The notes below the pieces were generated by a model. The model saw nothing but the letters and a program-made list of their open reading frames with translations. It had not been told where the DNA came from and did no database searches. Both the position numbers and the translations under genes were made by a program. From Bacillota bacterium (GTDB lineage Bacteria; Bacillota; Bacilli; Paenibacillales; JBEGSW01), in the NCBI GenBank assembly GCA_041179705.1, contig JBEGSW010000045.1, positions 1 through 56,531 of the forward strand: 56,531 nt of DNA, given 5' to 3'. This document shows positions 1 to 56,531 of this stretch, one piece after another (position 1 is the stretch's first letter; every line of letters begins with the position of its first letter).

Positions 1-1
1 A

Positions 2-856
2 ACAGGTAGCCTGGGACTGATTATCGGTTTAATCATAGGCACTCTCTTACAGCCAACAATTTCCGCACTCTATCTCTATGGTGAACAAGTAGGAAGCATT
101 TTCACAATTTTATTGGGATTATTGGGTAGGTATATCGGACTTAGCAAAACAGACGACTTCAAGCGACTCTGGCACACAAAGTTCCTTCCAACAGACCCAG
201 CCATCTTAAATCCAGGTGGGCAAATCGAGCACAAGATTCTTGATACGAGTGTGATTATTGATGGCCGAATTGCAGACATTTGTCGCACGCAGTTCGTTGA
301 GGGCACGCTTGTCATCCCTGAATTTGTATTAGAGGAACTTCAGCATATCGCTGACTCGTCAGATTTATTAAAACGAAATCGCGGTCGACGTGGCTTAGAT
401 ATTCTGAATAAAATCCAGAAAGAACTCGATGTGAAAGTGCTTATTTATGAAGGTGACTTTGAGGAAATCGCGGAAGTAGATAGCAAATTAGTCAAGCTTG
501 CGAAAGTGCTGCACGGTAAAGTGGTAACAAATGACTATAACTTAAATAAAGTATGTGAATTACAAGGGGTCTCTGTGCTGAATATTAATGACTTAGCCAA
601 TGCCGTCAAACCGATTGTGTTGCCCGGCGAAGAAATGGTCGTGCAAGTAATCAAAGATGGCAAAGAGTATGGGCAAGGTGTTGCGTATTTGGATGATGGA
701 ACGATGATTGTCGTTGAAGGCGGACGTTCCTATCTTGGCGCAACGATTGCGGTCATCGTTACAAGTGTCCTGCAAACAAGTGCAGGCCGGATGATTTTTG
801 CTAAGCCAGAAGCTTTGGGTGAAGGCGTTGTAACTCTTTCCAGAAATAAGGTATAG
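2..856 (+). CDS. yacL: PIN/TRAM domain membrane protein (YacL family), 5'-truncated by window edge
   Basis: Frame open from base 2 with hydrophobic segments; PIN motif [14 protein letters not shown]-terminal TRAM ([16 protein letters not shown]...[16 protein letters not shown]); usual position upstream of ispD. Confidence 0.9.
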
Positions 857-900
857 TAATTGGAAGAGTTGACGGATATTTACGAGGAAGCGGTGGAACA

Positions 901-1599
901 ATGGCGAAGACAGCACTTGTGCTGGCGGCAGCGGGTCGTGGAACGCGCATGGGTACGGCGGAAAGCAAGCAATACTTACATATTGGCGACAAGCCCATTA
1001 TCGTTCATACGTTAGAGACATTCGCAACGATTGATGCAATCGATGAAATCGTCATCGTTGTTCATGTGGATGACATGGCGAAATGTAGGCAACTTGTGGA
1101 ACAAGCCAACTTTGCGAAACCAATCCGTTTCGTTGAAGGTCTAGGTGAACGACAAGATTCCGTGTTTGCTGGATTGCGCGCCTTATCTTCTGACATCGAG
1201 TGGGTCCTTGTACACGATGCAGTGCGTCCATTTGTTCAACCGAAGCATATCTTAGCTTGTTTAGCAGAAGCCCAAACTAGTGATGCGGCGATCTTAGCTG
1301 TTCCAGCGAAAGATACAATCAAAGTTGTCGATGCGGCTGGTCACGTTGTTTCCACGCCGGATCGTCAAAGCTTGTGGCTCGTTCAGACGCCACAGGCTTT
1401 TCGCGTTTCTCGCTTGATTCAGGCACATGAACAGGCCGAGGCGACAGGAACACGCGCAACTGATGATGCAATGGTTGCTGAGTTGGCAGGTATGACCGTT
1501 TCGGTGGTGCAAGGCGATTACACAAATATTAAAATCACGACCCCTGAGGATTTGGATTGGGCGGCGTTGTTGTTGAAGCGAAAGGAGTCATTATCATGA
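901..1599 (+). CDS. ispD: 2-C-methyl-D-erythritol 4-phosphate cytidylyltransferase
   Basis: [40 protein letters not shown] motifs. Confidence 0.96.
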
Positions 1600-2075
1600 T
1601 TAGAGTTGGACAAGGTTTTGATGTTCACCAGTTAGTTGAAGGTCGCAAGTGCATCATTGGGGGTGTAGAAATCCCTTATGAGAAAGGACTACTTGGCCAT
1701 TCTGACGCTGACGTCCTTTTACATGCGATTACAGATGCTGTTCTTGGTGCGCTCGCGCTTGGTGATATTGGCAAGCATTTCCCAGATACAGCTGCGGAAT
1801 ATAAAGATGCCGATAGCGTTGTTTTGTTGGAGCGGGTTTGGGCCTTGATTCAGGAACGTGGCTATAAATTAGGCAATGTGGATGCAACAATTATTGCGCA
1901 AGCGCCGAAGATGCTCCCGTATATTGATGCCATGCGCGAAGTAATTGCCCGTACGTTGCAAGCGGATTTATCCCAAGTAAATGTAAAAGCAACAACGACA
2001 GAGAAACTTGGATTCCCTGGTCGCGGTGAAGGTATTGCGGCTCAAAGCGTTGTTTTGTTAGTAAAGGAGGACTAG
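1596..2075 (+). CDS. ispF: 2-C-methyl-D-erythritol 2,4-cyclodiphosphate synthase
   Basis: [35 protein letters not shown]; start moved to ATG 1596 (ATGA overlap with ispD stop, SD aaggag). Confidence 0.97.
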
Positions 2076-2079
2076 GAAT

Positions 2080-3522
2080 ATGAGTACACCAGTGCGCGTA
2101 CGTTATGCGCCAAGCCCAACGGGTCATTTACATATTGGAAATTCCCGTACGGCGTTATTTAATTATTTATTTGCTCGCAATCTTGGCGGAAAGATGATTG
2201 TCCGCATTGAAGATACGGATTTGAAGCGCAATGTCGCTGGCGGTGAAGAAAGCCAGTTGAAGTTCATGAAATGGCTGGGCATTCAGTGGGATGAAAGTAT
2301 TGACGTGGGCGGCGAATATGGCCCCTACCGTCAGACTGAGCGTCTAGCTATTTATAACAAACAGACCCAACAGTTGTTGGACCAAGGACTTGCTTATCGT
2401 TGTTACTGTACGGAAGAAGAGCTTGAGCAGGAGCGTGAAGCTCAGACGGCGCGGGGTGAGACGCCACGTTATTCCGGCCGCTGCCAACAATTGACAGCCG
2501 AGCAAGAAGCTGCACACGTTGCCGCAGGTCGCCAAGCAAGCATTCGTTTCCGTGTACCTGCGAACCGTACGTATGCGTTCAATGATATGGTAAAAGGCGA
2601 CGTTTCGTTCACAACAGAAGAGATGGGCGATTTTGTTATCGTCAAGAAAGACGGCATTCCAACTTACAATTATGCAGTTGTAATCGATGACTATATGATG
2701 GCGATTTCCCATGTGCTACGTGGCGATGATCATATCAACAACACACCTCGTCAGCTAATGATTTATGAAGCGTTTGGCTGGCAGCCACCGATCTTCGGTC
2801 ATATGACGTTGATCGTGAATGAGAACCATAAGAAATTAAGTAAGCGTGATGAGTCAATCATCCAGTTTATTGAGCAGTATCATGATCTAGGGTATTTGCC
2901 AGAGGCGTTGTTTAACTTCATCGCATTGCTCGGTTGGTCACCAGGTGGGGAGAATGAAATCTTCACAGCAGAGGAATTGATTCAAGCGTTCACTGCAGAA
3001 CGCCTATCCAAGAGCCCAGCGGTATTTGATACGGCTAAACTCGCGTGGATGAACAATCATTACCTGAAGAAAGCAGAATTAGCGACAGTTGTCGCTTTAG
3101 CACTTCCACATTTGCAAAAGCAGGGCTGGGTATCTGCTACGCTAACACCTGAGCAACAGACGTGGGCGGAACAATTAATTGGGTTATTCCAAGATCGATT
3201 GCACTGCGGTGCGGAGATTGTCACGCATGCGGAAATGTTCTTTAGCGAAACCATTGCATTCGAAGAAGAAGCGAAAGTTGTCCTCGCGGAAGAACAAGTT
3301 CCGCAAGTCCTCGCTGCATTTAAGGCGCAATTAGTAGCAACTGAAACGTACGATGTTGAAACCATAAAAGCTACGATTAAAGCCGTACAGACAGAGACAG
3401 GATTTAAAGGCAAACAGCTATTCATGCCAATCCGTGCTGCATTAACTGGTCAGACCCACGGTGCAGATTTGAACATGACGTTATTCTTGTTAGGTCGCGA
3501 CAAAGTGTTGTCGAGACTGTAA
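2080..3522 (+). CDS. gltX: glutamate--tRNA ligase
   Basis: [14 protein letters not shown] (HIGH) and KLSKR (KMSKS) motifs; synteny. Confidence 0.97.
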
Positions 3523-3525
3523 GAT

Positions 3526-3554
3526 TTGTCATAATGATAGAATCGAGCTATACT
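3526..3554 (+). promoter_or_regulatory. sigma-A type promoter for T-box/cysE-cysS
   Basis: TTGTCA-17bp-TATACT immediately upstream of the T-box leader. Confidence 0.65.
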
Positions 3555-3569
3555 ACAATTAATTGAATA

Positions 3570-3850
3570 CAAAGCGTTGAGCGGGAGAAGTACATCAACT
3601 TGACGAGAGTCCCCAGAGAAGATAACCGTTTCACACCATTGTGAATAGGCTGCAAGTTATTTGTTCGCGTCTGATGGAAATGCCCCCGTGAGCTGCAATC
3701 CGAACAATCGATTGATTAAGTAGGCGTTGCCGGTTCGTCCGCGTTATGGACGATTAAGAAGAATGAGTGTATCTAACTCGTTCAAGCAGAGTGGAACCAC
3801 GACCCCATACGTCTCTGTAGCTTCGGCTACAGGGGCGTTTTTTGTTTTTA
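3570..3850 (+). promoter_or_regulatory. T-box riboswitch, cysteine specific
   Basis: Stem I GA/AG/GNUG-like boxes (cagagaa..., ggctgcaa), specifier UGC at 3681-3683, T-box AGAGTGGAACCACG at 3788-3801, terminator acgtctctgtagc-ttcg-gctacaggggcgt+T tract; upstream of cysE-cysS. Confidence 0.93.
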
Positions 3851-3872
3851 GGAAATGAGGAGGATGACGATT

Positions 3873-4550
3873 ATGTTAAATAAGATGCGAGCGGATATTC
3901 AAACTATTTTTGACAATGATCCCGCAGCCCGTAGTGTATTTGAGGTGTTGCTCACATACTCGGGACTTCATGCACTTTGGTCACACCGAATTGCCCATGC
4001 GCTCTATAAAGCCCATTGGTATAGCTTGGCGCGCTTTCTTTCACAAGTTACACGTACAATCACAGGGATTGAAATTCATCCCGGGGCGACCATTGGCGAC
4101 CGTTTTTTTATCGATCATGGTATGGGTGTTGTGATTGGCGAGACATGTGAAATTGGTGACGATGTTGTCATCTATCAGGGCGTCACGCTTGGCGGTACGG
4201 GGAAAGAAAAGGGGAAACGTCATCCGACGATTGGGAATAACGTCGTCATTTCTTCCGGCGCTAAAGTATTGGGCTCCTTTACAGTAGGGGATAATGCGCG
4301 AATTGGTGCCAATGCAGTCGTTTTGCGAGAAGTTCCTGCGAATAGTACGGTTGTGGGTATTCCTGGTCGCATCGTCAAGATTGACGGTGAGCGCATCATG
4401 AATAAGTTGAGTCACGGCGATTTGCCAGATCCGGTCGTTGAAATGTTCAATGCATTAGAACGACGCATCGCGGAATTAGAGGAGCAACTTGCGCACGAGA
4501 AAGTAAAGAAAGAAGGATTAGGTGAAGACGATGGCCTTGCACATTCATAA
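3873..4550 (+). CDS. cysE: serine O-acetyltransferase
   Basis: [36 protein letters not shown] hexapeptide repeats; start chosen from SD gaggagg. Confidence 0.96.
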
Positions 4551-5940
4551 TACGCTAACGCGAACGAAACAGCGATTCACGCCACTTGAGCCGGGTAAAG
4601 TAAAGATGTACGTCTGTGGCCCCACGGTATATGGCTATATTCATATAGGAAACGCGCGTCCAGTCGTCGTGTTCGACGTCGTTCGTCGCTATTTCATTAG
4701 TCAAGGATACGATGTGAATTTTGTGATGAACTTCACGGACGTTGACGATAAATTAATTCGTAAAGCAGAAGAAATGAATAAGACGGTTCCTGAAGTGGCG
4801 GAGATCTTCATCGATGCCTTTATGGAAGATATCGAGGGGCTAGGTGTGTTGCCGGGTGCGGTTCGTCCCCGCGTGACGGAAAATATTCCTGAAATCATCA
4901 CACTCATTTCGACGCTTGAAGCGAAAGGATTTGCTTATGAAGCTGGCGGCGATGTCTTTTTCCGCAGCACAAGATTCGAAGCCTACGGTAAATTGTCACA
5001 GCAAAACTTGGACGACTTGCAATTCGGGAAGCGCATTGAGGTAGATCCGCGCAAAGAGAATCCGCAGGACTTCGTACTTTGGAAAGCAGCTAAGCCAGGT
5101 GAGATTGCTTGGGCAAGCCCTTGGGGTGATGGTCGCCCAGGCTGGCACATTGAGTGCTCGGCGATGGCTGGCAAATACTTGGGCAACACGATCGACATTC
5201 ATGGTGGCGGACAAGATTTAACATTCCCGCATCACGAGTGTGAGATTGCCCAGTCTGAAGCATGCAATGAGCAACAGATGGCAAATTATTGGATGCATAA
5301 TGGCTATGTGAACATCAACAACGAGAAGATGTCGAAGTCATTGAATAACTTTATTACGGTTGTGGACCTTCGCACGAAATACAAAAAAGAAGTATTACGT
5401 TTCTTTATTTTATCGGCACATTATCGCAACCCGCTGAACTTCAATGAAGAAGTGATGCAGCAGGCAGAGCAAAGTGTGGCACGGATTGCGAATGGTGTCA
5501 GCGACATCGCGCATCGCCTAGCAGCATTGGCTGGAGCGGGTGTGGAAGACGAGAAAGCGAAACAGGTGCAAGCGACAATCGGTGAAATCATCGCGCGATT
5601 CCATGAACGGATGCAGGACGACTTCAATACGCCAGATGCAATCACAGCGATTTTCGATTTAGTAAGCCTAATGAATCAATACTTGATGCAAGCAACGGTC
5701 GATCCGGCAACATTAGAGCAAGCGTTGGCTGCCTTTCATGCGATGAACGACGTACTTGGTGTAATCCCGCAAGCAAACAGCGACTTGCTCGATGCTGATA
5801 TTGAAGCGTTAATCGTCGAGCGAACAGAAGCACGTCAATCCCGCAACTGGGCACGTGCTGACGAAATCCGTGATCAGCTCTTAGCAGAAGGCATCGTACT
5901 GGAAGATACGCCACAAGGTATTCGTTGGAAACGGAAGTGA
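4531..5940 (+). CDS. cysS: cysteine--tRNA ligase
   Basis: [32 protein letters not shown]; start 4531 or GTG 4522. Confidence 0.97.
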
Positions 5941-5945
5941 ATGCA

Positions 5946-6368
5946 ATGATCCATATTGCCCCTTATCAGAAAGTAGAATTAATGAACCCAATTGTGCTCG
6001 CTTATGTGGGTGACGCAGTTTTGGAAATGTACGTCCGTCAATTGGTCGTCTCACGTCCGAACTTAAAGCCGAATGATCTTCATCGCGCAACCACACGATA
6101 TGTATCTGCCAAAGGGCAGGCCATGGCATTGAAGGTTATTGAACCGATTCTTTCCGAAGACGAAGCAAATGTCGTTCGACGAGGGCGCAATGCCAAATCT
6201 GGGAGTGCGCCAAAGAATGCGGATGTACTTGATTATCGACATAGCACGGGCTTTGAAAGTTTGTTAGGCTATTTATATTACAAAGGTGAACAGGAACGAC
6301 TTTTAGAAATCTTAGATGCGTTCCGTCAGGTATTAGATAACGATGCGACACCGACAAAGGAGAAATAA
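5946..6368 (+). CDS. mrnC: Mini-ribonuclease III
   Basis: LAYVGDAV...RRGRNAK...YRHSTGFESLLGYLY; follows cysS; exact start uncertain (5937 GTG possible). Confidence 0.92.
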   Translation: MIHIAPYQKVELMNPIVLAYVGDAVLEMYVRQLVVSRPNLKPNDLHRATTRYVSAKGQAMALKVIEPILSEDEANVVRRGRNAKSGSAPKNADVLDYRHSTGFESLLGYLYYKGEQERLLEILDAFRQVLDNDATPTKEK

Positions 6369-6371
6369 GCC

Positions 6372-7124
6372 ATGAAAGAGGAAGAACGCGAATATATTGG
6401 AGGAAAGCACTCCGTTCTGGAAGCTTTTCAGTCCAAACGTGCGATCCATAAAATTTGGATTTCCAATACGACACAGCCCCACTGGTCGCAACCGATTTAT
6501 GAAGCAGCAAAAGAAGCGGGGATCATTGTACAGTCCGTCGATAAGCGCAAGTTAGATCAAATGGCTCCGGGTCTTCAGCATCAAGGCGTTGTTGCCCAAG
6601 TAGCCGCTGCCGAATACATGGACCTGGATGAAATGCTTAACCAGCTAGAACAATCGGAACGCACGCCAATTTTGGTGATTTTAGATGAATTGGAAGACCC
6701 GCATAATTTAGGCTCCATTATTCGAACGGTTGAGTGTGCCGGCGCAAACGGTGTCATTATCCCTAAGCGTCGTTCGGTCGGCTTAACGATGACGGTATCA
6801 AAGACATCTGCAGGTGCAGTTGAATATGTACCGGTTGCACGAGTAACGAATTTAGCGCAAGCGATGGAGACGTTGAAAAAGCGTGGTATCTGGATCGTTG
6901 GTGCAGCGGGAGAAGCCAAGCAAAGTCTTTATGACTTAGACTTGAATATGCCTTTGGCAATTGTGATTGGGAATGAACATAATGGGCTCGGTCGACTTGT
7001 ACGTGAGAAATGCGACTTCTTAGCTAAATTGCCGATGTACGGAAAGATTCAATCGTTGAACGCATCGGTTGCAGCAAGTTTGTTTATTTACGAAGCGGTT
7101 CGTCAGCGTCTGGCGAAAAAATAA
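6372..7124 (+). CDS. rlmB: 23S rRNA (Gm2251) 2'-O-methyltransferase, TrmH/SPOUT family
   Basis: HQGVVA, DPHNLGSIIRT, GNEHNG, SLNASVAA motifs. Confidence 0.93.
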   Translation: MKEEEREYIGGKHSVLEAFQSKRAIHKIWISNTTQPHWSQPIYEAAKEAGIIVQSVDKRKLDQMAPGLQHQGVVAQVAAAEYMDLDEMLNQLEQSERTPILVILDELEDPHNLGSIIRTVECAGANGVIIPKRRSVGLTMTVSKTSAGAVEYVPVARVTNLAQAMETLKKRGIWIVGAAGEAKQSLYDLDLNMPLAIVIGNEHNGLGRLVREKCDFLAKLPMYGKIQSLNASVAASLFIYEAVRQRLAKK

Positions 7125-7147
7125 GTGGCGGACAGGGAGGTGCATCG

Positions 7148-7678
7148 ATGAAAGAGGAAGTACTCATCGTAGATGGTTACAATATGATCGGTGCATGGCC
7201 TGAGTTGGCTGCGCTAGGTGATCGTAGTTTAGAGGATGCGAGAGATCGCCTTGTAGATTTATTGAGTGATTATCAAGGGTATTCAGGAAACCGAATCATT
7301 CTTGTCTTCGATGCGCACCAAGTACCTGGTTTGGGCGGAAACTACAGACAACATAAACTAGAGCTTGTATATACGAAAGAAAAAGAGACGGCTGACTCCT
7401 GTATCGAACGACTCGTCACGCAACTTGCTTCACGCCGACGACACATTACAGTAGCTACGAATGATAATGCAGAGCAGCATGTCATCTTCGGGAAAGGTGC
7501 ACTTCGTCAGACAGCTCGCGAATTATTACTGAATATTCAAGAGAGTCAGAAATTAATCCAAACGACAATCAAAGACACAAAACAGTCGAATCGACAGGTT
7601 CGCAATTCATTTGATAGCATTTTAAGCACAGATTTAAAGAAAATGTTCGAGAATTGGCGTCGCGGAGGAAAAGATTAG
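7148..7678 (+). CDS. rae1: NYN-domain ribosome-associated endoribonuclease (YacP/Rae1)
   Basis: LIVDGYNMIG, VFDA, ETADSCIE motifs; located between rlmB and sigH. Confidence 0.9.
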   Translation: MKEEVLIVDGYNMIGAWPELAALGDRSLEDARDRLVDLLSDYQGYSGNRIILVFDAHQVPGLGGNYRQHKLELVYTKEKETADSCIERLVTQLASRRRHITVATNDNAEQHVIFGKGALRQTARELLLNIQESQKLIQTTIKDTKQSNRQVRNSFDSILSTDLKKMFENWRRGGKD

Positions 7679-7686
7679 CAAGTCCA

Positions 7687-7716
7687 TTGACGGTTTTTAG
7701 AAGGCTCAGTTATACT
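7687..7716 (+). promoter_or_regulatory. sigma-A type promoter for sigH
   Basis: TTGACG-18bp-TATACT. Confidence 0.65.
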
Positions 7717-7759
7717 TGCTATTATTATAGCGAAGCCCGCTAGAACGGGAGGATTGGCA

Positions 7760-8410
7760 ATGCGCATGCTTTCAAATGAGACGTTCGCGAACTTGTACGA
7801 TACATTGAGCGATGAAGACATTGTCAATGCTTATCGCGAAGGAGATAGCGACGCACTCGAGTATTTGATTACGAAGTATCAGTATTTTGTTCGCGCTAAA
7901 GCTAGATCCTATTTTTTAGTTGGTGCAGACCGCGAAGATATTGTGCAAGAAGGCATGATTGGCTTATATAAGGCCATTCGCGATTTCCGTGGGGATAAGC
8001 TAGCTTCATTCAAAGCGTTTGCTGAATTGTGCATTACACGCCAGATTATTACGGCAATTAAGACAGCAACGCGCCAGAAGCACATCCCATTAAATTCGTA
8101 TGTGTCTTTGGACAAACCAATCTATGATGAAGAATCCGATCGTACCTTGTTGGATGTCATATCCGGTTCGCGCGTTAGCGATCCTGAAGAAATGATAATT
8201 AATCTTGAGGCATTCACGGGATTAGAAGATAAGATGGGTGAAATCTTAAGTCCATTAGAGCAACGTGTGCTCATGCTTTATTTGGATGGTCGTTCCTATC
8301 AAGAAATTTCATATGATCTTGGCAGGCATCTTAAATCAATCGACAATGCCTTGCAACGTGTAAAGCGCAAAGTAGAACGCTATTTAATAGCGAGAGAATC
8401 TATAAACTGA
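7760..8410 (+). CDS. sigH: RNA polymerase sigma factor SigH
   Basis: DREDIVQEGMIGLYKAIRDF, FAELCITRQIITAIKTATRQKHIPLNSYVSLDKP, KSIDNALQRVK; ATG 7760 fits SD gggagg. Confidence 0.97.
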   Translation: MRMLSNETFANLYDTLSDEDIVNAYREGDSDALEYLITKYQYFVRAKARSYFLVGADREDIVQEGMIGLYKAIRDFRGDKLASFKAFAELCITRQIITAIKTATRQKHIPLNSYVSLDKPIYDEESDRTLLDVISGSRVSDPEEMIINLEAFTGLEDKMGEILSPLEQRVLMLYLDGRSYQEISYDLGRHLKSIDNALQRVKRKVERYLIARESIN

Positions 8411-8446
8411 GACACACTTCGAAGCGATTTGAAGGGTGTCTTTTTA
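8410..8446 (+). terminator. intrinsic terminator after sigH
   Basis: agacacacttc...gaagggtgtct stem followed by T run. Confidence 0.7.
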
Positions 8447-8471
8447 TATGTTCCCTATAGTTCATTTGTTG

Positions 8472-8500
8472 TTGACACTGCATATGCAATGTGATAGGAT
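8472..8500 (+). promoter_or_regulatory. sigma-A type promoter for rpmG-secE-nusG
   Basis: TTGACA-17bp-TAGGAT with extended TG. Confidence 0.65.
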
Positions 8501-8593
8501 TTATCGGGTAGCCCTAAATTAGGTTTATTTAGGGTGTTTTTTAACTATAAATAATACCATTCGTTGGTATGTTTGGCCTGGGAGGTGTTCTAA

Positions 8594-8743
8594 GTGCGGG
8601 TAATTATCACGTTGGCTTGTACAGATTGCAAGCAAAGAAACTACACATCTAACAAAAATAAGCGCAATCACCCTGACCGCATGGAATTGAAGAAACATTG
8701 CAGATTTTGCAATACTCACACAGTTCATCGCGAAACAAGGTAA
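8594..8743 (+). CDS. rpmG: 50S ribosomal protein L33 (zinc-binding type); not in ORF track
   Basis: GTG start after SD ggaggtg; translates [49 protein letters not shown] (49 aa). Confidence 0.96.
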
Positions 8744-8764
8744 TGTGTCGGAGGTCGTAGCGAA

Positions 8765-8977
8765 ATGTCTGAACAAACTAAAGCTAAGGGTAGTTTTGGG
8801 AAAACCCTCGGGTTTTTTGCAGATAGCTGGGCAGAATTGAAGAAAGTTCGTTGGCCGGGCCGCAAGGAAATGACAAGTTATACAATCGTTGTAATTGCAA
8901 CAGTTGTATTGGTTGCACTTTACTTCGCGGTTGTTGACCTTGGGATTTCTGAGATCATTCGCTTAGTATTCGAATAG
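8765..8977 (+). CDS. secE: preprotein translocase subunit SecE
   Basis: ELKKVRWP motif plus a single TM helix. Confidence 0.95.
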   Translation: MSEQTKAKGSFGKTLGFFADSWAELKKVRWPGRKEMTSYTIVVIATVVLVALYFAVVDLGISEIIRLVFE

Positions 8978-9002
8978 GAATTATCCAAGAGGTGGGTAAG
9001 CA

Positions 9003-9536
9003 ATGGATAAAAGATGGTACGTTTTGCATACCTACTCTGGGTATGAGAACAAGGTAAAGGCGAACTTAGAGAAGCGCGTCGAATCCATGGAAATGCAAGA
9101 CAAGATCTTCCGCGTCCTCGTGCCGATGGAAGAAGAGATTGTTGTTAAGGATGGCAAGAAGAAGACGATGATGCGCAAGGTGTATCCTGGTTATGTTCTT
9201 GTTGAAATGATCCAGACAGACGACTCTTGGTATGTTGTCCGCAATACTCCTGGTGTGACAGGCTTCGTAGGATCTACTGGATCTGGTTCGAAACCTACAC
9301 CTTTGTTGCCTGAAGAAGCAGAACAGATTCTGAAGCATATGGGCATGGATGAGCCTAAGCCGAAGATCGACTTCTTCTTGAAAGAGAATGTACGCGTTAA
9401 AGTTGGACCGTTTGCTGACTTCGTTGGTTCCATCGAAGAGATCATTCTTGATAAAGGTAAACTTCGCGTTAACGTGAACATGTTTGGTCGAGAAACCCCG
9501 CTTGAGCTCGATTACGATCAAGTGGAGAAAATATAA
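9003..9536 (+). CDS. nusG: transcription termination/antitermination factor NusG
   Basis: WYVLHTYSGYENKVK, PGYVLVEM, KOW and MFGRETP. Confidence 0.98.
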   Translation: MDKRWYVLHTYSGYENKVKANLEKRVESMEMQDKIFRVLVPMEEEIVVKDGKKKTMMRKVYPGYVLVEMIQTDDSWYVVRNTPGVTGFVGSTGSGSKPTPLLPEEAEQILKHMGMDEPKPKIDFFLKENVRVKVGPFADFVGSIEEIILDKGKLRVNVNMFGRETPLELDYDQVEKI

Positions 9537-9552
9537 TAGGTTTCTGTCGTAA

Positions 9553-9582
9553 GTGGGAGGGAATCTTTCCCGTCCGTACCAC
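9553..9582 (+). promoter_or_regulatory. ribosomal protein L1-binding autoregulatory site upstream of rplK
   Basis: gtgggagg...accac stem with GGAG internal loop, resembling the 23S rRNA L1 site. Confidence 0.7.
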
Positions 9583-9607
9583 AATATGAGCAAGGAGGTG
9601 TCTGCAC

Positions 9608-10033
9608 ATGGCAAAGAAAGTTATCAAGTTGGTAAAGCTTCAAATCCCTGCTGGTAAAGCTAACCCGGCTCCACCGGTTGGTCCAGCACTAGGTCAAGCC
9701 GGCGTTAACATCATGGCATTCTGTAAAGAGTTCAACGCTCGCACAGAGGGTCAAGCAGGTTTGATTATTCCAGTTGTTATCTCCGTCTTCGAAGATCGTT
9801 CCTTCACGTTCGAGACTAAGACGCCACCGGCTGCTGTATTGCTTCGCGTTGCTGCTGGAATCCCTAAAGGATCCGGAGTACCGAACAAGACTAAAGTCGC
9901 AACGTTAGGTCGCGATAAGGTTCGCGCTATCGCTGAACAAAAAATGCCAGACCTTAACGCAGCTTCTGTTGAAGCGGCTATGCGTATGGTTGAAGGTACT
10001 GCCCGCAGCATGGGTATTACGATCGTAGATTAA
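9608..10033 (+). CDS. rplK: 50S ribosomal protein L11
   Basis: [21 protein letters not shown]. Confidence 0.99.
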
Positions 10034-10089
10034 TTAGGATATCGTTTGCTTAATGGCATCGTTTTTCAATCGGAAGAACGATTGTTAAA

Positions 10090-10115
10090 GTGGGAGGACT
10101 ATCCGCTATCACCAC
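10090..10115 (+). promoter_or_regulatory. second L1-binding site upstream of rplA
   Basis: gtgggagg...accac, same architecture as 9553-9582. Confidence 0.65.
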
Positions 10116-10132
10116 ATTGGGAGGAAATTGAA

Positions 10133-10825
10133 ATGCCGAAACATGGTAAGAAATACTTGGAAGCGGCAAAGCTAATCAACAGCGAAGCGTCTTATGAGCC
10201 AGCTGAAGCAGTTGTTCTTGTAAAGAAAGCTGCTACTGCGAAATTCGACGAAACTGTTGAAGCTGCTGTCCGTTTGGGCGTAGACCCTAAGAAACAAGAC
10301 CAAGCTGTTCGTGGCGTAGTTGTATTGCCACACGGTACTGGTAAGACTCAAAAAGTCCTCGTTTTTGCGAAAGGCGAAAAAGCGAAAGAAGCAGAAGCTG
10401 CAGGCGCAGATTATGTTGGTGATTCCGACATGATCAACAAAATCCAACAAGGTTGGTTCGACTTTGATGTTTGCGTAGCTACACCAGATATGATGGGTGA
10501 AGTTGGTAAACTTGGTCGTTTGCTTGGTGGTAAAGGTTTAATGCCGAACCCTAAAGCTGGTACTGTAACGTTTGACGTGGAGAAAGCTGTTAAAGAAATC
10601 AAAGCTGGTAAGATTGAATACCGCCTTGATAAAGCTGGCCAAATCCATGCGCCAATCGGTAAAGTATCGTTCACAGAAGTGCAATTAGAGGAGAACTTGA
10701 AGTCTCTAATCGACGCTTTGAACCGTGCGAAACCAGCTGCTGCGAAAGGTACATACCTTAAAGGTATTGCTGTAGCATCCACGATGGGTCCTAGTGTTCG
10801 CGTATCTACTCAAGTTTACCGCTAA
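10133..10825 (+). CDS. rplA: 50S ribosomal protein L1
   Basis: MPKHGKKY...KFDETVE...[12 protein letters not shown]; true ATG at 10133 after SD gggagg. Confidence 0.99.
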
Positions 10826-10854
10826 TCGTTTTGTACTTATTCGAAATTGAATAT

Positions 10855-10992
10855 GCTGACCGTAGACAGCAGGTGCTCATGTAGCTTAATACCCTGCCGA
10901 GGAATTGCGATAGATGACTTACTGATGGTATTATGCCGTCATGATAGCCAATCATCCAGGGCCTCCGTGTTTACGGAGGCTTTTCTTCTTTC
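10855..10992 (+). promoter_or_regulatory. L10 leader (rplJL attenuator)
   Basis: accgtagacagcagg...cttaata.cctgccgagg core and terminator gcctccgt-gttt-acggaggc+T tract before rplJ. Confidence 0.88.
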
Positions 10993-11020
10993 GGTTTGAT
11001 TCCAATAGGAGGTGTACCCT

Positions 11021-11515
11021 TTGCCTAACGCAAAAGTTCTTAAAGAGAAACAACAAGTGGTTGAAGTTGTAACTGAAAAGCTTCGCAATTCTGCAAGCAC
11101 AGTTGTTGCTGACTACCGTGGTTTGAACGTTGCTGAAGTGACTGAACTTCGCAAACAACTTCGTGAAGCTGGCGTAGAATACTCAGTTATCAAGAATACG
11201 TTGTTGCGTCGTGCGTCCGCTGCTGCAGATCTTTCTGCATTAGAAGAGCACTTAGTAGGTCCTACAGCGATTGCATTCAGTAACGATCCAGTTGCTGCTG
11301 CAAAAATCCTAGTTGACTTCGCAAAGACGAATGAGAACTTGGAAGTAAAAGGCGGCGTTGTTGACGGTCAAGTCTTCAACAAAGCGCAAATCGTTGAGTT
11401 GGCATCCTTGCCATCCAAAGATGGTTTGCTTTCCATGTTGCTTTCCGTACTTCAAGCGCCAGTTCGCAACTTCGCGCTTGCAGTTAAAGCAGTTGCAGAG
11501 AAACAAGAAGCTTAA
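11021..11515 (+). CDS. rplJ: 50S ribosomal protein L10
   Basis: [25 protein letters not shown]; TTG start after SD aggaggtg. Confidence 0.98.
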
Positions 11516-11574
11516 TTTACTTGCTAGTTAGACTAGCACAATAAAATTTAATTTATTATTTGGAGGTTATTTTA

Positions 11575-11940
11575 ATGAGCACAGCACAAATCCTTGAAGC
11601 TATTAAAGGTATGAACGTTCTTGAATTGAACGAATTGGTAAAAGCAATCGAAGAAGAGTTTGGTGTAACAGCAGCAGCTCCAGTTGTAGTAGCAGGTGGC
11701 GCAGCAGCAGGTGGCGCAGCAGAAGCACAATCCGAATTCGACGTAATCCTTGCAAACGCAGGCGCGTCCAAAATCAACGTAATCAAAGTTGTTCGTGAAA
11801 TCACTGGTCTTGGCTTGAAAGAAGCGAAAGATCTAGTTGATGGCGCACCAGCTCCAATCAAAGAGAAAGTTTCCAAAGAAGATGCGGAAGCAATCCAAGC
11901 TAAATTGACAGAAGCAGGCGCAACTGTAGAAGTGAAGTAA
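11575..11940 (+). CDS. rplL: 50S ribosomal protein L7/L12
   Basis: [31 protein letters not shown]; ATG 11575. Confidence 0.99.
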
Positions 11941-11957
11941 TTCCTTCTTGTATAATG

Positions 11958-12008
11958 GGACTGTCCCGAAGGTTTATACCGGGTGGACAGTCCCGTTTTG
12001 CTTTTTTT
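11958..12008 (+). terminator. intrinsic terminator after rplL
   Basis: gggactgtcc...ggacagtccc stem + T-rich tail. Confidence 0.8.
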
Positions 12009-12022
12009 GAAGAGAGGAGAAA

Positions 12023-12631
12023 GTGATGAGTTCCCATTATTATTCAGAGAAACCGACGACCGAGCATAACCGACACATACATGAGCAACAGTTGCGTGGG
12101 TTTAAAATGCAATTTGTTACAGATAGCGGCGTTTTTGGCAAAAAAGGCGTCGATTTCGGCAGCCGATTATTAATAGAATCGATGGCGTCCGATGTAGGCG
12201 AACGTTTGCTTGATGTAGGCTGTGGGTATGGGCCAATCGGGCTGTCGCTAGCGAAATCATTTCCTACGACAACCGTATGGATGATTGATATTAATGAACG
12301 AGCAGTTGCTTTGTCACAAGAAAATGCAGCTTTGAACCATGTGGATAATGTGGAAATCAAACAGAGTGATCTGTTCTCCGCGGTTCCTATTGCAGAGAAG
12401 TTTAATACGATTGTTACAAATCCGCCTATTCGCGCAGGTAAAGCGGTCGTTCATGCCATCTTTGAAGGCGCACGTGAACGCATTCTTCCTGGGGGCTCGT
12501 TGTGGATTGTGATTCAGAAGAAACAGGGAGCGCCATCTGCTTTAGCGAAGTTGGAGTCGCTGTTCGATGAAGTGGAAGAGGTCGATAAAGACAAAGGATT
12601 TCGAATTTATCGCGCGCGTGTATCGCTCTAA
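12023..12631 (+). CDS. ybxB: class I SAM-dependent methyltransferase (YbxB, RsmC-like)
   Basis: LLDVGCGYGPIG and TNPPIRAGK motifs; between rplL and rpoB as in Bacillus. Confidence 0.9.
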   Translation: MMSSHYYSEKPTTEHNRHIHEQQLRGFKMQFVTDSGVFGKKGVDFGSRLLIESMASDVGERLLDVGCGYGPIGLSLAKSFPTTTVWMIDINERAVALSQENAALNHVDNVEIKQSDLFSAVPIAEKFNTIVTNPPIRAGKAVVHAIFEGARERILPGGSLWIVIQKKQGAPSALAKLESLFDEVEEVDKDKGFRIYRARVSL

Positions 12632-12639
12632 AAAAAGAT

Positions 12640-12668
12640 TTGACTGGCAATTTTTGCTGTGATATTGT
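12640..12668 (+). promoter_or_regulatory. sigma-A type promoter for rpoBC
   Basis: TTGACT-17bp-TATTGT with extended TG. Confidence 0.7.
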
Positions 12669-12853
12669 TTAAAGATGTCAGCATTAATTTGCACTGCGTG
12701 TAAATAGCACGTTGGACTCCATATACAACCGTTCATCACTTGATAAGATCGCCGTTTTTAGACGGATTTGTAATTTCGAGTGCATGTAGGTTGTTGTTTT
12801 GTTGTCTTTTTTTGCATTTCTATAGGTCATCACACAGAAGAGGTGAATGGAAG

Positions 12854-15800
12854 TTGGCAAGTAAATTAGTGCAGCTCGGTCGCCGTACGCGACGCAGTTA
12901 CGCTCGTATCGATGAGGTATTGGAAGTTCCGAACCTAATCGAAATTCAGCAGCAATCCTACCAGTGGTTTCTTGACGAAGGTCTTCGCGAAATGTTCCAG
13001 GACATTTCTCCGATTCAAGACTTCACAGGAAATCTTGTGCTTGAGTTCGTGGATTACACACTCGGCGAAGCAAAGTATGATGTCGACGATTCCAAAGAGC
13101 GCGATGTAACGTATGCAGCACCATTGCGTGTTAAAGTACGTCTCATCAACAAAGAAACAGGCGAAGTAAAAGAACAAGAAGTATTCATGGGTGATTTCCC
13201 ATTGATGACAGAGACGGGCACATTCGTTATTAACGGAGCTGAGCGCGTTATCGTAAGTCAGCTTGTTCGTTCTCCATCTGTATACTTTAGCTCCAAAGTT
13301 GATAAGAATGGTCGTCGCGCATTTGGCGCAACGGTGATTCCGAATCGTGGTGCTTGGTTAGAGTTAGAGACAGACGCGAAAGATATCATTTATGTCCGTA
13401 TTGACCGCACACGTAAGATTCCAGTGACGGTTCTTCTTCGTGCGCTTGGATTCGGTACAGATCAAGAAATCATTGATTTACTTGGTGATGATGCATTCAT
13501 TCGCAACACATTGGAGAAAGATAGTACGGATTCCGTGGAGAAAGCGTTGCTCGAGATTTATGAGCGCCTTCGTCCAGGTGAGCCGCCAACTGTCGACAAT
13601 GCGAAGAGCTTATTAGTTTCTCGCTTCTTTGACCCGAAACGCTATGACTTAGCGAACGTAGGTCGTTACAAGATCAACAAGAAGCTTCATATCAAGAATA
13701 GATTGTTAGGCCAACGTTTAGCGGAGACACTTGTACACCCAGAGACAGGCGAAATTGTCGCTGAGGCTGGTCAAGTACTGGATCGTCGTTTGCTTGACGA
13801 AATCTTGCCTTTATTGGAGCAAGGCGTTGGTGCTCGCGAATACAAAGTGAGCAACGGCGTTCTAGATGCTGTATCGATTCCGGTACAAAAAATCAACTTA
13901 TTCTCACCAGAAGAAGATGGCAAAGTAATTAACGTCATCGCGAATGGTCAAATCGATAAAAATGTGAAGAACATTACGCCGGCAGATATTATCTCCTCCA
14001 TTAGCTACTTCTTGAACTTGCTACATGGTGTTGGTAACACAGACGATATTGATCACTTGGGTAACCGTCGTTTGCGTTCTGTTGGTGAATTGTTGCAGAA
14101 CCAATTCCGTATCGGTTTATCCCGTATGGAACGTGTTGTCCGCGAGCGTATGTCTATTCAAGATTCCAACTCGATTACACCACAGGCGTTGATTAACATC
14201 CGTCCGGTCATTGCATCGATTAAGGAATTCTTTGGTAGCTCCCAGCTTTCCCAGTTTATGGACCAGACGAATCCACTTGCTGAATTGACGCACAAGCGTC
14301 GTCTTTCCGCATTAGGACCTGGTGGTTTGACGCGTGAGCGCGCAGGCTTTGAAGTCCGCGACGTCCATCACTCTCACTACGGTCGTATGTGTCCGATTGA
14401 AACACCTGAAGGACCGAACATCGGTTTGATCAACTCCTTGTCTTCCTTCGCTCGTGTGAACGAGTATGGATTCATCGAGACACCTTACCGTTGGGTAGAT
14501 CCGAAGACAAATAAAGTTACGCAAAAAATCGACTACTTAACAGCTGACGAAGAAGATAACTATGTAGTTGCACAGGCAAATGCAGAGTTGAACGAAGACG
14601 GTAGCTTTAAGAACGAGTTAGTTATTTGTCGTTTCAATAAGAACCCGCATGACAACATCAAGACATTAGAGCGTGAGAAAGTTGACTACATGGATGTATC
14701 GCCTAAACAGGTTGTATCCGTAGCGACTGCGATGATTCCATTCCTTGAGAACGATGACTCCAACCGCGCCTTGATGGGTTCGAACATGCAACGTCAGGCC
14801 GTGCCTTTGTTAATTCCGAAAGCACCACTTGTTGGTACTGGTATGGAGCACAAAGCGGCAAAAGATTCCGGAGTTTGTGCGGTTTCTAAATACCACGGTG
14901 TGATCGAAAAAGTAAGTGCGAATGAAATCGTACTTCGTCGTAAAGAAATCGTCGACGGTCAAGAAGTGACTGGCGATACGGTTACTTACAAATTGCATAA
15001 ATTTATCCGCTCTAACCAAGGTACATGTATCAACCAACGCCCACTTGTTCGCAAAGGCGACATCATCAAACCAGGTGATATCTTGGCTGATGGTCCGTCC
15101 ACAGAGCAAGGCGAATTGGCGCTTGGTCGCAACGTAGTCGTTGCGTTCATGACTTGGGAAGGCTACAACTACGAGGATGCGATTCTTTTATCTGAGAAAT
15201 TAGTGAAAGAAGACGTCTACACTTCTATTCATATTGAAGAATATGAATCTGAAGCTCGTGATACGAAATTGGGTCCTGAAGAAATTACGCGTGATATCCC
15301 TAACGTTGGTGAAGATGCACTAAAGAACTTGGATGATCGCGGTATTATTCGCATCGGTGCTGAAATCGGCGCAGGCGACATTCTAGTTGGTAAAGTAACA
15401 CCTAAGGGCGTTACAGAATTGACAGCAGAAGAGCGCTTGTTGCATGCCATCTTCGGTGAGAAAGCGCGCGAAGTTCGTGACACATCCCTTCGTGTACCGC
15501 ACGGTACAGACGGTATCGTTGTTGACGTTCGTGTGTTCACGCGTGAGAATGGCGACGAATTGCCACCAGGTGTTAACCAATTAGTTCGTGTATACATTGC
15601 ACAAAAGCGTAAAATTTCCGAAGGTGATAAGATGGCCGGACGCCATGGTAACAAGGGTGTCATCGCGCGCATCATGCCGGAAGAAGATATGCCGTTCTTG
15701 CCGGATGGCACGCCGGTTCAAGTTGTATTGAACCCTCTAGGCGTACCGTCGCGTATGAACATCGGTCAGGTATTAGAAGTCCATTTAGGTATGGCGGCTC

Positions 15801-16402
15801 TAACGCTTGGCATCCACGTTGCAACGCCAGTCTTTGACGGTGCGCGCGAGTATGATGTATTCGATACGATGGAAGAAGCAGGTATGCAACGTAACGGTAA
15901 GACAATCTTGTACGATGGCCGCACAGGCGATCCGTTCGAGCGTGAAGTGACCGTTGGTGTTATGTACATGATCAAATTGGCGCACATGGTTGACGATAAG
16001 ATCCATGCGCGTTCCACAGGTCCTTACTCTCTCGTTACGCAACAGCCGCTTGGTGGTAAAGCCCAGTTCGGTGGTCAGCGTTTTGGTGAGATGGAAGTAT
16101 GGGCACTTGAGGCATATGGCGCAGCTTATACGCTTCAAGAAATCTTGACGGTTAAATCCGATGACGTGGTTGGTCGTGTGAAGACGTACGAATCCATCGT
16201 TAAAGGCGACAACGTTCCGGAACCAGGTGTTCCTGAATCCTTCAAAGTATTAATTAAAGAGCTTCAAAGTTTAGGTATGGACGTTAAGATCCTATCCGAG
16301 AACGAAGAAGAAATCGTTATGAAAGAGTTGGACGACGAAGAAGATGGTCAAAGCGAAAAGCTTAACTTGAATCTCGAAGGTTCCGAACTAGGCCTAGAAT
16401 AA
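12854..16402 (+). CDS. rpoB: DNA-directed RNA polymerase subunit beta
   Basis: [45 protein letters not shown]; TTG start at 12854 after SD gaggtga. Confidence 0.99.
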
Positions 16403-16447
16403 TAAATCTTGCTTGAAAATTAGATACCGGGTAAGGAGGTTTGCTCC

Positions 16448-19400
16448 TTGTTAGATGTTAATAACTTTGAGTATATGAAAATTGGATTAGCTTCCCCAGA
16501 CAAGATCCGTTCTTGGTCTCGCGGTGAAGTTAAAAAGCCTGAAACAATCAACTATCGTACGTTAAAGCCTGAGAAAGAAGGCTTGTTCTGCGAAAAGATT
16601 TTCGGACCGACAAAGGACTGGGAGTGTCATTGCGGAAAGTATAAGCGCGTTCGTTATAAGGGCGTGATTTGTGACCGTTGTGGCGTTGAAGTAACAAGAC
16701 AGAAAGTTCGTCGTGAACGTATGGGTCATATTGAACTAGCTGCTCCTGTATCGCACATCTGGTACTTCAAGGGAATTCCTAGCCGTATGGGTCTTGCATT
16801 AGACATGTCCCCACGTTCTTTGGAAGAAGTCATTTACTTCGCTTCCTACGTTGTAACAGATCCAGGCGAGACGCCTTTGGAGAAGAAGCAATTGCTTTCT
16901 GAGAAAGAGTACCGTACATACCGTGAGAAATATGGTTATGCATTCCAAGCTGGAATGGGTGCTGAAGCTGTTAAGAAATTGCTACAAGACCTAGATTTGG
17001 TTGCAGATATCGATGCGATTCGCTTGGAACTTGAGACTGCGCAAGGGCAACGTCGTAATCGTGCGATTAAGCGTTTGGAAGTTCTTGAAGCATTCCGTAA
17101 CTCTGGCAACTTGCCAGATTGGATGGTTCTTGACGTATTGCCGGTTATTCCGCCGGAGCTTCGTCCGATGGTACAGTTGGATGGTGGCCGTTTTGCTACT
17201 TCTGACTTAAATGATTTATACCGTCGTGTTATTAACCGTAATAACCGTTTGAAGCGTTTGCTTGATTTGGGCGCTCCGGATATTATCGTCCAAAATGAGA
17301 AACGTATGTTGCAAGAAGCGGTTGACGCTTTGATCGACAACGGTCGTCGTGGTCGTCCGGTAACGGGCCCAGGTAACCGTCCTTTGAAATCTTTGAGCCA
17401 CATGCTTAAAGGGAAGCAAGGTCGTTTCCGTCAGAACTTACTAGGTAAACGTGTTGACTACTCTGGTCGTTCCGTTATCGTCGTTGGTCCGAACTTGAAG
17501 ATGTATCAGTGCGGATTGCCGAAAGAAATGGCGCTTGAATTGTTCAAACCGTTTGTTATGAAAGAATTAGTTCAAAAAGGTTACGCACACAACATTAAGA
17601 GTGCAAAGCGCAAAGTCGAGAAAGTAAGCCCTGAGGTGTGGGATGTACTTGAACAAGTTATCCGTGAACATCCAGTCTTGCTGAACCGTGCACCAACGTT
17701 GCATAGACTTGGTATTCAAGCGTTCGAGCCGATTCTTGTTGAAGGTCGCGCAATCAAATTGCATCCACTTGTATGTACGGCGTACAACGCTGACTTCGAC
17801 GGTGACCAAATGGCCGTTCACGTTCCGTTGTCCTCTGAAGCACAAGCAGAAGCACGTTTGTTGATGCTTGCGTCCGGTAATATTTTGAACCCGAAAGATG
17901 GTAAGCCAGTTGTAACGCCATCCCAGGATATGGTTCTTGGTAGCTTCTACTTAACGATGGAAGACTTGGAAGCGAAAGGTTCCTTCAAGATTTTCCGTTC
18001 TGTGAACGAAGCGGTTGCATCCTATCAGACAGGTGAAGCGCGTTTACAAGCGCGTTGTGCAATTCCTGCATCTGCCGTTAACAAGACATGTTTCACAGAA
18101 GAACAACAAAACGCGATGTTAATTACAACAGTCGGTAAGTTGATCTTCAATGAAATCTTCCCAGCGGACTTCCCTTACATCAATGATCCTTCTAAGGAAA
18201 ACTTGTTGCAAGGTACGCCGGATAAATACTTTGTACCTGCTAAGGGCGCTAATCTTCGCGAAGTGATGGAGACATTGCCACTTAACAAAGCAATCGGTAA
18301 AGATAACCTAGGTACAATCATTGCAGAATGCTTCCGTCGTTATCATACGGCGAAGACATCTGTGATTTTGGACAGAATCAAAGAAGTTGGGTTCATTTAC
18401 TCCACAAAAGCAGGTATTTCTATCGCAGTATCTGACGTTATCGTTCCAGACGAAAAAGTCGAAATCATGGCGAAATCGGAAGAGAAAGTTCGCGAAGTTA
18501 CGAAGCAATATCGTCGCGGCTTGATCACAAATGAAGAGCGTTATGACCGTGTAATCAGTGTTTGGAGTAAAGCGAAAGACGAATTAACTGATATCTTGAT
18601 GAAGGCGATGCAACGCGACAACTCTATCGCAATGATGGTAGACTCCAAGGCGCGCGGTAACAAATCTCAGATTACGCAGTTGGGCGGTATGCGCGGATTG
18701 ATGGCCAATCCATCAGGTCGTATCATCGAGCTTCCAATTCGTTCGAACTTCCGTGAAGGCTTAACGGTCTTGGAATACTTTATTTCCACCCATGGTGCGC
18801 GTAAAGGTTTGGCCGATACAGCACTTCGTACAGCCGATTCCGGTTACTTGACTCGTCGACTTGTTGACGTTGCACAAGACGTTATCGTTCGTGAGGACGA
18901 TTGCGGAACAGATAAAGGTTTTGTTGTTAGTAAAATCCAAGACGGTCGCGAAGTTATTGAAGACTTGTACGATCGTATAGAAGGTCGTTATGCATTCGAA
19001 ACGGTTCGTCATCCGGAAACAGGCGAAGTTATCGCTGTTCGTAACCAATTGATTGAATCCGATGTTGCAGAAGCGATTGTTAATGCGGGTGTTGAGCAAT
19101 TGACAATCCGTTCCGTGTTGAGCTGTCGCACACGTCATGGCGTATGTAAACGTTGTTACGGTCGCAACTTGGCAACTGGTAAATTCGTTGAGATTGGTGA
19201 AGCGGTTGGAATTATCGCGGCACAATCCATCGGTGAACCAGGTACACAGTTGACGATGCGTACGTTCCATACGGGCGGCGTTGCCGGCGATGACATCACA
19301 CAAGGTTTGCCGCGTATTCAAGAGTTGTTCGAAGCGCGTAACCCGAAAGGTCAAGCGATTATTTCTGAGATTGACGGTGTCATCAAGGAAATCCGTGAGA

Positions 19401-20068
19401 CGAAAGATCGTCGTGAAATTCAAGTTGACGGTGAAGCTGAGTCGAAGACATACAGCGTGACATACGGTTCCCGTATTCGCGTAACAGTTGGTCAGACAGT
19501 TGAAGCTGGCGATGAGTTGACAGATGGTTCCATTGATCCGAAGGAAATGCTTCGAATCAAAGGTATCCGTGGTGTTCAGAACTACATCTTGCAAGAAGTA
19601 CAACGCGTATATCGTAACCAAGGGGTAGAAATCAACGACAAGCACGTTGAAGTTATGATCCGTCAGATGTTACGTAAAATCCGAATCGTTGATTCCGGAG
19701 ATACGCCATTGTTACCTGGTTCATTCGTAGACATTCATGCATACGAGAAAGCAAACCGCGAAGCCCTCTACGAAGGTAAAGAGCCAGCAGTTGCGAAACC
19801 AATCTTGTTGGGTATCACAAAAGCTTCCCTAGAGACAGATTCCTTCTTATCTGCAGCATCCTTCCAAGAGACGACTCGTGTCTTGACGGACGCAGCAATC
19901 AAAGGCAAGATGGATCCATTACTAGGACTGAAAGAGAACGTAATCATCGGTAAATTAATCCCGGCTGGTACGGGTATGATGCGTTACCGTTCAATCAAAG
20001 TTGTTGATCCTGACGCACAAGTAGAAGCGCTTGAGTCTGAAGGTATTGAAACTGCATCTGCAGAGTAA
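16448..20068 (+). CDS. rpoC: DNA-directed RNA polymerase subunit beta'
   Basis: [12 protein letters not shown] active site, N-terminal zinc finger. Confidence 0.99.
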
Positions 20069-20087
20069 CTAACTTTCGAATTGAGTG

Positions 20088-20117
20088 TTGACACGTCTGG
20101 TTGAGAGATGATAAAAT
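20088..20117 (+). promoter_or_regulatory. sigma-A type promoter of str operon
   Basis: TTGACA-18bp-TAAAAT with extended TG. Confidence 0.7.
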
Positions 20118-20173
20118 CTCATAGTGTGTCTGCAGTGTATACTTCTGTGGCGAAGTTTGGAGGATATGAACTC

Positions 20174-20425
20174 ATGTCTTATGAACGACTGAAACAGGCG
20201 TCTATATTAAGGATTGGCACGAAGCAAACCATCAAATCGGTGGAACAAGGCGAAGTGACTGAAGTGATTGTGGCCAAGGATGCAGATCCGAGGATTACAG
20301 CTAAAGTTATTCACCTTTGTATAAAGCATCACATTCCCGTTATTTACGTTGATTCAATGAAACAACTAGGGAAATCATGTGGCATCGAAGTCGGTGCTGC
20401 GATGGTGGGAATTAAGTTACAATAA
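20174..20425 (+). CDS. ybxF: L7Ae-family K-turn RNA-binding protein (YbxF)
   Basis: MSYE...IGTKQTIK...VAKDAD...LGKSCGIEVGAA; first gene of Firmicutes str operon. Confidence 0.92.
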   Translation: MSYERLKQASILRIGTKQTIKSVEQGEVTEVIVAKDADPRITAKVIHLCIKHHIPVIYVDSMKQLGKSCGIEVGAAMVGIKLQ

Positions 20426-20569
20426 TTGTTTTTACCGGAGGGCATGCTAAGCCCAGTAAGGGTTGCCTTCCGGTAAGAACTTTTCTATTGCTAAATTATG
20501 AACCGCCTGGCTCTGTGGGCTTAACACTTGCTTAACAATTATCGTTTATTATTGGAAGGAGGTGGCGAA

Positions 20570-20992
20570 ATGCCAACAATTAATCAGCTAGTACGTAAAG
20601 GTCGTCAAGCAAAGGTGGTTAAATCCAAATCCCCAGCTTTGCAAAAAGGCTACAATGCGATGCAACGTGAAGAAACGGATTTGTCCGCTCCACAAAAGCG
20701 CGGTGTTTGTACTCGTGTAGGTACAATGACTCCGAAAAAACCGAACTCCGCTCTTCGTAAATACGCACGTGTACGTTTAACTAACCGTATCGAGGTAACT
20801 GCTTACATCCCAGGTATCGGACACAACTTGCAAGAGCATAGTGTTGTCTTGATCCGTGGTGGTCGTGTAAAAGACTTACCGGGGGTTCGTTATCACATCG
20901 TTCGTGGTGCATTGGATACTGCAGGTGTGAACAACCGTATGCAGTCCCGTTCCAAATATGGTGCGAAAAGACCAAAAGCGAAAAAGAACTAA
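20570..20992 (+). CDS. rpsL: 30S ribosomal protein S12
   Basis: [34 protein letters not shown]. Confidence 0.99.
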
Positions 20993-21039
20993 TTTTAATC
21001 CGATGACTCGGATTTCATAATTGAGAAAGGAGGAACATT

Positions 21040-21510
21040 ATGCCACGCAAAGGAGCAGTTCCAAAGAGAGACGTATTACCAGATCCGATTTACAATAGCA
21101 AATTGGTTACTCGTTTGATCAACCGCATTATGATCGACGGGAAAAGAGGGGTTGCACAAACAATCCTATATCAAGCATTTGATCTAATCCAAACACGTAC
21201 GGGTAAAGAGCCAATGGAAGTTTTTGAGACAGCTATCAAAAACATCATGCCAGTTCTTGAAGTTAAAGCTCGTCGTGTCGGTGGTGCTAACTACCAAGTG
21301 CCAATCGAAGTTAAGCCTGAGCGCCGTACTTCCCTTGGTCTTCGTTGGTTGGTTAACTATTCCCGCCTTCGCGGTGAAAAGACAATGGAAGAGCGTTTAG
21401 CAGCTGAGATTCTTGATGCAGCGAACAACACAGGCGCTTCCGTTAAGAAAAGAGAAGATACACACAAGATGGCTGAAGCGAACAAAGCGTTTGCTCACTA
21501 TCGTTGGTAG
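21040..21510 (+). CDS. rpsG: 30S ribosomal protein S7
   Basis: MPRKG...[11 protein letters not shown]...[13 protein letters not shown]. Confidence 0.99.
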
Positions 21511-21548
21511 AATTTACTGGCCAATGGCCATAGAGAGGAGTCTCACGA

Positions 21549-23624
21549 ATGGCAAGAGAGTTTTCTTTACAAAATACTCGGAACATCGGAATCATGGCCC
21601 ATATCGATGCGGGTAAGACAACGACAACTGAGCGTATTTTGTATTACACTGGCCGTGTTCATAAAATCGGTGAAGTGCACGAAGGTGCAGCAACGATGGA
21701 CTGGATGGAGCAAGAGCAAGAGCGTGGGATCACAATCACTTCTGCTGCAACAACAGCACAGTGGAAAGGTCACCGCATTAACATTATCGATACTCCTGGT
21801 CACGTAGACTTCACGGTTGAAGTTGAACGTTCCCTTCGCGTACTAGATGGCGCTGTAGGCGTATTCTCTGCGAAAGAAGGCGTTGAGCCACAATCCGAGA
21901 CAGTTTGGCGTCAAGCTGATCGTTACGGCGTACCTCGTATCGCTTATGTAAACAAAATGGATATCATTGGTGCTGACTACCTTAACGTTATTGAAACAAT
22001 GAAAGATCGTTTGAAAGCAAATGCCGTAGCAATCCAATTGCCGATCGGTGCTGAAAATGACTTCGTTGGTATCATTGACTTAGTTGAAGAAAAAGCACAC
22101 ATGTACAAAGATGACTTGGGTAAAGACATCGAAGTTGTTGAAGTTCCAGCAGAATTCAAAGAGCAAGTTGCAGCACTTCGTGCAGAGCTTGTTGAGAAAG
22201 TTGCTGAACTTGATGAAGAGTTGATGATGAAATACCTTGAAGGTGAAGAAATCACAATTCCTGAAATCAAAGCAGCGCTTCGTAAAGGCGTTTGTGACGT
22301 TCAAATCTTCCCAGTTATTTGTGGTTCTTCTTACAAGAACAAAGGCGTTCAGCTTATGATGGACGCTGTCGTTGAATACTTGCCATCTCCACTTGATGTA
22401 CCTGCAATCAAAGGTACATTAGAAGATGGTGAAGAAGTTGTTCGCGAATCTTCCGATAATGGCCCGTTTGCAGCACTTGCATTCAAGATTGCAACGGATC
22501 CATTCGTAGGTAAATTAACATTCTTCCGCGTATACTCTGGTGTAATTACATCTGGTTCTTACGTATTGAATGCAACAAAAGGCAAGCGTGAGCGTATTGG
22601 TCGTATTCTTCAGATGCATGCGAACAGCCGTCAAGAGATCACTGAAGTTTATGCTGGTGATATCGCAGCTGCAGTAGGTTTGAAAGATACAATCACTGGT
22701 GACACGTTGTGTGACGAGAAGAACCCGGTAATCTTGGAGTCCATGAACTTCCCTGAGCCAGTTATCTCTGTTGCAGTTGAGCCTAAGACGAAATCTGACC
22801 AAGACAAAATGGGTAACGCGTTATCCAAATTGGCAGAAGAAGATCCAACTTTCCGTTACTACACGGACGAAGAAACAAACCAAACAATTATCTCTGGTAT
22901 GGGTGAGCTTCACCTTGAGATCATCGTTGACCGTATGCTTCGCGAGTTCAAAGTAGAAACAAATGTTGGTGCACCACAAGTTGCTTACCGTGAAACATTC
23001 AAATTGGGCGCTAAAGTTGAAGGTAAGTTCGTACGTCAGTCCGGTGGTCGTGGTCAATACGGTCATGTATGGATTGAATTCGAACCACTTGAAGCTGGTG
23101 GCGGTTTCGTCTTCGAGAACAAGGTTGTCGGTGGTGTGGTTCCTCGTGAATACATCCCAGCAGTCCAAAATGGTATCGAAGAGTCCATGAAGAATGGTGT
23201 CCTTGCAGGATTCCCATTGGTCGATCTTAAAGCAACAATCTTTGATGGTTCCTACCATGACGTTGACTCCAACGAAATGGCGTTCAAAATTGCAGGTTCC
23301 ATGGCGCTTAAAGCAGCTAAAGACAAATGTCAACCAGTCTTGCTTGAGCCAATCATGAAAGTCGAAGTAACAGTTCCTGAAGAATACATGGGTGACGCAA
23401 TGGGTATGTTAAGTTCCCGTCGTGGCCGTATCGAAGGTTCTGATACTCGTGCAGGCGCTCTAATTATTCGTTCCAGTGTGCCTTTGAGCGAAATGTTCGG
23501 TTTCTCAACTGTACTTCGTTCTGGTACGCAAGGCCGCGGTGTATTCTCCATGGAGATCTCTCACTATGAAGAAGTACCTCGCAGCATTTCTGAAGAAATT
23601 ATTGCAAAGCACAAAGGTAACTAA
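21549..23624 (+). CDS. fusA: elongation factor G
   Basis: [26 protein letters not shown]. Confidence 0.99.
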
Positions 23625-23707
23625 TTGTTCAATCTGATTTGCGCAATTCGAAAGAAATGCGCAAATCAACAAATACAAACCCAAATTTAAGGAGGAATTG
23701 ATTTACA

Positions 23708-24898
23708 ATGGCAAAAGCTAAATTCGAACGTAACAAACCACACGTAAACATCGGTACTATCGGTCACGTTGACCATGGTAAAACTACTTTAACAGCGGCA
23801 ATCACAACTGTATTGTCCAAGCGTTATGGCGGTGCTGCAGTAGCATTCGACCAAATCGACAAAGCTCCAGAAGAGCGCGAACGCGGTATCACAATCTCCA
23901 CAGCACACGTTGAGTACGAGACTCCTAACCGTCACTATGCTCACGTTGACTGCCCAGGCCATGCTGACTATGTAAAGAACATGATCACTGGTGCTGCTCA
24001 AATGGACGGCGCGATCTTAGTAGTATCTGCTACTGACGGTCCTATGCCACAAACTCGCGAGCACATCCTTTTGTCCCGCCAAGTAGGTGTACCTTACATC
24101 GTTGTATTCATGAACAAATGCGACATGGTTGAAGACGAAGAGTTGCTTGAATTAGTAGAAATGGAAATCCGTGAACTTCTTTCCGAGTACGAATTCCCAG
24201 GCGATGACACTCCAGTTATCCGTGGTTCCGCTCGTGAAGCATTACAAAACCCAGATGGCGCTTGGGCTGACAAGATCGTTGAATTGTTCGAACAAATCGA
24301 CACTTATATCCCATTGCCAGAGCGTGCAACTGACAAGCCTTTCCTTATGCCTGTCGAGGATGTATTCTCCATCACTGGTCGTGGTACAGTTGCAACTGGC
24401 CGCGTAGAGCGTGGTATTGTTAAAGTTGGTGACGAAATCGAAATCATCGGTTTAGTGGAAGAGCCTACTAAGTCTGTCGTAACAGGCGTAGAGATGTTCC
24501 GCAAATTGTTGGATTCCGCACAAGCTGGTGACAACATCGGTGCATTGCTTCGTGGTGTTCAACGTACAGATATCGAGCGTGGTCAAGTTTTGGCGAAACC
24601 AGGTTCTGTTAAGCCTCACACGAACTTCACAGCTCAAATCTACGTATTGACTAAAGAAGAGGGTGGCCGTCATAAGCCATTCTTCACTGGTTACCGTCCA
24701 CAGTTCTACTTCCGTACAACTGACGTAACTGGTATCATTTCTTTACCAGAAGGTACTGAAATGGTTATGCCTGGCGATAACATCACTGTTACGGTTGAAT
24801 TGATCAACCCAATCGCTATGGAAGAAGGAACTCGTTTCGCTATTCGTGAAGGCGGCCGTACAGTAGGCGCTGGTGCAGTAGCAACAATCCAAAAATAA
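23708..24898 (+). CDS. tuf: elongation factor Tu
   Basis: [28 protein letters not shown]. Confidence 0.99.
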
Positions 24899-24925
24899 TT
24901 TTCTTTCTAACGAGAGAAGATAAAT

Positions 24926-24969
24926 AAAAATCCGTTGTTTCAGCTTCCGAGCTGAGACAACGGATTTTT
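24926..24969. terminator. bidirectional intrinsic terminator between tuf and convergent LacI gene
   Basis: aaaaatccgttgtttcagct-tccg-agctgagacaacggattttt, A run 5' and T run 3'. Confidence 0.88.
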
Positions 24970-25982
24970 TATTTTGAAATTGACGATTCTCGAACCATTA
25001 AACGATGAGGGATGATGATCCGACGATCACTTGGCTCCTCACCACGTAATATTCTTAATAAGGTAAATATAGAAGCATAGCCTAATTGATAAATGCCGAT
25101 TTCCATACTTGTAATTTGTGGAGATGAAATCTGTGAAATAATCGTATTGTTAAAACTGACAACAGCGATATCTTCAGGTACTTTTTTACCTAATTCTTTA
25201 AGTTTTTGAATGATACCAAAAGCAATATCATCACTAATGGTTACAAATGCAGTGGGATGATTGGATAAACTCATAACTAAGGGGATTTCATGATAATTTG
25301 TATCAGAATACATACTATACTCAAAAAGTAGTTCTGGTCGAATCGCAATACCTGACTCTTCGAGCGCCTTTGAGTATCCAAGAAATCGATCAGTTGACAT
25401 CACGATACTCCGTGGGCCGCCAATAAATCCGATCGAAGTATGCCCTTGATTGATGAGGTGCATTGTTACATCGTACGAAGCAGTAACGTTATCGTTATCA
25501 ATTGTGAAATGTGAAGACTCATCCGAGTTTCCAATGATGACAAACGGAAAATTTTGATCGGTTAAAAATTGAACAATTGAATCGAAAAAGCGATTACTCA
25601 ACACAACTAATCCATCGACTTTACCACCACGAACTAAATTGACCACTTGTTTCTGTAATTCCACTAGTGTATTTGCTGAAGTCACAATCACATCATAGTT
25701 ATGTTTAGAAGTATAATCTACGATTCCTCGAATGACTTCGTTAAAAAACACGTTACTAAAAGCTTGCTCAGTAGGACCGGGTATAATGATTCCAACGGTT
25801 GAAGTTGATTGTGAAACTAGACTTTTGGCCATTAGATTCGGATGATAATTCAGTTGCTCGATGGCTTTTTTTACTCTATCGACTGTTTCTTGGCTGATTT
25901 TTGGATTTTCTAAAATAACGCGTGATACAGTTGATGGCGAAACACCAGCAAGAGCGGCAACATCTTTAATTGTAACTTTCAT
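24969..25982 (-). CDS. LacI-family transcriptional regulator (MalR/MdxR-like)
   Basis: MKVTIKDVAALAGVSPSTVSRV HTH, LNYHPN hinge, periplasmic-binding-fold core, VPEDIAVVSFNN, RES C-terminus; divergent from the maltodextrin operon. Confidence 0.92.
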   Translation of the reverse strand: MKVTIKDVAALAGVSPSTVSRVILENPKISQETVDRVKKAIEQLNYHPNLMAKSLVSQSTSTVGIIIPGPTEQAFSNVFFNEVIRGIVDYTSKHNYDVIVTSANTLVELQKQVVNLVRGGKVDGLVVLSNRFFDSIVQFLTDQNFPFVIIGNSDESSHFTIDNDNVTASYDVTMHLINQGHTSIGFIGGPRSIVMSTDRFLGYSKALEESGIAIRPELLFEYSMYSDTNYHEIPLVMSLSNHPTAFVTISDDIAFGIIQKLKELGKKVPEDIAVVSFNNTIISQISSPQITSMEIGIYQLGYASIFTLLRILRGEEPSDRRIIIPHRLMVRESSISK

Positions 25983-25998
25983 TTTAAGCCTCACTTTC

Positions 25999-26012
25999 TG
26001 CAAACGTTTGCA
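25999..26012. promoter_or_regulatory. LacI-type operator O1 (TGCAAACGTTTGCA)
   Basis: Perfect 14-bp palindrome with central CG just upstream of the regulator start; identical copy at 26192. Confidence 0.85.
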
Positions 26013-26144
26013 CTACAGAAATTATATAAAAATTGAATATAGAAGTAAATAGAAAGATGAAATCGAAACGGTTCCACTCAAAAAAGTTAAATGTAAGCAA
26101 TAAATATGTTGAATTTAAAGATCCACATGTGCAATAATCAACAA

Positions 26145-26158
26145 TGTAAGCGTAAACA
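26145..26158. promoter_or_regulatory. cre site (CcpA catabolite-responsive element)
   Basis: TGTAAGCGTAAACA, one mismatch from the B. subtilis amyE cre TGTAAGCGTTAACA. Confidence 0.75.
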
Positions 26159-26191
26159 TTATTATTTTTTGTTATTTTAAACAAGATTTAA

Positions 26192-26205
26192 TGCAAACGT
26201 TTGCA
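26192..26205. promoter_or_regulatory. LacI-type operator O2 (TGCAAACGTTTGCA)
   Basis: Perfect palindrome ~30 bp upstream of the first operon gene. Confidence 0.85.
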
Positions 26206-26234
26206 GAAAAATAAATAAATGGGGGTAATATGCA

Positions 26235-27458
26235 ATGAAAAAGGTTTTATCCGTATTAGTAGCACTTTCGTTGGTTGTAGGCTTGTTTGCTGCAATCGGC
26301 TCAACTGCATCAGCGGCTGAGAAGAAAATTGTTGTACTTGTAGGTAATTTGCAAAAAGCTTTGGGTGCAGCTGGAGATTGGGATCCAACTGACACAAAGA
26401 CGGCGATGTATACGGCTGATGGTAAAAATTATTGGTTCACTGGCAAATTGCCAGCCGGCGATTATGAGTACAAAGTAGCTCTAGGTGGCAAAGGCTGGAG
26501 CGAAAACTATGGCGCAGATGGTAAGAAGGATGGCGACAATATTAAGATTAGTACAGGTCTTGCTCGCACAATTACATTCTTCTATAACGATGATACGCAC
26601 AAAATCACAACAAGCCGCCATGTAACATTAGTTGGTAGCTTGCAAGATAAGTTGGGTGCAGAAAAGGCATGGGATCCTACTGCAGCTGAAACACAAATGC
26701 GAACAGTTGATGGTGAGAATTACTTCTTCACAGGTAAACTACCTGCTGGCGAATATGAATATAAGGTAGCAATTGCTGGAAGCTGGACAGAGAACTACGG
26801 TGCTGCTGGTAAAGCGGGTGGCGATAATATTAAGATTTCTCAAGCAGAAGATGGAAATGTTACTTTCGTATATAACGACACAACGCATGAAATTTATGCA
26901 GGTAAACATGTTGCGTTAGTTGGAAATATTCAAAGTGCGATTGGTGCTGCGGGGGACTGGGATCCTGCAACATCAACAACTGTTATGTTACCTCAAAAAG
27001 ACGGTACTTATGTTTACACAACTACAGTCGGTAAAGGGAACTATGAGTACAAGGTAGCTTTGAACGGTAACTGGGATGTGAACTATGGACAAGATGGCAA
27101 GTCAGGTGGAGATAACCTTAAACTTGCTGTTGATAAAGATGCGAAATACAAGTTCACATATGATGACAAATCACATGTAATTAAAGCGGAGATTGTCTTA
27201 ACAAAGAAAATCTTCCCTAAATCCATTAAATTCGAATACCCGAATATCATGCTTAACAAAGGCTTCTCTTATAAGACAACCCTAATTACAAATCCTGGTT
27301 TAATCACGGAGAAACAAGTTAGCTATCGTTCTTCTAACCGAAATGTAGCTACAGTAGATGCTACTGGTAAGATCACAGCAGTTTCCAAAGGTACAGCTAC
27401 AATAACAGCTAGAACACCTTACAACAAGACAGCAACAATGACGATTACAGTTCGTTAA
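26235..27458 (+). CDS. secreted non-catalytic protein: 3x pullulanase X25-like (starch-binding) domains + C-terminal Big_2 Ig-like domain
   Basis: Signal peptide ending ASA-A; three ~96-aa repeats VxLVGxxQ..G..WDP...Y..T..LPAG.YEYKVA..G.W.ENYG..G..GDN; C-terminal YRSSNRNVATVDATGKITAVSKGTATITA typical of Big_2; no GH13 catalytic motifs. Confidence 0.8.
   Translation: MKKVLSVLVALSLVVGLFAAIGSTASAAEKKIVVLVGNLQKALGAAGDWDPTDTKTAMYTADGKNYWFTGKLPAGDYEYKVALGGKGWSENYGADGKKDGDNIKISTGLARTITFFYNDDTHKITTSRHVTLVGSLQDKLGAEKAWDPTAAETQMRTVDGENYFFTGKLPAGEYEYKVAIAGSWTENYGAAGKAGGDNIKISQAEDGNVTFVYNDTTHEIYAGKHVALVGNIQSAIGAAGDWDPATSTTVMLPQKDGTYVYTTTVGKGNYEYKVALNGNWDVNYGQDGKSGGDNLKLAVDKDAKYKFTYDDKSHVIKAEIVLTKKIFPKSIKFEYPNIMLNKGFSYKTTLITNPGLITEKQVSYRSSNRNVATVDATGKITAVSKGTATITARTPYNKTATMTITVR
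26331..27182 (+). repeat. three tandem intragenic domain repeats (~290 bp period): ~26331-26606, ~26622-26894, ~26910-27182
   Basis: Recurring tgggatcc (WDP), tatgagtacaa/tatgaatataa (YEYK), aactatgg/aactacgg (NYG) at a ~96-97 codon interval. Confidence 0.85.
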
Positions 27459-27488
27459 TCCAAAATTCAAAAAAAGGGGAATGTACAA

Positions 27489-28724
27489 ATGAAATTCAAA
27501 AAAGTCGTTTCATTAACAGTAGCAACAGCATTAGTTGCGTCTCTAGCAGTAACAGCGGGCAGCGCATCTGCAGCAACAAAAATCACACCAGAAAAAGGAG
27601 CTAAATTGCTTCTATGGGATGATAAAGATTCCAAGCCATTCTGGGATAAATTGATTCCTCAGTTCCAGAAAAAATATGGCGTAACTGTTAAGTATCAAAT
27701 CGTTGGCGGTCCTGACCAAGATGAGAAATTTGCGAAAGACGGTCCTGCAGGGATTGCAGCTGACGTTGGTGTAATTCCTCATGACAACTTGGCGAAACTA
27801 GTGGATGCTGGTTTATGGTTGCCTAACGATGTGTTTGCAGCGGAAACAAAAGCAAACAACATTAAAGCAGGTGTTACTGCTGGAACATACAAAGGTGTAT
27901 TGTATGGCTACCCAAAAGCGATTGAAACATACGCTTTGTTCTACAACAAAAAATTAGTAAAGACAGCTCCAAAAACTTGGAATGATATTATTGCGCTTTC
28001 CAAAAACAAAGCTATTCAAGATCCAGCTAAAAAGAAATTCACATTCATGGCTGAAGTGAACAACTTCTACTTTGACTATGCATTTATGACTGCTGGTGGT
28101 GGCTATGTATTCGGTAAAGATGGTACAGATCCATCTGACATTGGCTTGAACAATGCAGGTGCTGTTGCTGGTGCTAAGCAATTGAAAGCATTGAAAGCAA
28201 TTTTGCCTTTAAAAGTTGGCGATATTACTTATGATGTAAAAGAATCCTTGTTCCAAAAAGGTCAACTTGCGACTAACATCAACGGTTCTTGGGCAATTTC
28301 TGGTTACCGTAAAGCTGGCTTAGACTTTGGTGTAACTGCTATTCCTGCGGTTAACGGCAAGCCTACAGAATCTTTCTCTGGTGTTAAAATCGTTGGTGTT
28401 AACTCCTACTCCAAATATCCTAAAGCTGCTCGCTTGTTAGCACAATTTGCTACTTCGGCAGATGCACAGTTGTTGAACTACCAAACAACTGGTCAATTAC
28501 CAACAAACTCTAAGGTTTCTGCAAATCCAGCAATCAAGAATGATGTTATCGTACAAGGTTTCTTGCAGCAATTGAAGACTGCACAACCGATGCCAAGTAT
28601 TGCTGAGATGGGTTCCGTATGGGGGCCAATGGGCGCTGCTTTAGCTGATATCTGGGATAAAGATGCAGATCCAAAAACAGCTTTAGATGCTGCTGTAAAG
28701 AAAATTAAGAACGCGATTAAGTAA
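27489..28724 (+). CDS. maltose/maltodextrin ABC transporter substrate-binding protein (no lipobox)
   Basis: DGPAGIAADV, PHDNL, LYGYPKAIETYALFYNKKL, INGSW, PMPSIAEMGSVW: MalE/MdxE/CycB-like motifs; SPase I-type leader; no cysteine anywhere. Confidence 0.88.
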   Translation: MKFKKVVSLTVATALVASLAVTAGSASAATKITPEKGAKLLLWDDKDSKPFWDKLIPQFQKKYGVTVKYQIVGGPDQDEKFAKDGPAGIAADVGVIPHDNLAKLVDAGLWLPNDVFAAETKANNIKAGVTAGTYKGVLYGYPKAIETYALFYNKKLVKTAPKTWNDIIALSKNKAIQDPAKKKFTFMAEVNNFYFDYAFMTAGGGYVFGKDGTDPSDIGLNNAGAVAGAKQLKALKAILPLKVGDITYDVKESLFQKGQLATNINGSWAISGYRKAGLDFGVTAIPAVNGKPTESFSGVKIVGVNSYSKYPKAARLLAQFATSADAQLLNYQTTGQLPTNSKVSANPAIKNDVIVQGFLQQLKTAQPMPSIAEMGSVWGPMGAALADIWDKDADPKTALDAAVKKIKNAIK

Positions 28725-28755
28725 TTAACATGATGTAAGTATGAAAAAACAGAAA

Positions 28756-28789
28756 AGGGCTATCCAGACCGAAATTCCTGGATAGCCCT
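28756..28789 (+). other. intercistronic stem-loop after the SBP gene (mRNA stabiliser / partial terminator)
   Basis: agggctatccag...ctggatagccct 12-bp perfect stem without a strong + strand U tract. Confidence 0.65.
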
Positions 28790-28827
28790 ATCTGTTTCAA
28801 TTCAAGATAGAAAAGAGTGAGAGGCGA

Positions 28828-30144
28828 ATGAATACATACCGTATCGTACCTGCGATTCTATCCCTATTACTGCCAGGTCTTGGTCAATTGTTCAATAAAC
28901 AATGGATCAAGGGCCTGATTTTTGCTGTAATTGGGACGTTTTCGAGTTTATACTTTATAAAAAGTCTTCCGCATGCAGTATGGGGCATTGTTACGCTTGG
29001 AGAGAAGACGCAACGTTTGGTTATCGGAAAAGATGGTATTTCAGAGATGGTTCAAGGTGACCATTCTATCTTATTAATGTTAAACGGTGTTTTTGTTGTT
29101 ACTTTTTTTGCACTTTATGTACTGTTCTGGTTCTTTAATATCAAGGATGCATTTATTGTTGGTGGATTGAAAGAACAAAATTTAAAGTCCCCGACATTTA
29201 AACAAACGCTATATTTTTTATCGGAGACGAAATTCCCAGAATTAATGCTAATTGTTCCGATTATTGGAGTAGTGTTTGTTACAATCGTACCAATCGTATT
29301 CACCGTATTTATTGCGTTTACAAACTATTCTGCACCGAACTATTTACCACCAGCTAAATTATTAGATTGGGTTGGGTTTGAAAATTTCCGAAGACTTGTT
29401 GATTTCGGTGAATATAAAGCAACATTCTTTGGTGTTGCACGTTGGACGTTCATTTGGGCTGTTCTAGCTACTGTTACGACGTTCTTTGGTGGTTTCTTAG
29501 TAGCATTACTTGTAAATCAAAAAGACGTTAAATTTAAATACTTCTGGCGAACGATGCTAATCTTACCATTCGCAGTACCTCAACTAGTATCGTTGTTGGT
29601 TATGCGCAATTTGTTCAATGGTGAGTTTGGGCCGATTAACCAATATTTAAGAAGTTTTGGAATGGAGAACATCCCTTGGTTGACAGATCCATTATGGGCA
29701 AAGGCGACAGTTGTCATCGTTAATATGTGGTTAGGTATTCCGGTTTCTATGATTTTCATTATGGGTATTTTGACAATGATTCCTAAGGATTTATATGAAG
29801 CTGCAGAGATTGACGGTGCTTCTAAAATCAAACAATTTTCAAAAATTACGCTCCCATATGTATTGTTTGCAACGGCTCCGATTATTATCATGCAATTTGC
29901 GGGTAACATTAATAACTTTAACGTTATCTTCTTATTAACGAATGGTAATCCGGTGAATGGTGACTACATGTATGCGGGAGACACTGATTTATTAGTGACG
30001 TGGCTCTATAAATTGACGTTAGACAGTCAGAAATATGATGTTGCTGGTGCAGTAGGTATTGTTATCTTTATCATTATTGCAACATTGTCACTCATTAGTT
30101 ATAGAAATACTTCATCCTTCAAAGAGGAGGATCAAATCCAATGA
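28828..30144 (+). CDS. maltodextrin ABC transporter permease (MalF/MdxF-like)
   Basis: Multiple TM helices, EAA loop LYEAAEIDGASKIKQFSKITLP, FNNFNVIFLL-like and AGDTDLLVTWLYKLT motifs. Confidence 0.9.
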   Translation: MNTYRIVPAILSLLLPGLGQLFNKQWIKGLIFAVIGTFSSLYFIKSLPHAVWGIVTLGEKTQRLVIGKDGISEMVQGDHSILLMLNGVFVVTFFALYVLFWFFNIKDAFIVGGLKEQNLKSPTFKQTLYFLSETKFPELMLIVPIIGVVFVTIVPIVFTVFIAFTNYSAPNYLPPAKLLDWVGFENFRRLVDFGEYKATFFGVARWTFIWAVLATVTTFFGGFLVALLVNQKDVKFKYFWRTMLILPFAVPQLVSLLVMRNLFNGEFGPINQYLRSFGMENIPWLTDPLWAKATVVIVNMWLGIPVSMIFIMGILTMIPKDLYEAAEIDGASKIKQFSKITLPYVLFATAPIIIMQFAGNINNFNVIFLLTNGNPVNGDYMYAGDTDLLVTWLYKLTLDSQKYDVAGAVGIVIFIIIATLSLISYRNTSSFKEEDQIQ

Positions 30145-30989
30145 GCAGAAGAAACAAAAAACCTAAAGTTCGTATTGGTCTAATCCTAAGTTATGCGGCT
30201 CTCATTGCACTAGTGATTATCGCGCTTTATCCAATTGTTTGGATTGTCGCAGCTTCCTTCAGAGAAGGGACATCGTTATATAGTACCGAGTTGTTCCCTA
30301 GAAAGATAACACTAGACCATTATTATGAGTTGTTTACATCGAAAGAATACATGTATACCAGATGGTATACGAATACGCTTCAAGTAGCTTTCCTGACAAT
30401 GATTTTTACAACAACGATTGTCACGATTTCTGGTTATGTGCTCTCGCGATTCCGATTTGGCATGCGGAAGACGTTGTTGAGTTCCATTCTTATTTTGGGG
30501 ATGTTCCCAAGTTTCATGAGTTTAACTGCAATTTACGTTATGCTTGTACAGTTGAAGTTATATGATAATTTGTATGCGCTTGTTGGTATCTATTCTGCCG
30601 GCGCACTGATGGGCTCGTTCCAGGTTAAAGGATTCTTCGATACAATCCCTAAAAGCCTTGAAGAATCAGCCAAGTTAGATGGTGCAAGCAACTTCCAAGT
30701 GATGCGTTTAATCATGCTACCACTTTCGAAGCCGTTGCTCGTATTCATTGCACTTACTTCTTTCACGGGTGCTTGGACAGACTTTATCTTAGCAAGACTG
30801 TTGATTCAAACTCCTGAGAAACAAACGCTCGCCGTGGGATTATATGATCTTGTATCTACGGTACAAACTTCGAATGCTACACTGTTCGCAACAGGCGCAG
30901 TATTAATTGCAGTACCAATTACCGTTCTCTTCATCGTCCTTCAAAAGTATTTAGTCAGTGGGATGATGGCGGGAGCAGAAAAAGGATGA
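30141..30989 (+). CDS. maltodextrin ABC transporter permease (MalG/MdxG-like)
   Basis: EAA loop KGFFDTIPKSLEESAKLDGAS, TLAVGL, QKYLVSGMMAGAEKG C-terminus; ATGA overlap. Confidence 0.9.
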   Translation: MSRRNKKPKVRIGLILSYAALIALVIIALYPIVWIVAASFREGTSLYSTELFPRKITLDHYYELFTSKEYMYTRWYTNTLQVAFLTMIFTTTIVTISGYVLSRFRFGMRKTLLSSILILGMFPSFMSLTAIYVMLVQLKLYDNLYALVGIYSAGALMGSFQVKGFFDTIPKSLEESAKLDGASNFQVMRLIMLPLSKPLLVFIALTSFTGAWTDFILARLLIQTPEKQTLAVGLYDLVSTVQTSNATLFATGAVLIAVPITVLFIVLQKYLVSGMMAGAEKG

Positions 30990-32560
30990 TTAGAATGAGA
31001 AAAGCGATAATTACTTTAATGCTCCTTTCGTTGGTTGTCTCTTTAAGTGGCGTTTCAACAGCAGCATCTACACCAAAAAGCAAAACGGGTGTATATTATG
31101 AAATTTTCGTACGTTCTTTCAATGATTCGAATGGTGACGGGATTGGCGATCTAAAAGGCGTCACGGCTAAACTCGATTACCTAAAAAGTTTAGGTGTAAA
31201 AGGGATTTGGTTGATGCCAATTACAGCAAGTCCGAGTTATCACGGCTATGATACAACGGATTATTACAAGATAAATCCAGACTACGGAACAACAGCTGAC
31301 TTGAAAGCGTTAGTAACAGCTGCACATAAAAAAGATATAAAAATCATTATGGATTTGGTTGTTAACCACACGAGCAGTCAACACCCGTGGTTCGTGGATG
31401 CATCAACGAATCCTGCGAGTAAGTATCGCGACTACTTTGTCTTTGCAACAGAAGATGACGATATCGATGCTCAAAGTGCGACGGGAGCAGGAAATGCATG
31501 GCATAGTGCAGCAACAGGAAAGTATTTAGGTATTTTCTGGAGCGGAATGCCAGACTGGAATTTCAACAATAAAGCAGTTCGTGCTGAGATGGTGAAAATC
31601 GGCCAATATTGGTTAGATCCTAAAATAGCTGGCGTAGATGGCTATCGGCTCGATGCAGCCAAACACATTTACGAAGACTTTGCGGAGCAAAATAAAACCA
31701 AAGCAAATGAGCGTGGCGTTGCATGGTGGCAGGAATTCCGAACAGGTTTGAATAAGGTGAACAAGAATGCATATCTAGTAGGTGAGATTTGGGATGGCCC
31801 GTCTGTTGTTGCACCATACTTGAATAAAGCATTAAACTCCGGTTTCAACTTCGAGATTGGCAAAAGTATCGTTGAGAACGCAAAGAGTGGTTCCGATGGT
31901 GGAGTCGGTTTTATCTTAAACCGCGTTCACGAATACTTTAAAAAACAATCAGGCGGTACATTTGTAGATGCACCATTCTTAACAAATCATGATCAGACGC
32001 GAGTGATGTCTGAATTAGAAGGCAATGTGAATAAAGCCAAAGTAGCGGCAAGTATGTTGTTGACTTTACCTGGTAATCCATTTGTCTACTACGGCGAAGA
32101 AATTGGGATGCAAGGATTGAAGTCTGACGGAGATGAAGCACTTCGCACGCCTTTCCTTTGGACCGCTAAAAAATCAAAAGGCCAAACGACAGTCATGGAA
32201 GGCTATGGCGATCAAGCAACAGGTATTAATGTAGAAACACAACTCAAAAGCTCTTCCTCATTGTTGAATCATTACAAAAAAATGATCGGTTGGAGAAACG
32301 CGGATTATACATTAAGTGATGGAACAATCGGTGAATACACAATTAGTGATACAACAGTAGCAGCTTGGACGCGTTCGGCAAATAAGAAGAACACATTAGT
32401 ACTTCATAACTTAACTTCCAAAACCAAGACGATAACAATCAATGGTTCTGACAATACAATGAAGTTTAAAAAGGTTTCGAAGCAAACGGGTACTGGTGCA
32501 AAAGTGAGCGGAAATAAAGTTACAATCCCTGCATACAGCACAGTACTGATGAGTCAATAA
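30986..32560 (+). CDS. secreted GH13 alpha-amylase (GH13_36-like, AmyA type)
   Basis: YYEIFVRSF, DGIGDLKG, SYHGYD, DLVVNH, GYRLDAAKH (nucleophile), VGEIW (acid/base), FLTNHD, YYGEEIG; CSR-V MPDWN; signal peptide without Cys; start 30986 or 30995. Confidence 0.9.
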   Translation: MIRMRKAIITLMLLSLVVSLSGVSTAASTPKSKTGVYYEIFVRSFNDSNGDGIGDLKGVTAKLDYLKSLGVKGIWLMPITASPSYHGYDTTDYYKINPDYGTTADLKALVTAAHKKDIKIIMDLVVNHTSSQHPWFVDASTNPASKYRDYFVFATEDDDIDAQSATGAGNAWHSAATGKYLGIFWSGMPDWNFNNKAVRAEMVKIGQYWLDPKIAGVDGYRLDAAKHIYEDFAEQNKTKANERGVAWWQEFRTGLNKVNKNAYLVGEIWDGPSVVAPYLNKALNSGFNFEIGKSIVENAKSGSDGGVGFILNRVHEYFKKQSGGTFVDAPFLTNHDQTRVMSELEGNVNKAKVAASMLLTLPGNPFVYYGEEIGMQGLKSDGDEALRTPFLWTAKKSKGQTTVMEGYGDQATGINVETQLKSSSSLLNHYKKMIGWRNADYTLSDGTIGEYTISDTTVAAWTRSANKKNTLVLHNLTSKTKTITINGSDNTMKFKKVSKQTGTGAKVSGNKVTIPAYSTVLMSQ

Positions 32561-32586
32561 ATATAATAGAAGAAACATGTATTTTC

Positions 32587-32631
32587 AGCCCCTATTTTAT
32601 AAGGGAAATCCCTTATAAAATAGGGGCTTTT
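32587..32631 (+). terminator. terminator of the starch operon (42-bp near-perfect palindrome)
   Basis: agcccctattttataaggga-aa-tcccttataaaataggggct then ttt. Confidence 0.85.
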
Positions 32632-32647
32632 GTGTATAAAAAAAGAG

Positions 32648-32676
32648 TTGACTCTTGATATCAGCTCCTATATAAT
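32648..32676 (+). promoter_or_regulatory. sigma-A promoter of S10 operon
   Basis: TTGACT-17bp-TATAAT with A-rich UP element. Confidence 0.85.
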
Positions 32677-32682
32677 GTTGAA

Positions 32683-33124
<442 letters not shown>

Positions 33125-33162
33125 TCTAAACAGGTATGTTTGAAAGGAAAAGAGGTGTCAAC

Positions 33163-33789
33163 ATGAGTAAAGGTATCTTAGGTAAAAAATTGGGCATGAC
33201 GCAAGTGTTTGCTCAAGACGGAACAGTAGTTCCAGTAACGGTTATCGAAGCGGGTCCTTGTGTCGTTCTTCAAAAGAAGGAAGTAGCTAATGATGGCTAC
33301 GAAGCGATTCAGATCGGTTTTGCAGACAAAAAAGCGGTTCGTTCCACGAAACCTGAACAAGGTCACGCTGCTAAAGCGGGAACAACTCCTAAGCGCTACG
33401 TACGCGAAATTCGCGGTATCAACTTGACGGAGTATGAAGTTGGCCAAGAAATTAAGGCTGATCTTTTTGCAGAAGGCGAGTTTGTTGACGTAACGGGTAT
33501 TTCTAAAGGTAAAGGTTTCCAAGGTAACATCAAGCGCCATAATCAATCTCGCGGTCCTATGGCTCACGGTTCTCGTTACCACCGCGGTCCAGGTTCGATG
33601 GGTTCCATCGCAGCTAACCGTGTTATGAAGGGCAAAGCGTTGCCTGGTCATATGGGTCATGAGACAGTTACATTACAAAATCTTGAAATCGTTAAAATTG
33701 ACGTGGAGCGCAACGTTTTGTTAGTAAAAGGTTCGATTCCAGGTCCTAAAAATAGCTTCGTAAAAGTACGTTCCGCAGCGAAGAAATAA
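33163..33789 (+). CDS. rplC: 50S ribosomal protein L3
   Basis: [14 protein letters not shown]; ATG 33163 after SD gaggtg. Confidence 0.99.
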
Positions 33790-33816
33790 GTTGCGTAAGA
33801 AAGGAGGACATCCCTA

Positions 33817-34440
33817 ATGCCGAAAGTAGCTCTATTAAATACAGCTGGTAAACAAGTTGGTGACGTAGAATTGGCAGATTCCATTTTTGGTATCGAGCCA
33901 CATAAATACGTGCTTCACCAAGCCGTAACAATGCAACTAGCGTCCCTTCGTCAAGGTACGCACAAAGTTAAAGGTCGTTCTGAAGTTCGTGGTGGTGGTC
34001 GTAAACCTTGGAAACAAAAAGGTACTGGCCGCGCTCGTCAAGGTACGATCCGTGCACCGCAATGGAAAGGTGGCGGCGTTGTATTTGGTCCAACACCTCG
34101 TTCTTATGGCTGGAAATTGCCTAAGAAAGTTCGTCGTTTGGCAATCAAATCCGCTTTGTCCGCTAAAGTACAAGAGAACGAAATCATTGTTCTTGATCAA
34201 TTGGTAATGAGCCAATCCAAGACAAAAGAATTCGTAGCAATCTTAAAGAACCTCAACGTAGAGCGTAAAGCTCTTGTTGTAACTGCAACAGCTGACGAGC
34301 AAGTGATCTTATCCGCTCGTAACATCCCAGGCGTGAAAGTCTTGGCAGCAGATGGCATCAACGTGCTTGATGTACTTGGCCATGACCAATTAATCATTAC
34401 TAAGGGTGCTGTTGAGAAAGTAGAGGAGGTATTTGCGTAA
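33817..34440 (+). CDS. rplD: 50S ribosomal protein L4
   Basis: [18 protein letters not shown]. Confidence 0.99.
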
Positions 34441-34730
34441 TGAAAGATCCTCGCGATATTATCAAACGTCCAATCATCACTGAGCGTTCTAGCGATTTGA
34501 TGGGAGAATTGAAATACACTTTTGAAGTGGATATCCGTTCTAGTAAGACAGAAATCAAATTGGCGATCGAAAGCATTTTCGGCGTTAAAGTTGACTATGT
34601 AAACACAATGCGTGTTTCTGGTAAACCAAAGCGTTATGGTCGTTACTCTGGTTACCGTTCTGACTGGAAAAAAGCAATCGTTCAATTAAAGGCAGATAGC
34701 AAACCGTTAGAATTCTTCGAAACGGTATAA
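34440..34730 (+). CDS. rplW: 50S ribosomal protein L23
   Basis: [21 protein letters not shown]. Confidence 0.98.
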
Positions 34731-34760
34731 TACATTTCTTGAAGTAAGGAGGGAATTGAA

Positions 34761-35594
34761 GTGCCAATCAAAAAGTACAATCCGACTTCCCCGTCTAGAC
34801 GTCAAATGTCCGTGTCCACTTTTGAAGAGTTGACTCGCAACGTTGAACCGGAGAAATCTTTGTTGGCGCCGCTTTCTAAAAAAGCAGGCCGCAACAACCA
34901 AGGTAAAATTACGACTCGCCATCAAGGCGGTGGTCATAAGCGTAAATACCGTATTATTGACTTCAAACGCACGAAAGATGGTATCCCAGCGAAAGTTGCT
35001 ACTATCGAGTACGATCCGAACCGTACTGCTAACATTGCTTTGTTGCATTATGCAGATGGTGAGAAGCGTTACATCATTGCTCCTAAAGGACTTAAAGTTG
35101 GTGACGTTGTAACTTCTGGTGTTGATTCTGACATCAAAGTTGGTAACGCATTACCGCTTCTAAACATCCCTGTAGGTACTGTGATTCACAACATTGAGTT
35201 GAAGCCAGGTAAAGGCGGACAATTAGTTCGTGCAGCTGGTACTGAAGCGCAATTGCTTGGTAAAGAAGAGAACTACGTAGTAGTTCGTTTAAACTCCGGC
35301 GAAATGCGTAAAATTCTTAACACTTGCCGCGCAACAATTGGTTCTGTAGGTAACGAAGACCATGAGTTGATTAACATCGGTAAAGCTGGTCGTAGCCGTT
35401 GGTTAGGTCGTCGTCCAGAAGTTCGCGGTTCCGTAATGAACCCGGTTGACCATCCACACGGTGGTGGTGAAGGTCGTTCCCCAATCGGACGCAAATCACC
35501 TTTATCCCCATGGGGCAAACCAACTTTGGGTGCAAAGACTCGCAAGAAAAACAAAGCAAGCAGCAGCTTGATCATTCGTCGTCGCACGAAATAA
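34761..35594 (+). CDS. rplB: 50S ribosomal protein L2
   Basis: [24 protein letters not shown]. Confidence 0.99.
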
Positions 35595-35679
35595 TCGAAG
35601 TTAATGTAATTATTACTTCGTCACTTCGAAGCGTCGAAAGTTATCGACGCTTCCATATGTTGAGAAGGGAGGATTTCAA

Positions 35680-35958
35680 ATGGGACGCAGCTTAAAAAAA
35701 GGACCATTTATTGATGGTTACTTGATGAAAAAAGTTGAGGACATGGAAGCTAGCGGTAAGAAGAACGTTATCAAGACATGGTCTCGTCGTTCTACCATTT
35801 TCCCGCAATTTATCGGACACACTTTCGCTGTCTATGATGGTCGCAAGCATGTACCGGTTTATGTAACTGAAGATATGGTAGGTCACAAATTAGGCGAATT
35901 CGCTCCGACTCGTACTTACAAGGGTCACACGGACGAAGATCGCAAGACAAGACGCTAA
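35680..35958 (+). CDS. rpsS: 30S ribosomal protein S19
   Basis: [21 protein letters not shown]. Confidence 0.99.
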
Positions 35959-36003
35959 TCAAATTAGCATCTTAGCTAAATAGCAATTGGGAGGAGGTTC
36001 ACC

Positions 36004-36336
36004 ATGGAAGTGAAAGCACATGCTAAGTTCGTTCGCATTGCTCCCCGCAAAGTAAAATTGGTTATCGATCTTATTCGCGGTAAGAAGGTTGGCGAAGCGA
36101 TTTCTATTCTTCGTCACACTCCGAAAGCAGCATCTCCAGTCGTTGAGAAATTGTTGAATTCGGCAATCGCGAATGCAGAACATAATCATTCTTTAGATGT
36201 GAACACATTGGTTGTTGCATCTGCATATGCAAACGAAGGTCCAACAATGAAACGATTCCGTCCTCGCGCAATGGGACGTGCAAGTCGTATCAATAAACGT
36301 ACGAGCCACATCACGCTAGTTTTATCTGAAAAATAA
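36004..36336 (+). CDS. rplV: 50S ribosomal protein L22
   Basis: [20 protein letters not shown]. Confidence 0.99.
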
Positions 36337-36349
36337 GGAGGGATAAAGT

Positions 36350-37018
36350 GTGGGTCAAAAGGTAAATCCAGTCGGCCTTCGTGTCGGCGTTATTCGCGAT
36401 TGGGAATCCAAGTGGTACGCAGAAAAAGATTTCGGTACATTACTTATGGAAGACGTAAAAATCCGTGAATACCTCAAAACGAAATTAAAAGATTCAGCTG
36501 TTTCCCATATCGAAATCGAGCGCGCGGCTAACCGTGTGAACGTAACTATCCATACAGCTAAGCCTGGTATGGTAATCGGTAAAGGTGGAGCAGAAGTTGA
36601 AGTGATTCGCGCAGCATTGACGAAGATCTCCAACGACAAAAAAGTTCATATCAACATCTCTGAGATCAAAAATCCAGAAGTTGATGCAATTCTAGTAGCA
36701 GAAGGCATCGCACAACAATTAGAGCGTCGTGTATCTTTCCGTCGCGCTATGAAGCAGTCGATCCAACGCTCTATGCGTTCCGGCGCAAAAGGTATTAAGA
36801 CATTAGTAAGCGGTCGTCTTGGCGGCGCTGAAATCGCTCGTAGCGAAGGTTACAGCGAAGGAACAGTTCCTCTTCATACGCTTCGTGCTGATATCGACTA
36901 TGGTACTGCTGAAGCTCATACAACTTACGGTATTATCGGCGTTAAAGTCTGGATCTACCGTGGAGAAGTTCTTCCAGTGTCTAAGAAAAAAGCAGTTGCA
37001 GTGGAAGGAGGTAACTAA
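36350..37018 (+). CDS. rpsC: 30S ribosomal protein S3
   Basis: [21 protein letters not shown]. Confidence 0.99.
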
Positions 37019-37020
37019 TC

Positions 37021-37461
37021 ATGTTGGTACCTAAACGCGTTAAACACCGCAAAGAACACCGCGGTAGCATGAAAGGTCGCGCTAAAGGCGGCGCTGAAGT
37101 ACATTTCGGTGAATTCGGTTTGCAAGCATTAGAACCAGCATGGGTTACTAACCGTCAAATCGAAGCAGCTCGTATTGCCATGACACGTTACATCAAACGT
37201 GGTGGTAAAGTATGGATTAAAATTTTCCCTTCCAAACCAATCACTCAAAAGCCTCTTGAAGTGCGTATGGGTAGCGGTAAAGGTAACGTGGAAAAATGGG
37301 TAGCAGTAGTAAAGCCGGGCAAAGTATTGTTTGAACTTGCTGGTGTAAGTGAAGAGATTGCTCGTGAAGCAATGCGTCTTGCTTCCCACAAATTACCAAT
37401 CAAGACGAAGTTCGTGAAAAAAGCACAAGAAGTGGCAGGTGAAGTAAATGAAAGCAACTGA
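37021..37461 (+). CDS. rplP: 50S ribosomal protein L16
   Basis: [18 protein letters not shown]. Confidence 0.99.
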
Positions 37462-37645
37462 TTTCCGCAACCTAACCACTGTCGAAATTGAACAAAAGAT
37501 CACTTCGTTCAAAGAAGAATTGTTTAACCTACGCTTTCAATTAGCTACCGGTCAATTGGATAACCCAACTCGCATTCGCGAAGTTCGTAAATCCATTGCA
37601 CGCGCAAAGACGATTCTTCGTCAACGTGAAATCGGTATTGGTTAA
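37448..37645 (+). CDS. rpmC: 50S ribosomal protein L29
   Basis: [16 protein letters not shown]. Confidence 0.98.
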
Positions 37646-37691
37646 TTGATAGACACTCAATGTTTCTGAGACTCAGAGAGGAGGATAAACA

Positions 37692-37955
37692 GTGACACAA
37701 CGCAATGATCGTCGCGTACAAATCGGCAAAGTGGTAAGTGACAAAATGGATAAAACCATCGTAGTAGCGGTGGAAACATATAAGAAGCACAGCTTATATC
37801 ACAAACGCATTAAGTACACGAAAAAATTCAAAGCGCATGATGAGTTGAACACAGCACAAGCTGGGGACATCGTTAAAATCATGGAAACGCGCCCTATCTC
37901 CAAGGACAAAAACTGGAGACTGGTTGAAGTCGTGGAAAAAGCAGTAATCGTATAA
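37692..37955 (+). CDS. rpsQ: 30S ribosomal protein S17
   Basis: [21 protein letters not shown]. Confidence 0.99.
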
Positions 37956-37998
37956 GTAACGAATAGTTGACCGTCTGGAGACGGAAGGAGGGACAACA

Positions 37999-38367
37999 AT
38001 GATTCAACCTTTTACTCGTTTAAAAGCAGCAGACAATTCTGGAGCTAAAGAATTGATGTGCATCAAGGTGTTAGGTGGTACTGGACGTCGTGTAGGTCAC
38101 ATCGGTGACATTATCGTCGCTTCTGTAAAAGCCGCAACACCAGGTGGCGTTGTCAAAAAAGGCGACGTAGTTAAAGCAGTAATCGTTCGTACACGTACTG
38201 GCGCTCGTCGTAAAGATGGTTCTTACATCCGTTTTGATGAGAATGCAGCAGTAATCGTGAAAGACGATAAAGGCCCACGTGGTACTCGTATTTTCGGACC
38301 AGTTGCTCGCGAACTTCGCGATCGTGACTTCATGAAAATCGTTTCCTTAGCACCTGAAGTAATTTAG
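37999..38367 (+). CDS. rplN: 50S ribosomal protein L14
   Basis: [26 protein letters not shown]. Confidence 0.99.
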
Positions 38368-38422
38368 GACTAAGAGAAGTATTTGTTAGAAGTAGCTAAG
38401 CTACAGGAGGTGTAAATAAACA

Positions 38423-38776
38423 ATGCCGAAGCAAAAAAAGCGTTTGGAGTCTCATAACAATAAGCTCCACGTTAAAAAAGAAGATACAGTAATCGTAATT
38501 ACTGGTAAGGATAAAGGCAAAAAAGGTCGCGTTATCGAAGCTTACCCTCGTCAAAACCGCGTTTTGGTAGAAGGTGTAAACCTTGTTAAAAAGCACGCGA
38601 AACCTAGCCAAGCAAATCCGCAAGGCGGCATCTTAAATCAAGAAGCTTCGATTCACGTATCCAACGTAATGTTGATCGATCCGAAATCAGGCAAGCCAAC
38701 TCGCGTAGGTTACAAAGTACTTGAGAACGGTAAAAAAGTACGCGTAGCTAAAAAATCCGGCGAAATTATCGACTAG
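38423..38776 (+). CDS. rplX: 50S ribosomal protein L24
   Basis: [25 protein letters not shown]. Confidence 0.98.
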
Positions 38777-38809
38777 TTTGATCGATGCGAAAGGAGGTAA
38801 CACAAGATC

Positions 38810-39352
38810 ATGGCAGTAAGAATGAGAGAGCGTTTTTTAAATGATATTACACCTGCTTTAATCCAAAAGTTTAACTATACAACGGTTATGCAAGTTCCGA
38901 AGATTGAGAAAGTTGTCATCAACATTGGTATGGGCGAAGCAGTTTCGAACTCCAAAGTATTGGACAGCGCAGTCGAAGAATTGCAGTTGATCACTGGTCA
39001 AAAGCCGGTTATCACTAAAGCAAAAAAATCCATCGCGGGCTTTAAGCTTCGTGAAGGTATGCCAATCGGCGTTAAAGTAACGTTGCGTGGCGAACGCATG
39101 TATTACTTCTTAGACAAATTGTTTAACGTTGCACTACCTCGCGTACGCGATTTCCGTGGCGTTTCAACAAAGGCTTTTGATGGTCGTGGTAACTATACAC
39201 TTGGGTTGAAAGAGCAATTGATCTTCCCAGAAATCGAGTACGATAAAGTTGATAAGACTCGTGGTATGGATATCGTAATCGTAACAACAGCTAAATCCGA
39301 TGAAGAAGCACGCGAGCTGTTAGTACAGCTTGGCATGCCATTCGCGAAGTAA
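38810..39352 (+). CDS. rplE: 50S ribosomal protein L5
   Basis: [30 protein letters not shown]. Confidence 0.99.
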
Positions 39353-39394
39353 TAATGGTTCGTTCTCCCAGAGATCTATAGGAGGTGTCAAGAA

Positions 39395-39580
39395 GTGGCC
39401 AAAACTTCGATGAAAATCAAACAACAGCGCGAGCCGAAGTTCAAAGTTCAAGCTTATACTCGTTGCGAAAAATGTGGACGTCCACATTCCGTGTTGCGTA
39501 AATTTAAAATTTGCAGAATTTGCTTCCGTGAATTAGCTTATAAAGGCCAAATTCCGGGTGTGAAGAAAGCTAGCTGGTAA
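39395..39580 (+). CDS. rpsN: 30S ribosomal protein S14 (zinc-binding type Z)
   Basis: 61 aa with CxxC...CxxC (RCEKCGR...ICRIC), KKASW. Confidence 0.98.
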
Positions 39581-39612
39581 ACTACCCTTTATGGGAAGGA
39601 GGTTCGTATCAA

Positions 39613-40011
39613 ATGGTTATGTCAGATCCTATTGCAGATTTGCTAACTCGTATTCGTAACGCCAACTTGGTACGTCACGAAACGGTTGAAATTCCTGCAT
39701 CCAAAGCGAAGAAAGAAATCATTGAGATTTTGAAGCGCGAAGGCTTCATTCGCGATGCAGAATATGTAGAAGATAACAAACAAGGTATTATCCGCGTGTT
39801 CTTGAAATACGGTCCGAACAATGAGCGTGTTATTACAGGATTGAAGCGTATCAGCAAACCTGGTTTGCGTGTATATGCGAAATCTTTGGAAATCCCTCGC
39901 GTTTTAGGTGGTTTGGGAATTGCTATTATTTCCACATCTAAAGGTGTTATGACTGATAAAGAAGCACGTCAAGCTAAAGCTGGCGGAGAAGTAATCTGCT
40001 ACGTTTGGTAA
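39613..40011 (+). CDS. rpsH: 30S ribosomal protein S8
   Basis: [23 protein letters not shown]. Confidence 0.99.
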
Positions 40012-40041
40012 TAAAAAGTAGAATTGAATGGAGGTGTATTC

Positions 40042-40584
40042 ATGTCTCGTATTGGTCGTAAACCGATTTCCATTCCTGCTGGTGTGGACGTAAAAATCGA
40101 TAACAATCAAATTACAGTTAAAGGACCTAAAGGTACACTTTCTCGCGCGCTTCATAAAGACATTCAGGTCGTGGTTGAAGGCAGTGAGATTTTGGTACAA
40201 CGTCCGTCCGATAATAAATTACACCGTTCTTTGCATGGAACAACTCGTTCCGTAGTTAACAACATGGTTAGCGGCGTAACAGAAGGTTTCGTGAAGAACT
40301 TGGAGCTTGTAGGTGTAGGTTACCGTGCTAACTTAGCTGGTAAAAATCTAAACTTGGCAGTGGGTTACTCCCACCCAGTTGAAATTTCTCCTGAAGCAGG
40401 CATCGAATTTGAAGTACCGGCTAACAACAAAATCGTTGTTAAAGGTATCGATAAAGAGCGTGTAGGCGCAGTAGCAGCACAAATTCGTGCAGTACGTGAA
40501 CCAGAACCGTATAAAGGTAAAGGTATCAAGTACGAAAACGAAAAGATCCTTCGCAAAGAAGGTAAAGCTGGTAAGAAGAAATAA
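40042..40584 (+). CDS. rplF: 50S ribosomal protein L6
   Basis: [17 protein letters not shown]; ATG 40042. Confidence 0.99.
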
Positions 40585-40649
40585 AAAGCGGAGTTTCCCG
40601 CTAAGCGATAAAATGAAGTTCATAGCTTGAGAAAGGAGTGACTTCCGGA

Positions 40650-41018
40650 ATGATTACTAAAAGCGATAAAAACAAAGCGCGTCTGAAAAGACACCTTCGT
40701 GTTCGTAAAAAAGTAAACGGAACAACAGCTCGTCCTCGTTTGAGCGTTTACCGTTCATCCAAACATATTTATGCTCAAATTATCGATGATACAAATGCAG
40801 TAACAATCGTGGCTGCTTCTACAGCGGACAAAGAACTTAAAGCATCCATCGGTAATGGCGGTAGCGTTGAGGCAGCTAAACAAGTTGGCGAAGCGATCGC
40901 TAAACGTGCTAAAGACAAAGGTATTGACTCTGTCGTATTCGACCGTGGTGGTTACCTTTACCATGGCCGCATTCAAGCGCTTGCTGATGCAGCGCGTGAA
41001 GCTGGTCTAGTATTCTGA
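40650..41018 (+). CDS. rplR: 50S ribosomal protein L18
   Basis: [21 protein letters not shown]. Confidence 0.98.
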
Positions 41019-41047
41019 TTTAATCTCATGACAAGGAGGTTAGTGAC

Positions 41048-41545
41048 TTGCGCATTAATCCAAACACGTTAGAACTCACTGAAAAAGTTGTTCATATTAG
41101 CCGTGTAGCAAAAGTTGTAAAAGGCGGTCGTCGTTTCAGCTTTAGCGCATTGGTAGTAGTTGGGGATGGCAATGGTTACGTAGGAGCTGGTATTGGTAAA
41201 GCTTCCGAGGTTCCAGATGCAATCCGTAAAGGCATCGATGATGCAAAGAAAAATTTAATTCATGTTCCTTTAGTTGGCACTACAATTCCTCACTTGGTGC
41301 TTGGTCAATTCGGCGCTGGTGAAGTATTGTTGAAACCTGCTTCCAAAGGTACAGGGGTTATCGCAGGCGGTCCAGTTCGTGCAGTTCTTGAACTTGCTGG
41401 TGTAGGCGATATCTTAACGAAATCTCTTGGTTCTTCAAACTCCACTAATATGGTTAACGCTACATTAGAAGGTTTGAGCCGATTGAAGCGTGCTGAAGAC
41501 GTAGCGAAACTTCGCGGTAAAACCGTTGAAGAGTTATTGGGTTAG
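41048..41545 (+). CDS. rpsE: 30S ribosomal protein S5
   Basis: [22 protein letters not shown]. Confidence 0.99.
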
Positions 41546-41558
41546 GAGGGAAAATAAC

Positions 41559-41741
41559 ATGGCAAATCAATTACAAGTTACCCTCAAACGCAGTTTGATT
41601 GGTCGTCCTGAACCACAACGCGCAACAGTTCGTTCCCTTGGACTTACTAAGTTGCACCAAACAGTGGTACACCAGGATAACGTAGCAATCCGCGGTATGA
41701 TCAACAAAGTTATTCACTTAGTAGAAGTGAAAGAAGTATAA
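41559..41741 (+). CDS. rpmD: 50S ribosomal protein L30
   Basis: [12 protein letters not shown]...LGL...IRGMINKV; ATG 41559. Confidence 0.97.
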
Positions 41742-41777
41742 TTAAGCACTACGCAAATCTAACAAGGAGGTGCACGG

Positions 41778-42218
41778 ATGAAGTTACACGAATTACAACC
41801 TGCTCCAGGTTCTAAGAAGACTCGTAACCGTGTCGGTCGTGGTATCGGTACTGGTAACGGTAAGACTTCCGGTCGTGGTCATAAAGGCCAAGGCGCTCGT
41901 TCTGGTGGCGGTGTTCGTCCTGGTTTCGAGGGTGGTCAAAACCCATTGTACCGTCGTTTACCTAAGCGCGGTTTCACAAACATTCATCGCACAGAATTCG
42001 CGATTATTAACTTAGATGTTCTTAATCGTTTTGCTGCAGGCACAGAAGTTACTCCAGAATTATTGCTTGAAGTTGGAATCATCTCGAATCCAAAAGACGG
42101 CATTAAAATCTTGGGTGATGGTCAATTAGAAGTCGCTTTAACAGTTAAAGCGAACAAATTCTCCCAATCTGCGGTAGAGAAAATTCAAGCTGCAGGCGGT
42201 AAATCCGAGGTGATCTAA
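41778..42218 (+). CDS. rplO: 50S ribosomal protein L15
   Basis: [20 protein letters not shown]. Confidence 0.99.
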
Positions 42219-43525
42219 TGTTTAAGACAATCTCAAACATTTTCAAAATCGCCGATCTGCGCGCGAAGATTTTATTCACACTGGGCGTACTGATTATTTA
42301 TCGAATCGGTACGTTCATTCCAGTACCTAACATTGATACGGAATATTTAAAGCAGGCTGACAAGGCACAGACAGCAGACATTTTTGGTTTGTTGAACACC
42401 TTCTCTGGTGGCGCATTGAAGAACTTCTCGATCTTTGCAATGGGTATTATGCCGTATATCACGGCATCCATCATTGTGCAATTGCTATCGATGGACGTTA
42501 TTCCTAAGTTTGCTGAATGGGCAAAAGAAGGCGAAAACGGTCGTCGTAAACTTGCGCAATTCACTCGTTATGGAACAATCATTCTTGGCTTTATCCAAGG
42601 TTATGCGACATCGATTGGTTTCAATCGCTTGTATGGTTATAACATGGTATTAGATCCAAGCATTACAACTTACCTTGTAATTGCAGTTGTTCTTGCAGCG
42701 GGTACTGCGTTCCTCATGTGGATTGGTGAGCAATTAAACGAATACGGCATTGGTAACGGAATTTCAATTCTAATCTTTGCTGGTATCGTGGCTGGCTTCC
42801 CTAATCAGGTTAACCAAATCTACACATTGTGGTTCACAGGCGATGCAGCGGATGCGATGTTCTTGAACATCATTAAAGTATTGGTAGTTATTTTAGTTAT
42901 TATTGCTATTGTTGCTGCTGTTATCTTTATTCAGCAAGGCGTACGTAAAATCCCAGTACAATATGCGAAACGCGTTGTGGGTCGCAAGATGTACGGTGGA
43001 CAAAATACGCATTTGCCAATCAAAGTTAATGGTGCAGGTGTTATTCCAGTAATCTTTGCATTGTCCTTGTTGTTCTTCCCTGCGACAATTGCGCAATTCT
43101 GGAGTACAAAAGACTGGGCACAATGGATTATTAATAACTTAACTTACCAAAAACCTTTGGGTATGGTTCTGTACGTATTACTGATTATTGGTTTCACGTT
43201 CTTCTACACGTTCGTTCAAATCAATCCAGTACAAATGGCAGACAACTTGAAGAAAAATGGCGGGTACATTCCGGGCATTCGTCCTGGTAAGACAACTGCT
43301 GTTTATCTGACTCGTGTAATGACTCGCATTACATTGGCAGGCGCTTTGTTCCTTGCAGCAATTTCTGTGTTACCTGTATTCTTTGGTAGCTTAGCTAATT
43401 TGCCTAGCTCTGTAGCAATTGGCGGCACTTCATTACTAATCGTAATCGGTGTTGCGCTTGATACAATGAAACAAATTGAAAGCCAATTGATGAAACGTCA
43501 TTATAAAGGGTTTATTAACAAGTAA
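42218..43525 (+). CDS. secY: preprotein translocase subunit SecY
   Basis: SIFAMGIMPYITASII, GIGNGIS, IPGIRPG, GGTSLLI. Confidence 0.99.
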   Translation: MFKTISNIFKIADLRAKILFTLGVLIIYRIGTFIPVPNIDTEYLKQADKAQTADIFGLLNTFSGGALKNFSIFAMGIMPYITASIIVQLLSMDVIPKFAEWAKEGENGRRKLAQFTRYGTIILGFIQGYATSIGFNRLYGYNMVLDPSITTYLVIAVVLAAGTAFLMWIGEQLNEYGIGNGISILIFAGIVAGFPNQVNQIYTLWFTGDAADAMFLNIIKVLVVILVIIAIVAAVIFIQQGVRKIPVQYAKRVVGRKMYGGQNTHLPIKVNGAGVIPVIFALSLLFFPATIAQFWSTKDWAQWIINNLTYQKPLGMVLYVLLIIGFTFFYTFVQINPVQMADNLKKNGGYIPGIRPGKTTAVYLTRVMTRITLAGALFLAAISVLPVFFGSLANLPSSVAIGGTSLLIVIGVALDTMKQIESQLMKRHYKGFINK

Positions 43526-43590
43526 AATGCGACAGGTGAGTAAAATAACTCGTCGCGCAACAATAGGCTAGCAACAGGGAGGTATGTTCA

Positions 43591-44244
43591 TTGAATATTT
43601 TGTTCATGGGTCCTCCGGGAGCCGGCAAAGGAACGCAAGCTGAACATATCGTGACAGCATTTAACGTGCCACACATTTCGACTGGCGATGCTTTCCGCTT
43701 AGCAATCAAACAGGGTACACCGATTGGATTGAAAGCGAAAGAATACATCGATCAAGGTTTGTTGGTACCAGATGAAATCACGGTAGGCATCGTCCAAGAG
43801 CGTTTGCAATTGGAAGACTGCCAAGCTGGTTTTCTTTTAGACGGCTTTCCTAGAACTTTGTCACAAGCAGAAGCGCTTGATGGTATTTTGACTACAATGG
43901 GTAAAAAAATTGATTCAGTAATCAATTTAGCAGTAGATCGTAATTTGTTGTTAGCTCGTCTAACGGGTCGACGCATTTGTAAATCTTGTGCAGCTACCTA
44001 TCATGTAATGTTCAATGCACCTAAACAAGCAATGGTTTGTGATAAGTGCGACGGAGAACTTTACCAACGGTCTGATGATACGGAAGAAAAAGTTGGAACT
44101 CGCTTAGATGAATACATCAACAAGACAGCTCCTCTCCTTTCTTACTACAGTAATAAAGGAGTACTGCGAGAGGTTGATGGCGAGCAGTCCATCGAATCGG
44201 TTAGCTCCGAAATCACTACGATTTTGAAAGGGACTCAAGCATGA
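43591..44244 (+). CDS. adk: adenylate kinase
   Basis: [12 protein letters not shown]-loop, LDGFPRT, zinc lid CxxC...CxxC. Confidence 0.98.
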
Positions 44245-44987
44245 TTATCTGTAAGACAGAAGCAGAACTACAAATTATGCGCGAAGCTGGCAGAATTGTC
44301 GCTTTAACACATAAAAGGTTGGCAGAAGTCATTAAACCAGGTATCACGACTTTAGAACTAGATCAAATCGCTGAGCAGACAATTCGTCAGCATGGGGCAA
44401 TACCATCTTTTAAGGGCTACCATGGTTTTCCTGGAAGCATTTGTGCATCTGTGAATGAAGAACTCGTTCACGGCATTCCTGGTAATCGCGTGTTGAACGA
44501 TGGCGATATCATTAGTATCGACATCGGTGCTCAGTATCAAGGATTTCATGGCGACTCCGCTTGGACGTACGCTGTAGGAACCATCTCAGAAGAAACACAA
44601 CGTCTTCTCGATGTAACTGAACAATCCTTGTATGCAGGACTTCAACAAGCGGCTCCAGACGTACGACTGTATACAATCTCCAACGCGATTCAAACTTGTG
44701 CTGAAGATGCTGGTTTTGCCATCGTTCGTGAATATGTTGGTCATGGCATTGGTTCTGACCTCCATGAAGAACCACAAATTCCGAATTATGGTCCAGCAGA
44801 TCGTGGCCCGCGCTTAAAGCCGGGTATGGTACTTGCAATCGAACCAATGGTCATCGCTGGCCAAAGGTACGTGAAGACGTTGGCAGATAATTGGACCGTT
44901 GTTTCAGTGGATGGCACGATGTGTGCTCATTTTGAACACACGATTGCAATCACGCCTGAAGGTTACGAAATCTTAACAGTATGTTAA
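44241..44987 (+). CDS. map: type I methionine aminopeptidase
   Basis: [33 protein letters not shown]. Confidence 0.98.
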
Positions 44988-45003
44988 AGGTGAGGTAACG
45001 ATT

Positions 45004-45309
45004 ATGGATGAAGCAAAGAAGCCGAAACTCGGACAGATTGTCAAGTCGATCCAAGGCAGAGACGCGGAGAAATTCGCAATCATCATCGGCATTGTCGATG
45101 AACGCTTTGTATGGACGGCTGACGGCGACAAACGCAAGTTTGATCAGCCAAAAAAGAAGAACTTATCACATCTTGAGCTGCTCGACGAAATTAGCAGTGA
45201 AGTTGTTGAAAGTATGATGGAGAATGGTCGTGTGACGAACGGAAAATTGCGTTATGCACTTAACCGTTTCGGTGATCGGCCGGAAGATGTACAAGAGAAA
45301 GGAGAATGA
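45004..45309 (+). CDS. KOW-domain RNA-binding protein (L14e-like, YbzG-type)
   Basis: [11 protein letters not shown]...[15 protein letters not shown]; conserved position between map and infA. Confidence 0.8.
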
Positions 45310-45311
45310 CT

Positions 45312-45527
45312 GTGTCCAAAGAAGATATTATTGAAGTTGAAGGTACAGTGATTGAACCTCTCCCAAATGCAACGTTCAGAGTGGAATTGGAGAACGGCCA
45401 CCAAATACTCGCACATGTATCTGGCAAACTAAGAATGCATTTCATTCGAATTTTGACTGGAGATAAGGTTGTCATTCAAATGTCACCTTACGACTTAACT
45501 AAGGGCCGAATCACCTATCGAAAATAG
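45312..45527 (+). CDS. infA: translation initiation factor IF-1
   Basis: [28 protein letters not shown]; GTG 45312 likely start. Confidence 0.98.
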
Positions 45528-45540
45528 TGGAATCGGTTAG

Positions 45541-45666
<126 letters not shown>

Positions 45667-45681
45667 GGAGGTGTCTTAAAC

Positions 45682-46047
45682 ATGGCTCGTATAGCTGGTG
45701 TAGACTTGCCTCGCGACAAGCGTGTTGAGATCGGTTTAACTTACATTTTCGGAATTGGTTTAACTACTTCCAAGAAAATTTTAGCTGAAACTGGTATCAG
45801 CCCTGCAACTCGCGTGCGCGATTTGACTGAAGACGAAGTAAGCAAAATTCGTGAAGTTATTTCTTCTATTAAAGTAGAAGGTGACTTGCGTCGTGAAGTA
45901 TCGCTTAACATTAAGCGTCTGATTGAGATTGGCTGTTACCGTGGTGTCCGCCATCGTCGTGGATTACCTGTTCGTGGTCAACGTACTAAGACAAATGCGC
46001 GTACTCGTAAGGGTCCTCGCCGCACTGTAGCGAATAAAAAGAAATAA
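45682..46047 (+). CDS. rpsM: 30S ribosomal protein S13
   Basis: [24 protein letters not shown]. Confidence 0.99.
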
Positions 46048-46065
46048 TGAAAGGGTGAAATAATA

Positions 46066-46464
46066 ATGGCTAAACCAAAAGCAAAAGTGGCTCGTACAAA
46101 ACGTCGTGACCGCAAAAATATAGAATCCGGTGTAGCACACATCCGTTCTACATTTAACAATACGATCGTGACTATCACTGATCCACACGGCAATGCCATC
46201 TCTTGGGCGAGTGCTGGAAACCTTGGTTTCAGAGGCTCCCGTAAGAGCACCCCATTCGCTGCGCAAATGGCTGCTGAAACTGCAGCTAAAGCGGCGATGG
46301 AGCATGGTATGAAAGTCGTTGAGGTCATGGTTAAGGGACCAGGATCCGGTCGTGAAGCAGCGATTCGTTCGTTGCAAGCAGCTGGCCTTGAAGTAAATAT
46401 GATTAAAGACGTTACACCGATTCCTCATAACGGTTGTCGTCCACCGAAACGTCGTCGCGTGTAA
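46066..46464 (+). CDS. rpsK: 30S ribosomal protein S11
   Basis: [30 protein letters not shown]. Confidence 0.99.
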
Positions 46465-46592
46465 TCGAAGATTTTCCGTGTAGTATATTTTCACTCATTT
46501 CGTGAATAATGGAATATTAAAGAGGATATACTACACAGTTACGAATTTAGAAAACATTCCGAAACAACGACGGTTTGAGGAGGGTAATGGCA

Positions 46593-47537
46593 ATGTTGGA
46601 AATCGAAAAACCAAAGATTGAAACTGTTGAACTAAACAATGAAGGTACATATGGGAAATTCGTTGTAGAACCGTTAACTCGTGGCTACGGAACGACTCTA
46701 GGTAACTCATTGCGTCGCATGCTTTTGTCTTCTTTGCCAGGTGCTGCGGCAACTTCTGTGCAAATTGACGGTGTGCTTCATGAGTTCTCAACGATTCCTG
46801 GCGTTATTGAAGACGTTACAGAAATCATTTTGAATATCAAAGGCCTTTCCCTCAAAATCCATTCCGACGAAGAGAAGGTTTTGGAAATTGATGCACAAGG
46901 CGAAGGCATTATCACTGCTGGTGATATTCGTACAGATTCCGATGTTGAAATTCTGAATCCAGAACTTCACATTGCGACTTTAGGCGAAGGCGCAAGCTTG
47001 AATATGCGAATTTTTGCTAACCGTGGTCGTGGCTACGTTTCCGCTGATCGTAACAAACGTGATGATCAACCAATCGGAGTAATTCCAATTGATTCCATCT
47101 ACACGCCAATTACTCGCGTAAACTACAATGTTGAGAATACTCGCGTTGGACAAGTTACGAACTTCGACAAGTTGACTTTAGAAGTATGGTCTGATGGCTC
47201 CATCAAGCCAGACGAAGCAGTCAGCATTGGTGCGCAAATCTTAAACGATCATCTCCTGTTGTTCGTTGATCTTACAGATGCAGGTCCGAAAAGTCCTGTT
47301 CTTGTAGATCCACCAACAGATCCTACGAAAGGCGTATTGGATATGTCCATTGAAGAATTGGATCTTTCCGTACGCTCATACAACTGCCTTAAACGTGCTG
47401 GCATCAATTCCGTACAAGAACTTATCACAAAGTCCGAAGACGATATGATGAAAGTGCGTAACTTGGGACGCAAATCTCTTGAAGAAGTTCAAGAAAAGCT
47501 CGAAGAACTCGGCTTAGGTTTGCGCCAAGAAGATTAA
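46593..47537 (+). CDS. rpoA: DNA-directed RNA polymerase subunit alpha
   Basis: [40 protein letters not shown]; ATG 46593 after SD ggaggg. Confidence 0.99.
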
Positions 47538-47556
47538 GAGCGAAGGAGGAAATACA

Positions 47557-47922
47557 ATGGCATATCAAAAATTAGGCCGCGACTCCAGTGGACGTAAAGC
47601 TTTGTTCCGCGACTTGGTAACAGACTTGTTCATTTATGAGCGCATTCAAACAACTGAAGCGAAAGCAAAAGAAGTTCGCTCTATCGCTGAAAAGTTGATC
47701 ACGTTGGCTAAACGTGGTGACTTGCACGCTCGTCGTCAAGTAGCCGCTTTCGTTCGTCGTGAAGCAGCTGGCAACGATCAAGATGCAATTCAAAAGCTCT
47801 TCTCAGATATCGCAGCTCGTTACGCAGACCGTCCAGGCGGATACACTCGTATTCTTAAACTTGGTGCGCGTCGTGGTGACGGTGCTCCTATGGTATTCTT
47901 GGAGTTAGTAGAAAAAGCTTAA
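47557..47922 (+). CDS. rplQ: 50S ribosomal protein L17
   Basis: [29 protein letters not shown]. Confidence 0.99.
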
Positions 47923-47934
47923 GATCAACAAATC

Positions 47935-47980
47935 AAAAGGGTGGACAGAATCCTAGATTCTGATGAAGCCCTTTTTTTGT
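47935..47980 (+). terminator. terminator at end of alpha operon
   Basis: aaaagggt..cagaatc-cta-gattctg..gcccttttttt. Confidence 0.75.
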
Positions 47981-47994
47981 CGGAGGGACTTCGG

Positions 47995-48786
47995 GTGGAA
48001 GCGGAATGGAGAAAAATCGCGTTACTTGTCAGTTATGACGGGTCCGATTTCCAAGGTTTTCAATCGCAACCGCAAGGTGGCACGATTCAAGATCACTTGG
48101 AGGAAGCAATCGAACGAACGACTGGCTTCCGACCAAGAGTGGATGGTTCTGGACGAACGGATGCAGGTGTACATGCAAGAATGCAGGTTGTCACATTCAC
48201 AACTCCTTCTCAAATGCCGGCTAGGCGTTGGAAAGTTGCTTTGCAACATTACTTACCTCGCACAATCGTGGTAGTAGGAGCAGCGGATGTCGATGAACAC
48301 TTTCATGCGCGTAAATCAGCAATCAGAAAGACATATCGTTATTCGATTTATCATTCTGAACGAACACCAGACGTATTTCAACAACGCTTCCAACACCATG
48401 TTCCACAAACCCTCAATATCGAAGCAATGCGAAATGCATTGCCGGCATTAATTGGGACGCATGACTTCGCAACATTCCAAGCGAGTGGTTCTGCGAAAGT
48501 AAATACTATCCGTACATTGCATCATGTCACACTAACAACGCTGCCTGACAGCTACGGAAGACCAGATCGCGTTTTATGTCTTGAACTTTGCGGCGATGGA
48601 TTTTTATATAAAATGGTACGGATCATTGCCGGAACGTTACTAGACATCGGTCTTGGGAAAAAGCAGCCTGAACAAATGGCAGCAATTATTGAATCAAGAA
48701 ATCGAAATATGGCACGTACAACAGCGCCTGCAAAAGGCCTCATCCTGTGGGATGTCGAGTATGAGGAACCAATAAGTTTTTCTTGA
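47995..48786 (+). CDS. truA: tRNA pseudouridine(38-40) synthase
   Basis: SYDGSDFQGFQ, GSGRTDAGVHA, FHAR, GFLYKMVR, TAPAKGL; GTG 47995 after SD ggaggg (upstream GTG lies inside the terminator). Confidence 0.95.
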   Translation: MEAEWRKIALLVSYDGSDFQGFQSQPQGGTIQDHLEEAIERTTGFRPRVDGSGRTDAGVHARMQVVTFTTPSQMPARRWKVALQHYLPRTIVVVGAADVDEHFHARKSAIRKTYRYSIYHSERTPDVFQQRFQHHVPQTLNIEAMRNALPALIGTHDFATFQASGSAKVNTIRTLHHVTLTTLPDSYGRPDRVLCLELCGDGFLYKMVRIIAGTLLDIGLGKKQPEQMAAIIESRNRNMARTTAPAKGLILWDVEYEEPISFS

Positions 48787-48811
48787 TTCCTATTTAAAAT
48801 TCTAGTATTAT
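48783..48811 (+). promoter_or_regulatory. sigma-A type promoter for rplM-rpsI
   Basis: TTGATT-17bp-TATTAT. Confidence 0.6.
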
Positions 48812-48817
48812 AGTCTT

Positions 48818-48929
48818 TGGCTTTCTAAATCGGCTTCCCACGCCCCACTTTAGAAGTGTCTACTGACTTTGTCCTCGCTTCAAGGACAATCTACTTATTG
48901 AAACGATAATAAAGGAGGATTTCGATCCG
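48818..48929 (+). promoter_or_regulatory. putative L13 (rplM) leader
   Basis: ~110-nt leader with ttctaaa/tttagaa stem enclosing ccacgcccc, plus a ttgtcct/aggacaa hairpin, upstream of rplM. Confidence 0.55.
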
Positions 48930-49367
48930 ATGCGTACAACTTTCATGGCGAAAGCTAACGAAACAGACCGTAATTGGTGGATCGTCGACGCTGAAGGCCA
49001 GACTCTAGGTCGCCTTGCAAGCGAAGTCGCTGCCCTAATTCGCGGCAAACATAAACCTACATTTACACCACACGTTGATGGTGGCGACTTTGTAGTCGTA
49101 ATCAACGCTGCTAAAATCGAGCTTACAGGTAAGAAATTATCTGACAAGAAATACTATCGTCACTCCATGCACCCAGGTGGTTTGAAAGTAACAACTGCTG
49201 GTGATTTGCGTGCGAAATTCCCTGAGCGTATGATTGAGTTTGCTGTTCACGGCATGCTTCCAAAAAATCGCCTTGGTGACAAATTAAAGACTAAACTTAA
49301 AGTTTATGCTGGTAGCGAACATCCGCATGCAGCGCAAAATCCACAAGTATACGAGCTTCGCGGCTAA
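48930..49367 (+). CDS. rplM: 50S ribosomal protein L13
   Basis: [30 protein letters not shown]. Confidence 0.99.
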
Positions 49368-49385
49368 GAAAGGTAGGAATGCACA

Positions 49386-49778
49386 ATGGCACAAGTACAA
49401 TATTATGGCACTGGTCGTCGTAAACATTCCGTTGCTCGCGTACGTTTGGTACCGGGCGAAGGACGCATTGTAATTAACAAGCGTTCTTTGGATGAATACT
49501 TCGGTCTTGAAACATTGAAACTTATTGTTAAACAACCACTTAACCTTACTGAAACATTGGGTAAATACGATGTATTAGTAAACACAAATGGTGGTGGATA
49601 CACAGGTCAAGCAGGTGCGATCCGTCACGGTATCGCTCGTGCATTGCTTAAAGTTGATCCTGAATTACGCGGTTCTTTGAAACGTGCAGGATTCTTGACG
49701 CGTGACCCTCGTATGAAAGAACGTAAGAAGTACGGCTTAAAAGCAGCTCGTCGTGCGCCTCAGTTCTCCAAACGTTAA
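49386..49778 (+). CDS. rpsI: 30S ribosomal protein S9
   Basis: [26 protein letters not shown]. Confidence 0.99.
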
Positions 49779-49789
49779 TTTTTACAACC

Positions 49790-49829
49790 AAGCCTTCTCT
49801 GGTTATTCAGAGAGGGCTTTTATTTTTTT
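49790..49829 (+). terminator. intrinsic terminator after rpsI
   Basis: aagccttctctg...cagagagggctt + T tract. Confidence 0.85.
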
Positions 49830-49845
49830 AAATCTATATTTACGG

Positions 49846-49873
49846 TTGACAAACTTTCAAGAAATCCTATAAT
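49846..49873 (+). promoter_or_regulatory. consensus sigma-A promoter for cysH-sat
   Basis: TTGACA-16bp-TATAAT. Confidence 0.85.
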
Positions 49874-49888
49874 AAGAATATTCGCAGT

Positions 49889-49913
49889 AATTCATACTAG
49901 TTAACTAGGAATT
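49889..49913. promoter_or_regulatory. putative CymR box
   Basis: AATTCATACTAGTTAACTAGGAATT dyad between promoter and SD of a sulfate-assimilation operon; resembles the CymR consensus ending GGAATT. Confidence 0.65.
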
Positions 49914-49934
49914 AAATTTTAGGAGGATATATTT

Positions 49935-50627
49935 ATGAACTTATTCGAAAAAGAAGCTTTTGTTAATAAAGCTGCAGAAGAGTTTGAGAACAAAACACCG
50001 CAAGAATTGCTAAAGTTCGCAGTTGAGCAATTCCCTAGTCTTACATTAGCGTGCAGTTTTGGTGCGGAAGACGTTGTGTTGGTGGACATGTTGCACAAAA
50101 TCAGCCCATCTACTGATGTATTCTATTTAGATACTGATTTCCACTTCCCTGAAACCTATGAAACGCGCGATCGCTTAGCAGCACATTACAACAAGACATT
50201 CGTAAAGGCGCAGACAAGCACAACTCCGGAACAACAAGCGGAGAAGTTCGGTGCAGAGCTTTGGAAATCCGATCCTAACGCTTGCTGTAACATCCGCAAA
50301 GTTGAGCCTTTGACGGAAATTCTTGGTAAATACGATGCATGGATCACAGGCATTCGTCGTGACCAAGCACCTACTCGTGCAAATGCGAAAAAAGTTGAGT
50401 ATGACGCGAAATTTGGTTTAATCAAATTCAATCCACTAGCTGGTTGGACATGGGAAGACGTATGGGCGTACATCAAAGAAAATGACGTAATCTACAACCC
50501 ATTGCACGATAACCACTATCCAAGTATCGGTTGCAGCTACTGCACGCGCCAAGTAATGCCAGGTGAAGATCCACGCGCTGGCCGTTGGTCTGGAAACGAT
50601 AAGACAGAATGCGGCTTACACAAATAG
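49935..50627 (+). CDS. cysH: APS/PAPS reductase (Fe-S type)
   Basis: SFGAEDVVL, CC motif (NACCNIRK), SIGCSYCT, C-terminal ECGLH. Confidence 0.95.
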   Translation: MNLFEKEAFVNKAAEEFENKTPQELLKFAVEQFPSLTLACSFGAEDVVLVDMLHKISPSTDVFYLDTDFHFPETYETRDRLAAHYNKTFVKAQTSTTPEQQAEKFGAELWKSDPNACCNIRKVEPLTEILGKYDAWITGIRRDQAPTRANAKKVEYDAKFGLIKFNPLAGWTWEDVWAYIKENDVIYNPLHDNHYPSIGCSYCTRQVMPGEDPRAGRWSGNDKTECGLHK

Positions 50628-50657
50628 GATTGAATTCGGTTAAAGAGGAGATTAATC

Positions 50658-51833
50658 ATGTCGAACATTAAACCCCATGGTGGGACATTGGTAAATCGCT
50701 TGGTTGAGGGAGCAGAGCGCGATGCTTTGTTACAAGTTGCCGCTGGTTTACCACAATTGCAAGTGAATAACTGGACGATTTCGGACATCGACTGTATCGC
50801 AGTTGGGGCGTTTTCTCCATTGACAGGCTTTTTAAATGAAGCAGACTACAAATCGGTTGTTGATAATATGCGTTTGGCAAACGGCCTTGCATGGAGTATC
50901 CCGGTAACATTATCTGTTGATAAACCATTCGCAGATAAATTGTCAATTGGCAATCAGGTTGCTCTTGTGGGTTCAGATGAAGTAACGTATGCGATTTTAA
51001 ACGTTGAGAGCATCTACACAGTTGACCAACAACATGAAGCAGTTAACGTATTCAAAACGGACGACCATGCTCATCCAGGCGTAACAAAATTATTCTCACG
51101 TTCTAACATTTATGTAGGTGGTTCAATCCAAGTATTAAATCGTCCACAACCAAATGAATTCCGCGAGTTCTATTTCGATCCGGCTGATACGCGCAAAATT
51201 TTTGCTGACAAAGGTTGGAAGACCGTTGTTGGATTCCAAACGCGCAATCCGGTTCACCGTGCACATGAGTACATTCAAAAAGCAGCAATGGAAATCGTTG
51301 ATGGTTTGTTCTTGAATCCGCTAGTTGGCGAAACAAAATCAGACGATATCGCAGCTGACGTTCGTATGCGCAGCTATTTAGTATTGCTTGAGAACTACTA
51401 TCCAGAAAATCGCGTTCACCTTGGCGTTTTCCCTGCTGCAATGCGTTATGCAGGTCCGCGTGAAGCGATCTTCCACGCATTAGTGCGCAAAAACTATGGC
51501 TGCACACACTTCATCGTTGGTCGTGACCACGCTGGCGTAGGTGACTACTATGGTACGTATGAAGCACAAGAAATCTTCAGCAACTTTACAGCACAAGAAT
51601 TAGACATCACACCTTTGTTCTTCGAACATAGTTTCTTCTGTAAGAAATGTGGGAACATGGCTTCCAGCAAGACTTGTCCACATGGCAAAGAAGATCATAT
51701 GACACTTTCAGGAACAAAAGTGCGCGCCCTTCTTCGTGATGGGGAATGTCCACCACCGGAATTCAGCCGTCCAGAAGTAGCAAAAGTACTTATCGAAGGT
51801 ATGAAAGAAGCCATTGTTGAAAGTGGCCTCTAA
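50658..51833 (+). CDS. sat: sulfate adenylyltransferase
   Basis: [42 protein letters not shown]. Confidence 0.97.
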
Positions 51834-51840
51834 GTTATAT

Positions 51841-51870
51841 TCATAATCTAGCACCCTGTCCCATATAGAT
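51841..51870 (+). promoter_or_regulatory. putative sigma-E sporulation promoter of cwlD
   Basis: TCATAAT-14bp-CATATAGAT matches sigE consensus; cwlD is sigE-controlled in B. subtilis. Confidence 0.6.
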
Positions 51871-51899
51871 GAAACATTCTATATAGGTGGGGTGTTTTT

Positions 51900-52661
51900 T
51901 TGTTGAAATGGTGGAGGCGTAAACATATCGTCGTTTGGCTAACCCTACGCGGGAAAATCAAACTTGCCTGGACGAGCGTAGCGATACTAGCACTCATTAC
52001 AATGTTGGTCTATCAGCCAATCCTAACGCATACCTGGAAAGACAACCGACCACTTGCTCATCAAGTGATTGTTCTGGATGCAGGGCACGGCGGAAAAGAC
52101 GGTGGCGCAATTGCTGCAGATGGCACAAATGAGAAAGACATTACATTGCAAATTGCGAAAAAATTGCAACACTATTTGCAACAAGCGGGTGCCAGTGTCT
52201 ATTTAACTCGAACGGATGATGAGGACTTGGCTGGCAACGGAAAAATCACCAATCGGAAAAGGGCCGATTTAAAAAATAGGTTGAAGTTTATTAAAGAAAA
52301 AGAAGCGGACATGGTCATCTCGATTCATCTCAACGCAATGTTTAATCCCAAATGGAGAGGGGCTCAGACATTTTATGATGAGAAAACAAATGAAACAAAT
52401 GAGCAACTTGCTACATGGATCCAAGATGCATTCATCTTAGAGTTGAAGAACACGACCCGACTTGCTAAACCGTTACCTAAACCAGTGTATTTGTTACAAA
52501 AAATATCTGTTCCTGCAGTATTGGTTGAATGCGGATTTTTATCTAATGTAGAAGAAGCCCATTTATTGAAGCAAGCCGATTACCAATTACAAATAGCAGA
52601 ATCAATTTACCGTGGCGTTTTGCGTTACAGTTTAGAAGTAGGCTATAATGACAAAGAATAA
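51900..52661 (+). CDS. cwlD: germination-specific N-acetylmuramoyl-L-alanine amidase
   Basis: N-terminal TM, IVLDAGHGGKDGGA, EKDITL, ISIHLNA, WRGAQTFY, LVECGFLSN; synteny with mrp-gerD. Confidence 0.9.
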   Translation: MLKWWRRKHIVVWLTLRGKIKLAWTSVAILALITMLVYQPILTHTWKDNRPLAHQVIVLDAGHGGKDGGAIAADGTNEKDITLQIAKKLQHYLQQAGASVYLTRTDDEDLAGNGKITNRKRADLKNRLKFIKEKEADMVISIHLNAMFNPKWRGAQTFYDEKTNETNEQLATWIQDAFILELKNTTRLAKPLPKPVYLLQKISVPAVLVECGFLSNVEEAHLLKQADYQLQIAESIYRGVLRYSLEVGYNDKE

Positions 52662-52694
52662 GTAAAGAGAGATTGGAACGGAGTGAACTGGTGT

Positions 52695-53789
52695 ATGTTA
52701 ACAAAAGAACAATGGTTAGAACAATGTGCTGAACTGATTGAACCGTCAGTTGGCGTCAACCTTGTAGAATACCAATTGATACGTGATGTCATGATTCAAA
52801 AAGATCGCATCGCAATGACCGTTATATTGTCGGAACGAACGGACGAAATCGAAGCAAATGTGCGTGAGCAGATTAAGACGATTGCTGAATCAACGTATCA
52901 GACGGATGTTCATGTGCGATTTCGCGAATTGACGGATGCGGAGCGTGCGGAGTTGCTTGCGAAGTTGAATGGTGAACCTACGCCTGCGCCGAAACAAAAG
53001 ACACATGCGGATTTTGTGAAGTCAGACATATTGAGCGCCGATTCCAAAGTGAAGTTTCTTGCAGTGGCGAGTGGTAAAGGTGGCGTTGGGAAATCAACGG
53101 TTACTGCGAATCTTGCCGTGTCGCTTGCGCGACAAGGGTTGAAAGTTGGTTTAATTGATGCTGACATTTATGGGTTTAGTATTCCAGACATGATGGGGAT
53201 TACCGATCGTCCGACGATGGATGAAGCGAACAAGGTTATTCCAGTCGAGCGTTATGGTGTTAAAGTCATCTCGATGGGCTTTTTCGTTGAGGACAACTCG
53301 CCAGTCATTTGGCGCGGCCCGATGCTTGGAAAAATGCTTCGCAACTTCTTCCATGAAGTAAATTGGGGCGATTTGGATGTCCTGTTGCTCGACTTACCAC
53401 CTGGAACAGGTGATGTGGCCCTTGATTTGCACCAAATGATTCCACAATGTAAAGAAATCATCGTTACAACACCACATGCGACCGCATCATTTGTTGCAGC
53501 GCGTGCAGGTACGATGGCTGTATCGACAAACCACGAAATTATTGGTGTCGTTGAAAATATGGCTTACTACCAATGTGGACCATGTGGAGCGAAAGACTAT
53601 GTCTTCGGACGCGGTGGTGGTGCGAAACTTGCAGAAGAGTTACACACTGAAATCTTGGCGCAAATCCCATTAGGGGCACCTGACAATCATCCCTCTGAAC
53701 GCGACTTCTCCCCTTCTGTATATAAAGCAGAAAGTACAACTGGCCAAATCTACATGGATGCGGCGAAACGGATTATCGACAAACTATAA
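52695..53789 (+). CDS. salA: Mrp/NBP35-family P-loop ATPase (SalA/ApbC-like)
   Basis: ASGKGGVGKST, DADIYGFS, WRGPM, DLPPGTGD, GVVENM; between cwlD and gerD. Confidence 0.85.
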   Translation: MLTKEQWLEQCAELIEPSVGVNLVEYQLIRDVMIQKDRIAMTVILSERTDEIEANVREQIKTIAESTYQTDVHVRFRELTDAERAELLAKLNGEPTPAPKQKTHADFVKSDILSADSKVKFLAVASGKGGVGKSTVTANLAVSLARQGLKVGLIDADIYGFSIPDMMGITDRPTMDEANKVIPVERYGVKVISMGFFVEDNSPVIWRGPMLGKMLRNFFHEVNWGDLDVLLLDLPPGTGDVALDLHQMIPQCKEIIVTTPHATASFVAARAGTMAVSTNHEIIGVVENMAYYQCGPCGAKDYVFGRGGGAKLAEELHTEILAQIPLGAPDNHPSERDFSPSVYKAESTTGQIYMDAAKRIIDKL

Positions 53790-53793
53790 TTGA

Positions 53794-53837
53794 ACGGACC
53801 AATGATCAGTGCCCCAAGCACTTCCTCATTGGTCCGT
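53794..53837. terminator. hairpin between convergent mrp and gerD
   Basis: acggaccaatga...tcattggtccgt 12-bp stem overlapping the gerD stop codon. Confidence 0.6.
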
Positions 53838-54377
53838 CTTTGCTTTCATCATCAATTGAACGAGCTCCATCTTAAATTTGGGAACACTCAACGCTTCTTC
53901 AAAAATTTTCATCGCTTCTTTCCGGTACGTCTTCCCACGTAATACTTCTAATAGAAGTTGCTCGTATTCTTTATCCTTCATCACACCAAGCAGCATACTC
54001 TGATATTCGGGATCTTTCAGCATCGTTTTGAACAAAGCCTTATTTTCTTTCTCAATTGCTTTCGCGTAACTCGCGGCAAATCTAGGGTCGGTCATTATCT
54101 TCTTTAACATATCGGGATAGCGCGGATCGGTCATCACATCTTTCACGGCTGTACGAATAACGGTAGCGTCGGCGCCCTGCATCACTGAATTCGATTTAAA
54201 GGACTGCCCCTCACTAATGGCTTTTCGTCCGTCTTCCGACTTCAAAATATCCAAGACCATCGTTTTTGTTTCCTTGTAACTGGAAGTGCCGCTTGTCTGC
54301 GATGCTTCCATTCCACAACCGGATACCAACGACATACCGAGCAAAACGCTGCCACACACGATTACGACTTTCTTCAT
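53826..54377 (-). CDS. gerD: spore germination lipoprotein GerD
   Basis: Lipobox LVSGC, YKETKTMVLDILKSEDGRKAI, LKDPEYQ; synteny. Confidence 0.9.
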   Translation of the reverse strand: MKKVVIVCGSVLLGMSLVSGCGMEASQTSGTSSYKETKTMVLDILKSEDGRKAISEGQSFKSNSVMQGADATVIRTAVKDVMTDPRYPDMLKKIMTDPRFAASYAKAIEKENKALFKTMLKDPEYQSMLLGVMKDKEYEQLLLEVLRGKTYRKEAMKIFEEALSVPKFKMELVQLMMKAKTDQ

Positions 54378-54410
54378 ACGGACACCCCTCGTTTCGCAAC
54401 CTCGTCCATG

Positions 54411-54439
54411 TAGTATGAAGAAATTTTGAAAAAATATAC
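54411..54439 (-). promoter_or_regulatory. sigma-G forespore promoter of gerD
   Basis: Minus strand GTATA-17bp-CATACTA, consensus sigG. Confidence 0.8.
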
Positions 54440-54487
54440 GTCAGTTGGTACAATAAAGAGCAGAATCGCACTTAGGAGGAATCATCT

Positions 54488-55084
54488 TTGAATTTACGAA
54501 ATTGGTGGTATTTGTTTTGGTCTACGTTAGTCGTTGGCGGAATTACTGCATTTTTAACCTCATTTGTCTTAATGATCAGCGATGCGCGTTTTCTAGAAGA
54601 GTTAACAGCAGGCGGATTTATTTTTAATGGAATCAATTTTTTTGGATCGGGTCTCATGTATAGTGTATTTTCACAGATGGGATTTTTCGCATACTTAATG
54701 ATTAACTACATCGCCTTGTCAATTATTAGAAGAATGGAACTTTGGAAAGTCGTGCAAGTCATTCTGACCATCGTTGTCTTGGTTGATCTCGTTGTCTTGC
54801 CTGTGATTCAATTTGAATCACCGAAAGCATGGTATGTATATTTAGTTATTCCTGTGTTACTCTCTATCGGAGCATTTGTCGTTGGGTACTATAAAGTGAA
54901 AGCAACAAATCAGAGCGCATGGATTCCTACACTATTCTTTATGATTGCTGCAACGGCAATCGAAGCGGTACCCGCATTGAAGGTCGACCACTTCGCTGAC
55001 ATTGCGCAGATGATGATTCCGTTGTTCGCTTGTAATGCATGGCAAATTTTACAACTTCACAAATTGGTTCGTAAACCATCTTAA
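54488..55084 (+). CDS. kbaA: KinB-signalling pathway activation protein
   Basis: Polytopic membrane protein; SVFSQMGFFAYL, KVKATNQSAWIPTLFFM, ACNAWQILQLH. Confidence 0.9.
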   Translation: MNLRNWWYLFWSTLVVGGITAFLTSFVLMISDARFLEELTAGGFIFNGINFFGSGLMYSVFSQMGFFAYLMINYIALSIIRRMELWKVVQVILTIVVLVDLVVLPVIQFESPKAWYVYLVIPVLLSIGAFVVGYYKVKATNQSAWIPTLFFMIAATAIEAVPALKVDHFADIAQMMIPLFACNAWQILQLHKLVRKPS

Positions 55085-55878
55085 TTCGAGGGAAGTTCCG
55101 ATTGCGCTTTAGGGCGTGGGTCGCGAACTTCTTCGTTTTTTATGTCCGTCTGTGTAATGAGTTGGGAGACTGTTTGGAACGTATATCCTTTCTCACGCAA
55201 TTGGTCAATAATTTGTGGCAACGCTTCGTGGGTTTGCAAACAAGAGTCGCTCGCATGCAGTAATATAATATCGCCTGGATGGGCACGCTTAACAACGCGG
55301 TTCACGATCTGATTCACTCCGGGATTTTTCCAGTCTAATGAATCGGTATCCCATTGAATAACTTTATAGCCAAGTTCGTTGGCGACCCGTAGCACTCTAC
55401 GATCGAAATCCCCGTTAGGCATTCGAATGAGATTAGGTGATTTGCCAGTTGCGTCGCTCAAAATCTGATGTGCCGTCCGAATTTGTGTGCGTATTGCATC
55501 TTCTTCTAATGAACTATAGTTGAGGTGTTTATGGCCATGACTGCCAATCTCATACCCCGCTTTGATGATTTTTTCAACAATCGCAGGGTGGTCGCGCGTC
55601 CAAGGCGAGGATAAGAAGAAGGTCGCTTCTTTCACTCCTTTGTCTGCCAAGACATCCAGAATTGGTTCTGCCCGCTTTTCTCCCCAACTAATATCAAATG
55701 TTAAGGCGACAACTTTTTGATTCGTTTGCACACGATAGATTGCTGAAGGTTCTGACGAAGAAAATACAGGCACATGTTTCGCCTCAGCCCAAAAGACACC
55801 TCCTGCAAATAAACTTACGAGCGCAAGTAAAGCAAATCGTTTTACCTGTTTGGCATGCATAACCCAGAAGATGTTCAC
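55081..55878 (-). CDS. pdaB: polysaccharide deacetylase family sporulation protein PdaB
   Basis: VALTFDISWG, EIGSHGHKH, RMPNGDF, WDTDSLDWKNPG, GDIILLHASDS. Confidence 0.9.
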   Translation of the reverse strand: MNIFWVMHAKQVKRFALLALVSLFAGGVFWAEAKHVPVFSSSEPSAIYRVQTNQKVVALTFDISWGEKRAEPILDVLADKGVKEATFFLSSPWTRDHPAIVEKIIKAGYEIGSHGHKHLNYSSLEEDAIRTQIRTAHQILSDATGKSPNLIRMPNGDFDRRVLRVANELGYKVIQWDTDSLDWKNPGVNQIVNRVVKRAHPGDIILLHASDSCLQTHEALPQIIDQLREKGYTFQTVSQLITQTDIKNEEVRDPRPKAQSELPSN

Positions 55879-55907
55879 GTGATTTCCCCTTCCATCTCAT
55901 TTCTAGA

Positions 55908-55936
55908 AATTTATGTATGAAGGAAGCGGGGTATGA
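55908..55936 (-). promoter_or_regulatory. putative sigma-E promoter of pdaB
   Basis: Minus strand TCATACC-14bp-CATAAATT. Confidence 0.55.
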
Positions 55937-56062
55937 TTTTGGCAAACGTGACAATTTTGTGACTGTTTTGATTAAATGATGAGATAATAATTTTTTAGGA
56001 ATTTGCACATAACATCCTACAAGGGATCGTTTCCCTTTTAAGATGTTGAGGGGGTGCAGAAA

Positions 56063-56272
56063 ATGTTAGGGATGTTATTAAATGATCACGAGTGTCATGA
56101 ATTGAATTTCATGTTACGAAAAGAACTAGATGAAATGTTATTTGATTTACAAGACAATCAGTTAGATCCAACGTTGAAAATGGCTATACGTTCAAGATAT
56201 AAGATGGTGTTCCGCTTGTTCTCACGGTTTGCAACACCTAAGGAGTTATCCCGATATACGTTGGTGAAGTAG
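56063..56272 (+). CDS. small conserved hypothetical protein
   Basis: SD gagggggtg, ATG 56063, MLGMLLNDHECHELNFMLRKELDEMLFDL..., followed by a terminator. Confidence 0.7.
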   Translation: MLGMLLNDHECHELNFMLRKELDEMLFDLQDNQLDPTLKMAIRSRYKMVFRLFSRFATPKELSRYTLVK

Positions 56273-56281
56273 GATGCACAT

Positions 56282-56322
56282 AAGACTGGACGATAACTCG
56301 TCTAGTCTTTTATTTATTTTTT
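56282..56322 (+). terminator. intrinsic terminator
   Basis: aagactggacga-taac-tcgtctagtctt + T-rich tail. Confidence 0.8.
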
Positions 56323-56334
56323 GTAAAGAAAGGG

Positions 56335-56531
56335 TTGACTATGGTCGCCAGGTTTGATAATTTATAAATCGCCGCTGAAATTGCTTCGGCTTATGTGAAT
56401 AATTAAATTCAAAATAAGTCTTGCAATGGGGTTGGCGGATGTGATATATTGTTTGAGTCGCCATTGGGGCGGCGGTTGATCTTTGAAAACTGAAACGCGA
56501 GTGCCGAGTAGATACGGGGTCCCGTATTTAC
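56335..56531 (+). promoter_or_regulatory. rRNA operon tandem promoters P1/P2 and leader (16S gene lies beyond window)
   Basis: P1 TTGACT-17-TAATTT (56335-56363), P2 TTGCAA-18-TATATT (56421-56450), leader/boxA-like element gatctttgaaaactgaa at 56478-56494. Confidence 0.8.

Follow-up and report, generated by a model that had tools for sequence, protein, structure and literature searches.

Maltodextrins and cyclodextrins are handled in Bacillota by ABC systems such as B. subtilis MdxEFG-MsmX and CycB/GanS-GanPQ, and to our knowledge the characterised solute-binding proteins (SBPs) of monoderm bacteria are lipoproteins. One source likewise describes monoderm SBPs as normally lipoproteins, with 45 of 89 lipoproteins being SBPs (PMC13068155). 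Characterised X25 proteins without catalysis are SusE, SusF, Sas20 and Sca5 (PMC9112005). The locus described here lies in a window of 56,531 nucleotides (the whole stretch of DNA that was analysed) and shares with the Bacillota systems a MalE/CycB-family SBP, MalF/MalG-type permeases, an ATPase encoded elsewhere and LacI-type control; its SBP, however, has a leader of the signal peptidase I (SPI) type. The locus is a real, conserved and rare variant of the known maltodextrin operon. With a probability of roughly 0.55, it is a repressor-controlled operon for harvesting alpha-glucans (starch, glycogen, maltodextrin), derived from the common lipoprotein form, whose proteins would be released after SPI cleavage.

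Layout and control of the locus

The source organism is an uncultured freshwater relative of Paenibacillus, read as monoderm, with a small genome (1.41 Mb, completeness 90%; the Paenibacillus order mostly ranges from 2.3 to 9 Mb). The operon unit (window positions 24969-32560) is flanked by tuf and rpsJ, with terminators at its borders (Table 1), and its six ORFs all read as intact, with coupled starts. ORF positions and Pfam domains both confirmed the six-gene content given in the original prediction.

Table 1. Features of the operon unit and its borders, in window positions
Feature	Position	Strand	Remarks
Hairpin, 20-bp stem (20 pairs, 7 GC), T/A runs both sides	24926..24969	.	3' of tuf and of convergent lacI-type gene; left border of unit
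LacI-family repressor gene	24969..26003	-	Pfam LacI 3.4e-21, Peripla_BP_3 2.2e-31; divergent from operon
Operator 1, perfect palindrome TGCAAACGTTTGCA	25999..26012	.	Directly upstream of lacI-type gene
Two overlapping sigma-70-like promoter candidates for operon	26109..26165	+	9/12 consensus matches each
Operator 2, perfect palindrome TGCAAACGTTTGCA	26192..26205	.	30 nt upstream of X25 gene start
X25 protein gene: SPI-type leader, three X25 modules, C-terminal Big_2	26235..27458	+	Pfam
Maltodextrin/cyclodextrin-type SBP gene, SPI-type leader	27489..28724	+	Pfam SBP_bac_8/SBP_bac_1
Hairpin, 13-bp stem, between SBP gene and malF	28756..28789	.	Palindromic stem, listed on - strand
MalF-like permease gene	28828..30144	+	BPD_transp_1; MalF model 229 bits
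MalG-like permease gene	30141..30989	+	BPD_transp_1; 4-nt overlap with each neighbour gene
GH13 alpha-amylase gene, SusG_C domain, SPI-type leader	30986..32560	+	Pfam Alpha-amylase 1.1e-98 + SusG_C
Terminator, 19-bp stem, T tail, end of unit	32587..32628	+	Hairpin/terminator scan
Promoter-like TTGACT-17-TATAAT for rpsJ	32648-32676		3' of terminator

The adjacent X25 and SBP genes, 30 nt apart, are spanned, junction included, by contigs from three RNA-library runs of one study at identities of at least 95%, which is consistent with their expression but is not proof of it. The sequence was reproduced in one DNA run and three RNA-library runs, the sole indel being a single A of the intergenic run that follows position 27468. 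The 13-bp-stem hairpin ahead of malF may act as an mRNA stabiliser or attenuator.

In the equivalog model search the repressor was a generic LacI, under every equivalog cut-off, and its true start is likely the ATG at 25982. The palindrome occurs in exactly two copies in the 1.41-Mb genome, against 0.006 expected, and the restriction of both to the intergenic region between lacI and the X25 gene bears out the earlier claim of a dedicated LacI regulator. Acting at the two identical palindromes, the LacI protein would keep both the operon and the lacI-type gene repressed until maltodextrin appears, operator 1 presumably mediating autoregulation. The operon promoter candidates are consensus matches only, in a number not above that in shuffled sequence.

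The exported proteins and their leaders

In Pfam searches the X25 protein matched X25_BaPul_like (E 7.5e-84, three stretches), Big_2 (1.4e-12) and SusF_SusE (28.3 bits), and no catalytic family. Residues W49/W88, W146/W184 and W242/W280, together with the YxYK and N positions, were invariant across an alignment of 13 X25 sequences, and the AF2 model (pLDDT 85.1) matched X25-2 of Sca5 (7rpy, E 3.7e-10), BaPul (1.9e-9) and SusF (4fe9, 4.1e-7); the X25 starch-binding residues are kept, and the modelled fold agrees with these three structures, best of all with Sca5 X25-2. Three orthologs (P0002-P0004, 59-63% identity) have the same architecture and AXA/A leaders (the slash marks the putative cleavage point). 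That X25 modules usually sit on catalytic enzymes, as was originally assumed, is an overstatement given the four non-catalytic proteins named above (PMC9112005), and among the 150 best library X25 representatives 66 were at most 520 aa long, 65 of these without a GH13 domain. Non-catalytic X25 proteins as such are already known and frequent in metagenomes, some of them fused to MalE-like SBPs.

The amylase matched 1wza (E 2.2e-131) and SusG (8.6e-72), shows the motifs DLVVNH, GYRLDAAKH, GEIWD and FLTNHD in its translation, and contains no CBM according to Pfam; its start may be 30995 rather than 30986, which leaves the leader unchanged. The SBP matched PDB 2zyk (E 3.4e-68), which we take to be the Thermoactinomyces vulgaris cyclo/maltodextrin-binding protein, and all 65 columns invariant across 22 homologs are kept. 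The MalF score of the first permease lies under the equivalog cut-off.

All three exported proteins begin with n-h-AXA leaders, with an n-region of +2 or +3 ahead of a hydrophobic core 15-19 residues long: MKK-VLSVLVALSLVVGLFAAIGSTASA/AEKK in the X25 protein, MKFKK-...AGSASA/ATK in the SBP and M(IRM)RK-...GVSTA/AST in the amylase. No Cys occurs within the first 40 residues of any of them, or, by eye, anywhere in the X25 protein or SBP; Pfam found neither SLH nor LysM nor any other wall-binding family in the three, and their C-termini are polar. Leaders, Pfam and C-termini thus agree with the initial observation that a lipobox Cys, SLH, LPxTG and C-terminal TM anchor are missing, and support the view that the three proteins are without any recognisable anchor ('anchor-free'), as far as sequence can tell. 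Sortase was not found in the 90%-complete genome. Lgt and LspA (the latter partial, at the edge of a contig) represent the lipoprotein machinery, and PstS-, ZnuA- and MalE-like SBPs are among some 20 ORFs with a credible lipobox. Since most other SBPs of the genome retain their lipoboxes, a general envelope property does not account for the change.

Wrong starts could mask a lipobox, or the organism could be a diderm with the SBP simply periplasmic. Nothing was found to support such an artefact, although MAG-derived sequence may carry errors, and it is already disfavoured to the point of being barely credible: only 10 codons of open frame precede the ATG of the SBP gene, with no alternative start among them, Shine-Dalgarno-like sequences precede the ATGs, the DNA and RNA-library runs repeat the sequence, Omp85 was not found in the genome, spore-germination-type lipoproteins accompany the others, and the orthologs carry the names Paenibacillus or Cohnella.

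Relatives of the operon

The backbone, LacI divergent from SBP-MalF-MalG-GH13, is common within the same order. Of the 55 genomes with an amylase ortholog, 40 by hand count place it no more than about 6 kb away from the SBP ortholog, and in 30 the genes are collinear; among the 29 best loci, 12 have malG directly upstream of the amylase gene (10 by script, to which L114 and L137, touching the hit boundary, were added). As the backbone is so widespread, the locus is a variant and not the undescribed system it was first taken for. A lipobox Cys was present in all 29 SBP orthologs examined from the order (that of L065, outside the script's 40-residue window, was identified by eye) and a lipoprotein Cys in all 29 amylase orthologs examined (28 by strict regular expression; L129 has FGC). 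In these relatives some 45 linker residues usually come after the Cys: the distance from it to the first conserved motif is 39-52 aa in the SBPs (median 48; 28 of 29 measured), against 14-15 aa in the clade of the present organism, and 13-61 aa in the amylases (median 45.5; 20 of 29 measured), against 8-12 aa. In G095 (locus L109, 6611-13298) the backbone encodes an amylase of 523 aa with SusG_C, named Paenibacillus roseipurpureus by a source; its SBP (..VTAC) and amylase (..IVGC) are both lipoproteins, and the X25 gene is absent.

ASA/AT leaders without Cys were found in the SBP orthologs P0122 (75%) and P0123 (69%), the next matches, at 58% or below, being lipoproteins. The amylase clade (tree support 100/100) includes P0242, P0243, P0245 and P0246 with SPI-type leaders and P0244 with a lipobox. 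These comparisons support SPI-type leaders on SBP and amylase as a derived state, the clade having lost the lipobox Cys and linker on both, against which it must be set that the P0244 amylase, a clade member, is by its leader still a lipoprotein. What is new, judging by these leaders and gene contents, is the swap of both leaders to the SPI type together with the added X25 gene, in this small clade only; of the architecture initially singled out, the neighbourhood check left these two traits as clade-specific, while the LacI/SBP/MalF/MalG/GH13 order proved common. The relatives' genes may likewise form one operon, the sole pointer being a 31,572-bp longest contig shared by P0002 and P0122.

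Fate of the exported proteins and comparison with known systems

Under the preferred reading, signal peptidase I would cut all three leaders, as judged from the -3/-1 rule, AXA/A conservation in orthologs and linker loss, and the proteins would consequently be released from the membrane. The amylase, without a CBM, would cleave polymer or granule close by, starch binding would be provided in trans by the trivalent X25 protein, as by SusE/F and Sas20, and the SBP would act as a soluble, periplasm-style binder inside or near the wall, passing maltodextrins to MalFG, energised by the MsmX/MalK-type ATPase encoded away from the operon. Such a division of binding, cutting and import among X25 protein, amylase and SBP-permeases is a reasonable reading. 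Against it, a soluble SBP should diffuse off a cell without an outer membrane, which, with monoderm SBPs normally lipoproteins (PMC13068155), makes this mode physically awkward unless the protein is retained. The first interpretation stands for the lack of recognisable anchors and the derived state of SBP and amylase, and falls for the X25 generalisation and the label 'undescribed'.

Retention on the cell after cleavage by protein-protein or protein-wall contacts, in a Sus- or amylosome-like assembly without covalent anchors as first proposed, is unlikely; Big_2 might bind a wall or S-layer component or drive oligomers, or the X25 protein might dock the SBP as a split SBP-X25 fusion. Natural fusions of MalE-like SBPs with X25 (20 among the 120 X25 homologs listed) and the proximity of the X25 and SBP genes speak for it, as do the superposition of Big_2 on that of 7quz (rmsd 2.0, 86 columns), an entry entitled octameric Big_2-CBM56 from Paenibacillus illinoisensis, the SLH-bearing proteins elsewhere in the genome, and the Ig-like domain of SusE/F, which adjoins the anchor. 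The high-molecular-mass amylase of Geobacillus stearothermophilus, too, binds S-layer and wall non-covalently (PMC4232325). Arguing against retention, the three proteins contain no known wall-binding family in Pfam, Big_2 also occurs in this genome on a protease and in a 3xBig_2 protein, both of them SPI-type exoproteins that lack anchoring signs, CsaB was not found in the 90%-complete genome, and MalF (438 against 450/437 aa) and MalG (282 against 283 aa) match the lengths in lipoprotein-type operons, with no extra docking domain visible in that comparison.

Somewhat less probable still is that the leaders remain uncut and an N-terminal hydrophobic helix tethers each protein, as in some Gram-positive and archaeal SBPs. 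Their cores would suffice to span the membrane, and another SBP encoded in the genome, at C59, seems to be anchored in this way by an N-terminal helix that lacks an AXA site. AXA/A is nevertheless kept in 3/3 SBPs (own, P0122, P0123), 4/4 X25 proteins (own, P0002-P0004) and 5/6 clade amylases (own, P0242, P0243, P0245, P0246), SPase I is encoded in the genome, and deletion has removed from SBP and amylase a linker, some 34 residues long, that is required in tethered relatives, so that uncut leaders would press the domains flat onto the membrane. Anchor loss as a step of decay under relaxed selection, with the SBP poor in transport and only secreted amylase and binder mattering, fits the small genome and the presence of a lipoprotein MalE-like paralog on C7 (32% identity to the SBP), but is very improbable in view of the intact, coupled ORFs, the 65/65 invariant SBP columns, the persistence of the SPI form in orthologs at 69-75% identity and the coverage of the SBP gene by RNA-library contigs.

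The nearest operons, those of Paenibacillus and Cohnella such as G095, have the same order and divergent LacI (SBP 56%, amylase 52-53% identity), whereas their SBP and amylase are lipoproteins with some 45 residues of linker and an X25 gene is lacking; they appear as automatic annotations only. In G015, X25 belongs to an SLH-anchored amylopullulanase of 2609 aa, encoded some 3 kb away from the SBP gene, in contrast to the separate protein here. Sas20 and Sca5 of Ruminococcus bromii are likewise Gram-positive, secreted, non-catalytic X25 proteins; their X25 modules bind starch, and in Sas20 X25 pairs make a single clamshell site (PMC9112005). Pfam found here neither the dockerin of Sas20 nor the cohesins and sortase signal of Sca5. 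The G. stearothermophilus amylase is an earlier case of a Bacillota spore-former keeping an exo-amylase on its cell with no covalent anchor, but it is large, with defined S-layer, wall and SCWP binding regions (PMC4232325), to which no homologous region was recognised here. Fusions from Anaerolineae/Phototrophicales (P0054, P0061, P0067; about 600-630 aa) combine X25 with a maltodextrin-type SBP behind SPI-type leaders, as here, although in one polypeptide (SBP, then two X25 with Cys pairs) and another phylum, against two genes with X25 first; no text in the literature searched paired 'X25' with 'solute-binding protein'. Compared with Sus of Bacteroides thetaiotaomicron, SusC/SusD and the outer membrane are absent, import is by an ABC transporter, and the proteins, unlike SusE, SusF and SusG, are not lipoproteins, the Ig-like domain being C-terminal; yet the binder, like SusF, is non-catalytic with three X25-type modules and one Ig-like domain, the amylase is related to SusG (E 8.6e-72, SusG_C domain), and binding, cutting and import appear to be split in the same manner.

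Gene content, control and genomic setting of the operon

All six genes of the operon were intact as judged from the reading frames, and ribosome-binding sites were located upstream of gene starts (coordinates are listed in the table below). Pfam searches bore out the gene content of the original prediction, namely a catalysis-free 3xX25/Big_2 protein, a solute-binding protein (SBP), two permeases, a GH13 enzyme and a LacI-type regulator. For the X25 protein, three X25_BaPul_like modules (E 7.5e-84, 276.4 bits, above the gathering score) and one Big_2 domain were identified, with no catalytic family found by Pfam; each X25 module singly scored 95-103 bits against PF22058, and among solved structures the B. 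acidopullulyticus pullulanase (2wan) was closest by sequence, through its X25 module. The SBP belonged to the MalE/CycB family (SBP_bac_8, 7.7e-40, with SBP_bac_1 also matched) and scored 246.7 bits against GanS and 194 bits against MalE in NCBIfam, both below the equivalog cut-offs; by sequence, its closest solved structure was the cyclo/maltodextrin-binding protein 2zyk (E 3.4e-68). Both permease genes, which adjoin the SBP gene, encoded proteins nearest to MalF and MalG in NCBIfam, again below the equivalog cut-offs. The GH13 domain of the amylase gave 331.9 bits in Pfam, and its closest solved structures by sequence were H. orenii alpha-amylase A (1wza, E 2.2e-131) and SusG, a group assigned to GH13_36. 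By the usual definitions of the four conserved GH13 regions, all four were legible (DLVVNH, GYRLDAAKH, GEIWD and FLTNHD), with the Asp/Glu/Asp residues present. No ATPase gene was found inside the operon; an MsmX/MalK-type ATPase was located on another contig of the same genome (G000), as a single OB_MalK match (C58:39267-39437) in a 412-aa open frame.

Features of the operon and its borders in the window
Feature	Position	Strand	Basis or remark
Hairpin, strong	24926-24969	.	After tuf and the convergent lacI-type gene
LacI-family gene	24969-26003	-	ORF + Pfam
X25 protein, 407 aa	26235-27458	+	ORF + Pfam
Solute-binding protein (SBP), 411 aa	27489-28724	+	ORF + Pfam
MalF-like permease	28828-30144	+	BPD_transp_1; MalF model 1e-67
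MalG-like permease	30141-30989	+	BPD_transp_1; MalG model 6.2e-51
GH13 enzyme, 524 aa	30986-32560	+	Alpha-amylase + SusG_C
Terminator	32587-32628	+	After the amylase gene

A further hairpin sits between the SBP gene and malF (28756-28789), and beyond the amylase terminator a TTGACT-17-TATAAT site precedes rpsJ. The divergent lacI-X25 promoter region is flanked by two copies of the perfect palindrome TGCAAACGTTTGCA (25999-26012 and 26192-26205), which are the only two in the 1.41 Mb genome (0.006 expected). The exact 14-mer was also present in two relatives of the order (L023 2243-2256 in G008 and L024 2674-2687 in G031), where these copies lie near X25-bearing amylopullulanase genes (2037- and 2317-aa open frames), which suggests that a regulon motif has been conserved across the order. 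In the organism's own genome, a copy of the operator with two mismatches was seen at C3:6561-6574, just downstream of a second secreted GH13 gene (C3, about 5390-6790, plus strand), which has a 462-aa frame and an SPase-I-type leader (a predicted cleavable signal peptide without a lipobox Cys) ending in ISFA|AT.

In 26 of 29 relatives, tuf ended 218-965 bp short of rpsJ, whereas in the window the two genes were 7917 bp apart (24899-32815), with the operon in between. The junction was also interrupted in the other three relatives (interruption loci L080, L085, L088 and L140-L142); G015 carried a 455-aa ORF at this position, and G006 had giant ORFs of 1050-2082 aa and no tuf within 16 kb. Recent transfer was considered on the basis of base composition and rejected, the GC content of the island (0.389) not being an outlier relative to the genome mean of 0.426 (sd 0.0285); 8.7% of genome windows of equal size were as low in GC.

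The assembly, at 90% completeness, comprises 1.41 Mb in 66 contigs, the window being one whole contig. Its family has no other member, and it is very small for the order, in which most other genomes measure 2.3-9 Mb; the orthologs retrieved were named Paenibacillus or Cohnella by their sources. At least half of the sampled words of the operon stretch were found in eight runs from five studies, all carrying the label freshwater, aquatic or aquaculture metagenome; the source may be among them. In one study, three RNA-library runs yielded contigs at least 95% identical to the window that covered the X25 and SBP genes and bridged their junction in every run, and contigs from a DNA run covered the whole operon, although such contigs cannot prove transcription, absence, ends, strand or levels. 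Cover was missing over 24884-25846 (the lacI-type gene) in runs X9 and X12 and over 29057-29698 in all three RNA-library runs, and was otherwise patchy over malF, malG and the amylase gene, which contigs cannot turn into evidence of absence. At 27468, within the run of A residues between the X25 and SBP genes, the contigs of all three RNA-library runs had one extra A, a strain difference that falls in non-coding sequence shortly before the ribosome-binding site of the SBP gene.

Leaders and anchors of the exported proteins

By textbook logic, ABC binding proteins need a tether in cells that have no outer membrane. The SBP of the operon departs from this usual state, being free of Cys, whereas a lipobox Cys was present in all 29 of the best SBP orthologs examined from a search of 200 genomes of the order (one located by eye outside the window of the script); the view that a lipoprotein SBP is the normal condition was thereby upheld. 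Of the 29 best amylase orthologs from the same 200 genomes, 28 matched the lipobox expression and the remaining one had FGC. The X25 protein likewise contained no Cys, and none occurred within the first 40 residues of any of the three exported proteins, whose leaders consist of a short, positively charged n-region, 15-19 hydrophobic core residues and a small-x-small site with Ala as the next residue. The absence of lipoboxes and the Ala-rich leaders originally proposed for the three proteins are thus confirmed at the level of sequence, and AXA-type leaders recurred in the orthologs of the clade (this organism and a few metagenomic relatives). A wrong start codon concealing a lipobox was rejected, since the SBP reading frame opens just 10 codons before its ATG, and so was a diderm cell with a periplasmic SBP, as Omp85 was not found in the genome. 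Cleavage of the leaders by SPase I, which the genome encodes, is predicted; that they instead remain uncleaved and serve as signal anchors is quite unlikely in our estimation.

The distance from the lipobox Cys to the first conserved motif was 39-52 residues (median 48; 28 of 29 measured) in the SBP orthologs of the order and 13-61 residues (median 45.5; 20 of 29 measured) in the amylase orthologs. In the clade, only 14-15 and 8-12 residues, respectively, separated the predicted cleavage site from this motif, and with the Cys missing as well, both anchor and tether are therefore gone from the SBP and the amylase. The backbone itself was common: of 55 genomes, 40 had the amylase and SBP orthologs no more than about 6 kb apart and 30 had them collinear (hand count from coordinate tables), and malG lay directly upstream of the amylase gene in 12 of the 29 best loci (10 by script, with two more touching the hit boundary). 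The reference genome for the ancestral form, G095, carried the whole LacI-SBP-MalF-MalG-GH13 backbone with a divergent lacI-type gene, both SBP and amylase being lipoproteins, and no X25 gene.

Orthologs were sought among 5.8 billion clustered proteins. Three orthologs of the X25 protein (59-63% identity) shared its 3xX25+Big_2 architecture and had AXA|A leaders, and two SBP orthologs (75% and 69% identity) had ASA|AT leaders, while SBP matches of 58% identity or less, among those read, were all lipoproteins or began inside the linker. SPase-I-type leaders were present in four amylase orthologs (97, 78, 62 and 59% identity) and a lipobox in one (61%). In a maximum-likelihood tree of 34 rows (the window's amylase and the members of P0241-P0274 longer than 450 aa), the amylase clade received 100/100 support; two rows outside it lacked Cys within residues 1-50 and may be truncated. 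The longest contig was 31,572 bp for both the X25 protein ortholog P0002 and the SBP ortholog P0122, which suggests that the two lie on one contig. The anchor-free variant is apparently restricted to a handful of metagenomic relatives.

Other routes to the cell surface were also considered. Dockerin and cohesin were absent from the three exported proteins by Pfam, and a search of the genome gave no sortase and no CsaB (PF04230); at 90% completeness, the lack of CsaB says little. The genome does encode Lgt, LspA (partial, at the edge of a contig) and SLH-bearing ORFs. The region C11 34-49 kb, with Big_2, SLH and GH13 matches, was rejected as an anchoring or starch locus, having no visible link to the operon; it encodes a Big_2-trypsin protease, a 3xBig_2 protein, a GH18-SLH protein and a cytoplasmic-type neopullulanase. 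Within it (C11:38900-42400, L074 4905-8399), a trypsin-like protease with an SPase-I-type leader carries two Big_2 domains and a 305-aa protein consists of three, so that Big_2 is a recurrent module on exoproteins of this genome.

Several other genes of the genome touch on the same functions. GH13 matches numbered 17 and fell in about 9-11 genes, several of which are truncated at contig ends; most looked cytoplasmic (oligo-1,6-glucosidase-like, neopullulanase-like or GlgB-like). A carbohydrate-type SBP at C34:2725-4077, followed by two permease genes, had an SPase-I-like leader (..MMGSAAA|KTT) and no lipobox, and another on C59 around 13306 had neither lipobox nor AXA site, its N-terminal helix looking like a membrane anchor. 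An orphan MalE-like lipoprotein SBP (C7:5367-6656, minus strand, lipobox LAAC), 32% identical to the operon SBP, adjoined suf genes and had no permease genes beside it.

The X25 protein as a putative binder

The AlphaFold2 model of the X25 protein (mean pLDDT 85.1; residues 1-26 below 50) comprised three beta-sandwiches and an Ig-like domain at the C-terminus. Foldseek searches with this model returned Sca5 X25-2 (7rpy, 3.7e-10), BaPul (2wan, 1.9e-9), SusF (4fe9, 4.1e-7) and SusE, and the modelled Big_2 domain superposed on 7quz, titled as an octameric Big_2-CBM56, on which a literature search found nothing relevant. Two Trp residues per module (W49/W88, W146/W184 and W242/W280), together with Tyr/Lys and Asn, were invariant in a 13-sequence alignment; by analogy, not superposition, these residues, taken as a conserved aromatic platform, may correspond to the binding sites of Sca5 and SusF. 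Distant X25 homologs (alignment A1) showed conserved Cys pairs (LGCxGDWxPxC), which are replaced in the four X25 proteins of the clade, leaving the modules Cys-free.

According to PMC9112005, X25 modules bind maltooligosaccharides and are arranged in tandem both in non-catalytic proteins (SusE, SusF with three modules, and Sas20) and in the scaffoldins Sca5 and Sca3, so X25 proteins that only bind are already on record. A search with the X25 region in a library of 1.84 billion representatives (E <= 1e-3) produced 1428 proteins, and 66 of the best 150 were 520 aa or shorter, although some may be fragments. X25 was detected in 66/66 of these, Pullulanase_N2 in four and Big_2 in the window's own protein only. 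The expectation that X25 modules usually reside on catalytic enzymes did not hold up, as GH13 was present in just one of these 66 short proteins among the best 150, and SusE, SusF and Sas20 are non-catalytic.

Within its own genome, X25 was confined to this gene. None of 40 relatives of the order had a full-length ortholog; X25-region matches were found in six, within open frames of 727-2616 aa, other matches being to Big_2 only. In G015, X25 formed part of an SLH-anchored amylopullulanase of 2609 aa, encoded close to the SBP gene. Scanning genome and metagenome contigs with the X25 protein yielded only relatives at 28-46% identity; where the frame was picked out (L001, L005, L007, L009 and L012), the matches lay inside ORFs of 1082-2030 aa, and the genome-contig locus L004 contained a 329-aa ORF. 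Among the 120 X25 homologs listed, 20 were MalE-like SBPs with two C-terminal X25 modules, with SPase-I-type leaders in all nine whose sequence was read. These fusions, of about 600-630 aa (P0037, P0052, P0054, P0060, P0061, P0065, P0067, P0095, P0116 and others), were named Anaerolineae, Phototrophicales or Chloroflexi by their sources, and a literature search pairing X25 with solute-binding protein found nothing.

Proposed function and relation to known systems

Compared across the order, the operon is a derived, rare form of the common maltodextrin operon of the Paenibacillus order, in which two lipoproteins have turned into secreted proteins of the SPase-I type and a binder resembling SusF and Sas20 has joined the operon. 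The system had been put forward as undescribed; this does not apply to the operon parts and backbone, which are already known and common in the order, but literature searches did not find the coordinated loss of anchors in combination with the stand-alone 3xX25+Big_2 gene in print, and this combination we regard as new. The organism looks like an alpha-glucan specialist from its sequence.

Our preferred reading, to which we assign a probability of roughly 0.55, is that the leaders are cleaved and the proteins released, so that binding, cutting and capture would take place at short range, with import through MalFG-MsmX. Most other SBPs of this genome obey the lipoprotein rule, which counts against release, and monoderm SBPs are lipoproteins as a general rule according to PMC13068155; a search for literature on SPase-I-type SBPs in monoderm bacteria retrieved only general lipoprotein papers. 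The proteins might instead be retained non-covalently, on the wall or within a complex, an alternative for which the amylase bound non-covalently to the S-layer in G. stearothermophilus offers a precedent by analogy (PMC4232325), and which we nevertheless consider unlikely. As an elaboration of cleavage and release, we can only speculate, and with considerable doubt, about a released-SBP ABC importer: soluble SBP, trivalent X25 protein and amylase might cooperate on a starch or glycogen particle as a hemophore-like 'maltodextrin shuttle', particle-bound or diffusible over short range, with the X25 protein perhaps docking the SBP (compare the Anaerolineae fusions), and the switch from lipoprotein to secreted protein in two genes might reflect a changed foraging strategy in a streamlined freshwater lineage.

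Anchor and linker have been removed from the SBP and amylase of one operon while lipoproteins persist elsewhere in the genome. If the proteins are truly released yet functional, the operon would provide a tractable case for how monoderms retain or recapture extracellular nutrient-capture proteins, and X25 modules would be seen to cooperate with ABC importers beyond the Sus and amylosome systems of the gut; if the leaders act as membrane anchors instead, it would be a minor variant only. For practical use, the tri-X25 protein, which is small and Cys-free, and the compact amylase are candidate components for binding and cutting starch.

The amylosome depends on cohesin-dockerin pairs or a sortase-anchored scaffoldin, in contrast to the present system, in which none of these was found. 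Sus-like loci of Bacteroidota have SusC/SusD and outer-membrane lipoproteins, whereas here there are ABC components only, without lipoboxes or Omp85. Apart from the lipoprotein SBP, the MalE/CycB-MalF-MalG operon of Bacillota has the SBP family, the permeases, the ATPase in trans and the LacI regulator with its palindrome in common with the operon described here.

Follow-up and report, generated by a model that had tools for sequence, protein, structure and literature searches.

The window (the whole 56,531-nucleotide stretch of DNA that was analysed) comes from an uncultured freshwater bacterium of the order Paenibacillales and carries a maltodextrin locus (24898-32816) whose features are collected in Table 1. 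The gene at positions 26235-27458 of the forward strand encodes a protein of 407 aa, begins with ATG and ends with its own TAA, and a gap of 30 nt separates it from the gene for an ABC binding protein. To judge from gene order and content, it leads a maltodextrin ABC/GH13 operon, in agreement with the original prediction of a first gene with its own Shine-Dalgarno sequence and stop. The operon amylase keeps the conserved regions of GH13 and has no CBM in Pfam. Control by the divergent LacI-family regulator is predicted from the perfect palindrome TGCAAACGTTTGCA, which lies between the promoter-like sites and the Shine-Dalgarno sequence. There are two exact copies of this palindrome in the 1.41-Mb genome, where 0.006 are expected, and both fall in the intergenic region between lacI and the 407-aa gene. 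Furthermore, in 9 of 11 loci from relatives, sites with at most two mismatches to it lie upstream of a giant enzyme, described below, or of the binding protein. The promoter scan gave 15 sites against 22.9 expected from shuffled sequences and is thus no evidence for a promoter.

Table 1. Features of the maltodextrin locus in the window, and basic proteins without a lipobox elsewhere in the same genome (contig:position)
Feature	Position	Strand	Basis
LacI-family regulator, MalR-like, divergent	24969..25982	-	Pfam, NCBIfam
Operator copy 2, perfect, just upstream of regulator gene	25999..26012	.	exact-match count
Two weak sigma-70-like promoter matches (9 of 12)	26109..26165	+	promoter scan
Perfect palindrome, predicted LacI-type operator	26192..26205	.	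position between promoter-like sites and Shine-Dalgarno
Shine-Dalgarno GGGGGT	26221..26226	+	sequence; 8 nt upstream of ATG of 407-aa gene
Gene for secreted protein with three X25 and one Big_2	26235..27458	+	ORF, Pfam, AlphaFold, orthologues
Sec signal peptide, residues 1-27, ends ASA	26235..26315	+	pattern scan
X25 repeat 1, residues 31-126; W49, K80, W88, N102	26325..26612	+	Pfam
X25 repeat 2, residues 128-222; W146, K177, W184, N198	26616..26900	+	Pfam
X25 repeat 3, residues 224-319; W242, K273, W280, N294	26904..27191	+	Pfam
Basic Big_2 Ig-like tail, residues 322-407, candidate wall tether	27198..27455	+	Pfam
Maltodextrin-type ABC binding protein, no lipobox, mature pI 9.4	27489..28724	+	Pfam, NCBIfam
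13-bp hairpin between binding-protein and permease genes	28756..28789	.	scan
MalF-like permease	28828..30144	+	Pfam
MalG-like permease	30141..30989	+	Pfam
Secreted GH13 alpha-amylase (Alpha-amylase + SusG_C), mature pI 8.8, no lipobox	30986..32560	+	Pfam
19-bp intrinsic terminator, operon end, before rpsJ promoter-like site	32587..32628	+	scan
Basic lipobox-less proteins besides those of the window	C11:14386, C19:4517, C29:33372, C29:34465, C34:2785		
Basic lipobox-less proteins, continued	C39:4398, C60:76572, C55:14617, C53:3499, C3:5399		

Every residue of the 407-aa protein is accounted for by a signal peptide, three X25 repeats and a Big_2 tail. Pfam PF22058 (X25_BaPul_like) matches three stretches with 276 bits against a cut-off of 27 (E 7.5e-84), single repeats scoring 95-103 bits each, and PF02368 (Big_2) matches residues 329-393 with 47.9 bits against a cut-off of 22.8; NCBIfam assigns no family. 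The repeats are 95-96 aa long and 43-60% identical to one another (58/96, 45/97 and 41/96), and their WDP, YEYK and W-x-x-NYG motifs are located at residues 49/77/88, 146/174/184 and 242/270/280. The signal peptide is the sole hydrophobic stretch, with a peak Kyte-Doolittle value of 2.65 and values of at most 0.82 after residue 30, and its terminal motif, with no Cys, suggests cleavage by signal peptidase I. A scan of the whole protein sequence detected neither Cys nor LPxTG, Pfam at E 0.1 detected no cohesin, dockerin or sortase signal, and neither Pfam nor the AlphaFold model contains a GH13 catalytic barrel. The protein had been described, before these comparisons, as stand-alone and non-catalytic, with three motif-bearing repeats of about 96 aa followed by some 80 aa of Big_2, and this description stands in every part. 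The mature protein has a pI of 8.7 and its tail a pI of 10.4.

Several observations concern the wider setting of the locus. It interrupts the ribosomal-protein cluster between tuf and rpsJ, and neither gene was found near the maltodextrin locus in the nine relatives' loci examined. The genome (1.41 Mb, 90% complete, 17 GH13 matches) also encodes an orphan lipoprotein paralogue of the binding protein (C7:5367-6656; 34% identity, pI 6.5) with no adjacent permease, and an MsmX-like ATPase (C58:39024) that could serve the maltodextrin operon. No other genome searched belongs to the same family. The organism was detected in runs from freshwater and aquaculture, and runs with a low word share were disregarded for habitat.

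Orthologues, giant amylopullulanases and the origin of the repeats

Several lines of evidence indicate that the gene is intact and subject to selection. Three full-length orthologues from other species (P0151, P0152 and P0154) have the same architecture at 61-65% identity. An earlier profile-library search and a contig scan of 19 loci had recovered only the query as a full-length member, and the orphan status of the protein was rejected once a region search gave these three orthologues; a metagenome scan with P0151 recovered three distant loci and no orthologue. In a quick tree of 82 domains over 96 columns, all 12 repeats of the four species form one clade (SH-aLRT 99), which is placed weakly (87) among the X25s of Bacillota. 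A single X25 was therefore triplicated within this lineage. A first tree, built without the orthologues, had set repeat 3 apart from the others, and that placement was dropped once the orthologues joined all 12; neither of these quick trees, with about 96 columns each, identifies a donor.

Variation within the species points the same way. A contig of another public run (X3, which is not the best-matching one) covers positions 25720-32509 with seven other letters and no gap, and all five SNPs listed within the gene are synonymous, where 23% would be expected per random change. Two cluster members of the protein carry 21 and 23 substitutions and leave all 12 site residues unchanged. RNA-library contigs from two runs of one study cover the 407-aa gene and the binding protein, one of them bridging both, and leave lacI uncovered; such contigs are no proof of transcription, their coverage gaps are not read as absence and their depth is not ranked.

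The core operon without the 407-aa gene is common in the order. X25 scores above the cut-off in 88 of 401 genomes, and among the 150 matches listed (of 260) the X25 frames are nearly all 1,650-2,630 aa long, the relatives contributing four short frames of 236-842 aa to these matches. In two relatives (G015 and G043) an X25-led, SLH-anchored amylopullulanase of about 2,500 aa sits between lacI and the binding protein. Searching this genome by tblastn with the giant as query revealed neither a giant amylopullulanase nor a separate secreted pullulanase half, the best match being a 654-aa pullulanase without a signal peptide. Given that the giant occupies the same slot in relatives and is absent here, the 407-aa protein likely replaces its binding modules, and the gene may descend directly from a giant amylopullulanase.

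The near confinement of X25 in the order to very long frames, among the matches listed, together with the giant in the same slot in G015 and G043, could also be taken to mean that the gene is what is left of a broken and decaying amylopullulanase, or that it arose in the assembly. We regard this as extremely improbable, given the three full-length orthologues, the synonymous character of the listed SNPs, the independent contig that confirms frame and stop, and the missing secreted pullulanase half. In addition, the repeats were triplicated within the lineage, whereas the giants have a pair of divergent X25s at their start. The gene is thus confirmed, by sequence comparison, as intact and not a broken pullulanase, as originally proposed; its homologues are not all pullulanase fragments, for full-length, enzyme-free ones exist and keep the site residues. 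A further enzyme-free starch-binding protein is encoded beyond the lacI of the orthologous operon of another relative (G016, L117:13121-17839): it has 1,572 aa, 13 CBM25 and one CBM35, no Pfam catalytic domain and an operator-like site in front.

Fold and candidate sugar sites of the X25 repeats

An AlphaFold model built on the four orthologues folds into four beta-sandwiches with a mean pLDDT of 82.4; an earlier model with too few aligned rows had left Big_2 unfolded. Repeat 2 of the model superposes on the X25 of Bacillus acidopullulyticus pullulanase (BaPul; 2WAN, residues 163-259) with Z 17.1 and rmsd 1.1 over 93 aligned residues, and on the X25 of Sca5 (7RPY) with Z 12.7 and rmsd 2.0 over 92. 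The tail superposes on the Big_2 of 7R3T with Z 13.4 and rmsd 1.7 over 81 residues (TM 0.89-0.95 in Atlas), which confirms its Ig fold, and its fold matches are Ig domains of phage, S-layer and glucanase proteins. The best Foldseek matches of both models are Sca5 X25-2, BaPul X25, SusF and SusE, and the profile and Foldseek check that the original prediction had proposed for the repeats accordingly recovers the X25 family and fold (PF22058). The protein also passes Pfam AMPK1_CBM with 33.5 bits against a cut-off of 26.8 and barely passes SusF_SusE (28.3 against 27.5).

The residues that bind glycogen in AMPK beta1 are W100, K126, W133 and N150 (PMC4032982). Profile alignment, weak at E 0.2-1.9, puts the YEYK..W segment of the repeats on AMPK beta1 102-135, at K126 and W133; the invariant first W and the N of the repeats have a plausible spacing but lie outside the aligned stretch. 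All 12 repeats of the four species have the W, K, W and N. The repeats are 14-23% identical to proven starch binders, among which tandem X25 modules of Sca5/Sas20 and SusE/F are reported to bind starch and single Sca5 X25 modules are reported not to (PMC9112005). Based on sequence, model and analogy, the 407-aa protein is very probably an alpha-glucan-binding accessory protein.

The original prediction named Bacteroides SusE/SusF and the Sas proteins of Ruminococcus bromii as functional analogues. The non-catalytic starch-binding type that this implied is retained; the term itself falls short, as superposition and Foldseek show the same X25 fold and so a closer relationship than analogy. SusE and SusF are outer-membrane lipoproteins that work with SusC/SusD in a diderm. 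Those of Bacteroides thetaiotaomicron (4FCH, 4FE9) resemble the 407-aa protein, with a Foldseek E of 8e-8 between SusF and its model, in having two to three tandem X25-like modules and no catalytic domain and in being encoded with a surface amylase and an uptake system. The 407-aa protein differs in having no Cys or lipobox and in having ABC neighbours, and an outer membrane is not supported in this genome, 90% complete, where neither Omp85 (0/1) nor TamB (0/1) was found. Sas20 and Sca5/Sca3 of R. bromii are likewise secreted by a Firmicute, have no catalytic domain and carry X25 beta-sandwiches in tandem with two Trp per module (PMC9112005, PMC4611034), and Sca5 X25 is the best Foldseek match (7RPY, E 6e-11). 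They are attached in the amylosome by dockerin, cohesin or sortase (PMC9112005, PMC4611034), whereas the 407-aa protein is about 20% identical to them and has three repeats of BaPul subtype, a basic Big_2 tail and no known anchor, and heads an ABC operon. Because the anchors that define SusE/SusF and Sas/Sca are absent, it is a member of neither group.

Closest in sequence and structure is BaPul X25 (E 4e-11), a member of the same Pfam family, and the giants of Paenibacillales share the operon slot and operator in G015 and G043. In BaPul and the giants, however, X25 is accessory to a GH13 enzyme with PUD, CBM48 and SLH, whereas here it is triplicated and enzyme-free. BaPul X25 is described as dispensable for pullulanase activity, with no ligand demonstrated in that account (PMC4712565). 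This leaves room for another ligand (cyclodextrin, glycogen only or a surface glucan of the cell itself) or for a structural surface role unrelated to the transporter, and non-catalytic X25 arrays with sorting tails are indeed found on many proteins of other phyla. We consider both alternatives improbable, given that the gene lies under a mal-type operator in an amylopullulanase slot and that X25 is fused to MalE in ABC operons elsewhere. Among the matches from other phyla, 8 of the 35 scanned have a T9SS C-terminal domain and no GH13, and other non-catalytic tandem-X25 proteins have FlgD-Ig, PF07589 or dockerin tails (examples are P0012, P0020, P0029, P0058, P0071, P0087, P0114, P0217 and P0234).

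The fusions form a second link between X25 and maltodextrin import. The X25 region has 117 further matches. Among them are 42 MalE-like proteins, 20 with one and 22 with two X25 domains at the C terminus, and they come from Anaerolineae wherever named (P0169-P0267; e.g., WP_195169594.1, Phototrophicus methaneseepsis). W-K-W is kept in all 64 of the X25 domains fused to MalE. In a class search, 3 of 121 genomes have a full fusion (L223:4571-6232, L224:10724-12268 and L225:10375-11937), and permease genes follow it in all three full-length loci fetched. One locus adds an orthologue of the operon amylase (41% identical), and its fusion protein has a lipobox, which means that X25 does not serve as an anchor there; most of the Anaerolineae fusions have no lipobox. 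The fusions resemble the window system in the W-K-W site, in the coupling of X25 to a maltodextrin ABC binding protein and in the permeases that follow, and differ in being one polypeptide, strongly acidic, with one or two C-terminal X25s. On the tree of 82 domains their X25s separate from the window repeats, and this separate lineage points to an independent coupling of X25 to maltodextrin import. A literature search, subscription papers outside its reach, found no paper on the 407-aa protein, on the fusions or on the lineage-wide switch described below; homologues are listed in Figs S16-S18 of a published supplement (PMC9112005).

Basic charge, loss of the lipobox and proposed retention at the wall

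In all four species a basic tail (pI 10.1-10.6) follows an acidic X25 part (pI 4.6-5.4). Within this genome, where signal and lipobox classes were assigned by pattern scans, AxA-type signals without a lipobox and pI values of 8.8-9.7 are found in eight ABC binding proteins, PrsA, a NosL-domain protein and both secreted GH13 amylases. All 8 lipobox-less ABC binding proteins have a net charge of +10 to +17, whereas all 6 lipidated ones range from -1 to -19 (Fisher p 3e-4). The best matches in relatives are acidic or neutral lipoproteins (MalE 24/24, amylase 8/9), and the lipobox lost here is kept there in PrsA (19/19), UrtA (18/19) and ChvE-like proteins (11/12 distinct), the UrtA and ChvE-like exceptions being incomplete pieces. 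By pattern, 115 of 120 matches to the operon binding protein have a lipobox; the other five are the query, two orthologues, one incomplete record and one pattern miss. Its two closest orthologues are lipobox-less, with 75% and 69% identity and a pI of 9.6. Three tandem PstS paralogues of this genome (C29:32382-35400), one a lipoprotein (pI 5.9) and two basic and lipobox-less (pI 9.3 and 9.4), offer a built-in control for the switch from lipoprotein to basic protein. Loss of the lipoprotein pathway was rejected, since Lgt is present along with 28 lipobox proteins.

Electrostatic retention on the wall is the simplest reading that this basic, anchor-less pattern suggests. An electrostatically wall-held, BspA-like class is defined by absence of a lipobox, basic charge, association with the cell and release by high salt. 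BspA itself is not known to carry a lipid anchor and is retained electrostatically. The first two properties are found in the 407-aa protein (mature pI 8.7) and in the operon binding protein (pI 9.4). BspA of Lactobacillus fermentum, a basic, surface-exposed FliY homologue (PMC10213525), offers an earlier case of a basic ABC binding protein retained on the wall of a Gram-positive bacterium, as is suggested here for that of the operon; it is a single cystine-binding protein and no part of a switch that takes in binding proteins, PrsA and amylases across a lineage. The Gram-positive membrane-wall interface is described as densely negative in charge, and PrsA as normally a lipoprotein (PMC12445088). 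Two family searches of the genome, 90% complete, did not find the anionic wall-polymer genes CsaB and TagB/F, and Big_2 has no established function as a wall anchor. From the sequence pattern and these analogies, we think it more likely than not that the tail holds the 407-aa protein on the wall by charge. An uncleaved signal acting as a membrane anchor of the lipobox-less proteins is possible.

Other proteins of this genome hint that Big_2 is a reused surface module: one consists of a signal and three Big_2 domains only (C11:41481-42398, pI 10.3), another has two Big_2 and a trypsin domain (C11:38904-40559) and a contig-end piece ends in Big_2 (C50:4519-4797, pI 10.4). In Bacillaceae, an S-layer may bound a space that resembles a periplasm (PMC4232325). 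The genome analysed here yielded no S-layer protein. Two basic proteins without a Pfam family, at first suspected of being such, are ABC binding proteins, C19:4517 by its Atlas score of 0.98 and its permease neighbours and C34:2785 by its permease neighbours only.

With no recognised anchor, the protein could also bind starch and yet be released into the medium. It would then act freely with its several CBMs, by coating or loosening granules or by hoarding glucan, maybe dispensably, and its basic tail would reflect a composition bias of secreted proteins across the lineage. A crude scan of this genome finds 26 of 38 signal-peptide proteins with a pI above 8. Cgt of Actinoplanes sp. SE50/110, also a stand-alone, secreted, non-catalytic starch binder of a monoderm, is reported to have no growth phenotype upon deletion (PMC7275007); it has a single CBM20 and no Ig tail. 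We nevertheless judge free release rather unlikely. The charge is concentrated in the tail, next to an acidic X25 part, in all four species, the lipidated paralogues of the same genome are not basic, and the anchor-less operon binding protein must stay near its permease, so that some retention mechanism is needed.

A defined complex with the operon amylase or binding protein, in which Big_2 or the acidic X25 part docks, would rebuild without a covalent link the CBM-enzyme or MalE-X25 fusions of other organisms. The natural MalE-X25 fusions, the complementary charges of the X25 part (acidic) and the binding protein (basic), and an amylase that has no CBM in Pfam speak for it. The amylase (pI 8.8) is basic like the tail, however, Pfam finds no cohesin or dockerin, and the fusion X25s, as a separate lineage, indicate a functional link rather than an inherited interface. 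A complex is therefore unlikely in our estimation, and docking of the tail to the amylase, which the original prediction had offered beside a wall tether, appears less likely than wall retention.

Proposed role and significance

We propose that the X25 sites bind starch or maltodextrin chains while the tail keeps the protein on the negatively charged wall, a combined model that we hold to be somewhat better supported than not. In this model, the LacI repressor would release the operon when maltodextrins are present. Each X25 repeat would then, in all likelihood, stack alpha-1,4-glucan on two Trp, either one repeat at a time, in the manner of SusF, or with two domains forming a clamp, in the manner of Sca5/Sas20, and the basic tail would probably hold the protein on the wall by charge, as may other lipobox-less basic envelope proteins of the lineage. 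The CBM-less amylase would cut the captured glucan, and its products would pass by way of the binding protein to the permeases. The 407-aa protein would thereby supply, from a separate gene, the modules that relatives carry on a giant of about 2,500 aa and Anaerolineae on a MalE fusion.

A more far-reaching reading is that this freshwater lineage with its small genome rebuilt the Gram-positive envelope, in which PrsA, the amylases and roughly one in two ABC binding proteins would have lost the lipid anchor and, being basic, be held by charge in a periplasm-like wall space that no outer membrane encloses; the 407-aa protein would then be the starch arm of a first anchor-free, Sus-like system, replacing the giant and feeding an unanchored MalE, a coupling to which Anaerolineae would have come independently through the fusion of X25 with MalE. 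We advance this only tentatively, as doubtful on present comparisons.

Gut Bacteroides and Ruminococcus have non-catalytic X25 starch binders, held by lipid, dockerin or sortase. The 407-aa protein is small, cysteine-free, of BaPul subtype and encoded in an ABC-importer operon, and it is a direct test case of whether BaPul-type X25 binds starch and whether the repeats do so alone or as a clamp. The coupling of X25 to ABC import arose at least twice, as the MalE-X25 fusions suggest. The lineage-wide change of acidic lipoproteins into basic proteins without an anchor is probably a larger lead than the 407-aa protein itself: if these proteins stay cell-bound, they would represent a route to ABC uptake and protein folding without lipid anchors in a monoderm.
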